Positions 1 to 64,000 of a DNA stretch of 64,000 nucleotides are shown here, one piece after another; positions within the stretch are counted from its first letter, which is position 1, and every line of letters starts with the position of its first letter. The notes below the pieces were generated by a model, which was not told the origin of the DNA, searched no databases, and was given only the letters and a program-made list of their open reading frames with translations. This DNA comes from Octopus vulgaris (taxonomy: Eukaryota): assembly GCA_951406725.2 (NCBI GenBank), contig CATOCA020000001.1:992001-1056000 (forward strand), given 5' to 3'. Made by a program: the position numbers and the translations under genes.

Positions 1-1420
1 TCTTAAAAAAGTCAGCTCATACTCGGATTTTATTATTTTTTCTTGACATAAACTGTTGCGGACGCCCATTTTGTGTGATCAATTTTTCAATAATGTCAAG
101 CTTTTCACGTCTATCCAATTCGCCGTTGACTTGTTTCAACGCGGCGAAAGTTACAGTTCGTTTTGGTTTAAATACCACTATAGCGTTTTCTTTCACTTGA
201 AAATTCGCATTTTTGATTCAAAGACCTAATTCATCAGAAAAACAAACTCAAGGAAATATAAAAATTTTTTTTTTTAATCCTCTGACGCCTTATTTGTACA
301 GGCGGAAGAACCATTCACATCTTTACGAAAGATATTTACGGGGAGGTCTCGTAAGTTGAATAATTCCATCCAGTCTGTTCCAAATAAATTTGTCTTATTA
401 TTCAACATAAAAACTTTGGCTCTCAAAATTTTTCAACGAATTGTAACATCACTTAACATTTCGCCCATAAAATGTAATTTCTTTCCTGAAACCCCTCGCG
501 CAATTTTCGAAGTTTCCTTTAATCTAGGTTTCCCTTTATTTCTCCATGCATCTGTGTTAAATATCGCGATATCACTGCACGTATCCAGCTGTAACTTCAC
601 ATTCCCCTTATTCAGTTTTATAGACACAAATTTTCTTTTTTGAGCCTCAGAATTTTTGTTGACATTCTTTCCAGAATATTTTCGTTCGACCTTTTTTATT
701 CGTTTCACTCTACAATGTGAGTTTTTACGTCCGATTTTTCCACACTTAAAACATTTTAGACCTTTAAAAGGACAGTTACCTTTAAAATGTAAACCTCCGT
801 ACTCAGAGTATGGACTGGGTTTTGACACTCGTTGTTTTTTTTTTTTAGCCGTTTCAGGTCGACACGCATAAATCTGTGAACAATCTTTTTCTTCAGTTTT
901 ATCCGCATCATGTCTTAAATTAATAATACTCTTGAATTCTTTAGCCGCTGCTTGTAGAGTTAAGTTTGGGTCTTGTTCAAATTTCGTTAATCTGCATCTT
1001 TGCTTGCAGTTAGCCCTCGAATAAAAATTAGACATTTGAATATGTTCGGAGTAAATTCATTTAATTTGAATTTTTCATACTCTCTGTTCACAACTCAAGC
1101 ATGGGTAACGAAATATTCCTCATGTTTTTGACTAAAGTTAAGCACTGCCAGTGAGAATTAAACGGGGAATTTGTTTCACTGGAAATTTTCGATAAAAAAG
1201 TTTCTTCAAATTAATTTCACATGACGTAGATTGCGATTATACTGAAATTTGTTTTTCATTATAACCATACGTTTTGATGATGTAGAATACAATTATGTTA
1301 GGAAAATACTTCTGAAGCATATTCCATCTTTTCCTATCTAGAATTTATTAAATGCGTATGTTTTCCATAAAAGGAAATTTTTCATAGATACTGTCTTAAT
1401 TCAAAATGTGAATTTGTTGA
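1..1420 (-). mobile_element. Degenerate Gypsy/Ty3 LTR retrotransposon fragment (gag zinc knuckle + aspartic protease), runs off the window edge
   Basis: ORF 433..1035 has a CCHC-like knuckle (CFKCGKIGRKNSHC) and a retropepsin-like motif (LQLDTCSDIAI); similar to the plus-strand element at 47135-51365; upper boundary approximate. Confidence 0.8.
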
Positions 1421-1703
1421 AACAGTTATTTGTTATGTTACAGGCTTTAGAACATCCCCACGTGATCACTGGATTCATGCTATTTCTAGCATACTAAATG
1501 ACCACATAAAGGATGGGCTACTCTTGTGTTTGTTTAAAAGAGAGAGATTAATGTTGCGAAGTTTAGTCAAAGTAATACCCAGTTTCTTCATGAAATCCAA
1601 TACTGTCTTGGTGAGTGGTATTATTCTGAATTTGTTTTCTGGGTGAGCAAATACGATTACACAAATAAAAGATACAAAGGAAAATTAGTTGTAATATACC
1701 AGA

Positions 1704-1736
<33 letters not shown>

Positions 1737-1960
1737 AGGCGAAGTCACTACTGTCGCTACTCTATTGTTCTATATTTTTTGTGAATTATAAAGCTATTCA
1801 TCAAAGTGATAATATTCTGGAATTCTTTCCTCACCCATATTTTCCCTATAGACATCAAACACACCGATGTGACCAGCCTGTGAGTACCCCACAAACTGAG
1901 GTATACTGTATCTCTGCATTTGAATAGTTTATAAAAGGAAGTAGAAACTGAAATGCTTAC

Positions 1961-2076
1961 CTGAAACAAACATGAATTATTATTGTAAGAACAAGACAGA
2001 CGAATGAAATTCCACAGCCTGTTTTGGATATAATAGATAAGGCATTGTCTGTCTCTTTTTCAGCCTGGTAGACATT
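1961..2076 (-). CDS. Adhesion GPCR exon: linker + TM1 (NVYQAEKETDNALSIISKTGCGISFVCLVLTIIIHVCFR)
   Basis: ttttgtag acceptor and gtaagc donor; phase 0-2; typical aGPCR TM1 motif 'LSII..GCGIS..CL.LTI'. Confidence 0.93.
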
Positions 2077-2626
2077 CTACAAAAGAAACAAACAAAAACA
2101 GATTAGCTCCTCCTACTACTCCTTTCTTATATGTCAGTTAGTACTTATGAAACGAGAGTGTATAATGCTGATGTAGAATGTGAGGACTCTGCTGCATTAA
2201 TAATGTTCCAGGTAAGGTTGACACTAATAGAAACAATATCAAGGATCTGGCTATTTATTCTCAGTCTTCGTGATGTTAGGTAATGGCAGAACTGGAATGG
2301 GGTGAACAAACATGTGCCTTTAGCTCCGCTTTCCTTCAGGCTGAAATAGTTACCGCAGACAGGGGGATGTTTTATTGTAGGTAGCAGAGGTATTGTTTGG
2401 AGCATGTATATTATTGAAATGAAAGTCTCAGGTGGAGAAATGACATGCACGAGAGGAGAGATCTTGTGACAGAATCATGAAGAGACCAAATATTAACGTC
2501 TCAATAGCAAGCATATCTCAACATAAATGAAGATTTTTAAATCAAGAGATGATTCCGACGATCTCTACCCACTTCACATCAATGCTGAAGGAATTACTAT
2601 GCATTACATTGGGAATAGTAGTATCG

Positions 2627-2843
2627 TACATTTAAAAGGAACCATCCGGTGTATAAACTATAAAGAGCAGCGATGACAACTAGAACAGCAGAGACTTTTT
2701 ACAATATATCAACCTTATGTATTTACCAAGATACTCTGCACCACAAAATGCAGTGGATATGTTATTACACAACTCTTTAAAATCAGTAATGCATAGACAT
2801 AACTGTCAAATTACGGGTAATTAACAACTTGTCAAATTATTAC
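2627..2843. repeat. 217-bp intronic segment, copy 1 of a local direct duplication
   Basis: Near-identical to 3732-3948. Confidence 0.9.
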
Positions 2844-2847
2844 CAAC

Positions 2848-2997
2848 CATTAGTACGGCAAAACTTGTAAGATGGTCACAGGAGCAAACTATTTCCTTTC
2901 CAGATACATGTTTGGATATTCGACAACCTCTTGATGACCACCCGGGAATCACTCCTGAGCTTTCATCCCAGTAAACACATTGTAGGTTGCTGGCATT
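2848..2997 (-). CDS. Adhesion GPCR exon: GPS motif with autoproteolysis site HL|T and Stachel TSFAVLM
   Basis: 150 bp, phase 0-0, NASNLQCVYWDES...WSSRGC...CSCDHLTSFAVLM; tttttcag acceptor, gttggt donor. Confidence 0.95.
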
Positions 2998-3395
2998 CTG
3001 AAAAAAATTAAACATTGATAATTTGATCTAATTACTTTGTAATTAGAATTTATGTAATTATAATGCGACTCATTTGACTTAGAAAATACCGAAAAAACCA
3101 TGATCGTCGATGTTTGGTTGGTATTGACATTGTGAACTCCATAATACATGCTGTGACATAGTTCAACTGATCATTTCATCTTGTTTATAAATCTATGTCT
3201 TTTCTAGTAATTTACACAGAATCGTTATTAGAATGGAAGAAAAGGACATTGGATAGAGTAGTTCTAGAAATACCTAATGAAATATAAAATGATATGGTGT
3301 ACACGGCTGGGATGTGTTTCATCATAGGTCTACTGGGTCAGGGATGGCATGAACCTTAATAGCAACAGCAGCAATAATAAATACATAGCTATTAC

Positions 3396-3524
3396 CTGAT
3401 CTAATATATTGAACGATATATTAACCGGTTCATCAAGGTCGCTTACTGAAAGGTTAGGAATGTTTGATGCAAGAACATGGCTGTTGATCCTAACATTTTG
3501 CTTGGTACCAGCGTTTTGTGTTAC
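3396..3524 (-). CDS. Adhesion GPCR exon: GAIN subdomain B (VTQNAGTKQNVRINSHVLASNIPNLSVSDLDEPVNISFNILDQ)
   Basis: 129 bp, phase 0-0, tttacag / gtaata; 'INS.V...L.EPV.I.F' GAIN pattern. Confidence 0.9.
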
Positions 3525-3731
3525 CTGTAAAGAAAATTCATTATGTAAATCAATTTATTCCATGGAATACATTGCTAAAGCGTGAAACGATCAAATGTTT
3601 TTGTTGTCCTTAGACATCGTTACTTTACTCAACAGCACAACTTAGTAAAATATATACTGGTTTCAAACTTTGGCACAAGGCCAGAGTTTTGGGGGTGGAG
3701 TAAGGCTATTACATCAAACCCAGTAGTTTGA

Positions 3732-3948
3732 TACATTTAAAAGGAACCATTCGGTGTATAAGCTATAAAGAGCAGCGATGACAACTAGAACAGCAGATAC
3801 TTTTTACAATATATCAACCTTATACATTGACCAAGATACTCTGCACCACAAAATATAGTGGATATGTTATTACACAACTCTTTAAAATCAGTAATGTATA
3901 GACATAACTTTCAAATTACGGGTAATTAACAACTTGCCAAATTATTAC
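3732..3948. repeat. 217-bp direct duplication, copy 2, interrupting a degenerate SINE (about 3655-4070)
   Basis: Near-identical to 2627-2843; the SINE sequence resumes at ctggtacttattt. Confidence 0.9.
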
Positions 3949-4350
3949 TGGTACTTATTTTATTGACTGTGAAAGAATGAAAAGCTGAGTCGACATCGGC
4001 GAAATTTGAACTCAAGATAGGTGAAATTGCTCTATGCATTTTACCCAGCATGCTAACTATTCTGCAAGTCGAAAGCCTGGCAATAATACAATATATATTA
4101 CAAAAAATATCCCATAGGGGTTCGCACGTGACAGTTGCACTTGTTCTGAGGGACGGATAATTTGTTTAATACAGAAAATTGTTTACATAATGGTGGCCGG
4201 TATTCGAGTAATTCTGTTGGTAATCAACGAATCCCACGTTCAATTTAGCTGCTTAACATCTTGAGTAAATGGATGTCTAACACAGACTCCGGTTGGTAAT
4301 TTGTTCTGTAATCCATTTGTGAGTATAAATGTGAGTGTATGTATGTATGA

Positions 4351-4386
<36 letters not shown>

Positions 4387-4409
4387 AAGTTTCTTTGTTT
4401 CTTGTATTA

Positions 4410-4643
4410 TATTTCTTTACTACCCAGAAGGGGCTAAACACAGAGGGGACAAACAAGGACAGACATAGGTATTAAGTCGATTACATCGACCCCAGTGCGT
4501 AACTGGTACTTAATTTATCGACCCCGAAAGGATGAAAGGCAAAGTCGACCTCGGCGGAATTCGAACTCAGAACGTAACGACAGACGAAATACCGCTAAGC
4601 ATTTCGCCCTGAGCGCTAACGTTTCTGCCAGCTCGCCGCCTTC
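4410..4643 (-). mobile_element. tRNA-derived SINE (ggcggcgagctggcagaa family) with 17-bp TSD
   Basis: A/B-box-like motifs; ctttgtttcttgtatta at 4393-4409 and 4644-4660; related copies near 11065-11355, 12133-12430, 20530-20665, 31145-31460, 58152-58387. Confidence 0.88.
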
Positions 4644-4951
4644 CTTTGTTTCTTGTATTAGGTAGGCAGTATTCAGAAATGCTCCGATAAAAGACACGAG
4701 ACGCAAAGATATAAAAAAGTATAAAAGTTAAGGAGAATTTCAGACAGGTTCAACAATTCAATCATGCCTGTCATGGATCAATGCATATCGGTCTTTAAAA
4801 TATACCAATGTATCAGTCGTTAAAATATTAAAATATTAAAAATTCATGAATATACAAATATATAAAAATCTAATATACATATATAAATAGATGAGTGAAA
4901 ATAGGTTAGGACGGCGTTGTAAAAATTATTAAGAATAAAAGTATGTATATA

Positions 4952-6138
4952 CAGGGGTTGGACAAAATAATGGAAACACCTAACATCATAGCATCATAAT
5001 TTTGAAATATCTATGAAACCGTCAAAAGCTTGTTTATTTTTGTTTTTTGATTTATTATTAGTGTCCCTAATGTTTTGCTAAAATTGCTGTTTCTTTTCAG
5101 ATATCATCAGAAAAATGTAATTAAAATTTATCAAAATGACAGATCTGTCAGACTTTCAAAGAGGTAAAATTGTTGGTAGGCGCTAGCATAACGAAAACAG
5201 CCGAAATGTTTGGTGTATTAAGAAGTACTGTCTCGAAAGTAATGAGAAAACCTCTTCGTCGAAACAAAACTCCGGAAGAAAACCAAAACTTTCAGATAGG
5301 GACGTGAATTGTTAGAAAAGATCACAAGAGTACAGCTCCCAAAATTACTGCAGAGCTTAATGACCACCTCGAGAACCCAGTTCCGACAGAAACTGTTCGC
5401 CGAGAGCTGCACAAAGCCGGATTACATGAGAGGGCTGCAATCAGAAAACCATTACTTTCAAAAACAAACGTTAGAGTGGAGTAAAAACCTACAGAATTGA
5501 TCCCTAGAGCAGTGGAAGAATTTTATTTTCTCGGTCGAGTCATCCTCTACCTTAGTTTCGACCATCGGCCGAGTATACGCGTAGAAACAGACAAAAGAAG
5601 TATTTGACCCCGCCTTCCTTCTTCCAACTGTTAAACATGGAGGAGGATCTGTGTTGATCTGAGTGGCTATATCTTGGAAATCCGCCGGCTCAATTATCTC
5701 CCTTCATGGCAGTATTAATAGTCAAGACTATTTAAGCATTTTATTTGATCAGCTTCATCCTATGACTGCGGAACTGCTTCCAGGGGGAAACGCAATCATT
5801 CAGGATGATAATGCACCAATTCACACAGCTAAAGTTGTTACTGAATGGCATGAAGAACATTCTAGTGCAGTCGAACATCTTATCTGGCCACCACTGTCCC
5901 CAAATCTCAATATTATTGAACATTTATGGTTCATTTTAGAAAAACAAGTAAGGTGTTGATATCCTTCACCATCATCACTACAAGAACTGGAGACTGTTTT
6001 AGCTGAAGAATGGAGAAAAATTCCTTTGGAAACAATTCAAACTTTGTACGAGTCCATACCTCGCAGAATTCAAGCCAAAGACGATCCTACCTCATATTAA
6101 AATACATTTGTTTGAGATTTTAAGGTGTCCAACCTCTG
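4952..6138 (+). mobile_element. Tc1-like DNA transposon, degenerate DD34E transposase
   Basis: TA-flanked cagggg/ctctg ends with partly deleted right TIR; IIQDDNAPIH and WPPLSPNLNIIEHLW motifs; frameshifts. Confidence 0.9.
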
Positions 6139-6761
6139 TATGTACGCATAAAATACATATGTCTATACATATGTGTATGATAGTGTATATATGTAAGAGT
6201 ATTATAATCTTCATCATGACCATTATTTAGCATGTTTTCCATGCTGGCATGAATTTGATGCTTGGAAAGGATCCCACGAACCCCAGGATTATATCAATCT
6301 ATAATGTTGACTTTGGCAACGGTTTCTACAGCTGAATGGCCTTCCTGATACCATCCTCTTTACAATGTGTTCTAAGTGATATTCCAGTGTTACCAGTAAA
6401 AGTAAGCCCACCAAAACAAAGAAAAGGGGAAAAAATCCCCCTCGGTAGTGAAGGAGAATATTTGAAAAAATAGGGGTGAGTGGTATTATGCCAATGCTGA
6501 AGGTTAGATTATGGTGGAAGGACAAACAGAGGAGATGCAGACTATCCCATTTTATGTGTGTGGGTGGCAGTAGGTAAAATCAAGATATAGACGGAGGTAA
6601 CGAGTTGCCTGGGTATATGTACGAGGTACAAGAAGGTAGGTACATGAGGGTATCCAGACAGTGGGGAACGTGGGTAAAGAGTGTGTAAAGAGATAGGGAC
6701 AAATGGTAAAGTTGGGGCCAAGAGGTCGATTGTGTAAGGGATGAGCAAAAGCTGTTAACGT

Positions 6762-7090
6762 CCCTTATGGTATTTGCAAAGGGAGGTCATCCTTTTCTCG
6801 TCAACCTAAGTGATACGCCCGGACTGCAGTTTCTAGGTATTTGCCTGTCTTCGGCGTACGGCAATCACTGGTTTTCGATGAAGGGAGTCCGTTTGCAAAT
6901 ACTTATTTTCGAAATCAGTGACGGAAGTTACTGGAAAAACAATAAATAAATATTTGCAAACGGTCTCCCTTCATCGAAAACCGGTGATTGCCGTACGCCG
7001 TAGACAGGCAAATACCTAGAAACTGCAGTCCGTGTATATCACTTAGGTTGACGAGAGAGGGGTTACCTCCCTTTGCAAATACCATACGGG
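6762..7090. mobile_element. Fold-back/MITE-like palindrome with arms of about 145 bp
   Basis: 6762-6907 is the reverse complement of about 6946-7090 with few mismatches. Confidence 0.85.
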
Positions 7091-7677
7091 CACAGAAAGT
7101 GTGCCTAAAGCCAGCTGGAGACGATGATCTCCTGGAGCTACAAGCTACAGTAACACCCACCCTTAGTGGTTAGCCATATAGAGATGGCTAGTATACTTTA
7201 TGCTTTATATTTGTATTTCAATTATAAATGCTCTTCACGTCGTTACTTTAATCTAATGTTATTTCAAGAGCAAACAGTGATTTCCTTTATATCTGATCAA
7301 CAGAAATCAACAAATGTTTAACATTTTGATTTTTATATTTGAACAAAGACTCTAAATTAACTCAGAATGTCCGGTGTATTGGTCATTCTGTAGCGCTTCA
7401 ATCAAGCTGAAACATCGGTTTCTGATGATTCGTGGATGTTATTTCTGTGTTTTTAATATACCAACTTCCTTAAGAGTAGTCTGTCCGAAATAAAACTCAA
7501 AACAAATACCCTCCTGAGTTTCTATATGCGTAATAAATTGTTCACATACTCTCATATATAGATGTGTACATACACGCAAACATTGGCAGTTGTATTGTAT
7601 TAGTATTGTTTCAAAATGTATCAATGAATTCAAACATTCTCTGGTCAACAAGAAATTTTTCCATTTTTGTTCCATAC

Positions 7678-7835
7678 CCTATATAGCTTATCGTCCCGCA
7701 TGGAGAAAAAGTTATCCGTTTCACGGATGACCTTTCTTCGTCTTTCAGATGTTTTAATAAACTCCTTGGTAATGAAATAGATGCCATGATCTTCGCATCT
7801 GCTTCTTGTTGGTCGGGATTTGGTGAGTCGTATAT
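7678..7835 (-). CDS. Adhesion GPCR exon: GAIN (IYDSP...ASISLPRSLL...KRITF/FSMRDDKLYR) with an apparent 1-nt frameshift
   Basis: ccaccag / gtatgg; 158 bp between two phase-0 junctions; 'SISLP' and 'F..RDDKLY' motifs lie in different frames that switch at A5 7706-7710. Confidence 0.85.
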
Positions 7836-8414
7836 CTGGTGGAGAAAAAGAAAGATAAATTGAAATCAATAAAGAATAAATAACACTACTACAGTTGCTA
7901 CTGCTACTATTATTGTAACCTCTTCTTCCACAACCACTACACGACTACAACATTGCAAGTAACATAATATCTCAAACTACCAGTACCATACACTGCCATT
8001 ATCTCATACACAAGCAACCATTGGGGTTTCTAAGTCGGTCAACTAATTATTGGTCTATTCAATAATTTTCTACATTCTGCCTCGATCGCTTTCTTGTCTT
8101 GGGATCGCAGTGACATGAAAACAGAAGCATATTGTACAAAACTCTCATTATCTCATTGTTTTCAACTAATGACATAATTTTCCACTAATTATTCCTGAAA
8201 CGTTTTGTAACAAGCACACATAGATACAACCAAATACACACATATACTCCCTTAGCTACACAATTACACATGATGATGTATACAGCGGAAACATGCACAA
8301 ACTTGTTATATTTTTCTGTTGAAGCAAATGATCAGAAAAATAATGCGGCCACTTGCACGAATGTAAGTTCTAATTATTATGCTAGGGTTATTGATGATCT
8401 ATTTAATCTGATTG

Positions 8415-8701
8415 ATACATACATACATACATACATACATACATACATACATACATACATACATACATACGTACATACGTACATACATACATACGTACAT
8501 ACGTACATACATACATACATACATACATACAAACATACATACATACATACATACATACATACATACAAACATACATACATACATACATACATACATACAT
8601 ACATACATACATACATACATACATACGTACATACGTGCGTACATACATACATACATACATACATACATACATACATACATACATACATACATACATACAT
8701 A
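8415..8701. repeat. (TACA)n microsatellite
   Basis: Direct inspection. Confidence 0.97.
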
Positions 8702-8919
8702 CCGAGGGCGGGGGCTGAAAAGTTGACAAATTTCTTGCCTTGGGCAAACGAAAATATAGAAGGATCAGTTAATTATGATTTTAATCAACATATTTCCCTC
8801 TCAGACTCATTGCAGAGGTTCTAGTTGTTTTAAGTCTTGTAAAAGAACGCGGAAGGTTGGCCTTCCAACCAGTCCTTTCACGATTCCCTTAAAGCCATGA
8901 CTTTCAGCATCTCTTCGTA
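8701..8919. mobile_element. Mariner-derived MITE
   Basis: Imperfect TIRs cgagggcggggctgaaaagtt / actttcagcatctcttcg, TA-flanked. Confidence 0.6.
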
Positions 8920-9104
8920 TACAAAGATAGGTATATAGATAGATATATAGTTAGATAGAATTGTAAGCCGCATCAAATGAAATAAGTACAAAATCTACTT
9001 TATATGACAATAAAGTTAATTATGTTCCATTCTAATGTATGTTATCAACTTGGGTGTTTAGAACAAACGGTTAACAAGAGAGTAATCATGAGAACTTTTG
9101 GTAC

Positions 9105-9276
9105 CCATGTTTTTGGTTCTGTTTCATTGGTTCCATAGGAAACGCCATAGAAAAGACCATCGAATGTATCATTTTTCACTTTGGCAACACCAATACCAAG
9201 ATTAGAATAGATAGCTGTGACTTGCTGCTCCTCCAGTGGAATCTTTTCTGGGATTTCTTGTATAAGATGCAGCAAT
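9105..9276 (-). CDS. Adhesion GPCR exon: GAIN A/B junction (LLHLIQEIPEKIPLEEQQVTAIYSNLGIGVAKV...EPKTW)
   Basis: 172 bp, phase 2-0, ctcacag / gtacca; continues the open frame from the upstream exon. Confidence 0.88.
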
Positions 9277-9482
9277 CTGTGAGGAAATCAAGAAAACGAC
9301 TTTCAATTAACAATGTGTTTCGAATACGTAATTAGCTTTAGGTGTAATTACACTAATTATTTCGCTTAACAAATTTTTGCATGCTACTCTTGCTTCTAAT
9401 ACTTCTGTTGTTGTTGTTAGCGTTGATGCAACAACTTTTATTATTTATGCCGCTCCAAATATGACCGCTGCAGCTATTGCTA

Positions 9483-9622
9483 TCTTCTTCTTCTTCTTCT
9501 TCTTCTTCTTCTTCTTCTTCTTCTTCTTCTTCTTCTTCTTCTTCTTCTTCTTCTTCTTCTTCTTCTTCTTTTTCATCTTCTTCTTATTCTGCTGCTGCTG
9601 CTGCTACTACTACTACTACTAT

Positions 9623-9687
<65 letters not shown>

Positions 9688-9690
9688 TCA
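9483..9690. repeat. Compound (TTC)n(CTG)n(CTA)n microsatellite
   Basis: Direct inspection. Confidence 0.95.
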
Positions 9691-9712
9691 TCAAAAGTGA
9701 TTTGAATATTAC

Positions 9713-9932
9713 CTGTTGTCACTTCTATTCTCTTGTTCAGCTCCAGCCAAAACCTCCTCTGGTATGTTAATCAAATTGTTTATGGACCGAAGTGTATTAT
9801 TCGCAGACACTTTCGGTATCAATGACACCATTTTCTCATGAATGCCTACAGCCAAGTCAACATCAACTTCTTTGAAATATATTGATTTCTTTGATATATT
9901 TAACATCTCTTCCGAAATATTGTCGAAGTTTG
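9713..9932 (-). CDS. Adhesion GPCR exon: GAIN subdomain A helices (NFDNISEEMLNISKKSIYFKEVDVDLAV...EQENRSDNR)
   Basis: 220 bp, phase 1-2, ttttccag / gtaata; resembles ADGRG-type 'DVD...I.NL...L..A.....NR' helices. Confidence 0.9.
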
Positions 9933-10227
9933 CTGGAAAATTTAACATGAAATTTAAATAAATTACAGTCGCCTTGAGTTGAAGTATTTGAAGAAAATTA
10001 AGTATTACTTAACAATTAATGAATCACCAGAATTTAACTAACAACTCCGACTCTAAATAGCACAAAGATTGCTGAATGCGTTCAGTTTATCAGTTGTATA
10101 CTCAATGTTATACATCGTTAGTGTCTCCTTCTTTGTAACATTAACTGGAATAGTGGGGGAGTTATGGAACCTTTAATTGTTGAGTAACACAGATACTTGA
10201 TGGTGGTGGTAGTGAGGGCTGTACGTA

Positions 10228-11059
10228 CATTAGGGTGAAGCGAATAATGCAACTTTCGAAATTGGTAACCAAGAACCGATATTTCGTTGCGGATTAGGGT
10301 TAACAAAAGGCGTATCACGATCTGTGCGGTTTAAATATGTTTTTCAGGCTGCGCAACGTCATTGAAAGTTTTGAAAATTGCTATTTTTGGTCGAATTTTT
10401 GATTTCATGGATTATAAGTTGTAACGAACACATACTTCTACATGGCGCAATGCAAAACAGTAAATATAGTATCCTTAACAATTTGCATACCAAGTTTCAA
10501 TAAAATTGACTGATATCTTGAGGTTCCGAATTGAATATAAAGAGAACGGGTGTGTGAACTTCACTCCAGTACCACTGCAAAGGTCGTTGCGTGTGGTCGT
10601 ACGTCGTACGTGTGTGAATTTGTCTGCTTTGTGCCTTGACTTTAGGCCATTGCATCAAAATCAATAATCGTATTAAATTTAGTGTTGTTTATATTTAGTG
10701 ATGCCTCATAAATCAATAACGCATCATGATGTTGAAATTTTAAGCGTGTTGCGGAGCCAAAAGATATAACAGACAGAGCTTGAGATTTTAACAAACTTGT
10801 TTTTCAAACAATTTTGCAAAAGAAAATTAATTCGTAACATCGAAGGTGAAAAATAAAATGAAGAATGGCAAATGTGTTATAAACTGATTTTTTGCTCATT
10901 ATTAAACATTTCAAGTGAGCGGCGGAGCTTGAAGATGTAAATTTTAGAACTTTAGAATTTAACAGAATGGTTTTTAAAGGATTTCGCAATAAAAAAATAT
11001 ATTCTTAAAAACATATTCCGAAAATCTGTGTAAAAAGTTTTTTTTGCTCCACCCTAATG
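10228..11059. mobile_element. Non-autonomous DNA transposon with short TIRs
   Basis: cattagggtgaagc at 10228 matches the reverse complement of gctccaccctaatg ending at 11059. Confidence 0.65.
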
Positions 11060-11064
11060 GCAAC

Positions 11065-11355
11065 CAATGAAATTCGACTTCAGCGGAATTTGAACTCAGA
11101 GCGTAAAGACGGCTGAAATACCTATTTCCTTACTACCCACAAGGGGCTAAACACAGAGAGGACAAACAAGGACAGACAAACGGACTAAGGCGATTATATC
11201 GAACCCAGTGCGTAAATGGTTCTTATTTAATCGACCCCGAAAGGATGGAAGGCAAAGTCGACCTCGGCGGAATTTGAACTCAGAACGTAGCGGCGGACGA
11301 AATACCACAAATCATTTCGCCCGGCGTGCTAACGTTTCTGCCAGCTCGCCGCCTT
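11065..11355 (-). mobile_element. tRNA-derived SINE, same family as 4410-4643
   Basis: High similarity to 4410-4643 plus part of a second internal monomer. Confidence 0.85.
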
Positions 11356-11927
11356 ACTTAAAAATTGATAAATTTTCAGGAAGGTCTAATGAGAAATTGA
11401 AATCATCCCATCACTAAATGCATATGAAAATCTATTCAATTTGACAGTGCCATATTGACATTTGAGAGAAGTAAATTGCTTATATTCTATGACAAATAGG
11501 CATGTAGGGTGCGTCATTGAAGATTTAAATGTTTTATAACGTAATGCATTCGAAGGGGTATGTACCAGTAATATCCCTGTTGTTTTCCTGCTTCTCTATC
11601 TACTCAGCCTCTCTCAAGAAGGTTAACGAAAAAGTAGTTTTAATGATATAATAATAAACCCAACCCGCCTAAGTAATAAATTATTTCATAACATTTCCGT
11701 AATGGTTTGCCGTTGGACGAGATGAATACATTGCTGGAGAAGTCGAAAGGGAGAATACGGCGCATTACATTTTGGTAGATAATTTTAATTACGAATGAAC
11801 ACTCACACACACACACACACACACACATGGTGATCGTAATGGAACAGATATACAAAGGCATACACACAGATACCTCTTCTACTACTTCTGCTATTGTAAA
11901 TGTCCTTCGAAATTATTGCTCACTCAC

Positions 11928-12085
11928 CTGTATCGATACTTATTACGATGTCCTTCAGTCGTTGAGTGATCCAATCTGTATTGTTACATTGTGACATGTC
12001 TGGTTCTTTCCAGATACCAGTAAACGGTGAACACTTTGCTGCCGTCATATATTGACTTGATGCCATTTCTGAGTCTCTGGGAGAA
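11928..12085 (-). CDS. Adhesion GPCR exon: HormR C-terminal half (SPRDSEM...CSPFTGIWKEPDMSQCNNTDWITQRLKDI...)
   Basis: 158 bp, phase 2-1, tttttcag / gtgagt; HormR 'W..PD.S.C' motif. Confidence 0.9.
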
Positions 12086-12556
12086 CTGAAAAAATAAATG
12101 TGAAATTTTGTCAGAAGAATTTCAGTTTCTTCTTATTTTATCGATCCCAAAAGAATGAAAGGCAAAATCGACTCCGGTAGCATTTGAACTAAGAACGTAA
12201 AGTCGGAAGAAATGTCGCTAATCATTTTGTCCGGCGCGTTAACGATTCTGCCAGCTCGCCACCATAAAGCTTTATCTAATATTGGCTTCAAATTTTGGCA
12301 CAAGGCCAGCAAATTCAGGGGAAGAGATAAGTCGTTTATACGAAACCCAGTGCTCAATTGGTATTTATTTCATCGACCCGAAAAAATTAAAGGCAAAGTC
12401 GACCTTGGTCGAATTTGAACTCAAAACATAAAAAACGTTTAATCTATCGTGTTAATCTATAAAGCTGTTATTTGCTCTACCAAGTAACATTCTCTAACAA
12501 TAGGATGGCGCTGAAAACTTCAAAATTTGAGTTGAAATAAATGAAAAGAAACGAAC

Positions 12557-12671
12557 CAGTATCTTGTTGCTAAATATGCATGACATGGGATTTCTGCAGT
12601 AGTTCCTATTTTTGTCATTGGCCAGGAGAAGGTTTGATTGTTATTTGATGTTGTGCTTTCATCACAAACCA
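12557..12671 (-). CDS. Adhesion GPCR exon: HormR N-terminal half (VCDESTTSNNNQTFSWPMTKIGTTAEIPCHAYLATRYC)
   Basis: 115 bp, phase 1-2, ttttcag / gttcgt; 'C...WP.T..G....PC...ATR.C' HormR signature. Confidence 0.92.
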
Positions 12672-12711
12672 CTGAAAAGAAACAAAACATGGATATGAGA
12701 GAAGTCAGTAA

Positions 12712-12774
<63 letters not shown>

Positions 12775-12974
12775 CAGCAGCAGCAGCAGTAGTTGCTGTT
12801 GTAAATAGTTTGGACGTGCTGGCTGATTTGAAGACAATGTGCCATGAAGTGTTGCAAACATATATGGAGAGCGATATACTCATACGCTATGAAAAAATCT
12901 TCAAAATATGTTAGAACATGTTGGAATTGTTAGTCTTCTCGGGGAAGCAAATATATATATATATATATATATAA

Positions 12975-13362
12975 AGGCTTATCTGTGTGGTAAGAAGCTT
13001 GCTTCCCAACAACATGCTTCCAGGTTCAGTCGGACAGCGTGGCACCTCGCTCGGGCAAGTGTCTTCTAATATATCCTCGGGCCCACCAAAGCCTTGTGAG
13101 TGTATTTAGTAGGCGGAAACTGAAAGAAACCCGTCGTATACACACACACTCACAAACATATATGTTTGTGTGCCTGTGTTTGTCCACTACCATTGCTTTA
13201 CGATCGATGTTGGTGTGTTTACATCACCTTAACTTAGAGGCTCGGTAAAATAAATCGATAGAATAAGTACTAGGCTTACAAAGAATAAATCCTGGCGTCG
13301 ATTTGCTCGACTAAATTTGGTGCTGCAGCATCACCGCAGTCAGATGATTGAAACAAGTAAAA
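12975..13362 (+). mobile_element. tRNA-derived SINE, second family (gtggctgtgtggtaagaagcttgc...)
   Basis: Homologous to 20748-21180 and 41260-41660; inserted in (TA)n. Confidence 0.8.
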
Positions 13363-13405
<43 letters not shown>

Positions 13406-13436
13406 TATATACATACGTATATGTACATACTTACAT

Positions 13437-13504
<68 letters not shown>

Positions 13505-13572
13505 CATATGCATATACGGGCACAGGACGTCACAAAACGTAAACAATAAAAAATACGAAGTACAAGTACATG

Positions 13573-13608
<36 letters not shown>

Positions 13609-15459
13609 TGTATATTATATACATATATTATTTATATTATTATATAATTGAACGCCACGCATCCTCTTCCAAGTAAGTTTTATCATAACAATTCTGATGC
13701 ACACTCTATTCTATCCTTTTACGTTTTCGTTTTTCTCTATTCCTTTCTCTTATTCTTTTACCTCCTCTTCTGCCACTATTCTATTTTATTACTCTTTCAT
13801 TTTTCCCTCTTCCTTTCTCTTATTCTTCTACCTCCCGCTCTCCCCTCCTATTTTAATCATTTATCCTATCTCCAATTCTTTTCTTCTCCACTTCACAGTT
13901 CGCTGCCTGTCACTCTCTCTCCCTCACTCTCCCAACATGACCATCGGCCATCTTACTTCTCTTAAGTTGTGTTTCTTTCTCTGTGTTGTAACTGGACCAA
14001 GAAGAAGAAGACGTATTCTTGTCTGTCTCCTGTCCAAGCTTTTTTTTCACGCGTTCGCCACCACAACCTCGTTGAGGCTTAGCACTTCCTGTTTGTTTTC
14101 ACTGTCCTGTTTTTGTTACCAATTTTGACCACCCGCCCATTCCTAAATTTGATTTAACTTTGCTTTGCGGGAGCAACTGTTTTATCGAAGGCGTATCTTG
14201 TGAAATGCTCGAAATACGGAAGTAGAAAAACAGCCGTTTAAAGAGAGTAATAATGTAATAAATTTTGAAGATGTATGATTGTCGATTCTTCTTTACAATA
14301 TCTTGATGATATATGTATACAAGTATGTATGATTATGCACGCACAGACACATACACACACATACATACCCACACACACATATACAGAGTGTCTCCAAAGA
14401 ATGTATACACACATTGAATGATTGTGAAGTCAGTTCTTATAATACATTTCACTTTCAGACGGATTTTATTTCTTTATGAACGCTTGTTTTGAAACTTATG
14501 ATCATTCTGTTTCAATTCCTGTTGATATCGCAAAGCAATCGTGTCTCAAACATCAAGGATCCTCGTAGTAGATATGACCAAAGCCTCGATCATCTTCCAG
14601 TGGCTTGGATTATCCATTATCGCAGCAGTTAAAACTGTCAACTGGAAGTCACTATTTGTCCACTGAAGCAAAATTGGAAATAGCGTATACCTATACACAC
14701 GTTCATATGTACGTACGTTCAAATACAGGCACATACGTACATATACACACACATATATATATATATATAAACATAAAATATATATAATACACTCGCATGC
14801 ACACACATACATAGGCGCAGGCGTAGCTGCGTGGTAAGAAGTTTGGTTCCCTATCACATGGTCTCGGGTCCATGTGAGTGGATTTGGTAGAGAGAACATG
14901 GAAGAAGACCATCGTATATGATAATATATTTTATGCTGGGCATACATAAACTTCAGATTGATTTGGTGGTGGTAAAAAGAAAGGAAAGGAGCCGAGTGAG
15001 AAAAAATATATCACTGCTCGGCAATGGGATGTGATTTGCTTCTCTTCTATGTTTGTTGGACGTGTCAGTTGTGATTGAGTATCTATCGTTCCTAGTTCGA
15101 AAATGAACGTGACCACATAACATAAAATAAATTTGTGCCCAGGAAAATTATTTGCAGCACTAAATAATTTTCCTGTTCGAGTAAATGAAAGTGCACGATT
15201 TGTGTGAATTTTTCAATCCAGTGGAGCTTGCACCTTCTACTTCTATACATAAGTAGAATACATTTTTGTCCTCGAGGTAATTGGTATAATTAAAAAGAAA
15301 ATGTAAATAAATAGATCTGTATGATTGTGTGTGTGTGTGTGTCCTGTGGTATTATCTACTGATGATGACGATGACGACAACGGCGAAGATGATGGTAATG
15401 GTGATGATTAAGCTAATTATGATGGTAGTGGTGATAAAAATAAGAGACACAATACTTAC

Positions 15460-15608
15460 TTTCATCAAACCTATCTATGTAACTTTGCTGAACACCGACG
15501 TTACGCAAAGTTTGGGATGTGTTTAAAACTTGGGAGATATTGCGCAACAGTTGTTTTTTAGATGTCTTGCTATATGGCTTGGAGTAAATTGCAAATATCG
15601 TCCGGTTT
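15460..15608 (-). CDS. Adhesion GPCR exon: SEA-like segment part 3 (NRTIFAIYSKPYSKTSKKQLLRNISQVLNTSQTLRNVGVQQSYIDRFDE)
   Basis: Strong gtaagt donor; phase 2-1 fits both neighbours; acceptor ggacag is weak and may be shifted from 15617. Confidence 0.75.
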
Positions 15609-15658
15609 CTGTCCAAATTGAAATAAGAATAAATACACGTATATAGATAGATAAAGGA

Positions 15659-15731
<73 letters not shown>

Positions 15732-16500
15732 CAGATATAATAAATAAATAAATATAATTAGTTTAAACAGTCAGCAGAATTTTCCTAGGTTATGGCAATC
15801 TAACTGGTTTTTAAAATAATTTTGTCCTAATAACAGGACCTAAATTGCACCATTATATAAATCTGACCATTGACTGAAAAACTTCCATTTACTGATTATG
15901 GATAACAATGTATCAACACTGATGCGTGTCGACCACAGTTTCTTTACTTTAGTAAGGCTGTTTAATTCTGCTACTTATATAAAATAAGATTAAAATTTCA
16001 TAGTAAACACGTAAACATGGCTAGTCATACGCTCACATGTGCGCTCGCGGACCCACGTGCGTACTTATACGTCACTATGAAAACGTACACATCTTCACTC
16101 GCATTTTTCGCCAAATATATACGCATATATATATACAAACTCATACACACACACATGCGTACCGTAAAAGTTCATACATACGTCTATATACGCACAAGAA
16201 AAACCATGGTTAAAGGTAACAGAAAAAAACATAAGGAAGTATACAAAGCATAAAAACCACGTTCATATACGGACATGCCCTTATGCACTCATACACACAC
16301 ACGCCCATATATGTACATACCCGCACATATGTATATAGGCATACACACACACGCATATACGAAAAATGAATATACATATGCCCCCGCCCCCACAAAAACG
16401 TCTATATATATATGCATTCTTATGCCCGCACACACGCACAATCTAAAACTGCCCACTCATAAATATTCACATACGTGTACAAATGAATCTATATACACGT

Positions 16501-19067
<2,567 letters not shown>

Positions 19068-19372
19068 TTAAAGATATTTAACGTTGAGAAAGATGGTGTT
19101 TTGCAACGCAGGACTTGATTAGCTTAATGTTATAGCGTTGCTATATATATACAGTTCTCTCTGTATTGTTATGTTTTTGTTTGCTCCTTTATAATAATAT
19201 ACTGAAAAAACACTTGAACATTTAATTGAAAGTTTGAATTTGTATATTGTGTGTCACAAGTACAACATTCTTTATTATTGTGATATTTAAAGCGTACGAT
19301 AAAAACAGGACTGGAATGTTTGGAACAAAAATAAACAAAATTTGAATAAAAGTGATAAAAGATTTTGCTTAC

Positions 19373-19422
19373 CCACAATATTCAATAGTGAAGGTTCCCG
19401 TCGTGGTTAACTCACGTTCCAT
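19373..19422 (-). CDS. Adhesion GPCR small exon: SEA-like part 2 ([17 protein letters not shown])
   Basis: 50 bp, phase 0-2, ctcttgcag / gtaagc; bridges the phases of the flanking exons. Confidence 0.78.
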
Positions 19423-19480
19423 CTGCAAGAGTCGTATATATATATATATATATAATTACATACAAAAACATACATATATG

Positions 19481-19577
<97 letters not shown>

Positions 19578-20072
19578 GTGTGTGTATGTGTGTGTGTGTG
19601 TGTAAACACAAAGCCAGTCAATAATGATGTGGCGTTTTATCTACTGTCAGTCAGAATCGGAGATAATATAACGGACTATAAAAATGATGTATTCCGACTA
19701 AAGATAAGATGGTGGATAGAATAGTCTTTTTATTGACCAGCACAAATATCACATTCAGTGAGATTAACAGTTTCACCTATCACTAAATGGAGTTGATTGT
19801 CTGAATTTCATGAAATACAAGTTATTCTTATTCTCTTACTACGGTCTACTTCATGTTCATGTCTCAGCATGGTCAATATAAAAGTCCGTATTATATACTT
19901 ACATACGTACAAATTATGTACATATCGGTTATATTAGATAGCCCATGTTCAATTTCTACCAACTTAGGCCTGATGTGGAGGCCGTGAATTTGAGTTTGGT
20001 TTGATGAGCCTACTCTGACAAACTGGTTCTAACTGGCTTGGCAGAGGGGTACAATTTTTTATACTCTTACCC

Positions 20073-20468
20073 CTCTTCTTGGAAGCACTCCGTCGGTTAC
20101 GACGACGAGGGTTCCGGTTGATCCGAATCAACGGAACAGCCTGCTCGTGAAATTAACGTGTAAGTGGCTGAGCACTCCACAGACACGTGTACCCTTAACG
20201 TAGTTCTCGGGGATATATTCAGCGTGACACAGAGAGTGACAAGGCCGGCCCTTTGAAATACAGGTACAACAGAAACAGGAAGCAAGAGTGAGAGAAAGTT
20301 GTGGTGAAAGAGTACAGCAGGGATCACCACCATCCCCTGCCGGAGCCTCATGGAGCTTTAGGTGTTTTCGCTCAATAAACGCTCACAACGCCCGGTTTGG
20401 GAATCGAAACTGCGATCCTATGACCGCGAGTCCAGTGCCCTAACCACTGGGCCATTGCGCCTCCACAG
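20073..20468 (-). mobile_element. tRNA-derived SINE, third family, with 13-bp TSD
   Basis: tRNA-like head ggcgcaatggcccagtggttagggc...gtttcgattccc; tatactcttaccc at 20060-20072 and 20469-20481. Confidence 0.88.
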
Positions 20469-20712
20469 TATACTCTTACCCAGGAGTAGTTAAAGTGATT
20501 AAGTCAACACACACACGCACACACAGTCATTATTTATTTTATTGATCCCGAAAGGACGAAAGGCAGAGTCAGCCTCGGTGGAATTTGAACTCAAAACGTA
20601 AAGACGTATGCAATACCGCTAAACATTTTGTCCGGCGTGCCAACGACTCTTCTAGCTCACCGCAGAATATATAGTGAGTCAAATAATAAATACATACGCA
20701 CATAAATACTGA

Positions 20713-20747
<35 letters not shown>

Positions 20748-20748
<1 letters not shown>

Positions 20749-20921
20749 CGCAGGAGTGGCTGTGTGGCAAGTAGCTTGTTTACAAACCACATGGTTCCGG
20801 GTTCAGTCCCACTGCGTGTCACCTTGGGCAAGTGTCTTCTACTATAGCCTCGGGCCGACGAAGGCCTTGTGAGTGGATTTGGTAAACAGAAACTAAAAGA
20901 AGTCCGTCGTATATATGTATA

Positions 20922-20956
<35 letters not shown>

Positions 20957-21180
20957 GATTGTGTGTGTGTGTGTTTGTGTTTGTCCCCCTAGCATTGCTT
21001 GACAACCGATGCTGGTGTGTTTATGTCCCCGTCACTTAGCGGTTCGGCAAAAGAGACCGATAGAATAAGTACTGGGCTTACAAAAGAATAAGTCCCGGGT
21101 TCGAGTTGCTCGATTAAAGGCGGTGCCCCAGTATGGCCGCAGTCAAATGACTGAAACAAGTAAAAGGGTAAAGAGTAAAA
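20748..21180 (+). mobile_element. tRNA-derived SINE, second family, well preserved copy
   Basis: ggcgcaggagtggctgtgtgg...ggttcagtccc head, internal (TA)n(TG)n, taaaagag tail. Confidence 0.85.
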
Positions 21181-21213
21181 GAGTATATTTTATATATACA
21201 TATACATATATAT

Positions 21214-21270
<57 letters not shown>

Positions 21271-21520
21271 TGTATTTAACATGTATTTATATATTTATGT
21301 ATTTATGTTTGAGTGGATCAGGTGAAACTTCAAGTAGCTGTTGTTTTAACGAAATCAATATTTACTAAAGATATTGAACCCCTTATTTGTTTGATGCTTT
21401 CCTTTTCTTCTGTAAGCGTGTGTGTGTGTGCGGGGCGGCGTGTGTGTGCGTGTGCGCGTGCTTATATGCGCAGAAAGAAAGAGACAGAAAGGAAAAGAGG
21501 GAGAACAAATATCTACTCAC

Positions 21521-21603
21521 AGCTTTTGATAAGTTCTCAGCAGAGATTTTATATTCGCTGAACTTTTTAAAAGTCAAATGGAATACGAAGAAATTGGTCC
21601 AGT
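21521..21603 (-). CDS. Adhesion GPCR exon: SEA-like part 1 (DWTNFFVFHLTFKKFSEYKISAENLSKA)
   Basis: 83 bp, phase 1-0, ttccatag / gtgagt. Confidence 0.8.
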
Positions 21604-21807
21604 CTATGGAAGGATAAAGAAGATAATCATTGCCTTTATAAATGAGGCACACATCAAAGATTCGCACAAACCGACATACGTAGATAAATATACAATCTGC
21701 ATAATCACATATACACTCAAAAATACATACATACATATACACATACATACATATACATACATATATGTGTGTGGGAGTGTATAATTAACGAGAGAAACTG
21801 AAAGTGG

Positions 21808-23390
21808 ACTTCTTCAAAAGTATTTTTATCGGCTGATAAATTGGAGACGCTCCTGCCGAATGTCGTTAACTAGTTGTTCAATGGCTGCTGGTTGATGGTT
21901 GGAGCCTATGTCGATATACGAAGCTTCCTCATTTGGTTTGTGGTAGGGTTTAAATTTGGTTGTACTAAGGTTCATGTTATAACTAGGAAGTTGACTTCTT
22001 TAAGGTCGGTACTAACTGTGGTTCTTAAAATTGGCGTAATGTTTTGCATAAGGTTTTCCTTATCCTATCCATAATGTGTCCGTTTTTATTGTCTACCACC
22101 TCCAGGCCATCGTCCCTATATAAACCTATGTTGGCTTCTTTTATCTCTTTTCCAAGGATATTTAGGATATAGAGGCCTAAAAGCTCAGCCATTATAGCTC
22201 CATATTGCCATTTCAAATAGATCGTCTTTATCCTTTTTTTACCCAATAGGAATTATCATGAAAAAGTAATAACTTCCTTACGTCATAATTATATCTACAT
22301 CAGTGTTTGTTATGATAATATATGCCTTACTATATTCAAGTGTCTTTTGACGAACGCTTTAGGAGATCGAAGGGTAAAACTCTACGAGTGGTAAATCTCA
22401 GTTGACATCGGCTTCAGCCACCCTCCAGTAGTCATTAAACAACTAGTTAACAACATTAGCAGGCGCGTCTCCAATTTATTCTCCGATAAAGATACTTTTG
22501 AAAGACCACAAGTTTAGTTTCCCATACTGAACCCCCACCACCACCACTATAATGCTGCATTAGAAAGGTCCAAATTCAATAATAACATAAACTACATTGA
22601 ACCAAATATACATAGACCATGAAGGCGCAGACAGAGGAATCTCTTAGGATCTAATCCCCCTTATAGCAGAGTTATGAAATTCGTCATACAGTGTTATGAA
22701 ATTCTTCAAATTAATAGACAATCCATTCTTGTATTCACACAACTACCACAAGACCTTCAAAAGAAAAATTGTTAAAGTCAGCTATAGTTGCTTCTCTAAT
22801 ATAGGGTCAATAATACTCCACCACAATAAAAATACACACGCCAGAGATATTCCCGAAACACAATGTAATGTTAGATCTCCAGATCGCTGTGCTTTAAGAA
22901 ACAACTGTCAGGAAAAAAAACCCAAAATATAGAAGACCAAAATCATGGATCCCAATGAAGTAACAAAGACGCATATTGGAATGACGGGCAATTCGTTGAA
23001 GGAAAGATATATTCAACACTTGGTCTCATTTAGGGACAAAACTAAAAGACATGCAGCATTCTTTTCCAATTTGATATGGACATTGTAAGAAAGAAGAATA
23101 AGTAGTCCCCAGATAAGATAGAACATCATTGCTAAAGTCAGAAAATATAGAAAACACTAAAATACTAAATATCATACAATCAATAGACTACACCCTAAAT
23201 ATTGGGGACGAAACCTTTTCTCTCTACATACACAAGCAATATCTCACACTTAGACACTTCAAAGAGGAACCACCACTCGCGCCGCTTAGCCAACAAGGAT
23301 AGTTTCTTTTCCTGGACATGAAAATTGACTAAATACCACACAAGAACCCCGCAGCTAGAAGAAACATGTCCATATGACGAACTACCTCAG
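21808..23390. mobile_element. Degenerate Penelope-like element with inverted 5' segment
   Basis: Minus-strand RT (GLYRDDGL) at about 21808-22390; plus-strand RT C-terminus and GIY-YIG remnant at about 22410-23390. Confidence 0.8.
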
Positions 23391-23923
23391 CACACAAACA
23401 TACTAACATCACATTTACCTAGAATACTATATAAGGTAAACAAATTTAACCTCCAGCATGACTGTTGTCCTCCAAAGTGAAATAACCACTCAAATGTGCC
23501 ATCCAAGAGTAGCACACCTTGATTTATTATTTTCTTTACGAGATTTTCTTCGAATTCCCGAGAGTTTGTGTTGAGCACTATTTCTCCATGTGATCAACTT
23601 GAAAAATTGTTAAAATAATAAGATATTGTCCTTAACATGAAACTAATGGTAGTTTTAATACGCAAATAAAGAATTCTAACCCCCAATGGGGTGTTGAGCA
23701 CTCATTCTCGTCGTTCGCAATATATATATATATATATATCTACATACATACACACAAATATGTATGTATGCACGGTCGCATGGGTGTACACATATATACA
23801 CACATGCAAACACATATACATACAGCAAAATATCTTCCCATATAACTATCATTCTATGTTCTTATTAACTATTAATCTGTAACAAATCAGGTTTAGTTAT
23901 CTTAGGCAATAAATAAGACTTAC

Positions 23924-24107
23924 CAAGGAAATCATTCTTGTTACATAAGTTTCCGACACAACAACCAGTACAAGAAGTGCCATTGGTCCATTTATTGCAA
24001 GTAAGGGTATTGTTTCTCATAGCTTCAACACATTTTCTGTATGTGCTGCAGGACTTTTCAATCTTCATTGTTACACCGTTCATTGACATTGCAAATCGGC
24101 ATACTGG
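23924..24107 (-). CDS. Adhesion GPCR exon: Ly6/uPAR three-finger domain, C-terminal part (PVCRF...EKSCSTYRKC...CTGCCVGNLCNKNDFL)
   Basis: 184 bp, phase 0-1, ttacag / gtaagt; diagnostic CC-x4-CN terminus. Confidence 0.9.
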
Positions 24108-25339
24108 CTGTAATAATAGATATAAAAATGATGTACTACAACCATAACATTTACTACTATGACTACTGCTAACTACAGCAACAACAACTCTAGAAATGTT
24201 TATCAAGCAACAAGGTTTAATCATTGCTTTAAAAATAGCATAAAGCAAGAAATGAAACCGAAAACAACTTGTCAAAGAATTGAAAATTGACAACATAAGT
24301 AATTCTCTGTAAAATTTATGGTGATTTACGACTTATAATAAATAATGTTTTGAATACTTACATTATTCAAAGTTCTCTGATCACATGTAGATATGGCCAT
24401 CGAATCACGGTTCAAATCAAAACCACTTCACTCTGCCACCCACCATAAAACTTAAGATAGGTAAAATAATCCCAATAATTATGTATCATTCCGCCAAAGT
24501 TTCCTCTGCATCGGGAATGCAAACGGGGATTTTTTTGATACAACATTTACGAAACATTATGTGTACAAAACTCACCAGCAACAGCAAATCATACACCCGT
24601 ACCCAAAGCTGATAATTAAATAAATTTATCAGATTGAACACCTCAGGCTTTGCAAATAAAACAGAAAATGCATAAATAGACACAAGAGAAATATGCTTTT
24701 ATTTTGCAAGTATATTTTATGGTCACGAAACGAAAATAGGATATGTAAAATGTGGAGAGATCATAGCTAAGATCCAAATGTATCATCGGACCTCACTAAA
24801 CTTAATAAAATATTTTCTGAAAATAAAAAATATCAGAAATTGAGAACATTTAAAGGGGAAAATGCACCACAAAATACAATTAATGATTTCATACACCTAA
24901 CAACGATAAAAGCAAAGGGAATGTAGTTCACGAAGTTAGTAATATATGTAGCCTTAATTTGAGCCTGAAACTCGGGTCTTTCAAACTAGGAGAATTTCCA
25001 GGAATAAAAATGCAGATCTCTGAAACTGAGTTACGATGTCATGAACAAATAACCAATAGAAACTGCACATAATACCGGTAGCCTGGCGTCTTCAAAAAAG
25101 CCAATGAAGTCGGTGATTGGAAACGAATGAAGCTTTAAATAAGCTAAGTCAGTTTCAAGAAAACAGAAAGGTCTCAGAGCAGAACAGACAATGAAATAGA
25201 GAACAGAGTGCAGCCATGCACTTATATCAAACTCTATTCTCCTATATTCCCGTATATCAGTTAAGGTGAAGCATTGGTCTGTGTCATTACCAATGTACTG
25301 GAGTACAACTACGTGGTCAGACATACGCCTGGCAATTTC

Positions 25340-25920
25340 AAATCGTGTTTTAGCTGCGTTTTAAACGTATTGCTTGTGTCTTTTCCACTTGAAATAATAC
25401 TAAATTATGTTCTGAAGTGTTTGTTGTACTACTTGATGTGAGCGAAGATTTAATAAGCTTTCAATTTTTCATTAGTAGAGATATATAATATTTCTCTGTT
25501 GTTGTACCTTTCAACCTCGTCTATCAGACAGCCTCTTTTGCTATAGAGACCAGACAAAGGATAACTGTCATTTGCTGCCTTAACTAATTCATTGATCCGT
25601 ATTTTGTAATCTTTGCGAACTGGCCACGTCCGACTTCTAACTACCCCCTCTAAGTCTAGCGACTCCAGATCATTCTACAAGGAACCTTGATCTCAAGTTG
25701 CCTCCTGGTCACGTACATTCATACATCCCACTCTAAGTACAGCTATGTTTATCATAAGTTCTTGTGTTCGATTGTTGGGCAGGGTTCAATGTTGTTTCCT
25801 TGCACTTCGTTTTAGTCTACTCAAGTAAAAATGGATCCCAGCTTAGTGTTTGTCATCTATTTCTCCCTTCAATCTTCAGATATTTGTTGTCCCATTGAGT
25901 CATGGATAAGAAGATCAATA
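25340..25920 (+). mobile_element. Highly degenerate non-LTR (CR1/L2/Jockey-like) RT fragment
   Basis: Residual VLLDVSE and GQGSML motifs; no intact ORF. Confidence 0.4.
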
Positions 25921-26015
25921 AGGTGTTCATGTCTACATAGGCACCTACAACAATTAGCGAGTGACAGTTACGGATATATCTTAACGGAAAGGAAGAAAAT
26001 AAGATCCTAGTTTAC

Positions 26016-26107
26016 CTCTGCTCCTGGACAACTGGTTACAGATGACTCATTGCACGTCATCTTTGAACATGTTTGACACTGCAAATTCCTTTGAAATAAC
26101 GAGTAAT
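26016..26107 (-). CDS. Adhesion GPCR exon: Ly6/uPAR domain, N-terminal part (YSLFQRNLQCQTCSKMTCNESSVTSCPGAE)
   Basis: 92 bp, phase 1-0, ttctgtag / gtaaac; LxCxxC start typical of LU domains. Confidence 0.88.
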
Positions 26108-26614
26108 CTACAGAATATAAGTAAATATCCATATTTTACGAACCAAATAGTGTGATGCATAGCAACAACAAAAAATATTTGCTTTCTGATGTAAAGAAAT
26201 GTATATGTATTAGAGTTGGAATCAATACATGTTCGCTATATAAACCAAATTATTAACAAAAGCTATAAACCTATTTTTATATTCATATGGAAATGTTTAA
26301 ATTACGTCACAAATTCAACTGAGAAAAGCATGGAAGCTACCTGTTGCCCTTCTCTTTTAGCATTCTGATCTCACAAAAACGTGAAAACCCTGGAACAAGT
26401 CAAATAAAGGGATGAGATTCGAAAGTGGTAAGTGATGTAGCAGTGGGAACTCCCTTATAAAACCCGGGGATGTCATTTAAATTATGTTACAATGTTATAT
26501 AGTATGTGAAAAATGCTATAATAGGTGAACTGAGCAACACAATATTTGAATAAATAGGAAACTTTATCACTGATATGGTGGTATTCCAAATATATGCAGG
26601 TTATATATATATGA

Positions 26615-26820
26615 ATGTATGTATGTATGTATGTATGTATGTATGTATGTATGTATGTATGTATATATGCATGTATGCATGTATGTATGTATGTATGTAT
26701 GTGTGTGTGTATGTATGTGTGTATGTATATATGCATGTATGTATGTGTGTATGTATGTATGTATGTATGTGTGTATGTATGTATGTATGTATGCATGCAT
26801 GCATGTATGTGTGTGTATGT
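26615..26820. repeat. (TATG)n microsatellite
   Basis: Direct inspection. Confidence 0.95.
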
Positions 26821-27019
26821 GTGGAAATATATATATATATCTGTAAATGTAATATGTGACAATTATTCGGTAGCCATAATAAAACTCCGAGTTTCGGATG
26901 TCGGGGTGGAAATTCACGCCGCCATCTCTTCAGTTATCCGGCCATCAGAAAGAAATGCCCATATATATATATATATATATACAGATATATATCACATACA
27001 TATATATATATACACACAC

Positions 27020-28110
27020 ATGCGGGGTCATCGAAAAAGGTTTCCGTGCTTTTCAAAATGAAATAACTAAGTCTGTATTAAAGGAATTTTTCTGCGTAGA
27101 CAATCTTCTTAAGAACCCCACCCCCTAAAAAGTCCATAGGAGTTAGATCAGAGATTCTAAGTGGCCACAGAATAGGACCATTCCTTCCAATCCAGCGGCC
27201 AGGAATCTGTTGTTGAGAACTTGTCGCACATTGTGGCTGTAGTGAGCTGGTGCTCCGTCCTGCTGGAAAATTACACTGATTCTCTTTTTTCTTTCAATGT
27301 CTGCAATTTGAGCTATTTGAGGGAACAGATAAATTTCTAGTATGTCCAAGTAACTAGCGCCTGTAATCGTGTTTTCTACGAATATGAAAGGGCCAAGAGC
27401 ACGATCCTGCAGGAGTCCACACCATACATGAAACTTGGGCGAATCACGGACGTACTGGAAGACTTCATGGGGTTGTTGAGCTCCACATATCTGACTGTTA
27501 TATCGCTTAACACAACCATTTAAGTGGAATGTTGCTTCATCACTAAATAAAAATTCTGTTAAGATAACTGTTATCGTCATCAATTTCTCTCACCATCGTT
27601 ACAGCAAATTTAGCGCTTTCAGGCCAATCAGTCTCCTTAATTTTACGTCCCATTTGAATTCTGTAAGCATTCAGTCTTAGGCGTTTTGAATTGTTGTTTT
27701 AGACATACGAAACTCCAAACTGCGTCGATTGATGGACTTCTTAAGACAAGGTAAACATAACAGTCTCAAACGCTCTACATTCTTTTCCAGCGTGCGAGGC
27801 CGGCCTGGAGATTTCTTAATATTTACATTTCCAGTTTCTTAAACCTGGTTAAACCAGCGAACAGTGGTTTTGTCTGTAGGGGTATCTTGTCCGTAAGTAC
27901 GCTGAAAACGACGTTGCACTAAAACAACTGACTTAAACTCAGCGTACCACAACACATACTGCACTTTCTGCTGTAAAGTCGCCATGATTGCCGTGGAGAG
28001 ACTGTCCAGACGCTCGCTAGTGAAATAGTGATTTGAAGGACAACGCAGTGGCAAATATCAAAACACCTACAGTTGTTATACAGTCGAACGTTGATTTTAG
28101 TTGTCAATTA
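27020..28110 (-). mobile_element. Tc1/mariner-superfamily transposon remnant with HTH (DUF4817-like) N-terminus
   Basis: MATLQQKVQYVLWYAEFKSVVLVQRRF, FSDEATFHLNG and FQQDGAPAHY motifs; ends approximate. Confidence 0.85.
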
Positions 28111-28149
28111 CTCAAGGTATAAGCCAGCGATATAAAGATAGAGTATCTT

Positions 28150-28182
<33 letters not shown>

Positions 28183-28766
28183 ATAAAGATACTCTATCTT
28201 TTATCCCCCTCTCATGTTTCTTCCATTTTCTCGCTCCCCTCTCTCACATTGCTTGTCCCTATCTTGTCCCCTACAAATCTCCCCTCCTTCCATGTGACTG
28301 GTGTTTGGCCAGCCATGATCTTTCTTTCTTGGCCTGACTGCCGACCGCCAAGACTTCTTGTGTCCATCTCGTATGTCCCTGCTTTAGGCTTTCACTTCAT
28401 ACACGCCAGCTCAATTTGATTAGTTCTCAGTCGAAAGAAACGCGTTGTTATTTCTTGTTGTTTGTATTCGCAATTCTATACCATGTTCTCCGTTTTCTTT
28501 TGTTTTGTCTTTGTTGCCGTACACATTCGCTATCTTTCTTACAATAGGGTTTAATGCTCTTAGCTGAGACTTTTTTGGGGCCAACCAAATCGAACAATCT
28601 CAAGTGCAACTGCCCAAAATGGTCGTGACTTCTGGAACTTGACTGAGGAAAGAAACCCACGAATGGCCCGTCTTTTTCTGCCTGTCCTCCTAATTGTTGT
28701 TTCTCTTGTCCGCCTTTGTGTCGTCAATCTGTCCGAATGTTTTAATGTCCTTTATTGAGTTTTTGT

Positions 28767-28813
<47 letters not shown>

Positions 28814-28856
28814 ATATATATATATATATATAATATATATAATATATATTTGTATA

Positions 28857-28894
<38 letters not shown>

Positions 28895-28978
28895 GGTCCC
28901 GGGTTGATTCGGGGTTAACCACAGTAAATAAGGTACTCAATACATAGCAGAGTAAAATTAATTTATTATATAGAAGGA

Positions 28979-29027
28979 GCTTCTACAGGACTAGAACTGT
29001 TTCATTCAAGAGAAATCTTCAGGAAAA
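28979..29027 (-). ncRNA. Type I hammerhead ribozyme-like motif
   Basis: tttc-CUGAAGA-uuuc ucuu gaau-GAAACAG-loop-CUGUA-gaag: conserved core with stems I, II and III pairable. Confidence 0.65.
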
Positions 29028-29064
29028 CATATAATATATTTATATATATATTTATATATATATA

Positions 29065-29435
29065 CTAGCAGTATCGCCCGGCGTTGCTCAGGTTTGTAAG
29101 GGAAATAACTATAAAGCATTTTTAGAGAGTTATAGCCAAAAAATAGCAAAAAAATGGGGAAAAAATTATGGTAAATTTTTTTTTGAGAGTTAAAAAAGGT
29201 GGAGTTGCGTCCCCTAGACGGTCTGTGGTTTGGGTTTCTGATTCTCGACCCCATGTCGAATTTATCGATTTTTTTCAGAACTGGGGGAACTTTTCAAAAT
29301 TTTCGCTGCGTTAGTTTTGAATTATGACATTGGGCTATGTGTGTGTCAAGTTTCATCAGAATCGGTTGAAAGCCGTGGTTAGGGTGAGGGTACGAGAAAA
29401 CAGACACACAGAAACACGCACAGACAAACTGCCGT

Positions 29436-29440
<5 letters not shown>
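29065..29440 (-). mobile_element. Non-autonomous Helitron-like element
   Basis: 3' end reads hairpin (cctgagcaacgccggg)...CTAG|T; 5' end lost in (TA)n. Confidence 0.6.
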
Positions 29441-29488
<48 letters not shown>

Positions 29489-29575
29489 TTATATATATAT
29501 TTATATATATATATACATTTTTATATATATATATATATACACACATATATATATGCATATATATATACATATAAA

Positions 29576-29662
<87 letters not shown>

Positions 29663-29708
29663 TATGTATATATATATATATATATGTATATATATGTATA
29701 TATATATG

Positions 29709-29756
<48 letters not shown>

Positions 29757-29782
29757 TATATATATACATATAAATATATAAA

Positions 29783-29815
<33 letters not shown>

Positions 29816-29879
29816 GCGTATATACCTACATGCACACACACACATATATATATATACCTACATATATACATATACATAC

Positions 29880-29935
<56 letters not shown>

Positions 29936-30020
29936 GTGTGTGTGTGTGCATATGTTCATGTCTCTGTCTACCTGTCTCTCTCTCTCTTTCTCTCTCTCTA
30001 TATATATATATTTATATATA
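29440..30020. repeat. Long degenerate (TA)n tract
   Basis: Direct inspection. Confidence 0.95.
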
Positions 30021-30799
30021 TCTTATACATTGAAGACTTTTACCAACCTCATATATGCACACCAAACTTTCCGATCTGCATCGGTTAAACTATCTGTATA
30101 GTGGACAATTGGATCAACGACATCTTAGAACATCATAGAACATCGAGTGATCCAACTTAGCAACGAGTCGACACTCACTCAATATTTCCGCTTCACCGAC
30201 CACTCTGCGTAACGCCTCTCGGTTTTCGATTTAAACCTTCAACACCGGATTACCCATCTCTCATTTCTTTAGGGAAGAAGTGTATATCTTTCTGAAAACT
30301 TGTCCGCCTTTTGATTTAAATTCCGTCGCTCACATTTTTCATCTACATTTCAACTCCCCACCATCTACTGTACCAATATATGCTTTACTTCTCTGCTTCG
30401 ATTCTTTTTCTTTTTCCTGCTGCACCACACCCACTAACCCTCAGCCACACATTATTTGTCCCTGCTCCCATATTTACACTTTATACACACTTCACATGCT
30501 AGCTCACAGTTTCTACATACATATCTCAATTCGGCAGCACAGTTAGTCTCTTCACACTTTATTACACCTCCCCACATCTTTCCCATTGGACATTCTATCT
30601 TTGACACATACACACTGGTACATAGACTCATACACATTCAGCGTGAGCAGCTGAGACTGTGGGTGTTATCTAGCCATGTTGATCTTGGTATACCCCTACA
30701 TATCCTGCCAGTTTTAGTGGTAGAGGCCTCAGGTACCTCCAGCATATGTCCTATCAGAAGCTACTGTCAATACACTTTCTGGCTGGACTCCCAAGTGTG

Positions 30800-31140
30800 A
30801 TCAACTGAAACTGTTATCTAGCCATCTGTTCTTGGTCAGCCCCTAGATTTCCTGTCAATTTGCATGGGTTGAAGAATTGGTCTTGCGATTTTCTCGTGTT
30901 ACATTCTAATCGCATGCCCGTATAACCTGAGAGGTAGTGCCTCAATGTAAAAAACGAAAGACTCGATCTGGAGAGACTCTGTCATCTCCAAGGTACGCAC
31001 TGGGTCGAGTAAAGTTACTCCAGAGGTTCTTCGGAGAAATCTCATTTCAGCCGCTTCTATTTGCGATCAAACCCTTTTGGTCGTTAGCCAACATTTATGA
31101 CAATAGGTGAGGATCGGCACGAAAACCAAACTAAAGATAG
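30800..31140 (-). mobile_element. RTE-like non-LTR retrotransposon 3' fragment
   Basis: AAEMRFLRR-type motif on the minus strand. Confidence 0.55.
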
Positions 31141-32034
31141 CACGTTCCGCCGAGGTCGACTTTGCCTTTCATCCTTTCGGGGTCGATTAAATAAGTACCA
31201 GTTACGCACTGGGATCGATATAATCGACTTAATGCGTTTGTCTGTCCTTGTTTGTCCTCTCTGTGTTTAGCCCCTTGTGGGTAGTAAAGAAATATGTATT
31301 CCGTCTGTCTTAACGTTCTGAGTTCAACTTCAAGTCAACTTTGCCTTTCATACTTTCGGGGTCGATAAATTAAGTACCAGTTGCGAACTGAGGTCAATCT
31401 AATCGACTGACCTCCCCCTCCCCCAAAATGTCGGGCCTTGTGCGTAGAGTAGAAAAAAATAAATCCACACACTGGTTCTATTTCACTTTATTATCCGTCC
31501 CTTTGTTAAAAAAGTGTTAAAAAATTAACAAAACGAATGTTCGATGAAACGTTCGGCTAATCAATCAAACAGATATGATTGTTATAAACCTTTTGTTGCC
31601 ATTCATGACCTCCTCAATGACTATTTGAATGTTTCCGTTCTATACTTACATAGTTGTGAGTGAGAATGTACATGAGAGAGGAAGGGAGTTAGAAAGAGAG
31701 AGTGTCTGTGTGCATGTGTGTGTGTGTATGTGTGCACACATTCATGCATGTGTGCGCTGTCGTGTCTCTGTTTGTCTGTGTGTGTGTGTGTGTGTGTATG
31801 TGCGCCTGCGTGTGTTTGTGTGCCGATGACGGTTTGTGTGATATCGTTGAATCTGTAAGTGCATTAGAGAGAAAATGTGAATGAAAAGCGTGCGAATGGT
31901 AAAACGTTTATTTCTCATATCTTTGTCTATAGTTTCCCTTTCATAAGACATGATATTGTAAGCTCCAGAGAATAACCCGGATTTTTGTTCGTTTCAATAA
32001 TAAAAGAAAAACAAGCAAGGAAAGTTTTCCTAAC

Positions 32035-32192
32035 CTTTACATTGTGCATAATTCAGTATAGGGATTGTTGCGCCTGTAGCATCCTGACACTCGCCTTTGA
32101 CAGTCACACTTCTGTTATAGACATTTTTAATATGATTTACGAAGGCTGGTAGGTGACATCCACACGTCATATTCTTATTGTTTCGGAGGTCA
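32035..32192 (-). CDS. Adhesion GPCR exon: last LRR + LRRCT cap (DLRNNKNMTCGCHLPAFV...GECQDA...YAQCK)
   Basis: 158 bp, phase 2-1, ttacag / gttagg; 'DLRNN...CxC.L' plus two further Cys. Confidence 0.88.
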
Positions 32193-32834
32193 CTGTAATT
32201 ATAAAGAGAACTCTAACTGAATGCGCTTCAGACGAACAGAGAAATTCCTGTTAGATTTGACAAGAAGCAAAGATTAGAAAATTCGAACAGGTGTATAAAA
32301 GTTATGACATTCATGGTTTTTTGCTTCCAAATTGTTAATAACATCAATAATTTGAAATGGTTTCTAGTGGAAAGTGAAAATATTTTACGCTTCTATTAAT
32401 TTTTAGCTTACATATTGAATAATAAGGTATCTTTAAATAAGAAGATTTCTATTCACTTAAAACGATACCATTTTATTGTGATTTAGGGACATTTTGGGGA
32501 CGGAAATTTGGTAGTAGCGACTTTGTGCCGCTCTCTCTGAGAAAAACTCATTTATATGGGAGGTTTTGGTGCTAAGAAGGTTGTGTTTATTCTGTGCGGC
32601 AAATATTTTTTAAGTCAGAGATGGACCAGTGCAGAAACTGAAAAATTACAGTGTTGTACTTCGTTAAGTTTCTGCGGCACAGACATGTATAGTAATGTGC
32701 TTATTTAACAAGGGAGAATTTATATACATTTTTCGAAATATCAATTTAAATCTTTTCAGTTTTTCAAACAACACGGCAATAATGGTTTTAAATTTTGGCC
32801 CAAGGCCGGCAATTTAGGGTAGGGGGTAAATAAT

Positions 32835-35400
32835 GAAGTTACCTGAGAGGTAAAAGAAAAATTAAACAGGGCATAGCAGCAAAAGCTTGCCGCATAAAAC
32901 GGTAGGAAAAACGGGAACGCTTCCTCCAACAAAATAGAGAATTCAGAATAAACACAAAACGTTTTTACAGAGAGTTAAACAAAGAAGACTATATCAATAG
33001 ACATCATGCCAACGACATCAGTGATTCAGTTATACTGGGAAGCAATATGGAACAAACCAAAACAATACAACAAAAATACTTAGTAAATTAATAGGGAAAC
33101 GGGTAGGAAGAATACAACAGAACTACAGATATGTCCCACAATCACAAGCCAAGAGATCACGGACAACTGAGGAGGACCAGCCACTGGAAAACTTTAGGAA
33201 TAAAGAAGGTTTCCAACTTCTAGTTGAAACACCCCAAAAGTACCCATAACCACGCAGCAACAGCATTCAATTTATTGATGAACCAGAATCAACATCAAAC
33301 TGAATGCTGGAAAAATAAAGATACCGCACTGCCACAAAATTGTAGACCAATAATATACCTATCAACATCAAACGAAACCCTAGCATCAGTAATCCATAAC
33401 CGGCTTATAAAGCATCTGGAAAACTACAATATTTTACCAGAAGTAACAAAAATGTATCGGATAGGAATGCATGGCTGTAAGGAGCAACCTCTGGTAAACC
33501 GAGCCATTACAGAGGACTGTAAGAGGAGAAAGACAAACTTGAACATGACTTGGATTGATTACCAGAAAGCATTCGACAGCATTCTACACTCATGTATACA
33601 GGAATTTCTCCACACGAATAAGATAGCCTCACCACTACCAAAATATTTTAAACACGCAATGGCAAATCGGAAAAATCAGTATAACATTAAAACTTACCCT
33701 ACCCCGTTAGAAGAGGGATTTTTCAGGGAGACTCACTGTCAGACCCCTGCAGTTCTGCCTTTCTCCGCCCCCGCTAACAGACTTGTTAAGCAAACCCACT
33801 ATGCTATGGACAAAAAATAAAACACCTCCTGTACATGGGTGACCTAAATATTTTCTCTAAAAGTACTATGGAACAGAGAAACCTTACCAAAATTGTCCAT
33901 AGTTTCAGTAAGGACATAGAAATGAGCATGCGGCTGGACAAAATGTGCCAGATTCACACCGAGAGAGGCAAATTAATCAGTACTGAAAACTCTGCACTCA
34001 ACATAGACACAGAAATTAAAGAATTAGACCAAGATCGCTTATTCAAATATCTGGGAATATACGAAACAGCTAAAATACAACACAGAGAAATGAAAGAAAC
34101 TTAGGAGAGAGTATTACAGAAGAGTTAAACTAATATTAAACACTGAACTTAATGCTAAAACCAAAATAAGATAATAGGGATAAACACGCTAGTCATACCA
34201 GTCACAAATTATAGCTTTAACATAATAAACAGGAAGATCAGTAAATTGAGAAACCTGGATAGAAAATTAAGAAGACTACTAACAGCGCACCGAAGTCACC
34301 TCACCAAAGCAGACGCAAGCAGAATATATTTATCCCACTTAGAAGGGGATTGTGACCTGATACAGATAGAACAATTACAATAAAATAACAACTGTTGGAC
34401 TAAGGAAGTTCTTAGAAACAAAGTGTGGGAGACTATTGCATGTAGTAATGCAACACGAGAATGAAACAGAAACAAAGTTCACTGATACATTGATTTCAGA
34501 TGATAGTATGGCGGAAATATTCAAAGAGATAAAAAAGAAACCTATGAAAATAGAATTACAAAAGATACTGAAGAAGAAATGAAGGGAAAATCACTCCGTT
34601 GCCAATATCTTGCAAGGTTTGACCAAGAGGAAGTGAGCCTCAGTAAAAGTCAAAAATGGCACAAAAGCTCAGGTCTAAAAGCTGAAACGGGAGGATTGAT
34701 TCGCGCTGCACAAGACCAATTTCTCACTACAAACAATTATAAAAACAAAATGAGGAAAATAGGCCCCAACACCAAGTGCACAACGTGCAACCAAGACAAT
34801 AAGACAGTTGAGCACATCGTTACCTGCTGCCCAGTCTTTGCCATGTCTGAATAGATATACAGACACAATAAGGTAAGCAGTTATATCCATTAGACAATAT
34901 GCCAAAATTACATTAAAACTGACAATAGGTGGTATAAGCATATGCCAAAGAAGCTACAAGACAACGATCAGGCCACAATCATCTGGAATAGGCCGGTTCA
35001 AACCAGCAAAGAAATGACAGCTAATCACCCAGACATGATAATCAAGGATTGGGGAAAACATTTGCTTACTGATAGACGGTGCAGTACCTTCTGATAAAAT
35101 AGATAAATACAATCCTCTTAAGTACGAAATAGCCCGGCTATAGTAAATGAAGAAGGTGAAGATAGTGCCAATTGTTGCCAGGTCCTTGGGAACAGTATCA
35201 GAATGTATCAAGTGGAATATAGAGGAAATTGTAACAGAGTGCCTATCAGAACTGTTACAAAAGGTTTGCCTCCTTGGCACAGCCAGAATAATCAGAAAAG
35301 TATTAGCTGAAAAGAACGGATAGCATAGTAGCCTAGGCTGCAGATAGAAAGCCCGCTATGCATGCAAGACTCCGAGAGTTCAAACAAAACCTGTGATAAA
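32835..35400 (+). mobile_element. Degenerate R4/Dong-like non-LTR retrotransposon (RT + CCHC + restriction-like endonuclease)
   Basis: CRPI, WIDYQKAFDS, YMGDL, KAETGGLIRAAQDQ, CxxC...HIVTCC and RHNKV motifs; many stops and frameshifts. Confidence 0.88.
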
Positions 35401-35409
35401 AAGAAATTG

Positions 35410-37170
35410 GATAATGGAATGTATGAACCTATTTGGTATTGCATCGAATATTGAGCGATTGCTCGGAAAAATTATGGCGAATTGGAGGACGGACCTGACA
35501 GAAGTTTAGGGAGAGTTGAAATCAGGAGGGGTATCTTCCAAGGGGACTGCCTGTCACCATTGATCTTTGTAGTGTGCTTGATACCACTAACACTGTTACT
35601 GTGGAAAGCAAAAGTTGGGTATGCATTCAAAAGCCGCCAACAAAAAGTCAACCATTTGTTATTCATGGATGATATCAAACTTTATGGTAAAGATGAAACC
35701 CAAGTCAGTTCCATCGTTTATACGGTGTATACCTTCAGTGCTGATATTAGAATGGAGTTCGGACTGAGAAAGTGTGGTGTGTTAGATCTGAGGAGAGGTA
35801 AAATCAAATGAATGCACGGACTAACGATACCGTCGGAGGAGGTTATGAAGCAGAATAGAAGAGACGGGCTATAAGTACTTGGGGGATTTTGGAAATGGAT
35901 AAATTGACGGAGAAAGAAATGACAGAAAAATTTAAGGAGGAGTACTTGCGCAGACTGAGACTGATCCTTAAGTCGAAATTAAATGGACGGAATAAGATGG
36001 AAGCTATCAACACCTGGGCGGTTTTAATCTTTAGATATGGAGCAGGGGAAATCGCATGGACATTCGCGGAACTATACAGCTTAGACAGAAAGGCAAGGAA
36101 GCTGCTTGCCAGATATGAGATACTCTACATAAAAAGTGTCACAAACAGACTATATGTACCAAGAAAAAGAGGGGGAAGAGGACTGACTGGATGCGAACAC
36201 AGCATTAGAGCAGAAGAAAACAACATAACAAAATGCTACAGAACCGTTTTTATTAGAAGAAGGTGAGGCTTGTGTAGGATGAAATATTGCAAAGATAAAG
36301 CACTGTACAAGCAATTGAAAACCAATGAAACTGAAAATAGGTGGGTAAAGAAAATAGTGCATGGACCATTTCATAGGGATGTTGAAATTAAGACAGACAG
36401 AGAAAAAAGATGGCTGTGGATGACTTCAAGTGATTTAAAACCGGAAACTGAGATTCTAATCTGTACTGTCCAAGTGCAAGCACAAAGAACAAACTACATA
36501 AAATACAGAGTAGACAACACAGAAGAAAGTGATAAGTGCAGAAACTGTGAAACCGCATGGCATATTACCAGCCAATGTACGCCACTAGCACAGAAGCAAT
36601 ATATGAGACGCCACGACAATATAGCAAGGCTTGTCCATTGGACACTTTGCAACAAGTATGGACTTGACAGGGGAAAAAATTGGTACGACCTCAAGCCCGA
36701 AAGCATCATCGAAAAGGATAATGCAAAAACCTTGTGGGATTTTATGACTCAGTGCAACCATGAGATAGAGACTAGGAAGCCAGACATAGTCTTAATTGAG
36801 AAAGAAAACAAACTATGCTGGATCATAGATATAACATGCCCAGCTGACAACAAGGTATGCGATAAGGAAGAAAGAAAAGTCGATAGATATGACAGGTTAG
36901 CTTGGGAGGTAAAGCAGTTGTGGTCGATGAAGAAGGTGGTAGTAGTACCAATTATTGTCGGAGACTTGGGAACAGTGAGTAAAAATCTCGAGACGTTCAT
37001 GGAAAAAATAGGGGCTGCAATAAGGGTGCAGCTCTTGCAGAAAACAACACTGCATGGAACCGCTTGAATATTCCGGAAGGTGCTCGTAAAAAAGAGGTGT
37101 TACTTTAGTTCAATGGTAGTGAACAGCTGACAACGTAGTACATCTCCAGCGTTAGAAACTGTGCAAAGGC
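35410..37170 (+). mobile_element. Second, 5'-truncated R4/Dong-like non-LTR retrotransposon ending in (AAT)n
   Basis: GIFQGDCLSPL, LFMDDIKLY, RRHDNIARLVHW, RKPDIV, IIDITCP motifs. Confidence 0.9.
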
Positions 37171-37492
<322 letters not shown>

Positions 37493-37904
37493 CTTTTCTT
37501 GAGTTTGTAAGTCATGTAATAGAAGATAACTATTTCATTTTCATTTCAGTACATTTTAATATTTCTATAGTTTTCATAGACAGAAACTTAAAGAAATCAA
37601 TCGTATATATATGTATGTATATATTTAAGTGTGTGTATGACTTTTTTTCTGTGTTTAGCCCTCATCACTGCGTCACAACTGCTGTTCGTTTATTTACATC
37701 CCCATAACTTACTGGTTTCACAAGAACAAACTAATAGAATAAGTACCAGGCTTATCAACATAAAAAAGCACCTCGCTGTGTCTCATATTTTTGTTTGCCC
37801 ACTCAGTTGTGTCTATCAAATTATCTTTGTGTATATATATATAATACACACACACACACACACATATATATATACACACATGTATGTATATGTGCATATT
37901 CGTA

Positions 37905-39324
37905 TCTAATATATCAAAGTCAATGTCTTTATGTGTGTTCGTGTATTATTCATTCGAAAACTGCTGCACCGATCATAATGAAATTTGGAACACAAAATCG
38001 AAGCCTAGGGAGAAGGGCAATGCTGTGTGTTTCATACAATTTCATGGAACAAAATTACTGAATGGATCTTTATGATATTTGAAACTTAGATTCAATGCAT
38101 AAGGGCGGGTATAATGCAACATGCTTGGTTTGAATTTCAGATGGCTTAAAGGGGGCACAACCCTCCATAAAAATTCATAAATTTTCGATGGTGATGCAAT
38201 TTCAACCATAGGTAATTGACACACATCAAGAAGTATTCTCAAAGTTTCCACTTCACATGAGGATTCTAAGATACCCTAATGGGGGCCTTAAACTCCCAAA
38301 TTTTAGTCATTTCTTTTATGATCCAAAATTAGGTGAAAAGTACTGAATCGATCTTTACGAAATTTGGAAATTATATTCTATGCATAAGGGTCACAATCCC
38401 CATGACAAGTCATATATTTTTGCTGTTGATGACATTTTTACCATAGTTATTAGATACAAATGAAGTAATATTTATAAAATTTCATCTTCTTACAAATTAG
38501 AAAAACCCCTTCATGGGGACTTAGCACCCACAATTTTGTCCTTTTATCTAAGCAAAGACGAATAGTTGTACTCTTGGAAGCTGTGGGGTCATCCGAGCAT
38601 AGAAGATGAGCATTATTTGTAATTCAATGGTACAACAGTGTAACAGTTTGCTTTGACATACACTTAGATTGTGATTTCTGGAATGTGCTGCATATAAATT
38701 GTCAAGTAAACGAGAAGCATCTTTGCCTCCACTGATTCAGTTGCAAAGTGTTGAGTAAAGTTACTTGATTGCAGATCTCCTTTCAGTCTTTTTATTGTCA
38801 CTGGGTATAGGAAGCCTCATCAGGTGACGTAATATGATTCGAAAGTTATAAGTTTTACATTTCATCCCAAGTTAGATGCTGATGGTATTGTGGTGTGTTA
38901 CTTGTAGTTCACACACATTGGTGAAGTGAGGATACTGGTGGTCAGTTGATAAGAAAATAAAAAATAGAAAAAATATACTGTAAATGGAGGGTAAGGGTGG
39001 TTATAGTATTGGATTGAAAGGCCCTAAAGAGTGTGGAGACCTTTGATGGCTGGCTATGAAGTTAAACGTGACGGCGTGGCCATGAATTTGGTAGGGGCGT
39101 GATTCCCGTCTTTAGAACTGATGGCTGGTTACACTGACAGATATACACACTAAAACTGTTATATATAGGTAATAATGATATATATGTGCGTGTGCATGTT
39201 TATGTCTGTATATACACACACCGGCCACACGCGTTATATATATATATATATATGTGAGTGTGTGTGTGTGTGTGCGTGTGTGTGTATGTGTGGGTCGGTA
39301 TGTTGGCCACTCTGTCAATTCTAG
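37905..39324 (+). mobile_element. Putative non-autonomous Helitron
   Basis: A|TC start, internal degenerate subrepeats containing aaatttgg, weak subterminal hairpin and CTAG|T end. Confidence 0.45.
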
Positions 39325-39552
39325 TTTATTATGTGTATTTATAAACATGAAGGAAACTAGGTCAAACCAACTGTCATGGTATTTGAAAATAAACTTTACA
39401 ATGATAAAGCACAATGCTCGGAAATCGTGTTGATCCGCTGAAATTTAGACCAACTCATCGCTATATTTTACCACCTACACTTAGCAAAGAACTGATAATT
39501 TGGTGAACTCATTTTATGATTTTAATTTTCCAACAAAGAGACTTGTCCTTAC

Positions 39553-39624
39553 ATTGTCTTTATACTGGGCAGGAATAGGAAAGCGCCATCTTCATACTTT
39601 TGTATTTGGTTGTTTTGCAACTTT
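39553..39624 (-). CDS. Adhesion GPCR exon: leucine-rich repeat (KLQNNQIQKYEDGAFLFLPSIKTI)
   Basis: 72 bp, phase 2-2 (typical LRR exon), ttttcag / gtaagg. Confidence 0.9.
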
Positions 39625-39955
39625 CTGAAAATAAAGAGACAAATATTACACACGTTAAGATAAGTAAAAGTAAATAAATTTGTTTTCTGTTGTTCGATAC
39701 TGTCTAAATTGCTCTTTTGTCAACACCAAGAGAATAAAAACTGATGCTCACAGACAATTATTTATTTCTCTTCATAGTTCTCATAGAAATGCTGTTTGAA
39801 CAGGAGTAAGTTTCTTCATTCTAACTTAATTATCCTTAAAGAATACATTCTACTAACCAAACAGCAAAAGATAAATGATGATAAAATATAAAAATAAAAT
39901 AACAACGACACTTTATGTGCACAATATGGGTTTACATAACAATTTATACATGTAT

Positions 39956-40004
<49 letters not shown>

Positions 40005-40012
<8 letters not shown>

Positions 40013-41205
40013 GGGAATAAATCCAAACATACAGGGAAAAACTAGATTTAGGATTAAATCAAATTTCACATTATAAATATACATTAAATTAGAGATAAAA
40101 CCACAACGAGGCAAATCAAACAGTGAAGAATATAAACCAAAACATAAAAATAAATATAATTAATATAATATACAAAATATATAAAATTTAAAATTTAAAT
40201 TATTTAAATTTAAAATTTTTAATTTATATTCATAATTTTTTATATTTTTTAAATTTTAAATTTTTAATTTTTAAACTTTTAATTTTTTAATTAAAATTTT
40301 TTTTTAATATTTTATATTACTATCAAATTTTATATAACTATCAAAAAGTATTAAAAAGTTTAATATAATATAATATAATAAGTAAAACCACTACGTACGT
40401 TTCGTGGCCATAACCCAATTCGAATTTTAATAATTTAAATTCCATTAAAATTTCGTATTATAATTATAGTCAATCTTCAGGTTAATGATAATAGTTAAAT
40501 AAATAAGCAAATATATTTAAACAATATTTTTTAAGAACTTTAATGATTAGGATTATGTCATACAATCCAATTATAATGTCAAATATTCATAGATAGAAAA
40601 TGTATTTATCTATTAAGATATAATAAGGCTTGAATAAACATAATAAACTCACGAAGAGCCTAATCTCAGTTATAGTCAATATCTGATTACCAAATTATTT
40701 AACAAAAAAATAATCACTATTCATATTTTTAAATTTTAGCTGAAAATGGCGGGCTTATTCGCAATGCATTTCGGTACCAATCTGCCTATTCGGAACAAAA
40801 ATTCAGAATTGAACTATTCCGGTGACAAATATAAATTTAAAATTAAGGATAACATCTTTATAAGAAATTATCAGCAGTTAGCGGGAAAAACCTCGTAAGA
40901 GAAAAAATCTGTAAATTTTCATAGATATGTAAAGATAAACATTCGTACATGCTACGACGAATTCTACGGTTCGCTGTCGGGTATGCTATATTGTGTTTTT
41001 TCCTTACATGTCTTGAGTTCGTTGCACTGAAGAGCATAGAATGCATATTCTGCATTGATTGCGAAATCACAGGTAATATGTAACTAATTTCTGTTTTTAA
41101 ATGACTTGCTTTGAAGTTTTGCATTCAGTACAATTTGTTTAATTTAGTAGTTTTGACTGTAAGAGTCCCACCTAGCGTGCAGTACCTATGAATAATAGTA
41201 CCCTC

Positions 41206-41210
<5 letters not shown>
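40005..41210 (-). mobile_element. Penelope-related non-autonomous fragment between (TA)n tracts, carrying a hammerhead-like motif at 40385-40484
   Basis: CUGAAGA...cGAAACGUACGUA on the minus strand; degenerate coding-like 5' part; TA-microsatellite flanks. Confidence 0.5.
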
Positions 41211-41249
<39 letters not shown>

Positions 41250-42355
41250 TTTTCAATACAGGCATGGTTCTGTGGCAAGAAGATTGCTTCTCACATACAT
41301 GGATTCTTTAATCTCATTATGTGGCACCTTGTGCAAATAGCGTCTGCTATAACCTTGGGTCGACTAAGCTTTCTGAGTAAATTTGCTACCGGAATCACTG
41401 TGGAAGCCCGTTGAATATATATGTGTGTTTGTGTGTGTGTATGTGTGTGTTTGTCTTTCTGTTTATCACCACCAACGCTTAATAACCAATGATGTTGTGT
41501 TTACCTATCTGTAACTTAGTGGTTCGGCAAAAGCTATCCGATTGATTACGTTCCAGATTTTAAAAAGTAATTACTAAGAACAATTTGGTCGAGTAAACCC
41601 TTGAAGTTAGTGCCCCAGCACGGCCGCAATCTAATGACTGCAACAAAGAATAGTAAAAGTATGTACTCCAGTGGCAATGTAATGATATAACAACTTTAAA
41701 AACAATGAATTACAATAACATTGACTATCTTCGGACTAGTTCACAACTTCAAGCATCATATTCGAAGAACATAAAACAATAAATGTTCATCTTTAATACA
41801 TACATGAATATATATATCACATATATTTAGCCACTTTAAAGTGATCATGGGCAATATTTTTTGCTTCTTATACTGCTTCTTTCATGAACAGAGATTTTCT
41901 AACATTTTAGTGTCCTAGTCACACAATCAATGACACTATTTTCTATATATTGCAATCGAAGTAAATCCTGACATGCCTGGCCATGACTACCCACCTCCAA
42001 GGAGATCAAATACAGATCGAGACCTGTGGGGTAGAGTCTTTAAGCTAGGGAAGCAGGTGTTATCTCCCGATTGCACTAAATATCGAGTGTGAGAAGCGAA
42101 CTGAATAAATCAACTGATGTGTTCTTCTGGTTAAATTGCAGCGTTGTCGTCTCGTAGACGACAGATAGATAGATAGATAAATATATATATATATATATGT
42201 AGACGACAGATAGATAGATAAATAGAAAGAGAGAGGGAGAGAGTGAGAGATAATATAGATATAGATATATATTTACATATATATATAAATACACAACTAC
42301 AAGCAGATATATGTATATGAGATAGATGTATGCATGTATGAATATTAATTAGAGC

Positions 42356-42398
<43 letters not shown>

Positions 42399-42452
42399 TC
42401 TATATATATATATGTATATATATATGTATATATGTATATATGTATATATATA

Positions 42453-42495
<43 letters not shown>

Positions 42496-42502
42496 ATGCA
42501 TG

Positions 42503-43285
42503 TACGAGGTCGTTTCAAAATTTCACGAACGAGTTCTATAACGCGCCATAAGAGGGCTGCATACAATTGTATGCGCGGTGGTACCTAGCAGTGACCTTCA
42601 TGAGGCACCCTGCTGAGTGACATCGCTGTATATACTTCGCAAGATGTGGAATTTGCATTTCGGTGATAATGTCATCTGCGATTTTTGTCATGAACAGGAA
42701 ATTAAAAGAAATGAAGAAAGTGTAATTTTGTGTTAAAATTGGGAAGTCTGCTACAGAGAGACAGAGCATGCTTTGGCAAACTCATGGCGGCGATACAGTG
42801 GGTCGTACTTAATGTTTCGAGTGTATGGGCGCACGAAAATCTACAGCTTCATCCAGAGCATGTTCATCATTTTTTCCCGACATCCTCGGCATTGTGCATT
42901 GGGAGATTTTTCAGGGAAGACGTTCGGGGAAAATGACCGGTTCTGTGATTCGCGAAGTATTGAATTTTTCTCGACAACAATGCACCTATCACCTCACTCG
43001 TAAGTTTCTTGCCAAAAGCAACATGCTATCGCTTCTGCACCTACCCTATTCGCCAGATTTACCACCTGCTGACTTGCATGTGTTCCTCAAGATGAAAAAT
43101 CAGCTCAGGGGTCGAGATCAAGAGCGAATTTAATACCATTGTTGAGATCAAGCGGTCCTCGACTCGCCTATGGAAAACTGAGTCCAGGCCGGATTCCAAA
43201 AGTGTCAGAAAACCTGGGGAAGTTTTATTATTACTCAGATAATATAAGTTACTTTTATTAAACATGGCTCCTTCAGTAACTTTAT
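42503..43285 (+). mobile_element. Internally deleted mariner (DD34D) remnant
   Basis: tacgagg TIR start; FCVKIGKSATET and PYSPDLPPADL motifs. Confidence 0.85.
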
Positions 43286-43684
43286 ATATACGACGGGTTT
43301 CCTTCAGTTACCGTGTACCCAATTAACTAACATACACGGGTTTGTTCGGTTGGAGACCAGAGTACACGCAGAAGGACTGAATACAGAAGCAAAATTCTTA
43401 TCACACAGCCATGCCAACACCTGAGCGTATACACACACACACACACACACAAAAACACTACACACACACATATTACGGAAATGGAAAATGGATTTTCCGT
43501 GATACATTAATCATTACTGCCGTTTCAACCCGTCTTCAATCGGCCCCTCACGGATGAGATAGTGGTCGCTTGGCCGCGGTGCATCTTTCTTTGCAGATTT
43601 TTCTCATCAGTTGACATTAACAAAAAGTACTCTGCTCAATAAACTCGGTTTCACTTGGTTCGATTATAATGTATTTCGTTAGTT

Positions 43685-43937
<253 letters not shown>

Positions 43938-44621
43938 CGGTGATGAATAAAAAGTAATATAAGTAGCAATAAAATAGAAAAGATGGACAAGAAAAACAAT
44001 AACAAAAAAATTGGGAATGAGGATAGAAATGATAATAAAAATATATCAACATAAGTAAAATTATCAGACATACACACAGACACAAACGTACGAGGGACAC
44101 ACCAAACGTTGTTTTATGTTGTGGACGACTAGCTACATTAACATCCTTCCTAAAGAAATTGAAACGGCATATGCAGACATCACCCTGGACAGTTTGACTA
44201 AATTGCCCCAGCTGTAGCTCACTGTACAAATAAAGAATGACGACCACCAATTCCAGCACGTCATGTAATTGTAGAGTTTAAAATAACTCATATTATTGAA
44301 TCAGTATCTCAAAAGAGTGAGGATGAATATATTTCTATACTTTCTTCTCTTGAAGTGAGTATAACCCTGCATAAATATATATTTCAAAATATACCCACCT
44401 ATAGACACAAATGCAAACATAGATATTCACGTGCAATCGTACACTCATACACAAAATGTTAGACAAATATGGAGACACATAGAGTCACAAACATTTCATA
44501 GACATCTTCATACACACACTTACATGAAAATAGTAGCAGAACATAAGTTAGAGATAGAGAGAGAAAAAGGAAGATGAGAAAAATTTCGTAAATAAAATAT
44601 GAAAAAACATAACCAACTTAC

Positions 44622-44693
44622 AAGAGGGTTAAACTTGGAATGTTTTGAAAGGATCCTTGTGGGATGGTTGTGATCTGATTCCTATCGAGATAT
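44622..44693 (-). CDS. Adhesion GPCR exon: leucine-rich repeat (YLDRNQITTIPQGSFQNIPSLTLL); most 5' exon found
   Basis: 72 bp, phase 2-2, gtttcag / gtaagt; LxxNxIxxIPxxxFxxxxxLxxL consensus. Confidence 0.92.
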
Positions 44694-44769
44694 CTGAAAC
44701 ATAAAACACAGTTCACAAGAAAAATTATTAAAAAGATTTCTTATCAAATATTAATTCTTGTATCTTTAG

Positions 44770-45120
44770 AATCATATTAATAAAAAGAGGACGGTGAAGG
44801 AGAGAATGGCCGAAATGATGTTGATGATGATGATGATGAGAAGGAGGATTGCGATGTTGATTGTAAATGTTGTAATAATGACGGTGAGAAGGAAAAATGG
44901 TGATGATTATTATCGAAAACGATGACAAACCCTACCGAGTAATTGGTGATGAAGACGCTGATTATTACGATGTTCATAACGAAGGTGATGACGATTCTGC
45001 ATGCTAGAAATAGCAGAGTAAATGAGGGAAGGAAATAGTTATGATGACAAGATAAATTATAACGATTAGTGAATACGAAAATACGATTAGCAGAAGGACT
45101 ATGAATATGATAGCGATGAA

Positions 45121-45191
<71 letters not shown>

Positions 45192-45222
45192 CGATGATGG
45201 CGATGATGATGATGACGACGAC

Positions 45223-45277
<55 letters not shown>

Positions 45278-45670
45278 GCAATGATGATGATGATGACGAC
45301 GACGATGATGATGATGATGATGATGGTGATGACGATGATGAAGATGATGACCATAATGATGATGAAAGATGTGATGAAAAATCAAAAATTGATAAGAATA
45401 ACGAAGGTGAAGGAAAATAAATCATAGAATTATAGATATAGAAAAATAGAAGAAGACGAAGAAGAAAAAGAAGAAGCAAAAATGATTCATGAAGAGAGGA
45501 GAAAGCAGTTCAAAAAATTAAAAGCAGAAGAACCAGAAAATGATGAACAAGATGAATGTAGAGAAAAATTTATGATGAAGACGATAAATGCAAGAAAACA
45601 AGACATATTAAGACAAGAAAATAACGTGGAATATCAGAATGGGGAAACAAGTGAGAATAAAAGAATATAA
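44770..45670. repeat. (GAT)n core with long degenerate purine-rich trinucleotide flanks
   Basis: Near-pure repeat 45117-45365; flanks keep 3-nt periodicity but contain stops. Confidence 0.85.
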
Positions 45671-45704
45671 ATACAAATACTGTAGTCACACATCAAACAA
45701 ACAT

Positions 45705-45772
<68 letters not shown>

Positions 45773-45832
45773 GTTTATGTATTTGTTTTGCAAGAATTTT
45801 GATGTGAAATCGTGTGTTGAAACAGATATTTG

Positions 45833-46299
45833 TTGTATTTAGGAATGGTCATTTTGTCAGATTAGCCAATAAAAACACACGCACTATATATTTGGTGTTA
45901 CTTTCCTTCAGCGTTATTTATTTTTTAGATTAATCTTACTCTTATTTCGGTCAGAGTTCTTTCGTCACGCTCCTGTGACCTCGTCAGTGGTTCATTGCTT
46001 TCTTCATTTATATTTGTGTGTCTCTTCTTACTAACGGTCAGCCATTTTGTATTTTGTATTTCTATTGTATGTGTCTTCATTTGCGCCTGAGTATACCTCA
46101 ATATGTGTCTATATTTAGTTAAAGTGTGTGTGTCTGTGGGAGGGAGTGCCTGTAATATCTGTATCTCCTGTTTATATACGTTCGAAAGAAGATTAAGATT
46201 AACATCAAAAATAAATAAAGCTGAATCAAAGTAACACCAAATATATAGTGCGTGAGTTTTTATTGGCTAAACTGGCAATATGACCATTGCTAAATACAA
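45833..46299. repeat. Inverted-repeat element (arms about 105 bp) between microsatellites
   Basis: 45833-45936 is the reverse complement of about 46189-46299. Confidence 0.85.
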
Positions 46300-46396
<97 letters not shown>

Positions 46397-46429
46397 TGTG
46401 TCTGTGTACATACACACATCCACCTATAA

Positions 46430-49205
46430 ATACATTATCAAACCCTGATTTATAAACGCACACACTCACTTCCAGGCATCACATATATTCCCACTTTCTT
46501 ACACACACGCAAAAATACGAGACCAAGGTAGAATACGAGACCAAGGTAGAAGACAGGATGAGGAAGAACAACATAGTACAAGGAACAACAAAAATTGATA
46601 TTTCTGCGGAGAATGGAAAACATGAATGATATGCAGCGTGCGCAGTATCAGGACCAACAGAAAAGCGTAATGTAACAGAGAAGGGAGAATATGGATGATT
46701 TGGAAAGGGCTGCTTGTCTCCAAGGTCAAACAGAGAGACATGAAGATGGTGTTGCAAGTGTGAATGCTGAACAGGCGTTGCGTTTGCGAGATGAACAGGT
46801 GCAACGAAAGCGTGAAGGAAGACATGGACTACCACTGAACAGACACAATAATCCTAAACGAACCTATCGTATTGGTGATATGTACTTATATTGCGAGTAT
46901 TGTGGAGCACTGAACTTTAAATATGAAAACTTCATTGTTCTGTCACAATAATAAAGTGAATTTTCCTCCACTGCAACTAAACCCTCAGACTTTGAAGCGT
47001 TTGTCTGCGAAAATTGCCAAGAGTCTGCTTCATTTCGAAAAAATCATCAGCAATTACAACTGCATATCTTCCTTTACGTCATTTGGTGTGAAACACTCTG
47101 TGCTACAAGGAAGAGGTCTACATTGTTTCTGTATTGTTGTGGAAGGATTCCGACCACCTTCCAATTGACTAAACGTGAACTGACACATTCTTATTAAATA
47201 GACAACTCTCGAGTCTTCAGCAATTAATTGGAAAATAGTTCAATGTGAGCCATTGACTGAGAGCGTTGGGTAATCGATTCGTGTCGTGTAAACACTTTAT
47301 TTCACCCTGAATCCTTAAATCATACGTTCCAAACCAGGGTATAAAAGTGGCGAAGAGTTCTTCGAGGTTTGCGCTGGACGTTTAAATTTGTTTGGGATGG
47401 GTATGAAACCAAAGAAAAATCGTTTAAGATAGAAGGCTTATTGTCGTCTGTGGTGCAGTTGCAACAGCAACAATAGTAACAACAACAAGAGCAATTACAA
47501 CAGCAACAACAACAAAACCAAGAGTTGCTGGAATTAATGCTAATGAAGTCTAAAATTTCTTCAGGTGCGAAATTGCCAGACAGCGTAGCAATCTCTATTG
47601 AAGAATTCAGTTATAATCCAGAAGATGGGATTACCTTCTCTGCATATTTTCTAAGATACGAAAAAATTTTCAATGAAGAATTTATAAATTGATCTGAGGG
47701 GAAAAATAGTACGACTACATTGTAAGACAGGTATCCCTTACCAAATACAAAAAAATATAGTAATTATATTCTGCCCATGAAGTCAGGTGAGATTTGTTTC
47801 AATAAAAACTATTAACATTTTATCAAATGATTTAGAACTGGACGAAAATTAACTCTACAGACAGAAGCAGAAGAATGCCAGGGAACACGACGCAGAAAAT
47901 AATGAAGAAAAAGATTGCTCTCATATTCCAGTGTCTCCACCGTAACGGATAAGAAATAAGACAAAAAATGTCAAGAAGGAGTCCATGTTGTGGTCTACCT
48001 GTGCCGAGGATGTTAACGGAAAGTGTAAAAAATTCAAATTATATGAATCAAGATGATGTTCAAATGCATATTTTTGGTTTAAGGCCTAACTGCAAGCAAA
48101 GATGGAAATATATGTTCACGGATGTCAACAAAATTAGAACTCGACAAAAAGTAACTCTACAAACTGAAGCAGAAGAATGTCAGGAAAGACGACGCAGAAA
48201 AAAATGAAGAAAGCGACGCGCAAAAAGAAATTGAAGAAAAAGATTGCTCTCATATACGAGTGTCTCCAATGTAACGGATAAGAAATAAGAGAAAAAATGT
48301 CAAGATCGAATCCATGTTCTGGGTGCGGTGGTCAACATTTTAAAAGTAATTGCCAGTTTAAAAATATAAAAGGCGTCAGATGAGGCAAGAGAGATCATGA
48401 AAAAATCACACTGTAGAACAAACCTGAAAAACAGTTCAACAGAAAGAAAACACGAAAACAGGTTATCGGTGACCAAAAAACGAACAGCCTCAAAGGAAAT
48501 TTGTGTACGTAAAGTTGCAACTAGAATAGGGCAGTGATATTTCGATAGTTAACACAGATACATAGAAAAAAAACAGAATTCCTAGATTAAAAGACATTTC
48601 GAAAATTGTAGGTGGTGTTTCAGGAAAATAATTACATTTTAATGACATAATGATAAATCACGTTCCATTTCGTAGGAAAACCTTAAAAACCAAAGATTTT
48701 GTGTTGAATAATATCACAAATTTAATCGGAACACTGAATAGAATTGTTTAACTTATGCGAACTCCCCATAAATCTTTTCTGTAAAAATGTGAATGGTTTT
48801 CTTGCCAATACAAATGAATCGTCAGACGATTTGTAAAAATAATTTTAAAAGATTTTTCCTAAGTTCTCTCTGATAAATTAGATCTCAGCATCACAACGAA
48901 AACGAAGTTCCAAGTAAAAGTAAATGCCAAACCGGTATTTAAATATAAGCGAACTGTAACTTTTGCATCGTTGGAACAGATATGCTTTTGCGTCGTTAGA
49001 AACAAATAAACAAAATCAGAGTGTATGCTGATTTTTTCCACTGGTTTAAATGAGTGTCTTAAAACGTTCCACTATCCGCTACCTACCCTGGGAGATATAG
49101 TTGCAAAATTAGACGGTGGCAATTTATTTTCTTAATTGGATCTCCCTGACGCATACCTACATATTAGCGTAGACGATGAATGCTATAAATACCTAAAAAT
49201 TAACG

Positions 49206-49261
<56 letters not shown>

Positions 49262-52190
49262 ACAGGTTACTATTTGTCTTTAATGTCACACCGGCAATTT
49301 TTCAACAGCTTATAGATGCAGTGTTAGCGGATAGTGAATTTGCATTTTCATATCCGGATGATATACTCATTAAAAGCGAATCACAAGATCAACATGTAGA
49401 GCACGTAATATATATGTTCGAAAAATTTAGGGATTACAGTGAAAAAGAAAGCGTGAATTTTCTTCTTAACAAAAATAAAATTGGACAAACAATTGAAAGA
49501 AATGGACGAGGACCAGATCCGTTGAAGGCAGACGCAATTAAATACATGCCCCCTCCGACAAGTATAACGACCTTACATGATTGCTTTGGAGACAGGCTAA
49601 TTATTACCAAAATTATATTCTAAATATGCATAGGGTAAGTGTTACAGTAGATTATGTATTTAAAAAATGTCAATTGAAATTGCTCTGAAAATTGTCAAAG
49701 GGAATTCGACGAAATTTTAAAATATTAACATCTGTTTGTTGTTAGCACGCTTCGATTCTGTAGCGGAGAATGTTGTAACTTCAGATGCCTCTGAATACTG
49801 TATCGGCGCAGTAATGCTACATAAATAAAAAGATGGTAACATGAAGGCGGTGGTTCTTGATATCAGCAGAAAATATTACAGCCAAATCAAAAAAGAGGCT
49901 CTTGTAATTATTTTTGCCATAAAAAATTGCATAGATTTTTACACGGCAGAAGTTTTTGAATACAGACAGATCATCGGCCGTTATTATCAGTACAAGAGTA
50001 AAAGAAATAAATATGTAGCCGTACTGCTAATAGACTGCAACGCTGGGGTACTGTATTATTAAACTATGAATTTTAGAGTATATACCATCTAAAAATTAGG
50101 ACCCGGTAATTGTTTATCAAGACCGATTTCAGAAAATGCTGAAGCATTTGAAGATACCGTGATTGCTACTTTGCGAGCGGAAAATGAAATTAAAAGCAAA
50201 CTGTATAACTCCATGCGCGAACTGCTATTTACGTTACAAGACATAAAATTACAATTGGGAAACCATATATTCATAAAAAATGAAAGAAATGCAGAAGTGT
50301 TAAAGAGATGAAAGATATTCGAGTCTATCACAAGGTGTGACAATGTGCTGATGTATGCACAAAGAGTCGTAGTGACAGCCACACTACAAAAGCAATTACT
50401 AAAGGAATTTCATATTGAGTCAAAGGGATTTCAATAATGAAATCGTTAAGGAGAATTTAGGTATACTGGCCAACAACGGACTGTAACATTGAAGACATTG
50501 TGATAGTATGCAATACGCTGTTCTGTAGCTCCAAATACACCCGTCACGAAATGGCAACCGTGGCCAAAATCACTTAAGGTTTCATGTCACTTCGTTTTGG
50601 GGGACTGTTTTTCAACGTGGTCTGAAGTGCATAAATGTAGAAAGCCGACATCTCTGGTTACAAAGATATTTGATGTTTGTTAGAATAATCAGATCCATCT
50701 TTGATCAGCCGATACCGAGTGAAAATATATAAAAAAGAAACAATATTTCAAAATTCTTCAAGTTAGGTTACAAACTTTATTAAAGACCTATACATATTTG
50801 AAACAAGGCTGGGAGGATGGTAAAATTGTTATATAAATTGCAAGAATGATATTCCTGGTAAAATGTAAAAACAAATATCGAACATAAAAGACTTATTAAC
50901 CAACTTAAAACCTGATTCAAGGAAAAATCAGACAAAAGAAGTGAATTTTTGATGAAAGTATTGCACGACACGTTTGAAGTACCAACACAGAAACAATTTG
51001 TAATTACAAGTTCTAGCACCAGAAAACGAAACGAATGGAAAAACAAGAATTGAACCCTAAGCATAAGAGATATTAAAATTCTGAGCGACTTTAATTCTCA
51101 AGTGGAGAATTTAGGGGAGACTAATTCTATAAAGGGGAGATGCTGTGGAAAGATTCTGACAACATTACAAGTGACTAAAAGTGGTCTGACACATTTCCAT
51201 TACATGGAGAACTGTCTAGTCGTAAGCAATTTATTGTGAACAATTGATTGGTAAGCATTTCCCTATGATCCGTTGGCAGAGAGCGTCGAGTCTCACGTAA
51301 TAGTAATCGTATTGCGTCGTGTAAACAGCTTCGTTAAATTATATATCCAATACCAGGATATAGAACGTATTCAGGGCCAAACTTAGCACAACACTACGAA
51401 CTGTCAATGGTCGCCTGCAGTACAGTCAGTTGTATATTATTAATGCATCAAAGAGTGGAAGCAAGTCAGAACTCCCAAAGCTCTTCTCAAAGAATGGGTG
51501 TCATGTGCAACAAGTAAATCCTTAGGCTGAGTTATATGGGAACATGCACTTAATTGAATAACAAGAGATTGGAAGTGCCAGGAGTGAAAATGTACAATTA
51601 CGAAAGTGTGAAATACGTTTCAAAAGAACGGGTTATATAAGGCGCTACAAATTTTCCCCTTGCAATGAAATAACTGCACCCTGAAAACCCTAAGGACGTA
51701 AAAAAAATTTATTTAAAATTGGTATTTTGGATGTTCCAGGTGCTAAGCGCTTTGAGAAGTGAGCACTGTAGGAGGTGAAATCTATGCAACATTTAAAGAT
51801 GCGTACATATGAGTTGGTCTCCTCCAAAATGATGAGGGTTTGGAGCATACTATACTTGAAGCTGCTGCGTATCGGATGCCATTTCAGTTGTGTATTACGT
51901 TTGCTGTCCTCTGCATCTATTCAAATCCTTCCAATGTTCTTCACCCGTGGAATACTGACAAGAATTCTATGATGGAAGATTATGCTCACCGAGGGCTGAA
52001 TGCAGACTCTACACTCCATAAATTCTGTGTTAATTGAAAATGGCACCAGCTGGTTTAATATTAGCTTGCTTGTACTAATTGGAATGTAACGGGTTGAGCA
52101 GAAAGATGACATGAACCACCAACGCATTGCAACCCTTACCAACGAGCAGAAAGGGATCGCTGATGCAGTCATTAAAGCCATTGGTAAGAA
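46430..52190 (+). mobile_element. Degenerate autonomous-type Helitron (Rep/Pif1 helicase ORF remnants) split by a Gypsy insertion
   Basis: CEYCGALNF..E, NYN...FTSFG, HCF|RIQGQ, YSQLYI, VPGAKRFE, EAA..RMPFQL..FA and LTNEQK motifs; ends approximate. Confidence 0.82.
47135..51365 (+). mobile_element. Gypsy/Ty3 LTR retrotransposon with both LTRs, decayed gag-pol
   Basis: 5' LTR 47135-47346 followed by gtggcg PBS-like site; PPT aaaggggaga before 3' LTR 51141-51365; RT (YPDDILI), RNase H (YSQIKKEAL) and integrase remnants; TSD tgtat/cgtat. Confidence 0.88.
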
Positions 52191-53254
52191 AAGGTTGAGG
52201 TGAGATGCTGGAATCTTTCTGCTGATTTTCCCGGAGGCTTTAACTTCATAAATTCCAATTCAATCCGTACACTTCGGTAAATTTCTTATTTAATTTTGCA
52301 ACGTTTGGTGTTTTCTTTTTGTTGTTGTTGACGGAATTACTGATAAAAGTAAGTTCATAATTTACTAACAGGCGTAACTTCAAACACTTCACTTAAACCC
52401 GCGCACATAGTTAATTTCCCTAAAAAATTTGTTATTTACTTTTGCGCCGGTTTTTTGTTTGTCTGTTTTTAATGGCTTATTTCTGGTTCCTTCGATACTG
52501 GCACTTTGGTTCAGTTAGTGATAAATTTCGCTTCAACACGTACAATTCTTAATTCTCCGGAAAACTATCTTGATAATGTTCTGCTCGTCGTATTAAGAAC
52601 TATAATTTTTGTTACCCAGTTTTTTTCATTGTTTACCATCTTCTGCGCTCGTGTATTTCTGTATAACCATGCCTAGAAGGAAGGAGTCAAATATGTCTCC
52701 AATGTCAAGGTAAAGCATCTCAGAGTGAGGAACAGAGGTATACACGGCTGACAAGGAATAAGATCTCCACTGCAGAGAGACAAGGAATAAGATCTCCACT
52801 AATTACATTTATTTTTGACTGAGTATTCGTTTTCCTCTCCTCCCTATTTTCTTTCATCTTTCTCTTCTACTACTTTCTTTTCCCTCTAAGCAGTTATGAA
52901 AGCGAAAGCTCATTACGTCACTTTATCTAAAGAGGAACGCAATACTTCCTCGTTCATATTTGAATCTTTTGCATGTCTGCAGTCTTATTTGTATTTTATT
53001 CGTTCCCCAACTAGATGGCAATATAAGAACATGCCAGATGACCCTCGAAATCTTTAGTCACACACAACTTTATCGATGTGCCTGATGGGATCCAGACTGA
53101 TCGATGCAGCACAACACGTTGAACAGATACCCACAAATAAAGGACAATAGCAAGACGGGACGAAACGAAAGTTGTACAGAATAAAATTTAATACCAGATC
53201 CATCATTTCGTTACTTAATATAATTATGTATACACAAATACACACAAACACGCA

Positions 53255-53299
<45 letters not shown>

Positions 53300-53351
53300 T
53301 CTTTTTGTTCCACGTCTTCACGTTGTTGTGGTTTTTTGTGCTTTCTTATAT

Positions 53352-53421
<70 letters not shown>

Positions 53422-53424
<3 letters not shown>

Positions 53425-55320
53425 GGTGGGCCGGCCTGTGAAACCCACCGACAAAGCAATTTTCTAGACATCCTACTGAAACCCTTGCTGAAATACATCA
53501 AAAGTTTCATTAGAGAAAAAGCAATTAATGAAGAGGCAATATTGGGTTCCCTCGATGTTATCAATCTTTACAACAACATCCCCCATGGCTTTGGAATAAA
53601 ATCAATTAAATTCTGGTTGGAAAATTACTCCCAGAATGCATAAGCTAGATTTTTATAATTTAATACTTAAAATTTATATTTCAGAACAATTATTTCCTCT
53701 TTGATGACGCATACTATCGTCAGAAATGCGGAATTGCGATGGGAACGAAAGCAGCTCCTGTTCTTGCGAACCTCATAATGGGTTATTTTGAATTCACCTT
53801 ATATGAAGTATCAATTCAGAAATATGGTTACCCACTTTACCTGTACATTAGAGAAAATTGGAAGACATATCTAGATGACTGTTTTATCATCTGGAAGGAG
53901 AACATCGACAAACGCTTGGATTTTAAATCGACACTAAATGACATCAACAGTAACATTCAATTCACAATGGAATATAACAAAGAACAAGTCCCATTTTTAG
54001 ACGTCATGATAAAAAAAGTTAACAATGAAATCATAACTGACATTTATTATAAACCAACTGATTCAAAACAATATCTTCTTTTAACTCATGTCACCCGAAA
54101 CACATCAAAGTAAACATCCCTTTCAATTTAGCAAAAAGGTTCTGCACAATAGTGTCTGATAGAACAACTCGGGATGTTCATCTTCAAGACCTCAAAACAA
54201 TACTTATTGAAAGACAATATCCACCCTCACTTATCGACGAAAGAATTAAACGTGCCAAACAATTCGACACGAAAACACTAAGAACAACAAAGCATTAGAA
54301 AACAACTCAACTCAAAACATTACTATTTATATCAACACACAACCACAGAAACAGTGAGGCATTCACCTCTATTGTGCAAAGTCATCCTTTGCTAAATTGA
54401 GATTCAAAAAGGAACGACAACCTGAAAACACAGAAACTCATCAAATGCAAAAACAAGACAAATCGCTAAAGAGACTACTAACAAACGCGAAGCTTTACAA
54501 AGCAACCAAAAAACCACCGGTTGAAAAATGTGGACGCCCAAACTGTGGAACCTGCCCCAACCTGCTTGAAGGCTCGGACTTCCTTTTCAAAAAAGGACAG
54601 AGGTTCAAAATTAAAACTAGTTTCACTTGTGCATCTGAGAACCTAATTCATGTAATAACCTGCTCGGGTTGAGGACACCACTATATTGGACAAACGAGTA
54701 TGACCTTGAGAAAGAGAACCACTCTAAATAAAGGGCAAAACCGTTTCCCGGAATACAGACAAATTCCTTTCAGTGAACATATAGAAACTTGTGCAGGTAA
54801 CATCAAACCAAATTCCACACTCTTCCCTTTTTATCAGTGCAAAGACGCAATCTCTCAACTAGAACGTTTAAATAAAGAAACTTTTTTCATTGAAAAATAC
54901 AAGAGAAAGCCTTAATATCCACGCATAAACAACCGTTATCTTTTTTATATATTTCAATTCACGATTACATCACTGTACATAAATCCCCTACTAAACAAGG
55001 TTTTTGAAACTTGTCTGTCTGTACTTCTATATAATCCGCACCCATTACCGAAAGCTGAACCGTTATCTCCCTTACCCACAACAATAACATGAATAACGAC
55101 AACCAATAACCGCCCTTTATTTATCCACTTGTGAAGTCATTCACTCCTGAATTTCATCAAACACAACATGGACAAAATTTCTTTCTAAGAAAAAATATAT
55201 ATTCAAATAAGTAAAATATAATATCATGAATAGCGATATCGAAACCGGTCAATATATTAAAAATTATATGAAAACTATGTAAGTGTGCGTATTTTCCTTT
55301 TTTAATTTCTTATATACATG
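53422..55320 (+). mobile_element. 5'-truncated Penelope-like element (RT + GIY-YIG), family distinct from 16501-18940
   Basis: MGTKAAP, YLDDCF, PFLDV, YYKPTD and NLIHVITC...YIGQT motifs; starts at (TA)n. Confidence 0.9.
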
Positions 55321-55380
55321 ACAACTCACCACGTGGGGATAATCGAAATTCCTCTTTTCTGTTACTACAACTACTACTAT

Positions 55381-55459
<79 letters not shown>

Positions 55460-55464
<5 letters not shown>

Positions 55465-55823
55465 AAACAAGTCAAAATAGAAAATACTAAAATAATTTTA
55501 TAAAGAACATTTCAGTACCGGTTTCGGTCATTTTGAGACCTTTTCAACTGTAACGATTAAATAATTAAATTTAGAAAAATTAGAAGAAAAGTTTTTTTAA
55601 AGGAATATTTGTATAGTGTTCAGATATAAGTGGCATTCTGCCTTTCTCTGAGTCCCTTGTTTGCACTTGTGTGTTCGAGGTCGTTGTGAAATCTTGGTAG
55701 GGTAGAAGAAGAATTTAATTATTTAATCGTTACAGTTGAAAAGGTCTCAAAATGTCCGAAACCGGTACTGAAATGTTCTTTATAAAATTATTTTAGCATT
55801 TTCTATTTTGACTTGTTTTTTCA
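55460..55823. repeat. Near-perfect inverted-repeat element (arms about 112 bp) in (TA)n
   Basis: 55460-55571 is the reverse complement of 55712-55823 with about two mismatches. Confidence 0.92.
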
Positions 55824-55987
55824 TATATATCAACTCGTGTGTTCCTTTTCACCCTATATACATATATATATATATAGGATATGAGATGTAATGTTGTCAA
55901 GGAGACCCAAATGTGTCAGTTAAAGCTGAGTAAGTGCTATGGACATGCAAATGAGGAGTCCAACGTTGGTCATATTTTAACATCTAT

Positions 55988-56271
55988 ATGTATAAAATCA
56001 ACAGAAGGAATTAAAAATGCAAGGCTGTGAAATATTTAAGAACTTTTCTAAAGAGAAGACGTTACAGCTGTTTCCGGGATATTTATGTATCTCTTTATCG
56101 GGGACGTTGCGAGAAGATGGTTAAGCAATAGGTATTCTAGAATACCTATTGCTTAACCATTCTCTCACACCGTCCTCGATGAAAGGATATATAAAATATC
56201 CCTGGAACAGCTGAAAGACCTCTCTATAAATGTTCTGAAATCTTTCACAGCCTTGGACATTTATCTGATTC

Positions 56272-56279
<8 letters not shown>
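55988..56279. repeat. Spacer-less palindrome with perfect 44-bp centre (56117-56160)
   Basis: atggttaagcaataggtattctagaatacctattgcttaaccat; diverged arms extend about 145 bp each side. Confidence 0.88.
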
Positions 56280-56309
<30 letters not shown>

Positions 56310-56341
56310 TTTATTTAAAGCAGCAGAAAATTCAACAAAAC

Positions 56342-56373
56342 CTGTTACTCTGAGTTTCCCGTTCATCAGACAG
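56342..56373 (-). ncRNA. Minimal hammerhead ribozyme-like motif with stem II reduced to 4 nt
   Basis: cugu-CUGAUGA-acgg-GAAAC-ucaga-GUA-acag; stem I cugu/acag is perfect. Confidence 0.6.
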
Positions 56374-56380
56374 CTTTTGC

Positions 56381-56428
<48 letters not shown>

Positions 56429-56685
56429 TGCACACACACACACACACACACATATATATACATAAAAATACATATATGTATGTATAAATGAAAGTGTATG
56501 TGTTTATCTATGATTGCTTACGAATTTCATTTTCAAATTTCTCAATCTCGAATTATAGGTTGTCCATAAATAGTGGACCTGGAAACCGTAAAGCTATTTT
56601 TCTATATGAAATACCAATTTTCTAGTATTTTGGCCGGAGAAACAGTAGAATTACCCGATCAACGACAATTATTACTGCTAGTATA

Positions 56686-56774
<89 letters not shown>

Positions 56775-56776
<2 letters not shown>

Positions 56777-57626
56777 GCGGTTGTATCAAAATTTCACGGA
56801 CAAACTCCATAGCGCCCCAACGCTTGGATGCACACAATTGTAAGCACGGTGATAGCGAGCAGTGACCTTCAGGAAGTAGTATGCTGAGTAACATCGATGT
56901 GTATACTTCACACGATGTGGAATTTGTATTTTTGTGATGACGTGTATGAACAGGACGGGTATGGAAGAAAGAACCAACATGAAATTTTGCGTAAAAATTG
57001 GGAAGTCTGCTATAGAGAGATGGAGCATTATTCGGCAAGCTTATAGCGATGAGACAACGGGTCGTACATAATGTTTCGAGTGCACAGATGCACGACAGAA
57101 TGACAGCTTAATCAAGAGAATTTTCAATATTGTTTCTACATCATCGGGTTGTGCATTGAGAATTCGAACCCCAAGTCCAAAAGAGGGATCAACTGCGACA
57201 TTTTAAAGCTTTTCAAGGATGACATTCGAGAAAACTGACTGGATTTGTGGTGCGCGAATTATTGGAGTTTTCACAACGACAATGTACTCTGTCACCACAC
57301 TCGTGGGTTTCTTGCCAAAAGCAACATGCTATCGCTTCCGTGCATGTCCTTTTTGCCAGATTCAGCACCTGGTGACCTCCATCTCTTCCCCAAGAATAAA
57401 ATACAGTACAAAGATCGTGATCAATAGGAAATTTAACACCGTTGTTGAGATCAAGATGTCCTCAAGAGGCCGGATCCCAAAAGTGTCAAGAATGCTGGAT
57501 CGGGTGTATTCGAAAATCTTGCCGGTGTATTCCTGGACACGGTGACTTTACCGAAGGAGATGAAGTTAATATAAGTTAGTTTTATTAATCATAACTCATC
57601 CAGGAACATTACGATGCCACTTTGTA
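56775..57626 (+). mobile_element. Internally deleted mariner remnant, paralogous to 42503-43285
   Basis: Colinear similarity including the same internal deletion junction. Confidence 0.85.
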
Positions 57627-57759
57627 TGTATACGATGGGTTTCTTTTAGTTACCTTGAACAACTATACACGAGTTTGTTGTGCTGTAAGCCAGAGTACAC
57701 GCAGTGGGACTGAATACAGTAGAAATATTATATCACATTCATGCCAACACCTAATCGTA

Positions 57760-57793
<34 letters not shown>

Positions 57794-57796
<3 letters not shown>

Positions 57797-58899
57797 GTTT
57801 CAACACGAAATTGTCACCATTACCTTTTTATTTCCGCGCATGCGCATTCTTTGTTTTTGAGTTTGTCGACCACTCAGTATAGTATGATCAGTTGGGTACC
57901 GTCTGTGAGAAAAACAGCGCCATGTCGTAATTCACTCTGCCAGATATTTTGGAAACGACATGCTGTACTGCTTGGCATTCGCACCGAAAGATCTAATATG
58001 AACATTTCAGAGTGTTTGGGTGTCAGTCTGAGGAATGTTCAATCCGAGGACATGTACTCCGACTGATAAAAATCAAGCATCCAGTCAACATCATGGTATT
58101 TGGAACGATCACTTGTGATGGTGAAATTATGCTTTCACTCACGGTTTCAGAATTAAGGCGGCGAGTTGGCAGAAACGTTAGCACGTCGGGCGAAATGCTT
58201 AGCGGTATTTCGTCTACCGCTACGTTCTGATATCAAATTCCACCGGGGTCAACTTTGCCTTTCAATCTTTCGGGGTCGAGTAAATTAGTACCAGTTACGC
58301 ACTGGGGTCGATATAATCGACTTAATCCGTTTGTCTGTCCTTGTTTGTCCTCTCTGTGTTTAGCCCCTTGTTGGTAGTAAAGAAATAGGTTTCAGACGGA
58401 GGTCTACATCAAGTGCCTGGAGATGGTCGTGCTTCCCTGGAGCAATGGGATGGCTGCTGGAAGATCCTATCTCAGGCAGCAAGACTCTGTACCATGCCAT
58501 ACAACCAGCAGAACCCAGCCATGGCTGTCAGACAAATTCTGCGACCACATCACCCCTAAAGTCACGCGATCTAACTCCTCAGACTGGAACCCCCTTGATT
58601 ATCATGCATGGTGCGCAGTTGACTGAGAGGTCAGCAAAACCCCTTGTAACATCAAAGATAAACTGAATACAAGGATTATGGCGGTATTCACGAAATTAAA
58701 CAAGGTGACCGTCGAGAGGAGTTGCAGGAGATTCCGAAGCTGACCGGAAGACGTGGTTGAAGCCAATAGCGAATTTATTGAATACATTTACTTTCAAGAT
58801 ATTTTTCTATTGTTTTGGTAAATATACCTGTTAAAATGGGATGTCAGTGTCATTTTCATATTTGCATAATTTAGATGACACTATATTTACCGTACCCTG
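57794..58899 (+). mobile_element. Tc1/mariner remnant with nested SINE (58152-58387, TSD ggtttcaga)
   Basis: TA-flanked cagg.../...ccctg ends; KHPVNIMVFG, QQDSVPCH and SSDWNPLDY motifs. Confidence 0.82.
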
Positions 58900-58901
58900 T
58901 A

Positions 58902-58973
<72 letters not shown>

Positions 58974-58989
58974 GTGTGTGTGTGTGTTG

Positions 58990-61320
58990 TGTGCGTGTTT
59001 GTTTTGTGTGAGGATGCTCTTGAGTGCTACTGGTAAATCTTCCTATAGATGATACACAAGATAGCAATCCCTCCACACTATCTATGAAAAACCACATTAT
59101 CCACATATGGAATGAAAAACGTAAAGCCAGAAACTCTTCTTTCTCGAATACGATTAAAAACAACCTCAAGGCAGAAATCTACGAACGCTGGTTAAACTCT
59201 ACACCAATAATTTTGCCTCGTAAATTCGAAATTCAACGTATTCCAAAGAAGCCGACAACGGAAGTACGGTAGTAGTAATGAATAAAGATTACTACAAAAA
59301 TTTTATACTTTCCATGTTGGAAAATAATATTTACTATGAGAAATTAATACATAACAACCCACAGTAAACGCTGAAAAACTTGCCCTCCTTACTCCAAATT
59401 CATGGAAAGGGTCTCACTAACCTTTAAATAGACTTTTTACCCAATTGTAAATACAGTCCTAGTCTATTCTACGGACTACCCCAAAAACATAAAAATCCAC
59501 ACATTTGTGAAGCCTGCAAAGTCTCTACAAGCCTTTGCATTAATGTCCCTCCCCCTACTGACCTCAAACTGAGACCTCTCATAGGTGGCCCTTCTTGTGA
59601 AACCCACCATTTGAGCAACTTCCTCGACATCTTACTCAAAACCTTTTTTTAAAAATATGTGAAAAGCTTTATCAGGGATGACCTAGACATGCTGAACCAC
59701 CTCCCGAATACAGTAAAGGAAGGAACGCTGCTGGTATCTTTCGATGTGGTGAATCTGTACACCAATACCCCACACGACTATGGTATAGAAGCAAACACAG
59801 AAAAATACGCAGAAGAGATCTCAGGATGCATAAACCACAGAGTCATATTGAAAGCACTCAAATACATCTTGCTGAACAACTATTTCATGTTCGATACAAC
59901 TTACTATCGACAAAAATGTGGAATTGCAATGGAAACCAGAGCTGCTGCAGTGATTGCAAACCTTGTAATGGGTTACCTAGAACTTAAGTTATACCAATCA
60001 TCACTAGAAAATTATGGCGCCTCTTTAAATTGCTATTTAAAGGAGAACTGGATGAGGTATTTGGATGATTGCTTCATACTTTGGAAAGACAGCATAGTCA
60101 AACTCCTTGATTTGAAAGTAATGCTTAACAACAGTTAACAACTCCCTTTCTAAAAATTTTAATTAAAATAGTTAACAACCACATAGAAACAGACATATTT
60201 TATAAACCCACAGATTCTAAACAATACCTATTGTTTGACACCCCAAACACATAAAAATTAATACACCTTTTAATCTAGCGAAAAGAATCTGTACCATAGT
60301 TTCGGATACATATACTCGTGAATAAGACTGCTTGAAATTAGATCAACACTAACTAAAAGACATTAAAAGAGCTAAGGAAATAGATATACAAATATTAAGG
60401 CAGGTCAACCGATATACTAGACCAGATATAAAAATACTCCCATAGATTTCCACACATAACCCTAGAAACAACGAAGCCTTCAATATTATCACCCAAAATT
60501 TTCCCATCCTCACAGGAGACAAAACGACGAACAAAATTTAAAGCTCATACAAAATTTAAAAAAGCAAACTACAACCGAATTCATTGAAAAACAATTAACC
60601 AGCGCAAGACTATATCTACTAACAACAGAGCCAAAAGAGAAAAAATGTGATCGTCTCAACTGTGGAACATGTCCCAACCTTTTGGAGGATTCAGAAATCC
60701 ACTTCAAACAAGAGGAAATATTTAAGATCAATTCAAATTTCACCTGACACTCGGAAAATCTAATCTATAGCATGACATGCTTAGGATGTGGTAACCACTA
60801 TATTAGACAAACAGGAATATCACTCCGTTGAAGAACAACCATCCATAAGGAACAAATTCACCAACCACAATACAGACAGTTACAGGTTAGTGAACACATA
60901 CAAAGGTGTGCTAGGAATCTTAATCGTTTTTTCCAAATTTTCCACTTCTATCAATCTTCACAGAACACATCAATGCAACAAAGGTTGAATAAATAGGCAA
61001 TTTTCATCAATAAATATCTTCCCCAACTGAATATAAAGACACAACTTAATACAGAACTCTACTATCCCTTCAATTAACACCATAAACCACTACACATTCC
61101 TTACAAAATTCAGATTCAAATCCTATATCTAACCTTACTGCACAAAATTCAGAACTACTTACCTCCCTTACAAATAATCTTTTTATTCAGGCACTATTAG
61201 ACGTAACACCGTTCATTAGCCGGTGTTCATTCAAAGCAATGAATGGCTTATGACGAAAGCATGGCATGCTTTCTGACTCTTTAATCATCTCATAATAATG
61301 ACTTTTATGACTCTTATTAC
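58990..61320 (+). mobile_element. Penelope-like element (RT + GIY-YIG), same family as 53422-55320
   Basis: LVSFDVVNLYTN, YLDDCF, YKPTD, CGTCPNL motifs; colinear with the 53.4-kb copy. Confidence 0.9.
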
Positions 61321-61606
61321 TACCTCAGTCCATCTAAACGTATATATATGTCGTTACCTTTCATAAAAATTTTTTTTGTTTTATTTACAATGTGCATTTT
61401 CGTTGATTTTTCATAATTTCCCCTTACATTTCGACGTGTATTTTCTATTTTCTTCTTGTAACATATTTCTAATATATATATATAACATATTTCTACTATA
61501 TATACATATATATATATATATATAATAATATATATGTATATACATACATGCATACATACATACATATACACATACACATATACACACATACATACATACA
61601 TACATG

Positions 61607-61638
<32 letters not shown>

Positions 61639-62307
61639 CATACATATATATATACATACATACACATATATAGAAATGCATACGCTATATATACACTATC
61701 AAAATACGGGTGTATATGTTTTCAGATCTGCGAGCCTCTGAAACATTGCGTCCTCGAGTAAAACGAATTTGCTTTCCGAAATCCGATTCCCAAGGTAAAC
61801 ATCGTCCATAAAATATAATAAATATCATATTCCTCCACGTGAAATAACCCAACTTTGAGATCTCAACCTCCCACTCAATATCTATCACTACCCATGTATC
61901 TCATATTTGCCATACTATTTGATGCTCCCTCTCCCTCTCTCACTCTGTGTGTGTATGTGAATTAAAAATCAATCATTGCTTTCATTTTGTTTAAAATCTC
62001 CTACTTCTACTTTATGATACAAATGTTCACACACAAACAGCTTCGCTTCCAAATCTTGTTTTCTGATTGGGTAAAAATGATAAAACTTCGAACCTCTGAT
62101 GTGTTTTCTAAACTTGTTCTCGACTAAATCAATAAATTTCAAAATTTCCACATAATTTTAAAATTTCAAATTCTGTGACAGAAGGCGAAAAGTTCGCTCT
62201 CTAGTAGCTTATTTCTTTCCTTTTCTCATAGTAAACCTTCCTACACTTTATGAAAGTATATCGCTCACACTAAGTGTGTGTTGTGTTCCGAATGTGTGTC
62301 GTGTTCG

Positions 62308-62344
<37 letters not shown>

Positions 62345-62445
62345 TGTGTCTCTGCGTGTGCCATTATGTCTGCGTGCGTGGATGTAAGAATGAGTGCGTA
62401 TTTTTGTGCGTTATTGTGTGTATACCTATGTGCATAAGAATTATA

Positions 62446-62482
<37 letters not shown>

Positions 62483-62549
62483 TAGCTGCAGGTGACCCGC
62501 TCTATGCGCGGGTAAGAGTGTGGTTGTTACATTCTGTTGCTTCCTTTCA

Positions 62550-62860
62550 GCACGTAAAAAGCACCATCCGAACGTGGCCGATTGCAGAACCGCCTTGACT
62601 TGCTTCTCTGCCGGTGGCACGTAAAAAGCACCAACCGATCGTTGCCGCTGCGAGCCCCCCTGGCACCTGTGCCGGTGGCACGAAAAAAGCACCCACTACA
62701 CTCACAGAGTGGTTGGCGTTAGGAAGGTCATCCACCTGTAGAAACACTGCCAGATCAGACTGGATCCATGTGCAGCCTCCTGGCGTCCCAGACCCCGGTC
62801 ACACTGTCCCACCCGTGCTAGCACGGAAAACGGACGTTAAACGATGATGATGATGATGAT
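62550..62860 (+). mobile_element. SINE/RTE-tail-like repeat with three cacgtaaaaagcacc subrepeats and (GAT)n tail
   Basis: About 60-bp tandem subunits, ggacgttaaacgatgatgatg end. Confidence 0.7.
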
Positions 62861-63695
62861 TCTCCGTATTTGTTTCTCTCTCCTTTCTCTCTCACTTTCC
62901 CACTCTCTTACTTTTCTTTTCTCTCGGACTCTCCCTCGCTTTCTCTTACTCTCTATCTTTATCTATCTCTCTCCCATTTATAAACAACGAAAGATCTTGA
63001 GTAAGTTTAGAAATAAAATATTTAGAAAATCAATCAGAAATATGAGGCAGTGGCAATGGAAAGGTCTGCTTGAAGGCAGACAGCAAAACGCTAACATTTA
63101 AAAGGGACAGACGAACTTGCAAGCTGAATAAAAATAATAAAATATTGGAAAGCAAGTTTGAAGGGATAGAATGTGAGGATAGTAGAGTCACCATGAATGG
63201 CATTTCTTAACGACGGACAGCAACGTAGTGACAGTTTAACGGCTGGCGTAAAATTTTGAACTTGATGTATAAGAAAATTCGTAAACACCAAGTTTTGAAG
63301 TGATTCTTTCTCACGACAGTAGACTCACCATGGCAAGCATTCAAAACTTCTTTATCATGGACGGCAACACATTGACGATTAAAAGGCTGGCGCAATTTTT
63401 TTAGCTTGATGTAACAGAGAATTCCTAAACACCCGCTCCTTGAAATTTTAATCCCCTTCCAGCCCCATTTAGACCCCTTTTCACATTTTGGTTCATATAA
63501 CCCGATTTCATTCGGGTTTACTGGGGCCACATTTTATAAGATGAGGAATTTTGTCCTAGAGGTGACGCCTTTCATTTGAGGAAAAAATAGTTGTCATGCA
63601 AACTTGCCAGCAATTTTTACATAGGTGTGCATATTTTCAGCTGAATCGACCGAATACGTAATGCACACATTATATATATATATGTGTATATTTAT

Positions 63696-63840
<145 letters not shown>

Positions 63841-64000
63841 TGAATACAGTGTACATTTAAACACATAAGATGTATCCGTCATAGGATTTGCTGCACGCCA
63901 GAAGGAACAGCTAAAATCCAAACCGCAATTAGGGATAATCATCGAAGGGAATGAAAATTATAAAACACTTAACTCTATCTCCTAGACAACGGATTCAGAT

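What the first reader, a model, noticed from the sequence alone, without database searches (positions are those of the whole stretch)
23924..26107. Three-finger (Ly6/uPAR) domain tethered inside a GPCR ectodomain
Seen: LQCQTC...C...C...C...KSC...C...C...C..CC....CN, 12 cysteines over two exons. Established: LU folds occur in GPI-anchored modulators of nicotinic receptors and ion channels (lynx1, quiver/sleepless), in snake toxins and in TGF-beta receptor ectodomains; the canonical fold has 10 Cys. Inference: the domain may bind a ligand or channel in cis or trans and would be shed with the N-terminal fragment after GPS cleavage. A link to nicotinic-type receptors in cephalopods is speculation.
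Basis: partly seen in the sequence, partly recalled or inferred. Interest (0 to 1): 0.72.

Follow-up and report, generated by a model that had tools for sequence, protein, structure and literature searches.

The report
Three-finger domain in octopus adhesion receptor
Two exons encode a 12-cysteine domain, predicted to fold like the human three-finger protein Lynx2, in the middle of the outer arm of an octopus adhesion receptor; the same layout occurs in scallops and a sea urchin and such receptors are already in print, so it is likely an old structural or helper-binding part of a known kind of receptor.

Summary
Minus-strand exons 26107-26016 and 24107-23924 join in frame to a 12-Cys domain. 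It is a LYPD1/Lynx2-type LU domain: profile hit to PDB 6zss at E 1.4e-6; AlphaFold model pLDDT 80, whose top 29 structural matches are all three-finger folds (best Lynx2, Z 7.9). It sits inside an LRR-LRRCT-LU-SEA-HormR-GAIN-GPS-7TM adhesion GPCR. Three 4-kb contigs encode relatives with the whole chain in one frame, but the LU-to-GAIN joint of this copy was not seen in RNA. The genome holds at least 65 copies of the second exon. The family is the published octopus 'group 3' expansion, whose annotation missed the domain. The layout is old (scallops, sea urchin). LU-bearing GPCRs are in print for starfish and molluscs, and 12 cysteines are normal for this subgroup. Nothing supports a nicotinic link; the variable surface is the LRR face, not the LU. 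This copy has two one-base frameshifts, probably assembly errors. The scan noted the same architecture before on other DNA.

The parts
26016..26107 (-). LU domain exon 1 (Cys1-4, loop I), phase 1 to 0
   Evidence: in P0005 from residue 119
23924..24107 (-). LU domain exon 2 (Cys5-12, loops II and III, CCxxxxCN end), phase 0 to 1
   Evidence: 65 matches in the genome
44622..44693 (-). 72-nt single-LRR exon, phase 2-2
39553..39624 (-). 72-nt LRR exon (last full repeat), phase 2-2
   Evidence: Pfam LRR_8 on P0005
32035..32192 (-). LRR C-terminal cap exon (4 Cys); cap assignment from its position and cysteine pattern (recalled)
21521..21603 (-). SEA-like domain exon 1
   Evidence: Pfam SEA below cut-off in relatives (E 0.0015; E 0.013)
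19373..19422 (-). SEA-like domain exon 2
   Evidence: joint to the next exon seen in contigs of runs X1 and X9
15460..15608 (-). SEA-like domain exon 3; the acceptor used by paralogs 9 nt upstream reads AA here
12557..12671 (-). HormR domain exon 1
   Evidence: joint to the SEA exon in run X1
11928..12085 (-). HormR domain exon 2
9713..9932 (-). GAIN exon 1
9105..9276 (-). GAIN exon 2
7678..7835 (-). GAIN exon 3; 158 nt here against 159 in intact paralogs (one base short in a T run near 7706-7710)
3396..3524 (-). GAIN exon 4
2848..2997 (-). GPS exon with H-L|T-S-F site and start of the putative tethered agonist
1961..2076 (-). TM1 exon; the other 7TM exons lie just beyond the window (L001)

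Best explanation
The two exons encode a 12-cysteine module, predicted to be a LYPD1/Lynx2-type three-finger domain, that lies between the leucine-rich repeats and a likely SEA domain of an ADGRG2/G6-like adhesion GPCR, where it likely serves as a conserved, disulfide-locked link or helper docking site rather than as the receptor's variable sensor. Shown: exons, phases, cysteine pattern, domain order, GPS consensus, copy number, relatives outside cephalopods. Predicted: the fold. Inferred: the receptor cleaves itself at H-L|T; a partner is caught by the fast-changing concave face of the LRRs; the LU-SEA-HormR stalk passes pull or a shape change to the GAIN domain; the tethered peptide then activates the 7TM part; the LU leaves with the N-terminal fragment if that is shed.
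For: Profile of 37 family domains hits human LYPD1 end to end, all 12 Cys aligned, E 1.4e-6; all 11 hits to E 10 are three-finger folds. The last six cysteine spacings equal those of LYPD1, and a scallop relative (P0052) matches all eleven. The model (pLDDT 79.9, pTM 0.74) has a long loop-II hairpin and a loop-III helix, as described for Lynx2 (PMC7582953 passages). VIA-align: 6zss Z 7.9, rmsd 2.6, 79 aligned; rows 1-29 are three-finger folds and the first unrelated row is Z 4.9. P0045, P0071 and P0072 are 1155-aa full-length receptors on contigs of 3988-4449 bases, hence spliced. 43 of 65 LU exon copies have a GPS exon within 60 kb downstream on the same strand; controls gave 1 and 1. 36 of 41 GPS exons read H-L-T. 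The same layout occurs in Pecten, Ylistrum and Lytechinus. In 11 paralogs, mean pairwise identity is 21% on the concave LRR positions, 76% on the convex ones and 68% on LU non-cysteine positions. The nearest solved receptors are ADGRG2 and ADGRG6; ADGRG6 has a SEA domain before HormR and GAIN (PMC6954182, abstract and section 11).
Against: No ligand or binding data exist. No LU Pfam model reaches its cut-off, and the window's own domain gets no LU hit. Foldseek gave no match at E<=0.001 (best 0.026), and Z under 8 alone is weak by the tool's note. The first fold, on 6 sequences, failed (pLDDT 35). LU exon 2 is not strongly conserved among octopus copies: dN/dS 0.54, or 0.77 without Cys, against 0.43 and 0.50 for the GPS exon; it is near 1 in recent pairs for both, and 7 of 60 fetched copies lost cysteines. 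Some paralog models have two or three LU domains, which fits a binding role as well as a spacer. The LU-to-SEA joint of this copy was not seen in RNA. The copy has two frameshifts in the assembly.
Confidence: 0.6

Rival explanations
1. The LU domain is a tethered Lynx-type modulator: in cis, in trans or after shedding it binds nicotinic-type channels (for example the cephalopod chemotactile receptors, recalled from memory) and tunes them.
For: The best sequence and structure match is Lynx2/LYPD1, a nicotinic-receptor binder (search listing only). The same idea was proposed for the starfish LU-GPCR LyAr2 (PMC11595613 passages). One LU-bearing group 3 gene is expressed 71% in skin and 17% in sucker in O. 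bimaculoides (PMC6408891 supplement 2).
Against: A shared fold shows no function; identity to Lynx2 is 22%. The domain has no GPI anchor and is flanked by LRR and SEA modules. The layout predates cephalopods. The six group 3 rows seen in the parts of supplement 2 that I read peak in skin, viscera, testes or axial nerve cord, with no shared tissue.
Confidence: 0.12
2. The LU domain is the main ligand site for a conserved protein partner (TGF-beta/BMP-type growth factor, LRP5/6 or an integrin), making the receptor a developmental signal integrator.
For: ACVR1, TGF-beta receptor I and LYPD6 ectodomains appear among the weak hits. The domain has been kept from echinoderms to octopus, and its first two spacings and the helix region are well conserved.
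Against: Those hits are weak (E 0.011 and above) and share only the fold. Near-neutral change at non-Cys sites in recent copies fits poorly with one conserved ligand.
Confidence: 0.15
3. This particular copy is a decaying or truncated duplicate: it makes at most a secreted LRR-LU-SEA-HormR fragment (a possible decoy), whatever intact paralogs do.
For: There is a one-base deletion in GAIN exon 3 and a second frameshift in the last large 7TM exon, and a shifted splice acceptor near 15618. No signal-peptide or LRRNT exon was found in the window or in 100 kb upstream. 22 of 65 LU copies have no GPS match within 60 kb. Contig depth 39.9 in run X1 lacks the extra base.
Against: Both breaks lie in T runs. 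The short form occurs in 7 of 14 close copies of 93-100% identity, and the second run has 4, 5 or 6 T in three near-identical copies, the pattern of homopolymer errors. Run X13 shows the extra base at depth 143.7 of 171. All 16 exons keep AG/GT ends and none has a stop. The GPS list is a lower bound.
Confidence: 0.3

Closest known systems
LU-domain GPCRs of starfish (LyAr2, LyAp2), molluscs and arthropods (PMC9410279 and PMC11595613, passages; PMC13719153, parts 1-3 of 4)
   Same: [quoted passage not shown] The starfish domain is likewise closest to Lynx2/LYPD6. The 2026 survey lists 7TM architectures for Mollusca, and its Fig. 2 legend names LRR, GPS and 7TM.
   Different: The text I read does not name octopus, a SEA domain or a large expansion. 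Its figures and supplements could not be read, so octopus entries may be there.
Octopus-specific adhesion GPCR expansion, group 3 (Ritschard et al. 2019, PMC6408891; parts 1-4 of 6, supplement searches, supplement 2 parts 5-6)
   Same: Two listed members (A0A0L8FLR8 = P0088, A0A0L8HDZ7 = P0073) carry this 12-Cys domain. The paper reports GPS, 7TM, LRR, tandem copies and expression outside the brain.
   Different: Its three supplements have 0 occurrences of Ly6, uPAR or toxin, so the domain was not recognised. It counts about 21 members over the species studied; this genome has at least 65 LU exon copies.
Human LYPD1 (Lynx2), PDB 6zss; also LYPD6 and LYPD6B
   Same: 12 Cys aligned end to end, same last six spacings, loop-III helix, Z 7.9.
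   Different: LYPD1 is a single GPI-anchored domain. This one is internal to a large receptor, has a shorter loop I (spacing 2-4-7-6 against 2-8-8-7) and is 22% identical.
Vertebrate ADGRG6 (GPR126) and ADGRG2
   Same: Best solved matches for GAIN-7TM (E 1e-66 to 1e-60); SEA-HormR-GAIN stalk as in ADGRG6 (PMC6954182).
   Different: ADGRG6 begins with CUB and pentraxin domains; this family has LRR-LU in that place. One-to-one orthology was not tested.

Membership tests
Ly6/uPAR (LU, three-finger) domain | Core cysteine pattern ending in CCxxxxCN, 60-90 residues | tested here: met
   79 residues, 12 Cys, aligned one to one with LYPD1
Ly6/uPAR (LU, three-finger) domain | Three-finger beta fold | tested here: met
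   Predicted model only: pLDDT 79.9; top 29 VIA rows are three-finger folds, best Z 7.9, rmsd 2.6, 79 aligned; Foldseek TM 0.64 to 6zss but E 0.13
Ly6/uPAR (LU, three-finger) domain | Match to a Pfam LU-clan profile above its curated cut-off | tested here: not met
   No hit for the window's own domain; relatives reach only E 0.0042-0.14
LYPD1/LYPD6 subgroup | Six disulfides with extra bonds in loops I and III, and a loop-III helix | tested here: inconclusive
   12 Cys and helix 54-68 are present; the pairing itself is inferred from the alignment and was not read from the model
Lynx-type channel modulators | Stand-alone secreted or GPI-anchored LU protein | tested here: not met
   Internal phase 1-1 module between LRRCT and SEA exons
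Lynx-type channel modulators | Binds and modulates nicotinic receptors | not testable with these tools
   Needs binding or electrophysiology
Adhesion GPCR | GAIN domain with GPS motif next to a secretin-class 7TM | tested here: met
   Pfam 7tm_2 E 8e-28 on P0005; GPS E 5e-14 on its close paralog P0006; GPS exon at 2997-2848 and 7TM exons in L001
Adhesion GPCR | H-L|T/S cleavage consensus | tested here: met
   H-L-T in this copy and in 36 of 41 GPS exons
Adhesion GPCR | Autoproteolysis and tethered-agonist signalling | not testable with these tools
   Needs expression in cells
Adhesion GPCR | Unbroken reading frame from ectodomain to 7TM in this copy | tested here: inconclusive
   Two one-base breaks in T runs, probably assembly errors
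Octopus group 3 adhesion GPCRs (Ritschard 2019) | Falls in the clade of listed group 3 members | tested here: met
   P0006 (7TM 94% identical to P0005) lies in a 100/99 clade with P0043 and P0048, cluster-mates of two listed members; P0005 itself was left out of the tree because its model skips the GPS exon
ADGRG6 (GPR126) | N-terminal CUB and pentraxin domains | tested here: not met
   No CUB or pentraxin Pfam hit in the 23 proteins scanned; LRRs stand in that place

The most novel reading that the evidence does not exclude
Octopuses have multiplied a receptor that couples a hypervariable LRR sensor to a Lynx2-like finger, so that ligand capture or shedding delivers a tethered channel modulator to nicotinic-type receptors in skin and suckers, linking adhesion signalling directly to ion-channel tuning.
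Probability: 0.08. Interest if true: 0.85.

Novelty: new member of a known kind. Interest (0 to 1): 0.3.

Why it matters
It fills in the missing part of a published octopus receptor expansion. The full arm is LRR-LU-SEA-HormR-GAIN, built from phase 1-1 exon cassettes, and it is older than cephalopods. That tells an experimenter where to look: the LRR face for ligand specificity, the LU for a shared partner or a structural role. It would matter much more if the finger were shown to act on an ion channel; nothing here points to that.

Tried and rejected
First fold on 6 close sequences failed (pLDDT 35) and was not used. ESM Atlas gave no usable hit. Pfam scans did not name the domain above cut-off. 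The run search listed no holder on record as RNA; the runs laid are contigs whose RNA status is a guess. The read laying covered SEA to GAIN only and was swamped by repeats. It showed two exon joints from paralog-like contigs (6 and 10 differing letters in 158). Each contig has 107 further letters upstream once the SEA exons are counted, which fits LU exon 2, but those letters were not displayed. No complex was predicted, since no binding is claimed. The concave-face index was wrong and was redone; three models with mis-spliced LRR ends were dropped, leaving 11 of 14. The higher LU identity to scallops (31-34%) was not taken as special conservation, because 12 of 79 positions are cysteines. 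Rejected: a stand-alone toxin-like gene (no own signal exon, phase 1-1 internal module); a cephalopod novelty; '12 Cys is unusual'. Paper searches: octopus + adhesion G protein-coupled receptor + three-finger gave 0 papers; led to the papers cited. Subscription journals were not searched.

Full report
Observation. Both have AG/GT borders, and the phases join them in frame. The product has 12 cysteines spaced 2-4-7-6-16-5-10-8-2-0-4. The CxxCCxxxxCN end occurs once in the window and in 0 of 100 shuffles.

The gene. Sixteen exons could be traced on the same strand: two 72-nt LRR exons, an LRR cap, the two LU exons, three SEA-like exons, two HormR exons, four GAIN exons, the GPS exon and TM1. The other 7TM exons lie in the next 10 kb beyond the window. 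Fourteen of the 16 translate letter for letter into P0005, which its source names an Octopus vulgaris ADGRG6-like receptor; that model skips GAIN exon 3 and the GPS exon. Pfam gives LRR_8 and 7tm_2 above cut-off and HRM below it on P0005, GPS on the close paralog P0006, and SEA below cut-off on relatives. The LU, SEA and HormR modules each begin and end in phase 1.

Fold. Exon 2 alone gave three weak PDB hits: ACVR1 and two LYPD6 entries. A profile of 8 distant members hit human LYPD1 (Lynx2, 6zss) at E 1e-5, and all 13 rows were three-finger folds. A profile of 37 members gave E 1.4e-6 with every cysteine aligned. A first fold on 6 close sequences failed. The 37-sequence fold reached pLDDT 79.9, with short loop-I strands, a long hairpin at 32-53, a helix at 54-68 and a strand at 76-81. 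Lynx2 has six disulfides and a long loop-III helix (PMC7582953, passages). VIA-align ranked Lynx2 first (Z 7.9, rmsd 2.6, 79 aligned), tied with Lynx1, Prod1, GPIHBP1 and LYPD6B; rows 1-29 are three-finger folds and the first unrelated row has Z 4.9. Foldseek found nothing at E<=0.001 but listed the same folds, with the best TM-score (0.64) for 6zss. No Pfam LU model reaches its cut-off, which explains why annotation missed the domain.

Splicing to GAIN. For the family it is shown indirectly. P0045, P0071 and P0072 are 1155-aa proteins on contigs of 4201, 4449 and 3988 bases; P0045 runs from an N-terminal leader through LRR, LU and GPS to the 7TM. Such short contigs must be spliced transcripts (inference); their organism is not given. 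43 of 65 LU exon copies have a GPS exon within 60 kb downstream on the same strand, against 1 and 1 in the two controls. For this copy it is not shown. Contigs of runs X1 and X9 join SEA exon 2 to SEA exon 3, and X1 joins that to HormR exon 1, but they differ from this copy at 6 and 10 of 158 letters, and the LU exons were outside the stretch laid.

Family and age. The genome gives 65 matches to exon 2 (68 candidates scored), mostly on three contigs. Of 60 fetched, 53 keep all eight cysteines; 57 and 58 of the 59 ungapped, stop-free exons (this copy included) keep the AG and GT. Searches with domain profiles returned Octopus proteins, Argonauta, three scallops and the sea urchin Lytechinus. 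The Pecten, Ylistrum and Lytechinus proteins have LRR, the 12-Cys domain, GPS and 7TM; the urchin one has a long Ser/Thr-rich stalk after the LU. A GPS-7TM tree of 19 proteins puts 15 Octopus rows in one 100/99 clade, apart from scallops and urchin (midpoint root). Two proteins listed in group 3 of Ritschard et al. 2019 carry the domain, so this is that expansion.

Which part varies. Earlier scan notes said the LRR face changes fast, and I tested this on 11 paralogs. Identity is 21% at ten concave positions of the last two repeats, 76% at ten convex ones and 68% at LU non-cysteine sites. This is a small test on non-independent sequences. By Nei-Gojobori counts LU exon 2 has dN/dS 0.54 (0.77 without Cys; 54 distinct exons) and the GPS exon 0.43 (0.50; 41 exons). 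Both are near 1 among recent pairs once cysteines are removed. So the LU frame is kept, its surface drifts about as the rest of the gene does, and it is not the hypervariable part.

Mechanism. From the general adhesion-GPCR scheme (own knowledge; ADGRG6 in PMC6954182, abstract and section 11), the receptor would cleave at H-L|T, found here and in 36 of 41 GPS exons. A partner caught by the LRRs would act through the LU-SEA-HormR stalk on the GAIN domain and free the tethered peptide. The LU most likely forms a rigid link or a helper docking site (0.6). A growth-factor or co-receptor site (0.15) and a Lynx-like channel modulator (0.12) are not excluded; neither has support beyond the fold. Expression of two LU-bearing group 3 genes in O. 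bimaculoides differs: 71% skin and 17% sucker for one, broad with 25% axial nerve cord for the other.

State of this copy. GAIN exon 3 is one base short in a T run, and the last large 7TM exon has a second break. The short form is in 7 of 14 close copies, the second run has 4, 5 or 6 T in three near-identical copies, and run X13 has the extra base at depth 143.7 of 171. I read these as assembly errors, at about 0.7. Against that: run X1 shows depth 39.9 there without the base, one acceptor is shifted by 9 nt, and no 5' exons were found within 100 kb.

What is in print. LU domains in adhesion GPCRs were noted in starfish in 2022 (PMC9410279, passages) and 2024, with likeness to Lynx2 and the nicotinic speculation already made (PMC11595613, passages). 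A 2026 survey reports them in molluscs and arthropods (PMC13719153, parts 1-3 of 4); its figures and supplements were not readable and may list octopus members. The octopus expansion is in PMC6408891 (parts 1-4 of 6), whose supplements do not mention Ly6 or uPAR. A search for octopus, adhesion G protein-coupled receptor and three-finger found 0 papers in the held library. Two earlier scan notes describe the same architecture on other DNA; they are not independent evidence.

Verdict. A real LU domain of the LYPD1 type in a known kind of receptor. The addition is the full domain order and the size of the octopus family. New member of a known kind; interest 0.3.

Noticed in passing
window 7706-7710 and L001 about 2548-2552: Two one-base frameshifts in T runs; the same runs vary in length among near-identical paralogs (7 of 14 short at the first site), which suggests homopolymer errors that break many gene models of this family.
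   Followed up: partly
window 2848-2997 and 7678-7835: The public model P0005 skips the GPS exon and GAIN exon 3, although both have good splice sites; its paralog model P0008 reads the broken exon in the wrong frame.
   Followed up: yes
G000:C31 near 909000, 9341500 and 9476300: Three near-identical copies of the GAIN-GPS-7TM half with no LU exon match of their own within 60 kb upstream; conversely 22 of 65 LU copies lack a nearby GPS match. Partial duplications or ectodomain-only genes.
   Followed up: partly
G000:C31, about 42 kb and 73 kb beyond the window's end: Two more single-LRR exons on the same strand; they may belong to this gene. No signal-peptide or LRRNT exon was found.
   Followed up: partly
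window 26107-23924, 21603-15460, 12671-11928: LU, SEA and HormR are each phase 1-1 cassettes, which would explain paralog models with two or three LU domains or without SEA or HormR.
   Followed up: partly
window 16800-18700, minus strand: A decayed retroelement-like stretch in an intron, with long open frames (238 and 163 aa); the class is a guess from memory and was not tested.
   Followed up: no
window 436-1056, minus strand: A 207-aa open frame with a zinc-knuckle and protease-like look (Gypsy-type by recall), in the intron after TM1.
   Followed up: no
window 26933-27900 and 5140-5481: Tc1/mariner-like transposase remnants (by recall) in introns.
   Followed up: no
P0039 (O. sinensis): One fragment of the family is already named 'ly6/PLAUR domain-containing protein 1-like' by NCBI's automatic annotation.
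   Followed up: yes
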